From NCBI GenBank assembly GCA_030740765.1, contig JASLWR010000097.1, positions 1-8,690 on the forward strand: a stretch of DNA of 8,690 bases, in the 5' to 3' direction. Under the pieces are notes generated by a model, which was given only the letters and a program-made list of their open reading frames with translations, made no database searches and had not been told where the DNA came from. Positions 1 through 8,690 of the stretch are shown here, piece after piece (positions within the stretch are counted from its first letter, which is position 1; each line of letters begins with the position of its first letter). This stretch comes from Thermoplasmatota archaeon. GTDB lineage: Archaea > Thermoplasmatota > Penumbrarchaeia > JASLWR01. The translations under genes were made by a program, and so were the position numbers.

Positions 1-114
1 GTATTGCGTAGCCTGACCGCACACTTGCGGGCAGGGATAGGAACATCTCTGATGTTTCAAGACGAAGTGGGAGCCCGTAGGGCCGATTCCGCTTCATTCC
101 ATGGAAATAGATAG
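1..114 (+). other. Edge fragment, possibly the last 37 codons of an upstream + strand CDS (..VLRSLTAHLRAGIGTSLMFQDEVGARRADSASFHGNR*), product unknown. A minus-strand reading or a structured RNA is not excluded.
   Basis: Frame +1 is open from base 1 to TAG at 112-114. The other two + frames stop within 15 nt. The segment is more GC-rich than the AT-rich stretch 115-289. A T7 run at 188-194 could act as an archaeal-style terminator for it. However, a minus-strand frame is also open from ATG 97-95 to the window edge (MKRNRPYGLPLRLETSEMFLSLPASVRSGYAI..). I recognise no family from either peptide. Confidence 0.25.
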
Positions 115-128
115 TTGCCAAAGTAGCC

Positions 129-143
129 TTATATTGAATATAA
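129..143. promoter_or_regulatory. AT-rich palindrome TTATATT-G-AATATAA (7-bp arms, 1-nt centre). It could be a bidirectional TATA-like element or an operator.
   Basis: Read directly: the reverse complement of TTATATT is AATATAA. It lies in the noncoding stretch between the left-edge fragment and the CoADR gene. On the minus strand it reads TTTATATT about 43 nt upstream of the ATG at 97. No functional evidence. Confidence 0.2.
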
Positions 144-187
144 ACTTAACCGCTCAAAACGACCGTAAATATGTATGATCAATTCAA

Positions 188-194
188 TTTTTTT
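188..194 (+). terminator. T7 tract, a candidate archaeal intrinsic terminator for a + strand transcript entering from the left.
   Basis: Seven consecutive T (caaTTTTTTTcgg) lie 74 nt after the TAG at 112-114. Archaeal RNA polymerase terminates at oligo-T tracts. This is position-based inference only. Confidence 0.25.
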
Positions 195-301
195 CGGTCC
201 TGCAACCATAGCTGATGATGTTCATGACAATGCTCATATAATGGTTAACGGATAAAGCCCCATATCAATGTTAAAAGAAGATTCGTATTTTGGGTGAGAA
301 A

Positions 302-1957
302 ATGTCTATCAAGCTGTTGATAGTTGGCGGTGTTGCAGCCGGTGCTAGCACAGCTGCGCGAGCCCGAAGGTTGAACGAACATACAGAGATAATTTTATTT
401 GAAAGAGGGGAATTCATATCCTACGCCAACTGTGGACTGCCGTACTACATCGGTAGAGAAATTACCCATCGGGATCATCTGTTGGTAGCCACCCCGGAAA
501 TGCTGAGAAATCGGTTCAATATCGACGTGAGAACCTTTTCGGAAGTTACGAGAATCGATCGGGAAAATAAAAAGGTGACCGTAAAGAATCACATCAGCAA
601 CGAGAACTACACGGAAAGTTACGACAAACTGGTCCTCTGCCCGGGTGGCCGACCCATAAAACCTCCATTGGAGGGAATTGACCTCGATACCGTATTTTCG
701 CTCTGGACCATTCCCGATTCGGATCGAATAAAAACATATATCGAAAAGAAAAAACCCCGGTCCGCAGTGGTGATCGGTGGAGGATTTATAGGACTTGAGA
801 TGGTTGAGAATCTAGTGGCAAACGGCCTTGAAGTAACTCTGGTGGAGATGCTCGACCAACTAATGCCCCACCTGGATGTGGAGATGGCCTCCATAGTTCA
901 ATGTTATATCGCAAAAAAAGGATGTCATCTTCATCTATCTGATGCGGTTAGTTCTTTCCGTAAACTGGATGGACGTACGATGGTCATCACCGGAAAAGGG
1001 GAAGAAATTCATTGCGATATGGTCATACTTTGCATTGGCGTTCAGCCTAATAACGAACTGGCTAGAGAAACCGGACTGGAACTGGGTGAGAGGGGCGGCA
1101 TAAGGACCAACGAGCACATGCTGACCTCGGACCCGGACATCTATGCCGCCGGCGACGCAGTGGAGGTGACTGATTTCATCTCAGGTAAGCCCGCCATGAT
1201 TCCACTTGCAGGGCCTGCAAACAAGCAGGGTCGGATCGTGGCTGACAACATATTCGGTAGGAGGTCCGCCTACAGGGGAACTCAGGGGTCGGCTGTGGTA
1301 AAGGTTTTCGATATGACCGTTGGGCTTACCGGGAATAATGAAAAGAGTTTGAAACGTAATGGCATATCCTATCTTGTATCTTTCACACAGTCTTTTTCCC
1401 ATGCCTTCTATTACCCGGGGGCACATATGATGAATGTTAAATTAATATTCGATCCCGAGCATGGAAAGATACTGGGAAGTCAGATTATCGGGAACGAGGG
1501 AGTGGACAAACGTATAGACGTAATAGCCACGGCGATACGCGCAGGTATGACAGTTTTCGATCTCGAAGAACTTGAATTGGCTTATGCCCCACCCTATTCT
1601 TCAGCCAAAGATCCGGTGAACATTGCAGGATTTGTGGCAAGCAATATAATTCGCGGGGACATGAAGATTATAAAATGGTACGAATTGGATGAGATCAACC
1701 GGAATACACATATATTGCTGGATGTTAGAGACTTTGATGAGCTTGAAATGTATCCTTCCCTCACTGGTGCCGTACATATTCCTTTGAACGAGCTACGCGA
1801 CAGATTATCAGAACTGGCCAAGGACAAGACCTATATCATTTACTGCGCCATGGGTCAGCGCGGGTATATAGGTTATCGAATGCTCACCCAGCACGGTTTT
1901 AAATGTAGGAACCTCAGTGGTGGGTACTATCTTTATGATGCAGTAAAAGGATATTGA
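302..1957 (+). CDS. Pyridine nucleotide-disulfide oxidoreductase of the CoA-disulfide reductase / NADH oxidase family with a fused C-terminal rhodanese domain (CoADR-RHD, or CoA-persulfide/polysulfide reductase type).
   Basis: N-terminal FAD fold KLLIVGGVAAGAS. Redox Cys in the family motif SYANCGLPYY (TGT at 431-433). Second dinucleotide fold AVVIGGGFIGLE. GDA motif YAAGDAVE. The C-terminal ~100 aa carry a rhodanese-like active-site loop IYCAMGQRG (TGC at 1844-1846). The track ORF starts at TTG 290. I prefer ATG 302 because GGGTGAG (291-297) lies 4-5 nt upstream as a Shine-Dalgarno box. Stop is TGA at 1955-1957. Confidence 0.9.
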   Translation: MSIKLLIVGGVAAGASTAARARRLNEHTEIILFERGEFISYANCGLPYYIGREITHRDHLLVATPEMLRNRFNIDVRTFSEVTRIDRENKKVTVKNHISNENYTESYDKLVLCPGGRPIKPPLEGIDLDTVFSLWTIPDSDRIKTYIEKKKPRSAVVIGGGFIGLEMVENLVANGLEVTLVEMLDQLMPHLDVEMASIVQCYIAKKGCHLHLSDAVSSFRKLDGRTMVITGKGEEIHCDMVILCIGVQPNNELARETGLELGERGGIRTNEHMLTSDPDIYAAGDAVEVTDFISGKPAMIPLAGPANKQGRIVADNIFGRRSAYRGTQGSAVVKVFDMTVGLTGNNEKSLKRNGISYLVSFTQSFSHAFYYPGAHMMNVKLIFDPEHGKILGSQIIGNEGVDKRIDVIATAIRAGMTVFDLEELELAYAPPYSSAKDPVNIAGFVASNIIRGDMKIIKWYELDEINRNTHILLDVRDFDELEMYPSLTGAVHIPLNELRDRLSELAKDKTYIIYCAMGQRGYIGYRMLTQHGFKCRNLSGGYYLYDAVKGY

Positions 1958-2016
1958 GAGCTTGAATTACTTGAAACTCAAGGAGCGATTGTACAGTAAG
2001 AACGCCGGAACGATAA

Positions 2017-2030
2017 TTTGTTATAACAAA
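2017..2030. promoter_or_regulatory. Perfect 14-bp palindrome TTTGTTA|TAACAAA in the CoADR-mrp spacer, a candidate operator.
   Basis: Read directly. It lies about 120 nt upstream of the preferred mrp start. A nearer TATA-like box, AAATTATAG (about 2098-2106), fits a promoter for mrp better. One palindrome of this size is roughly what chance predicts in 8.7 kb of sequence. Confidence 0.2.
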
Positions 2031-2152
2031 ATGATGTTTCGAGAAATGCCTTGCCAGCATTCGTGATTAGTGACATATCAAGCTTAATGGAAAAGGGGAA
2101 ATTATAGAGCTGAAAATGTTTTTGTCGCGTAATAATGAATGGAGTTGTTTTA

Positions 2153-2986
2153 ATGGCAGATAATAATGAACAAAGACATATGCAGATGATGGAGCAGAAT
2201 CTGAAGATCGTTGACAAACTGACCAATATCAAACATAAGATCGCCATCATGAGTGGAAAGGGCGGAGTGGGAAAGACAACGGTTGCCGTGAATCTTGCTT
2301 TTTCCCTAGCATTTTCAGGCGCAAAAGTCGGATTGTTGGATGTGGATATCAACGGCCCCAACGTACCCAAGATGCTTGGAATTGAGGACGAGAAACTGGG
2401 GGGTATCGATGGAGCCATCGAACCGGTCGTCGTATCCAAGAATTTGAAGGTGGTTTCCATGGCTTTCCTACTTGCTGAAAGAGATATGCCGGTCATCTGG
2501 AGAGGACCTGTGAAGATGCAGGCGATCCGGCAATTCCTGGGTGATGTTGATTGGGGTAAGCTGGACTACCTTGTCATCGACCTCCCTCCTGGCACGGGGG
2601 ATGAACCGCTCAGCATTGCACAGTTGATAAAAGAGAACAGCGGGGCCGTGATAGTGACAACTCCCCAGGATGTGGCCCTATTGGATTCACGAAAGGCGGT
2701 GAATTTTGCAAGAGCACTTGAGATGCCGGTGATCGGGATACTCGAAAACATGAGCGGCTTTAGCTGCCCCCATTGCCACAAGGATATCGACCTTTTCAAG
2801 GTGGGTGGAGGAAAAGTTGCAGCCGGAGAAATGAGTGTTCCTTACCTTGGTAGCGTGCCGCTTGATCCAAATATCGTCGAGACCGGTGACAGCGGCGTCC
2901 CATTTGTTCAAAAATACAGAGGTTCGGAATCCGCCAGGGTCTTTGAAAAGATCGTTGATAATGTTAAGAAATTTGTTGGCGATTAA
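2153..2986 (+). CDS. mrp: Mrp/ApbC/NBP35-family iron-sulfur cluster carrier ATPase (MinD/ParA superfamily).
   Basis: Deviant Walker A box [14 protein letters not shown] (2255-2278). Walker B-like [12 protein letters not shown]. Family-typical C-terminal CxxC pair GFSCPHCHK (TGC at 2764-2766 and 2773-2775). The N-terminus is short, with no DUF59/MIP18-like domain. Track start is ATG 2135. I prefer ATG 2153 (MADNNEQ..) because GGAG at 2141-2144 lies 8 nt upstream, whereas 2135 has no SD. Confidence 0.92.
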
Positions 2987-3035
2987 AGGCACTAAATTGA
3001 AATGGTTGCTGGCCTTCCAAATTTATTCTTATCTG

Positions 3036-3042
3036 AAAAAAA
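3036..3042 (-). terminator. T7 tract on the minus strand directly after the kae1 stop, the likely terminator of the gcvPA-gcvPB-kae1 operon.
   Basis: Plus-strand aaaaaaa at 3036-3042 abuts the TAG stop (cta at 3043-3045). It sits in a 56-nt convergent spacer shared with mrp. Confidence 0.45.
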
Positions 3043-4014
3043 CTACCATTTAACTTCCACGTCGTCGGTCCGATAGTTCTGGTTAACTTGCGATTGCTTT
3101 ATGGGAGTGGTAATGCCCCCTTTGTACATTTCAAGACCCGTAAACGCGATCATTGCACCGTTATCAACGAGAAGTCCACCCTCCGGGACAAAAAAATCCC
3201 CGTCTCTCTCTTCAGCCATGGTCCGAACCATCTGTTGTAGCCGCCTGTTCATGGCAACCCCACCTCCAAGAAGCACTTCTTTCTTCTCTGTATGTGCCAT
3301 GGCTCGCTCGGTTACCTCCGTGAGCATGGCGAAGACGGTCTCCTGAAGGGAATGACACAGTGAACCGAGAGGCACCTTCCCTTTTTTTGATAAGGCGGCG
3401 GTGAGGACACCCGAAAATGCAACATCCATACCCTTCACTGAATAGGGAAGCGGTATGTATTCATCACTCTTCAATGCCATTTTTTCGATCTTCGGACCTG
3501 CCGGGAAAGGCATTCCCAGCATCCTACCGAACTTGTCCAGCATGTTCCCTACACCGATATCCTGTGTTTCTCCGAACACGCGGTATCGGCCCTTCGCCTT
3601 TGCGATGACCTGGGTGTTGGCTCCGGAGGCATAGAGAAGGATGGGGTCCGTCGCTCCCACAATCTTCCCGATCTCCAGGTGTGCCACGCAATGGTTTACT
3701 CCTATAAGGGGGATGTCGAGCCACAACGACAGAGCCCGAGCCGCTGTGGCGGTGCTCCTCAAGCACGGGCCGAGTCCGGGCCCCTGGGAAAACGCTACCA
3801 GGCCCAGATCTCGTGCGGCGATCCCGGCTTTCTCGAGGCTTTCGCCAACCACTGTATGAAGAACGGCTGCATGATGGTTGGCCGCCTCCCTGGGATGAAT
3901 TCCTCCTGAGGGAGGCCGATACATATCCCTGACATTAGAAATGACTTTCCCCTCACCATCCACCACCCCCGCACCAAACGTGTGCGCCGTGCCTTCGAGA
4001 CCCAAAACGAACAA
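3043..4014 (-). CDS. kae1: Archaeal-type Kae1, tRNA N6-adenosine threonylcarbamoyltransferase (KEOPS catalytic subunit). It is stand-alone, not fused to Bud32.
   Basis: LGLEGTAHTFGAGVV N-terminus, PREAANHH, FSQGPGLGPCLR, metal-binding GVNHCVAHLE, GETQDIGVGN, PYSVKGMDVAFSG and VDNGAMIA. It appears collinear with Methanocaldococcus/Pyrococcus Kae1 as I remember them, through to the C-terminal YRTDDVEVKW. The start is ambiguous: GTG 4056 (track), ATG 4047 or TTG 4014. I prefer TTG 4014. It gives MFVLGLEGTAH, matching the usual 2-3 residue N-terminus of Kae1. It also has GGGAG (4027-4023) at SD spacing. Confidence 0.92.
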   Translation of the reverse strand: MFVLGLEGTAHTFGAGVVDGEGKVISNVRDMYRPPSGGIHPREAANHHAAVLHTVVGESLEKAGIAARDLGLVAFSQGPGLGPCLRSTATAARALSLWLDIPLIGVNHCVAHLEIGKIVGATDPILLYASGANTQVIAKAKGRYRVFGETQDIGVGNMLDKFGRMLGMPFPAGPKIEKMALKSDEYIPLPYSVKGMDVAFSGVLTAALSKKGKVPLGSLCHSLQETVFAMLTEVTERAMAHTEKKEVLLGGGVAMNRRLQQMVRTMAEERDGDFFVPEGGLLVDNGAMIAFTGLEMYKGGITTPIKQSQVNQNYRTDDVEVKW

Positions 4015-4036
4015 AATAACATCTCCCGTAGTATAA

Positions 4037-5539
4037 TTAATCCGCATTCCTTTCACGCCAATCGCGCAGAGCCCTGTATGTGAAGATCATATTCTTTGCG
4101 GCAAAGGTCTCATCAAGTCTCTTTCTCGTTGTATTTTGCGGGCATTTTCTCAGTTCTTCAGCATCGGCCTCCGCTATAGCTTTCATAACCTCTACGAAGC
4201 GGTTCATCTCCTCAATGGTCTCAGTCTCGGTGGGTTCAATCATTATGGCCTCGTGGAAGATCTGCGGAAAGTAGATGGTAGGAGCGTGGATTCCCTCATC
4301 CAGAAGCCACTTGGCCGCGTCCAGGGTGCTGGCCCCCTTTTTCTTGAGAATGCTACCGTTGAGGACGAATTCGTGCTTTCGGAGGCCTGGATATGGAAGC
4401 GGGAACAAATGCTCGAGTTTCATTTTCAGGTAATTCGAATTCATTACAGCAGCTTCAGAAACTTTCTCAAGACCATCTCCACCCACGAGCAATGTATAGA
4501 CATATGCTTTCACCAGGACGAGAAAATTCCCCAATTGACCATGAATCTTGCCAATGGTGTAAGGTAGTTTATGATGCAGATCAAATTTAATAGAACCGTC
4601 ATCCTTCACTAGTTTTAGAACACGAGGTACAGGAAGGAATTTCTCCAATTCTTTCGTAACTCCGATTGGACCTGCCCCTGGGCCCCCACCTCCATGAGGA
4701 GTTCCAAAGGTTTTGTGAAGATTGAAATGAACTATGTCAAATCCCATCTTTCCAGGTGTGGTCTTTCCCATCACGGCGTTTAGATTCGCGCCATCATAGT
4801 ACAGAAGAGCTCCGTGGGCATGCACCTTTTCAGCAATTTCCCGTACCCGTCTTTCGAATATACCGAGAGTGTTCGGATTCGTGAGCATGAAGGCACAGGT
4901 TCTATTGGATAGAGCTGCCTCCAATGCTTCAATGTTAACACAGCCGTCCCCTTCCGATGGTATCTCGATAACCTTGAGCCCGGCCATTGCCCCGCTTGCC
5001 GGATTGGTACCGTGGGCCGTATCCGGTAATATTACCTCGTCCCGTTCTTCCCCTTTCGCTTCGTGGAACGCCCTTGCGATGAGGAGACCGGTAAACTCAC
5101 CGTGAGCACCGGCTGCCGGCTGCAGTGTCACGGCCTCGATACCACCAATCACAGAAAGAATTTTTTCTAGTTCGTATATCAGTTCAAGGTTCCCCTGGAC
5201 CATATCAACCGGTTGCATCGGGTGGGTCAGGGCAAAACCCTCGAGGGAGGCCATCTTCTCCGAGAATTTTGGATTGTACTTCATTGTACAGGATCCAAGT
5301 GGGTAGAAACCGCTGTCCACGCCCCAGTTCATCTGCGATAGGCGCGTGTAATGCCTGGCTATTTCGACCTCGGTGAGACCGGGAATATTTATGTCGTCCT
5401 TCTTCCTGATCTCTTTCGGGATAAATTTATCGATCATGGTCGGGTCCAGGCATTCCTGGGAAAAGCATGCCGCCTGTTTCTCGATACAACCCATCTCAAA
5501 TATCAAGAGTTCATCGTATTTCGCCTGCCGGTAAGCCAT
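4037..5539 (-). CDS. gcvPB: Glycine dehydrogenase (decarboxylating) subunit 2, the glycine cleavage system P-protein C-terminal subunit.
   Basis: PLP-lysine motif HFNLHKTFGTPHGGGGPGAGPIGV. GSCTMKYNP. LQPAAGAHGE. Length of 500 aa is typical of split P-proteins. A strong SD, GGAGGTGG (complement of 5544-5551), lies 5 nt before the ATG (5539-5537). The start overlaps the gcvPA stop as TAATG. Confidence 0.95.
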   Translation of the reverse strand: MAYRQAKYDELLIFEMGCIEKQAACFSQECLDPTMIDKFIPKEIRKKDDINIPGLTEVEIARHYTRLSQMNWGVDSGFYPLGSCTMKYNPKFSEKMASLEGFALTHPMQPVDMVQGNLELIYELEKILSVIGGIEAVTLQPAAGAHGEFTGLLIARAFHEAKGEERDEVILPDTAHGTNPASGAMAGLKVIEIPSEGDGCVNIEALEAALSNRTCAFMLTNPNTLGIFERRVREIAEKVHAHGALLYYDGANLNAVMGKTTPGKMGFDIVHFNLHKTFGTPHGGGGPGAGPIGVTKELEKFLPVPRVLKLVKDDGSIKFDLHHKLPYTIGKIHGQLGNFLVLVKAYVYTLLVGGDGLEKVSEAAVMNSNYLKMKLEHLFPLPYPGLRKHEFVLNGSILKKKGASTLDAAKWLLDEGIHAPTIYFPQIFHEAIMIEPTETETIEEMNRFVEVMKAIAEADAEELRKCPQNTTRKRLDETFAAKNMIFTYRALRDWRERNAD

Positions 5540-6903
5540 TAGACCACCTCCATTGATTTCAGATCGGCAATCAATTTATCAATTGACCCGTTGGAATTCA
5601 TTTCAGTGGCGCAGAGGAGAAACGAATTTTCGAGTTCGGGGAAATCCGTTCCAAGTAGATAACCGAAAATGTTTCCCATTTTCAGAAGATCGTCATAGAG
5701 TTTTGCAGGATCAAATATATGCGGGTCAATGGTGACCACAAACTCATTGAAGAAATCACTTTTGAATCGCGGTGCGCTTATACCGTGAATCTTCGAAAGC
5801 TCTTCTCGGAGACGATGAGCATTGGTCAGATTGGCAAGACTCATCTCGTACAATCCTTTGGGCCCGAGACAAGCCAGGGTCATAGCGCATCTTACAGCGC
5901 ACAATGCCTGGTTCGAGCATATATTGGAGGTAGCTCGTTCCCTCCGTATATGCTGCTCCCTGGTTTGCAGAGTCATGACATAGGAATCCTCTCCATCGCG
6001 ATCCTTCGTGTATCCGATCAGTCTGCCAGGCATCTTCCGAACGAATTTCTTATTGCATGCAATGTACCCCGCACCGGGTCCGCCGAATGACGGCGGATTG
6101 CCGAATTGTACTTCACCGATTGCCACATCGGCCCCGGTTTCACCGGGATTCTTCATAAAGGGTGAAGTTAAGAGATTGAAGCCTTCCACGAATAGTGGTC
6201 TTTTTCTGCCCTCACCCAGCATTTCCGGTATTCTTGCGATATCTTTTTCCATTACACCGAAGAAGTTCGGATTTTCTACGTAAATACCACTTGTCTCACC
6301 GGTTATGGAACTTTCAAGACTTTCGAGGTCAAGCCCACCTGTCTTCGGATCATAGTCCACTGTCTTAATTTCAATATTCTGATACCTGGTATAATTTTCC
6401 AGAACCGACATCTTGGACATGGGTAAGGGACTTGCCACTATGAACTCTCTTTTTCTGGTAACCGCCTTGCACATGATGGCCGCTTCACCTATAGCCGTTG
6501 CCGCATCATACAGAGATGAGTTGGACATATCCTGGCCCGTCAATTCTGCAATGTATGATTGATATTCGAAAAGGCACTGAAGCATTCCCTGGCTGATCTC
6601 TCCCTGGTACGGAGTGTACGTGGTAAGGAATTCGCTTCTCGACGACAGATAATCCACCACGGCCGGTACGAAATGATTGTATACTCCGACCCCAAGGAAC
6701 GAATTTACTTCATTCAGGGATGTGTTCTTGGCAGTAATATCCTTGATGATCCGTTCAACTTCCATCTCGGTCTTTCCGGGAGGAAGATCCACCCCATTTA
6801 CCTTTACATCGTCTGGAATATCCGAGAACAATTCCTCCATGGAAGATATACCCATGTCCTTGAGCATCTTATCTTGGAAACACAAGTTTGGTATGAAGTC
6901 CAT
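5539..6903 (-). CDS. gcvPA: Glycine dehydrogenase (decarboxylating) subunit 1, the glycine cleavage system P-protein N-terminal subunit.
   Basis: TPYQGEISQGMLQCLFEYQSYIAELTG and the ELFSDIP N-terminal motif are typical of GcvPA. Its length and position directly upstream of gcvPB also fit. The track start at 6912 is a GTG lying inside the SD box AGGTGATC (complement of 6907-6914). The real start is almost certainly ATG 6903-6901 (MDFIPNL..). Confidence 0.95.
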   Translation of the reverse strand: MDFIPNLCFQDKMLKDMGISSMEELFSDIPDDVKVNGVDLPPGKTEMEVERIIKDITAKNTSLNEVNSFLGVGVYNHFVPAVVDYLSSRSEFLTTYTPYQGEISQGMLQCLFEYQSYIAELTGQDMSNSSLYDAATAIGEAAIMCKAVTRKREFIVASPLPMSKMSVLENYTRYQNIEIKTVDYDPKTGGLDLESLESSITGETSGIYVENPNFFGVMEKDIARIPEMLGEGRKRPLFVEGFNLLTSPFMKNPGETGADVAIGEVQFGNPPSFGGPGAGYIACNKKFVRKMPGRLIGYTKDRDGEDSYVMTLQTREQHIRRERATSNICSNQALCAVRCAMTLACLGPKGLYEMSLANLTNAHRLREELSKIHGISAPRFKSDFFNEFVVTIDPHIFDPAKLYDDLLKMGNIFGYLLGTDFPELENSFLLCATEMNSNGSIDKLIADLKSMEVV

Positions 6904-6933
6904 TATGATCACCTAATAACTTGGAACTTGATG

Positions 6934-6950
6934 TAAATTTTATAATAAAA
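6934..6950 (-). promoter_or_regulatory. TATA-box-like element for the gcvPA-gcvPB-kae1 operon.
   Basis: The minus strand reads TTTTATTATAAAATTTA, centred about 41 nt upstream of ATG 6903. That would place a transcription start near 6918 and give a short leader carrying the SD. It contains the palindrome TTTTAT-A-ATAAAA (6938-6950). Inference from archaeal promoter geometry only. Confidence 0.4.
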
Positions 6951-6994
6951 CTGTTTTGGAGTTATTGCATTTTGGGATGTCATTAAATTTTATA
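6934..6994 (+). repeat. Direct repeat of the 11-mer TAAATTTTATA (6934-6944 and 6984-6994), exactly 50 nt apart. Each copy is preceded by GATGT.
   Basis: Read directly: cttGATGTAAATTTTATAat and ggGATGTcatTAAATTTTATAct. The copies could be two TATA-type elements, or a duplicated promoter module, in the divergent region. Confidence 0.5.
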
Positions 6995-7059
6995 CTGGTA
7001 TCCTTAAAGTACAATATCTATAGATAAATAGTAGAATCTTTTGACGAACTATATTGGCG

Positions 7060-7076
7060 ATTCAATTCCTTTGAAT
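7060..7076. promoter_or_regulatory. Inverted repeat ATTCAA-N5-TTGAAT, a candidate transcription-factor site.
   Basis: Read directly (gATTCAAttcctTTGAATttcc). It is located in the divergent intergenic region about 45 nt upstream of the tRNA TATA-like box. Confidence 0.2.
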
Positions 7077-7092
7077 TTCCAATATTATCTAT

Positions 7093-7108
7093 CGAATTAC
7101 CGAATTAC
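7093..7108 (+). repeat. Perfect tandem duplication CGAATTAC CGAATTAC directly abutting the A/T box upstream of tRNA-Gln.
   Basis: Read directly at 7093-7100 and 7101-7108. It is immediately followed by AAAAAATATATATT. Confidence 0.6.
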
Positions 7109-7122
7109 AAAAAATATATATT
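7109..7122 (+). promoter_or_regulatory. TATA-box-like element (AAAAAATATATATT), the candidate promoter for tRNA-Gln and possibly glnS.
   Basis: It is centred about 43 nt upstream of tRNA position 1. That would imply a 5' leader of about 15-17 nt to be removed by RNase P. Geometry-based inference. Confidence 0.35.
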
Positions 7123-7159
7123 GTGTATCCGGTATGAGCCTAAAGTTCCGGGATATAGT

Positions 7160-7231
7160 AGCCCCGTGGTGTAGTGGTTAGCATCAGAGACTCTGGATCT
7201 CTGGACAGCAGTTCGAATCTGCTCGGGGCTA
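7160..7231 (+). tRNA. tRNA-Gln, anticodon CUG (7193-7195), 72 nt, with no encoded CCA.
   Basis: Hand-folded cloverleaf. Acceptor stem AGCCCCG/CGGGGCT (7 bp, A1-U72). U8. D stem GUGU/GCAU. D loop AGUGGUUA with GG. Anticodon stem AGAGA/UCUCU. Anticodon loop CU-CUG-GA (U33, G37). 4-nt variable region GGAC. T stem AGCAG/CUGCU. T loop UUCGAAU. Discriminator A73. The A1-U72, A73 and G37 combination is the archaeal tRNA-Gln pattern. Confidence 0.93.
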
Positions 7232-7325
7232 TCTTAGTATTGAACCCTCAATTGAACTCTGAGATATTCAAAAGAATCTTTATCTTGATTAATCTGTTTC
7301 TTCGTTATGAAAACGGTGAACTGAA

Positions 7326-8690
7326 ATGAAATCCCCCGATTCTCCACTGCACGACTTTATCCGCAACATAATCGATGAGGATAATGAGACGAAGAAGTAT
7401 GACGGCCGCGTACACACACGTTTTCCTCCCGAGCCCAACGGCTATCTGCATATAGGTCATGCTAAGTCCATCTGCTTGAACTTCGGGATCGCCAAAGAAT
7501 ACGGGGGAAAATGTAATCTCCGTTTCGATGATACGAACCCTTCAAAGGAGGAGACCGAATACGTACAATCCATCATCAACGACGTTAGATGGTTAGGATT
7601 CGATTGGGAGGACCGACTGTTCTTTGCCTCCGACTATTTCGAGCAGATGTACGAACTAGCGGTTCAGCTAGTTAAGTCAGGGAAGGCTTATGTAGATGAT
7701 CTTCCGGCCGAGAAGATCAGTGAGTACCGGGGAACACTCACGTCGGCAGGTAGAAACAGCCCTTATCGCCATCGTCCCATTGATGTGAACCTCGATCTCT
7801 TTTGCCGGATGAAAGCGGGAGAATTCAGCAACGGTGAGAAGGTACTGCGGGCCAAGATTGACATGGCCCACTCGAATATGAACATGCGCGACCCCGTAAT
7901 ATATAGAATACTCCACGCAGCCCATCACCGGACCGGGGATAAATGGTGTGTTTACCCCATGTACGATTGGGCCCACGGCCTCGAGGATTCGATCGAGGGC
8001 ATAACCCATTCGATCTGCACTCTAGAGTTCGAAAACCACCGGCCACTGTACGATTGGTTCCTTGAGGGGTTGGGTGTTTACCACCCTCAACAGATTGAGT
8101 TTGCACGCCTCAATCTTACTTACACGGTAATGAGCAAGAGGAAGCTTCTGGAGCTGGTAGAGGAAGGATATGTCATTGGCTGGAACGATCCGCGATTGCC
8201 AACCATAAGCGGAATGCGGAGAAGGGGATATTCCCCTGCCGCCATCAGGAACTTCTGTTCCCGCATAGGGATTGCAAAGGTGAACAGCACCATTGCAATA
8301 GAGTTGCTGGAACATTGCGTCCGAGACGATCTCAATAAAACGGCACTCAGATTCATGGGTGTTCTGAATCCTTTAAGGGTGGTCATCGACAATTATCCGG
8401 AAGGGGAGACGGAGGAAATGACGGCGGTGAACAATCCCGAGAACCCGGGGGCGGGAACGCGTAAAGTGCCATTCTCCAGGGTGCTTTATATTGAACGGGA
8501 CGATTTCATGGTTAACCCGCCAAGACGTTTCTACAGGTTGGGACCGGGTAGGGAAGTACGTCTGCGCTATGCATATTTCATGACGTGCAATGACTATATA
8601 ACAGATGAGAATGGCGAGGTTGTGGAGCTGCGGTGCACAATTGATCCGGCAACCCGGGGTGGGGATGCCCCGGATGGTCGCAGGGTGCGC
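7326..8690 (+). CDS. glnS: Glutaminyl-tRNA synthetase (glutamine--tRNA ligase), bacterial-type, without the eukaryotic N-terminal extension. The 3' end is truncated by the window edge (455 codons seen, roughly 100 more expected). It is absent from the supplied ORF track.
   Basis: Frame-3 translation from ATG 7326 has no stop through 8690. An in-frame TGA sits at 7317-7319 upstream. SD GGTGA at 7315-7319 lies 6 nt before the ATG. The product begins [72 protein letters not shown]. It continues with [67 protein letters not shown] and [21 protein letters not shown] motif at 7449-7460 and MSK at 8130-8138. The sequence appears collinear with E. coli GlnRS as I remember it, with a majority of positions identical by eye. 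That is far closer than any GluRS would be. Confidence 0.95.

Follow-up and report, generated by a model that had tools for sequence, protein, structure and literature searches.

A bacterial-type glutaminyl-tRNA synthetase gene linked to archaeal-type tRNA-Gln genes in Thermoplasmatota

Reviews published in 2021-2022 state that archaea encode no glutaminyl-tRNA synthetase (GlnRS), the reason given being that archaeal tRNA-Gln cannot be used by the bacterial or eukaryotic enzyme (PMC9499178, PMC8762117, PMC8007984). According to the rule of Marck and Grosjean, archaeal tRNA-Gln is recognizable by an A1-U72 first pair together with A73 (quoted in PMC9499178). GlnRS genes have been reported next to cox genes in Heimdallarchaeia MAGs (bioRxiv 10.1101/2024.07.04.601786), and archaeal GlnRS genes receive passing mentions in a few texts. 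A tRNA gene that sits beside the gene of its own synthetase is known from the pylT-pylS cassette, an orthogonal pair for the 22nd amino acid of which both parts are co-transferred.

The locus described here, in which a tRNA-Gln(CUG) gene precedes a glnS gene, can be compared with each of these systems. The window (the whole stretch of 8,690 nucleotides that was analyzed) encodes an enzyme with the same architecture as bacterial GlnRS (E. coli, PDB 1GTS/1QTQ family; P. aeruginosa, 5BNZ), including HIGH, VMSKRK, the glutamine pocket, and Leu136, and opening of the first base pair and reading of the anticodon are presumably alike in the archaeal enzyme. The tRNA partners differ, however, E. coli tRNA-Gln having U1-A72, G3-C70, and G73 where the window tRNA has A1-U72 (the reversed pair), C3-G70, and A73. 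D235 of E. coli GlnRS is replaced by Asn in the archaeal enzyme, and the archaeal gene lies in a putative transcription unit with its tRNA. The archaeal indirect route, consisting of a non-discriminating GluRS and GatDE, acts on tRNA-Gln of the same kind (A1-U72 and A73), but here a dedicated GlnRS gene lies beside the tRNA, and six sister lineages have G73 in place of A73. As in pylT-pylS, the tRNA and synthetase genes are inherited and relocated together; by contrast, the tRNA-Gln/glnS module concerns a canonical amino acid and combines a foreign enzyme with a native-type tRNA in a pair assembled inside archaea. The Deinococcus-type GlnRS/YqeY fusion (NF011291; PDB 2HZ7) supplies the best NCBIfam model for the archaeal protein, which nevertheless lacks YqeY. 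The Heimdallarchaeia GlnRS is archaeal too, but its context is a cox cluster, and linked tRNA genes go unmentioned in that report (bioRxiv 10.1101/2024.07.04.601786). No description of a tRNA-Gln/glnS module was found in the searchable literature, to which Di Giulio 2020 on GlnRS distribution did not belong.

The tRNA-Gln(CUG) gene and the bacterial-type glnS gene

Inspection of the window with ARAGORN revealed a single tRNA, tRNA-Gln(CUG), with limits of 7159-7233, and Rfam RF00005 matched positions 7160-7231 (+) at 59.3 bits (gathering score 29, E 3.7e-11). The tRNA proposed in an earlier note made from the sequence is thus detected by two tools. Given that T7159 is able to pair with A7231, the 5' limit from ARAGORN is one base too wide, and with a position table the gene was placed at 7160..7231 on the + strand. 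A parse of the sequence gave A1-U72, G2-C71, C3-G70, G10, C34-U35-G36, G37, and A73, with CUCUGGA as the anticodon loop. Both hallmarks that the note had named for archaeal tRNA-Gln, A1-U72 and A73, are therefore present, and the tRNA is of archaeal type by the rule as given in PMC9499178. A second archaeal trait is the lack of an encoded CCA, A73 being followed by TCT, combined with a BRE/TATA-like motif upstream that represents a putative promoter. This element (acaaaaaatatatattg), read from the sequence at 7107..7123 (+), lies 37-53 nt 5' of the tRNA start. An A-rich stretch with a TTATATA-like box was present 35-50 nt 5' of tRNA-Gln(CUG) in 10 of 10 archaeal loci compared, and its fit to the archaeal BRE/TATA pattern suggests a promoter role.

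The tRNA ends at 7231 and the ATG of glnS occupies 7326-7328, both on the + strand, which confirms the 94-nt separation that had been noted. Within this spacer (7232..7325, +), a Shine-Dalgarno-like GGTGA is found at 7315-7319, and GGTGA or GAGGTG-like motifs precede the glnS start codon at most related loci. Comparison with L007, a second locus of the window lineage, showed that the spacer is conserved only in the region beside the start codon. A regulatory RNA in the spacer was considered and rejected, as an Rfam search of 7232-7325 matched no family and the other Rfam match in the window (V_AS7, E 0.085) was attributed to chance.

The glnS gene covers 7326..8690 (+) by translation and HMM searches and is cut by the window end, at which the reading frame is still open after codons 1-455 of 561. 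The 455-residue fragment scored 614.1 bits with the NCBIfam glnS equivalog TIGR00440 (cutoff 425.8), whereas the archaeal and bacterial GluRS models scored under their cutoffs with the window glnS product. Pfam domains PF00749 and PF03950 were identified in the fragment. A full-length copy of 561 amino acids, encoded on an 80-kb ENA contig with an identical locus, carries PF03950 and PF20974, that is, both C-terminal beta-barrel anticodon-binding domains. GlnRS aligned end to end with the E. coli enzyme (E 7e-206), and the matches to the E. coli and P. aeruginosa structures ranged from about E 1e-206 to 1e-212 (688-710 bits). Residues conserved with respect to the E. coli enzyme include R30, E34, HIGH, Y211, C229, F233, Q255, R260, and VMSKRK, such that the HIGH and KMSKS-type motifs align and the glutamine pocket comprises R32/Y213/C231/F235/Q256 in window numbering. 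The best NCBIfam score was obtained with the GlnRS/YqeY fusion model NF011291 (732 bits, profile positions 13-458 of 769), from which the PGAP product name of these archaeal GlnRS proteins derives; identity as a fusion protein was ruled out because only the GlnRS half was matched and the 561-residue protein has no YqeY domain. The GC content of glnS is in line with that of neighboring genes. Judged by these sequence criteria, the enzyme is an intact, bacterial-type member of the GlnRS family.

The host belongs to the archaeal Thermoplasmatota. Besides glnS, the window encodes a CoA-disulfide reductase-rhodanese, Mrp/ApbC, the KEOPS protein Kae1 (archaeal), GcvPB, and GcvPA, and the window GcvPB is identical to an NCBI protein labeled Candidatus Thermoplasmatota archaeon, a label under which the truncated GlnRS is also recorded. 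It is the archaeal Kae1 and the Candidatus Thermoplasmatota labels that identify the host as archaeal. Archaeal neighbors found across glnS loci include Kae1 (TIGR03722), class I LysRS, PurP, and an archaeal D-Tyr-tRNA deacylase, and the NCBI labels of the hosts are Thermoplasmatota, Thermoplasmatales, or Methanomassiliicoccales.

Hundreds of GlnRS relatives were collected by genome and metagenome scans plus a protein search, and a simple NJ/Kimura tree was built from 280 sequences. The window GlnRS fell within a clade of 129 sequences (99% bootstrap) nested among bacterial GlnRS. An archaeal-type subclade accounts for 117 of the 129, with a bootstrap of only 27% and an archaeal assignment made for 17 sequences only, on the basis of the label or of an archaeal-type tRNA next to the gene; all 17 such sequences fall in this subclade, and no member of it bears a bacterial label. 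The remaining 12 form a sister set that includes a Planctomycetota contig (L175), a TA06 bacterium, and L087/L088, two of its members being bacterially labeled. Given that labeled sequences outside the 129-sequence clade are bacterial throughout, the archaeal GlnRS is of bacterial type. The Planctomycetota contig carries tRNA-Arg(ACG), a bacterial trait. GlnRS identity is 76-80% across Thermoplasmatota and, among the matches listed, ∼78% to the nearest bacterial relatives, including Planctomycetota. L087 and L088 (77% identity, no adjacent tRNA) had been candidate members of the archaeal clade, but they group with the Planctomycetota/TA06 sequences in the larger tree; their neighbor genes were uninformative. 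The HMM scores, the alignment to E. coli GlnRS, and the tree together uphold the proposal of the earlier note that a horizontally acquired bacterial-type GlnRS and an archaeal-type tRNA-Gln form a cognate pair.

Conservation and relocation of the linked genes

Eleven archaeal loci from independent assemblies, four of them in chromosome-sized records, were compared. In the window lineage (the window locus, also contained in L001, with L007 and L172), the order is Gln(CUG)-glnS-Glu(CUC, intron); in L001, the 561-residue enzyme is encoded at 6532-8214 on the minus strand. The order Gln(CUG)-glnS-Gln(UUG) was found in L008 (CP070767.1) and in the metagenome contig L089, and is extended to Gln(CUG)-glnS-Gln(UUG)-Glu(UUC) in the metagenome contig L090, to Gln(CUG)-glnS-Gln(UUG)...Glu(UUC) in L174 (CP070798.1), and to Gln(CUG)-glnS...Gln(UUG)-Glu(UUC, intron) in L177 (CP070724.1). 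The metagenome contig L129 has lysS-Gln(CUG)-glnS, and L178 (Thermoplasmatales ex4484_30) has Gln(CUG)-glnS. In L176 (CP070739.1), tRNA-Gln(CUG) instead lies 251 nt downstream of glnS. Thus, 10 of the 11 loci have tRNA-Gln(CUG) on the glnS strand, 22-102 nt ahead of the gene, and tRNA-Gln(UUG) and/or tRNA-Glu often follows glnS. The presence of both CUG and UUG tRNA-Gln around glnS in other lineages argues against a pair dedicated to a single isoacceptor, one of the scenarios entertained previously.

An upstream tRNA-Gln beside glnS was found in 0 of ∼150 bacterial relatives, and tRNA-Gln adjoining glnS was likewise absent from bacterial relatives including the closest bacterial-labeled locus, L175. 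Adjacency of tRNA-Gln and glnS at 10 of 11 archaeal loci, in contrast to none of the bacterial ones, is more than chance. The genes flanking the module vary and include gcvPA, HGD-D/BcrAD, class I lysS, cinA-rtcA, an AsnC-type regulator, and a phosphodiesterase. In five archaeal loci the spacer between tRNA and glnS is only 22-40 nt and contains a Shine-Dalgarno-like motif. Since a second archaeal promoter would not fit into such spacers, co-transcription would be the simplest reading. The 94-nt spacer of the window is long enough to hold a separate glnS promoter, which counts against shared transcription at that locus.

To locate the boundary of the unit, L001 was aligned by tblastx with L170, a close gcvPA locus that has no glnS. 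Homology stopped at L001:8531, corresponding to window position 7009 and lying ∼150 nt 5' of the tRNA, so that a synteny-breakpoint zone spans 7009..7159. In relatives with GcvPA proteins 87%, 65%, and 59% identical, the order gcvPA-gcvPB-kae1 is kept, and a PKD-domain gene or unrelated genes lie upstream of gcvPA. Neither tRNA nor glnS was present at that position in L170, L171, or the other gcvPA relatives. In the relative with 87% GcvPA identity, tRNA-Gln(CUG)-glnS-tRNA-Glu(CUC) was found elsewhere on the same 30-kb contig, with a glnS 91% identical. That the tRNA is missing together with glnS at gcvPA, and that the unit is present elsewhere on the contig, indicates that the tRNA belongs with glnS rather than with gcvPA. 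Insertion of glnS beside a fixed native tRNA, as had been suggested, is therefore not borne out, since relatives lacking glnS at gcvPA also lack the tRNA there. The tRNA-Gln and glnS genes have been inherited and relocated as one block. Given a bacterial-type enzyme, an archaeal-type tRNA, and bacteria without the linkage, the two genes must have come together within archaea and stayed linked thereafter. The features of a cassette that were found are a cognate tRNA beside the synthetase gene, conservation over lineages, and mobility as a unit; joint transfer of both partners from a donor was not found.

Identity elements of the linked tRNAs and acceptor-end contacts of the enzyme

When 14 linked tRNA-Gln genes were aligned, they folded as cloverleaves with 99.7% of cells paired and compensatory change at 9 base pairs, most of these in the anticodon and T stems. 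No variation was seen among the 14 at acceptor pairs 2-71 (G-C), 3-70 (C-G), 4-69, 5-68, and 7-66; covariation is free in the stems other than the acceptor. The 1-72 pair is always weak (12 A-U and 2 G-U), and in the window tRNA it is A1-U72, as weak as the U1-A72 element of E. coli but reversed. The E. coli elements G2-C71, G10, and C/U34-U35-G36 are shared by all 14 genes, whereas the G3-C70 element is replaced throughout by C3-G70, and the window tRNA has A73 in place of G73. The earlier comparison of the window tRNA with the E. coli identity set, in which G2-C71, G10, and C34-U35-G36 were common and positions 73 and 3-70 differed, is therefore accurate. G37, which the note had also listed as a difference, is indeed present in the window tRNA but is no archaeal peculiarity, since related bacterial tRNA-Gln also has G37; as these bacterial tRNAs share G37/A38, G37 was ruled out as an archaeal barrier to GlnRS.

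The discriminator base varies among the linked tRNAs, being A73 in the window, L007, L172, L008, and L176 and G73 in six lineages (L089, L090, L129, L174, L177, and L178). A73 is characteristic of archaeal tRNA-Gln and G73 of bacterial tRNA-Gln (PMC9499178), and E. coli GlnRS depends strongly on G73 and G3-C70 (review: PMC9976931). By this rule, G73 in the linked tRNAs is a move toward a GlnRS determinant. The tRNA side thus shows apparent adaptation, with G73 in six lineages and an NJ tree that fits either state as ancestral.

On the enzyme side, aligning the protein with E. coli GlnRS matches the Leu of YRGTLT to L136, as proposed. By contrast, the Asp of LEDSIEG, which had been equated with D235, aligns with D219, and it is Asn237 of LEFENH that aligns with D235. 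In E. coli GlnRS, D235 reportedly contacts the G3-C70 pair, and the D235N variant is said to mis-acylate. The best-scoring E. coli sequence, PDB 1QRS, which we take to be a mis-acylating mutant of the enzyme, also has Asn at this position. Of the 117 archaeal sequences, 110 have Asn at the D235 position, as do 8 of the 12 in the sister set and 45% of other bacterial GlnRS. Its frequency in bacteria rules out Asn as an archaeal adaptation and leaves adaptation of the enzyme unsupported. S132 (E. coli R130) is common to the archaeal clade and the sister group, and no archaea-specific substitution was observed in the compared sequences at the other acceptor-contact positions considered. The suggestion that the acquired GlnRS had adapted to the archaeal tRNA accordingly loses its footing, the change toward G73 lying on the tRNA side instead. 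Asn at the D235 position may have eased cross-domain transfer.

A proposed tRNA-synthetase module and its alternatives

These data are best explained, and probably correctly so, by a tRNA-synthetase module that is co-transcribed, makes Gln-tRNA directly, and has been relocated as a block; co-transcription, processing, and charging are its predicted steps. The window would then hold the 5' half of a compact Thermoplasmatota translation module comprising one archaeal promoter, tRNA-Gln(CUG), the acquired bacterial-type glnS, and, just past the window end, a tRNA-Glu(CUC) with an intron; elsewhere in the group, glnS would be followed by tRNA-Gln(UUG), with or without tRNA-Glu(UUC). The whole unit would yield a single precursor transcript. 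RNase P and RNase Z would cut the tRNA out of it, and the remaining glnS mRNA would begin with a short leader bearing the Shine-Dalgarno-like motif. GlnRS would glutaminylate the linked tRNA-Gln directly, as a supplement to or a replacement of the non-discriminating GluRS and GatDE. Recognition may proceed via the features common with bacterial tRNA-Gln, namely the anticodon, G10, G2-C71, and the weak first pair, the last presumably opened by the conserved Leu (E. coli L136); the residue that in E. coli reads pair 3-70 (D235) is replaced by Asn. The discriminator would have moved from the archaeal A73 to G73, the preference of E. coli GlnRS, in several sister lineages, with the window lineage keeping A73. 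A point against direct charging is that the window tRNA lacks both G73 and G3-C70, two strong determinants for E. coli GlnRS (PMC9976931).

A more specific history is put forward tentatively, as a possibility that may well prove wrong. Here, Thermoplasmatota would have overcome the supposed barrier to GlnRS in archaea by taking up a bacterial GlnRS whose reading of the acceptor stem was already loose, with Asn at the D235 position; they would have joined its tRNA substrates to it in an operon and shifted A73 to G73 stepwise, with GatDE lost. If so, the window lineage, in which A73 is kept and only the CUG tRNA is linked, would be a surviving intermediate, and within it a bacterial-type GlnRS would charge a fully archaeal-type acceptor end.

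It is rather unlikely, though worth serious consideration, that non-discriminating GluRS and GatDE remain the main route, with GlnRS being a redundant or conditional enzyme, or one reserved for CUG in the window lineage. A1-U72 and A73, which are associated with the GatDE route in archaea (PMC9499178), are both retained in the window tRNA, but the weak 1-72 pair would suit GlnRS equally, and G73 in six related lineages departs from the archaeal rule. Likewise, only the CUG isoacceptor is linked in the window lineage, but L008, which also has A73, has both isoacceptors flanking glnS. Bacteria with both GlnRS and an amidotransferase are known (PMC4206432).

The adjacency could also be a neutral relic, glnS having landed in an existing tRNA-Gln/tRNA-Glu cluster and stayed there by inertia. 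Transfer RNA genes are common insertion targets, and the order Gln(CUG)-glnS-Gln(UUG)-Glu(UUC) seen in several lineages resembles a tRNA cluster split by a gene. This explanation appears improbable given that the flanks have turned over in at least six ways while the junction stayed at 22-102 nt on the same strand, that the unit moved as a block within one lineage, and that the discriminator of the linked tRNAs has shifted in the direction favored by GlnRS. The 22-40 nt spacers, moreover, would force shared transcription.

Less probable still is a cis-regulatory leader, in which GlnRS would bind the nascent tRNA-mRNA precursor and tune the processing or translation of its own mRNA. Synthetases that control their own mRNA via tRNA-like elements are known (PMC9976931), and the same-strand order, the putative shared promoter, and the very short spacers would suit such a role, but the spacer has no conserved structure or sequence beyond the Shine-Dalgarno-like motif, and L176 has its tRNA on the 3' side of glnS. 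Finally, joining of a bacterial glnS to an archaeal contig by assembly or binning, which the ∼78% identity of the protein to Planctomycetota GlnRS might suggest, is excluded for practical purposes by the same junction in independent ENA, JGI, NCBI, and Logan assemblies of the window lineage and by tRNA-glnS linkage in four chromosome-sized archaeal records, and is further opposed by the archaeal promoter-like and Shine-Dalgarno-like signals that flank the join and by an unremarkable GC content.

Contrary to the reviews, then, a broad archaeal clade has an intact bacterial-type GlnRS that is physically coupled to archaeal-type tRNA-Gln, and both discriminator states, A73 and G73, occur among the tRNAs of the module. 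The tRNA-Gln/glnS unit represents a second clear tRNA-synthetase gene module after pylTS. It offers GlnRS/tRNA pairs from nature that may follow unusual identity rules, and it makes the crossing of a domain boundary by a synthetase, despite differing tRNA identity, testable with named sequences. Were the stepwise shift from A73 to G73 to hold true, these loci would constitute a natural record of tRNA identity being rewritten after cross-domain transfer of a synthetase.

tRNA genes and a tandem repeat downstream of glnS

In the lineage to which the window belongs, an intron-containing tRNA gene lies 3' of glnS, just past the window end. It was located at 6306-6400 (-) on L001, the 80-kb contig that carries the full-length glnS, and at L007:6777-6871 (+) and L172:7887-7981 (+) on two further loci of this lineage, with an Rfam score of ∼53 bits. 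Visual inspection of the sequence indicates tRNA-Glu(CUC), interrupted 3' of position 37 by an intron of 20 nt; ARAGORN labels the same gene wrongly, as “???” or Ser. At the CP070724.1 locus, a tRNA-Glu(UUC) gene with a 36-nt intron (L177:7746-7858, +) was found directly 3' of tRNA-Gln(UUG), ∼1 kb downstream of glnS.

Directly 3' of the window-lineage tRNA-Glu is a tandem repeat with a 61-nt unit, present in 3.3 copies at L001:6110-6311 (-) and found also at ∼6880-7000 of L007. Alternating hairpins are predicted for the L001 array (z = -4.3). GGAGCA closes each unit, resembling the 3' end of the adjoining tRNA-Glu. A 45-amino acid ORF was called across this array.

In CP070798.1, a decayed tRNA-Gln(UUG)-like copy (L174:7740-7812, +; Rfam, 30.5 bits) is flanked by glnS and an intact G73 tRNA-Gln(UUG). 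This copy carries A73, a G2-A71 mismatch, and C at position 10. It may be the leftover of an older A73 gene that was replaced by the G73 copy.

Annotation of GlnRS and other genes of the window

The NCBI PGAP product name for the 561-amino acid archaeal GlnRS (window 7326-8690; relatives P0002, P0135, P0166, and others) is “glutamine--tRNA ligase/YqeY domain fusion protein.” Despite this name, no YqeY domain is present, and the fusion identity was rejected. With only its GlnRS half matched, the fusion model NF011291 scores higher than the plain glnS model.

On the minus strand (window 3043-6912), gcvPA, gcvPB, and kae1 overlap by 1 and 20 nt, and the grouping is kept in the relatives' loci L167, L169, and L170. 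The association of glycine cleavage P-protein subunits with the t6A synthase Kae1 is an unexpected operon partnership. A weak Rfam match to the Vibrio antisense RNA V_AS7 at window 327-495 (-), within the CoA-disulfide reductase gene, scored 26 bits (E = 0.085; gathering score, 90) and was taken as chance.

Linkage of glnS to tRNA beyond the window lineage

An anticodon-CUG tRNA lies ∼110 nt downstream of glnS in four bacterial metagenome contigs (L160, 5764-5836; L161; L162, 5868-5939; and L163), and therefore glnS-tRNA linkage exists in some bacteria too. This tRNA has U1-A72, C3-G70, and G73, with a D arm unlike that of ordinary tRNA-Gln; GlnRS of these contigs is about 64% identical.

Among the archaeal loci, a class I (archaeal-type) lysS directly precedes tRNA-Gln(CUG)-glnS in two separate lineages, represented by CP070767.1 (L008:3189-4793) and a metagenome contig (L129:328-1155). 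A position behind lysS may be the older setting for the tRNA-Gln(CUG)-glnS module.

Follow-up and report, generated by a model that had tools for sequence, protein, structure and literature searches.

A bacterial-type GlnRS gene beside tRNA-Gln in a Thermoplasmatota archaeon

GatDE transamidation is described as the only archaeal route to Gln-tRNA-Gln, and reviews as late as 2022 deny that any archaeon has a GlnRS gene, an absence explained by incompatibility of archaeal tRNA-Gln with the bacterial and eukaryotic enzymes (PMC9499178, PMC3439900, PMC5388404). The rule for archaeal tRNA-Gln is discriminator A73 with A1:U72, this pair being one of the recognition elements for GatDE, and the bacterial discriminator is G73 (PMC9499178). 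GlnRS genes have been mentioned in passing for Heimdallarchaeia (bioRxiv 10.1101/2024.07.04.601786), and a transfer of GlnRS to Archaea appears, as a statement only, in PMC8879553. Neither source analyses the origin of the gene, its tRNA partners or GatDE status; these too are archaeal GlnRS, but in a different phylum. These passing mentions aside, literature searches on the chromosome accessions given below and on "archaeal GlnRS" retrieved nothing. The bacterial-type GlnRS discussed here, being found in an archaeon, runs counter to what the reviews say.

The window is the whole stretch of DNA that was analysed, 8,690 nt in length, and the features that concern us are these:

3043..4047, minus strand: kae1, archaeal Kae1 (t6A synthase); TIGR03722 arch_KAE1, 468 bits, cut-off 375
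7062..7148, plus strand: intergenic block upstream of the tRNA, conserved in alignment with a second species (L007)
7160..7231, plus strand: tRNA-Gln(CUG); ARAGORN, Rfam RF00005 at 59.3 bits, cloverleaf parse
7315..7319, plus strand: Shine-Dalgarno-like GGTGA, 6 nt before the glnS ATG; function presumed
7326..8690, plus strand: glnS, first 455 of 561 codons, up to the window end; encodes the catalytic Rossmann domain and one anticodon-binding barrel, the first

The sequence-only reading, made from the letters and a list of open reading frames, had claimed a 455-codon open frame running off the right edge of the window. Translation of 7326-8690 on the plus strand indeed gives 455 codons without a stop from the ATG at 7326, and when the stretch was shuffled 200 times the longest run without a stop had a mean of 113 codons and never exceeded 237. 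The frame is missing from the list because the list omits frames that run off the source end, and the four antisense frames said to take its place are there, all on the minus strand (7677-8009, 7825-8106, 8022-8315 and 8120-8392). The window holds the first 81% of a GlnRS of 561 aa; the remainder was read from identical contigs, and the full-length product (P0002) is encoded at loci L001 and L003. That reading was unsure whether the gene was already known: it had in fact been annotated by NCBI, as MDP6157031.1, and the reviews still deny archaeal GlnRS.

The sequence of the product is that of a canonical class I (class Ib) GlnRS and not of a GluRS. The HIGH motif (aa 42-45, nt 7449-7460) and the VMSKRK motif (aa 268-273, nt 8127-8144), on which the GlnRS claim had been partly based, are both present. 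Two NCBIfam GlnRS models are passed, NF011291 with 732 bits for the window fragment and 873 for the full protein (cut-off 681), and TIGR00440 glnS with 614 and 724.5 bits respectively (cut-off 425.8). Both archaeal GluRS models score below cut-off for fragment and full protein (TIGR00463 at 347-352 bits, cut-off 402), as do the bacterial GluRS model (81-82 bits, cut-off 290) and the GluQRS model. The full-length protein has Pfam domains PF00749, PF03950 and PF20974, the last two being the two anticodon-binding barrels, of which the window holds only the first. Identity to E. coli GlnRS is 54% across 557 aa, and among PDB chains the P. aeruginosa and E. coli GlnRS score highest, at 710 and 689 bits, with 468 for human, 407 for yeast and 182 for the archaeal GluRS 3AII. 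The N-terminus aligns with the NFIRQIIDEDL stretch of E. coli GlnRS and the catalytic domain begins at residue 29 with no extension before it, so that the short bacterial-type N-terminus of the earlier description stands.

Two other names for the protein were considered and rejected. A eukaryotic-type GlnRS would have an extra domain of about 200 aa at the N-terminus, which is absent, and the human and yeast chains reach 407-468 bits where the bacterial ones reach 689-710. The name "GlnRS/YqeY fusion" does not fit either, as the NF011291 profile is matched from position 13 to 562 of its 769 and the protein stops at residue 561; no YqeY/GatB-like C-terminal domain, nor any further Pfam domain, was found in the 561-aa protein.

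Four residues, Arg30, Tyr211, Cys229 and Gln255 (E. coli numbering), are those that select glutamine in the E. coli enzyme. They are invariant in 24 archaeal-group sequences, in 10 comparison sequences that are mixed bacterial and archaeal members of the same clade (5 of the 10 later shown or inferred to be archaeal), and in 78 sequences that the genome scan took from other loci, almost every one with a bacterial label. His40, His43, Ser269 and Lys270 do not vary within the clade, and all 24 sampled archaeal-group sequences keep HIGH, the SK of MSK, Arg341, Arg402, Arg410, Gln517 and Arg520. That the inaccuracy of NCBI's fusion name might extend to function, the protein being a GlnRS-like paralogue with another activity (a GluRS, a GluQRS-like tRNA modifier or a regulator), is very improbable for a full-length protein with both anticodon-binding barrels, with every glutamine-specificity and anticodon-reading residue conserved and with GluRS and GluQRS models far below their cut-offs; the linkage to tRNA-Gln genes described below also suits the canonical role. 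Comparison of the 24 archaeal-group with the 10 clade sequences found no archaea-specific substitution at conserved or tRNA-contacting sites. There are three clade-specific changes, all common to other clade members. No residue sets the archaeal enzymes apart from the rest of the clade, so that no adjustment of the protein to archaeal tRNA can be seen.

The host is an archaeon. The contig is labelled Candidatus Thermoplasmatota archaeon by NCBI, and kae1, third and last in a gcvPA-gcvPB-kae1 string that runs opposite to glnS (start as called in public assemblies), encodes a Kae1 that contains LGLEGTAH and passes the archaeal model. None of its listed relatives has a bacterial label, and the few that are labelled by organism are archaeal ("The..." or "Met..."). 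This provides the taxonomic placement of kae1 that the sequence-only reading had proposed as a check on its view of an archaeal neighbourhood, a view borne out also by the tRNA-Gln, which has A1:U72 and A73 and no encoded CCA. Homologues of glnS are present on four single-contig archaeal chromosome records of 1.9-3.2 Mb (CP070798.1, CP070724.1, CP070739.1 and CP070767.1), and at other loci the genes beside glnS include those for TFS, the presenilin PSH, L15e, a class I LysRS domain, PurP and DTD2; SAMP2 matches at related loci are weaker and below cut-off. An intron-containing tRNA lies on the 80.9-kb contig flank of L001. The Ser(AGA) anticodon given for it by ARAGORN in intron mode is implausible, and from the body sequence we tentatively read it as tRNA-Glu(CUC).

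It may be asked whether a fragment of bacterial glnS has been joined to archaeal DNA in assembly or binning, as a 246-nt A/T-rich spacer lies between gcvPA and the tRNA, the window ends within the gene, and some close homologues are labelled bacterial (Planctomycetota, TA06, Petrotogales). But the gcvPA-glnS junction recurs in four independent assemblies (ENA, JGI, NCBI and Logan), and L007 has the same gene order with even divergence, Kae1, GcvPB, GcvPA and GlnRS each being 88-90% identical. These two observations answer the concern without read mapping. In addition the GC and GC3 of glnS are those of the neighbouring genes, and the gene is found on the four chromosome records above and on a 790-kb scaffold. 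We therefore give such a chimera next to no credence, in agreement with the earlier opinion that the join is not an assembly artefact.

In its Shine-Dalgarno-like motif, too, glnS resembles its neighbours. GGTGA- or GGAGGTG-like motifs precede the CoADR, GcvPA and GcvPB genes as well, as had been claimed for the ribosome-binding signals, and the block CGGTGA(A/G)CTGAAATG is conserved in L007. Within the conserved block at 7062-7148 is a TATA-like A/T-rich element, ACAAAAAATATATATTGTG, at 7107-7125, and the block is likely to be an archaeal promoter for tRNA-Gln and possibly also for glnS.

What is new here is the position, in this group of archaea, of tRNA-Gln genes beside or near glnS, and a change of discriminator in some of them. 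In the window tRNA-Gln(CUG) ends 94 nt upstream of glnS and has A1:U72, G2:C71, C3:G70 and A73. Of 14 archaeal lineages, 11 have a tRNA-Gln gene no more than 260 nt from glnS and 12 have one no more than 2.2 kb away; at about 55 bacterial or unassigned loci there is none closer than 1 kb. The arrangement is tRNA-Gln(CUG) upstream and often tRNA-Gln(UUG) downstream, and this module stays intact while the surrounding genes vary between lineages. In 5 of the 12 lineages with a linked tRNA-Gln G73 has taken the place of A73 as discriminator, and one (L097) has G1:U72; seven, the window's included, keep the full archaeal combination of A1:U72 and A73. The change to G73 suggests that in some lineages the tRNA has been adapting to an acquired enzyme.

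By sequence the gene is of bacterial ancestry. In neighbour-joining (NJ) distance trees, from which eukaryotic and Asgard GlnRS were left out, the archaeal GlnRS fall in a clade of 41 sequences with support of 198/200. The sister group of 67 sequences is mostly Pirellulales, Phycisphaerae and Sedimentisphaerales, and outside these two come Lentisphaerae, Kiritimatiellae and other PVC bacteria, so the donor was most likely near Planctomycetota/PVC bacteria. The horizontal acquisition proposed by the sequence-only reading is upheld as regards bacterial ancestry but not as a recent novelty, for, as that reading had itself allowed, the gene is widespread in this archaeal group and looks to be an old acquisition that has been vertically inherited. 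A metagenome scan gave mostly bacterial relatives, at 63-77% identity, the peptide patterns being query-specific, and the only new archaeal-type loci were L096, L097 and L136.

The clade also holds a clearly bacterial group (P0018 on L087) and a TA06-labelled, perhaps bacterial group, the latter (L092-L095) with an identical protein in three TA06 bins and with neighbours for catalase, Fur/PerR and NosD/Kelch surface proteins, and no tRNAs at these loci. Monophyly of the archaeal sequences within the clade is recovered in only 35-73 of 200 NJ bootstraps, and the two NJ analyses differ in internal topology, each with low support. With bacterial groups inside the clade and branch order so weakly supported, several numbers and directions of transfer fit. 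One of these is that the subtype diversified in archaea, the P0018 and TA06 groups being recipients and not donors. Archaea supply far more of the clade's members than bacteria do, one NJ tree has the bacterial groups in the midst of archaeal branches, and a one-residue deletion is a synapomorphy of the whole clade. But the other tree puts the bacterial groups, with a few archaeal sequences, as sister to the main archaeal clade, and the P0018 label matches the Planctomycetota-rich sister group. A second indel is a synapomorphy of a derived archaeal subgroup, and there the bacterial groups keep the ancestral length, as the outgroups do; neither indel places the bacterial groups within the clade. 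We see transfer back to bacteria as a serious contender, though on the doubtful side, and continue to favour bacteria as the source.

Our overall reading, to which we give a probability of about 0.85, is that this is a functional glnS of bacterial ancestry, anciently acquired by Thermoplasmatota and charging the host's tRNA-Gln. An ancestor of the archaeal group would have taken up the gene long ago from a lineage near Planctomycetota/PVC, and it would then have been inherited vertically under purifying selection. The most likely role of the enzyme is direct glutaminylation of the tRNA-Gln of its host. To judge from conservation, Arg341, Arg402, Arg410, Gln517 and Arg520 would read C/U34-U35-G36, Arg30, Tyr211, Cys229 and Gln255 would select glutamine, and Leu136 may open the weak A1:U72 pair as it does U1:A72 in E. 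coli; the flanking tRNA-Gln genes do have a weak 1:72 pair. In some lineages the shift from A73 to G73 would be an adaptation of the tRNA to the acquired enzyme.

This leaves two possibilities for the indirect route. Either GlnRS replaced it, GatDE being lost and Gln-tRNA-Gln made only directly, or it works alongside ND-GluRS and GatDE, as a second route that is redundant or used under certain conditions. glnS is under strong purifying selection, with dN/dS of 0.05 and 0.09 (dS being saturated between deeper lineages), and GlnRS is about 80% identical over apparently the same range of relatives for which Kae1 is 62-68% identical. Both observations favour replacement, as do G73 in 5 of 12 lineages and G1:U72 in L097, which could be drift away from elements tied to GatDE and which argue for shifted constraints on the tRNA in some lineages. 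Against this, the seven lineages that retain A1:U72 and A73 include that of the window, whose canonical archaeal tRNA-Gln is what coexistence would predict, and Deinococcus, Thermus and Bdellovibrio are given in PMC4206432 as having both GlnRS and an amidotransferase. Those bacteria keep GatCAB for Asn, however, whereas GatDE is specific for Gln, which makes long-term redundancy harder to explain. A regular-expression search found no GatB/E-like motif in the 1.75 Mb of fetched loci, a result that covers the loci only and says nothing on whole genomes. We would put replacement just short of an even chance, and coexistence as plausible but somewhat below even odds.

We tentatively propose that a Thermoplasmatota clade switched from GatDE to a captured bacterial GlnRS, and that the tRNA-Gln(CUG)-glnS-tRNA-Gln(UUG) module may record the co-evolution of the tRNA, an idea we would not press as the probable one. 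If it is true, these archaea would have lost GatDE transamidation, a trait regarded as domain-defining for archaea. They would also be a natural counter-example to Tumbula et al. (2000), who reportedly proposed that the identity of archaeal tRNA-Gln prevents GlnRS from being acquired. Stable inheritance in many archaeal lineages and the linkage to archaeal-type tRNA-Gln make the incompatibility hypothesis directly testable, with the natural A73 and G73 variants as ready substrates, and the enzyme with its tRNA could be considered as an orthogonal pair in genetic-code engineering. As an enzyme it is unremarkable, and annotation pipelines already recognise its gene; the interest is in the host, the tRNA linkage and the changes in the tRNA.

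With regard to known systems, the protein has the same length and domain order as E. coli GlnS (PDB 1GTR/1QTQ) and P. aeruginosa GlnRS (5BNZ), with no appended domains and with HIGH, MSK and all glutamine- and anticodon-recognition residues identical. The differences from the bacterial enzymes are that the host is archaeal and that the presumably cognate tRNA has A1:U72, C3:G70 and A73 (G73 in some lineages), whereas that of E. coli has U1:A72, G3:C70 and G73. Asp235 of E. coli, said to contact G3:C70, is Asn here and likewise in many bacterial relatives. Of the NCBIfam models, that of the Deinococcus-type GlnRS/YqeY fusion (NF011291; PDB 2HZ7) scores best and has given the protein its NCBI name, but the YqeY/GatB-like tail of the fusion is absent here and 2HZ7 scores only 526 bits, so that the database name is misleading.

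The archaeal pathway of ND-GluRS and GatDE also ends in Gln-tRNA-Gln, and the window's tRNA-Gln keeps the A1:U72 that GatDE recognises, but there the amidation is tRNA-bound, whereas the enzyme discussed here would ligate glutamine directly. Some archaea likewise have an AsnRS, a synthetase that attaches the amide amino acid directly and is thought to have displaced a transamidation route in them; it differs in that archaeal tRNA-Asn already has the bacterial identity elements G73 and GUU, whereas archaeal tRNA-Gln has been argued to be incompatible with GlnRS (PMC9499178).

We find that an intact and conserved GlnRS gene of bacterial ancestry is present in archaeal chromosomes, where it adjoins tRNA-Gln genes of archaeal type. 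The window has the following features.

290-1957 (+), CoA-disulfide reductase (CoADR) with a C-terminal rhodanese fusion (519 bits, just under the equivalog cut-off of 579)
3043-6903 (-), gcvPA, gcvPB and kae1 in a tight string
7160-7231, tRNA-Gln(CUG) with A1:U72, C3:G70 and A73, encoded CCA absent
7326-8690 (+), glnS, open at the right edge

The sequence-only reading had proposed an unlisted frame of 455 codons at the right edge, and translation bears this out: the frame starts with ATG, has no stop, and exceeds the longest stop-free run in any shuffle of 7326-8690 (mean 113, maximum 237 codons). The sole cause of its absence from the ORF list is that the list leaves out frames running off a source end, and the four antisense ORFs said to lie over it are all in that list. 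The other features claimed for the gene were also found, namely HIGH (aa 42-45), VMSKRK (aa 268-273), an N-terminus alignable with that of E. coli GlnRS, and a GGTGA 6 nt 5' of the ATG, with like motifs preceding CoADR, GcvPA and GcvPB.

In profile searches the product is GlnRS and not GluRS, as had been asserted. Two curated equivalog models for GlnRS recognise the window fragment above cut-off, TIGR00440 (614 bits against 426) and NF011291 (732 bits against 681), and it passes none of the models for archaeal GluRS, bacterial GluRS or GluQRS; Pfam assigns to it a class Ic catalytic domain, followed by the first of the anticodon-binding barrels. The complete protein, from contigs identical to the window, has 561 aa with PF00749, PF03950 and PF20974. 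Its match to NF011291 (873 bits) covers only positions 13-562 of the 769 in the profile, so the YqeY tail is absent. The NCBI name “GlnRS/YqeY domain fusion protein” (P0001 and P0002, each of 561 aa, the latter being the complete product) is thus rejected as inaccurate, the GlnRS part alone being enough to exceed the NF011291 cut-off. The match to solved bacterial GlnRS structures is full-length (P. aeruginosa 710 bits, E. coli 689), with lower scores for GlnRS of D. radiodurans (526 bits), human (468) and yeast (407), whereas archaeal GluRS (3AII) is far below all of these at only 182 bits. The complete protein and E. coli GlnRS share 54% identity in an alignment of 557 aa. In E. coli numbering, set by HIGH at residues 40-43, the glutamine-selecting residues Arg30, Tyr211, Cys229 and Gln255 are invariant in an alignment of 24 sampled archaeal-group sequences. 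The same holds for the residues of catalysis and for those that read the anticodon (Arg341, Arg402, Arg410, Gln517 and Arg520). No residues set the archaeal enzymes apart from other clade members in a comparison set of which half proved to be archaeal.

The host is archaeal and the gcvPA-glnS join is real. Beside glnS on the opposite strand are GcvPA, GcvPB and Kae1, and Kae1 is above the cut-off of the archaeal model TIGR03722 (468 bits, cut-off 375); among the matches listed, its best 120 relatives include none with a bacterial label, and the few labelled are archaeal. NCBI has a fragment identical to that of the window (MDP6157031.1) in a “Candidatus Thermoplasmatota archaeon” MAG, on a contig of 8,691 nt, with Kae1 (MDP6157028.1) and GcvPB (MDP6157029.1) on the same contig. 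Together with the archaeal state of the tRNA-Gln, this upholds the earlier view of the neighbourhood, and the worry of a chimeric join is removed: the gcvPA/tRNA-Gln/glnS junction was found again in assemblies of different samples from ENA (80.9-kb contig), JGI, NCBI and Logan. It is also present in L007, from a MAG that stands for another species in the collection of genomes; L007 has the same order of Kae1, GcvPB, GcvPA, tRNA-Gln and GlnRS, and its four proteins are 88%, 89%, 90% and 90% identical to those of the window, in this order; divergence is even on both sides of the junction, which argues against a chimera. The GC content of glnS is 0.51 (GC3 0.60), and that of neighbouring genes 0.46-0.54 (GC3 0.50-0.585). 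In the gcvPA-gcvPB-kae1 string the genes overlap by 1 nt at 5539 (gcvPA/gcvPB) and 11 nt at 4037-4047 (gcvPB/kae1), as also in L007; it is unusual for the gene of the t6A synthase Kae1 to share an operon with gcv genes, and Kae1 is here without a fused Bud32 kinase.

There are many GlnRS homologues with 74-92% identity, including one on a 790-kb scaffold and others on four archaeal single-contig chromosome records, labelled by NCBI as Thermoplasmatales, Methanomassiliicoccales or Methanobacteriota archaeon.

CP070798.1, 1.92 Mb
CP070724.1, 2.32 Mb
CP070739.1, 3.22 Mb
CP070767.1, 1.99 Mb

At other loci glnS adjoins archaeal markers, including SAMP2 (matches below the cut-off), TFS, presenilin PSH, Nop, ribosomal protein L15e, archaeal-type AspRS (model aspS_nondisc; L175 6360-9781), class I LysRS (L176 2195-5689), PurP and DTD2. 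The dN/dS of glnS is 0.05 between L001 (a contig identical to the window) and L007, and 0.09 between the archaeal loci L088 and L091, deeper pairs being saturated in dS. Given these homologues, their chromosomal setting and the low dN/dS, glnS is old, widespread and constrained within this archaeal group, so that the annotation as GlnRS stands while the novelty of the suggested transfer is weakened.

As to origin, the top two matches in a scan of species-representative genomes are archaea (90% and 75% identity), followed by bacteria at up to 73% (Sedimentisphaerales, Pirellulales, Phycisphaerae, Aegiribacteria and others). Neighbour-joining trees with E. coli as the root place every archaeal locus in one clade of 41 sequences (198/200 bootstraps). 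The sister group comprises 67 sequences, mostly Planctomycetota, and next out are Lentisphaerae, Kiritimatiellae and other PVC bacteria. A deletion of one residue, compared with these outgroups, is common to the clade. Because of this placement and the deletion, the best reading is that the gene has bacterial ancestry with a donor near PVC bacteria, in agreement with the horizontal acquisition first proposed. The clade is however mixed, as it includes a bacterial group (P0018) and one possibly bacterial group to which three bins give the label TA06. The bacterial nature of the P0018 group is clear from L087, its 97-kb contig labelled Planctomycetota (JGI Ga0247426_1000029, protein TET33066.1), which carries tRNA-Arg(ACG), an A34 gene type not known from archaea, with a bacterial-style tRNA-Phe, KdsD, MutS2 and a hairpin terminator. 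Its GlnRS, which shares the subtype of the archaeal proteins, is 78% identical to that of the window and has the deletion. The P0018 and TA06 members may represent the donor lineage or secondary recipients from archaea. A “Petrotogales” entry pairs in the tree with an archaeal single-contig chromosome record and is probably mis-binned.

The linkage to tRNA-Gln is common in this archaeal group. Of 14 distinct archaeal lineages, 11 have a tRNA-Gln gene no more than 260 nt from glnS, and with a limit of 2.2 kb the count is 12. At about 55 bacterial or unassigned loci none is found within 1 kb; one of these loci, L125, has a tRNA-Gln of typical bacterial kind at a distance of 2.9 kb. The CUG gene is usually 5' of glnS, often with UUG 3' and at times then tRNA-Glu, and the protein-coding genes around this module change between lineages. 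The linked tRNAs look archaeal throughout (G2:C71, C3:G70, encoded CCA absent), with the discriminator base varying as follows.

A73, 7 lineages: window, L007, L008, L090, L176, L177, L178/L179
G73, 5 lineages: L088 (9888-9961, 11920-11994), L091 (9891-9964, 12666-12738), L096 (1272-1344, 3107-3180), L097 (4891-4964, 6768-6839), L136 (1255-1327)

Where a lineage has both isoacceptors they share the same discriminator, and in L097 A1:U72 is replaced by G1:U72. As A1:U72 with A73 is the archaeal state, G73 the bacterial state, and A1:U72 plus the D-loop the basis of GatDE recognition (PMC9499178), the G73 and G1:U72 changes may be adaptation of the tRNA to the acquired GlnRS.

The CUG and UUG genes around glnS in L176 (3858-3928, 5737-5807) do not differ beyond position 34, and those in L008 (5851-5926, 7727-7797) have one further difference; such near-identity suggests either gene conversion or a recent duplication in which the anticodon changed. 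The two genes are markedly different in L088 and L091. The D-stem of the window tRNA-Gln (7169-7184) has G12:C23 in the cloverleaf numbering used here, the archaeal rule being C12:G23 (PMC9499178). Just past the right edge of the window, 3' of glnS, is a tRNA gene of 97 nt whose anticodon loop is split by a 20-nt intron (L001 6305-6401 (-), and 434-530 (-) in L003, also identical to the window), tentatively tRNA-Glu(CUC) from a body like that of L088 tRNA-Glu; Ser(AGA), given by ARAGORN in intron mode, is implausible.

According to reviews and surveys GlnRS is absent from all archaea, which they ascribe to tRNA incompatibility (PMC9499178, PMC3439900, PMC5388404), although one review has “almost all archaea” (PMC8762117), transfer to Archaea is stated without detail (PMC8879553), and in Heimdallarchaeia GlnRS adjoins cox genes (preprint, bioRxiv 10.1101/2024.07.04.601786). 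Our searches of the accessible literature yielded no paper that treats GlnRS in Thermoplasmatota, but glnS is routinely annotated in MAGs and so already visible in databases: the enzyme family is known and only its domain of occurrence unexpected. What is new is the tRNA-Gln/glnS linkage and the A73 to G73 change, which give something directly testable.

We suggest that GlnRS glutaminylates the adjoining archaeal-type tRNA-Gln directly, and that the two genes may share a putative promoter in a conserved TATA-like block (7062-7148). G2:C71, G10 and the anticodon are common to the archaeal tRNA-Gln and the bacterial substrate, and the conserved Leu136 could open A1:U72, as this pair is weak like the bacterial U1:A72. 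The tRNA-Gln of E. coli and L125 have U1:A72, G3:C70 and G73, whereas the linked archaeal tRNAs have C3:G70.
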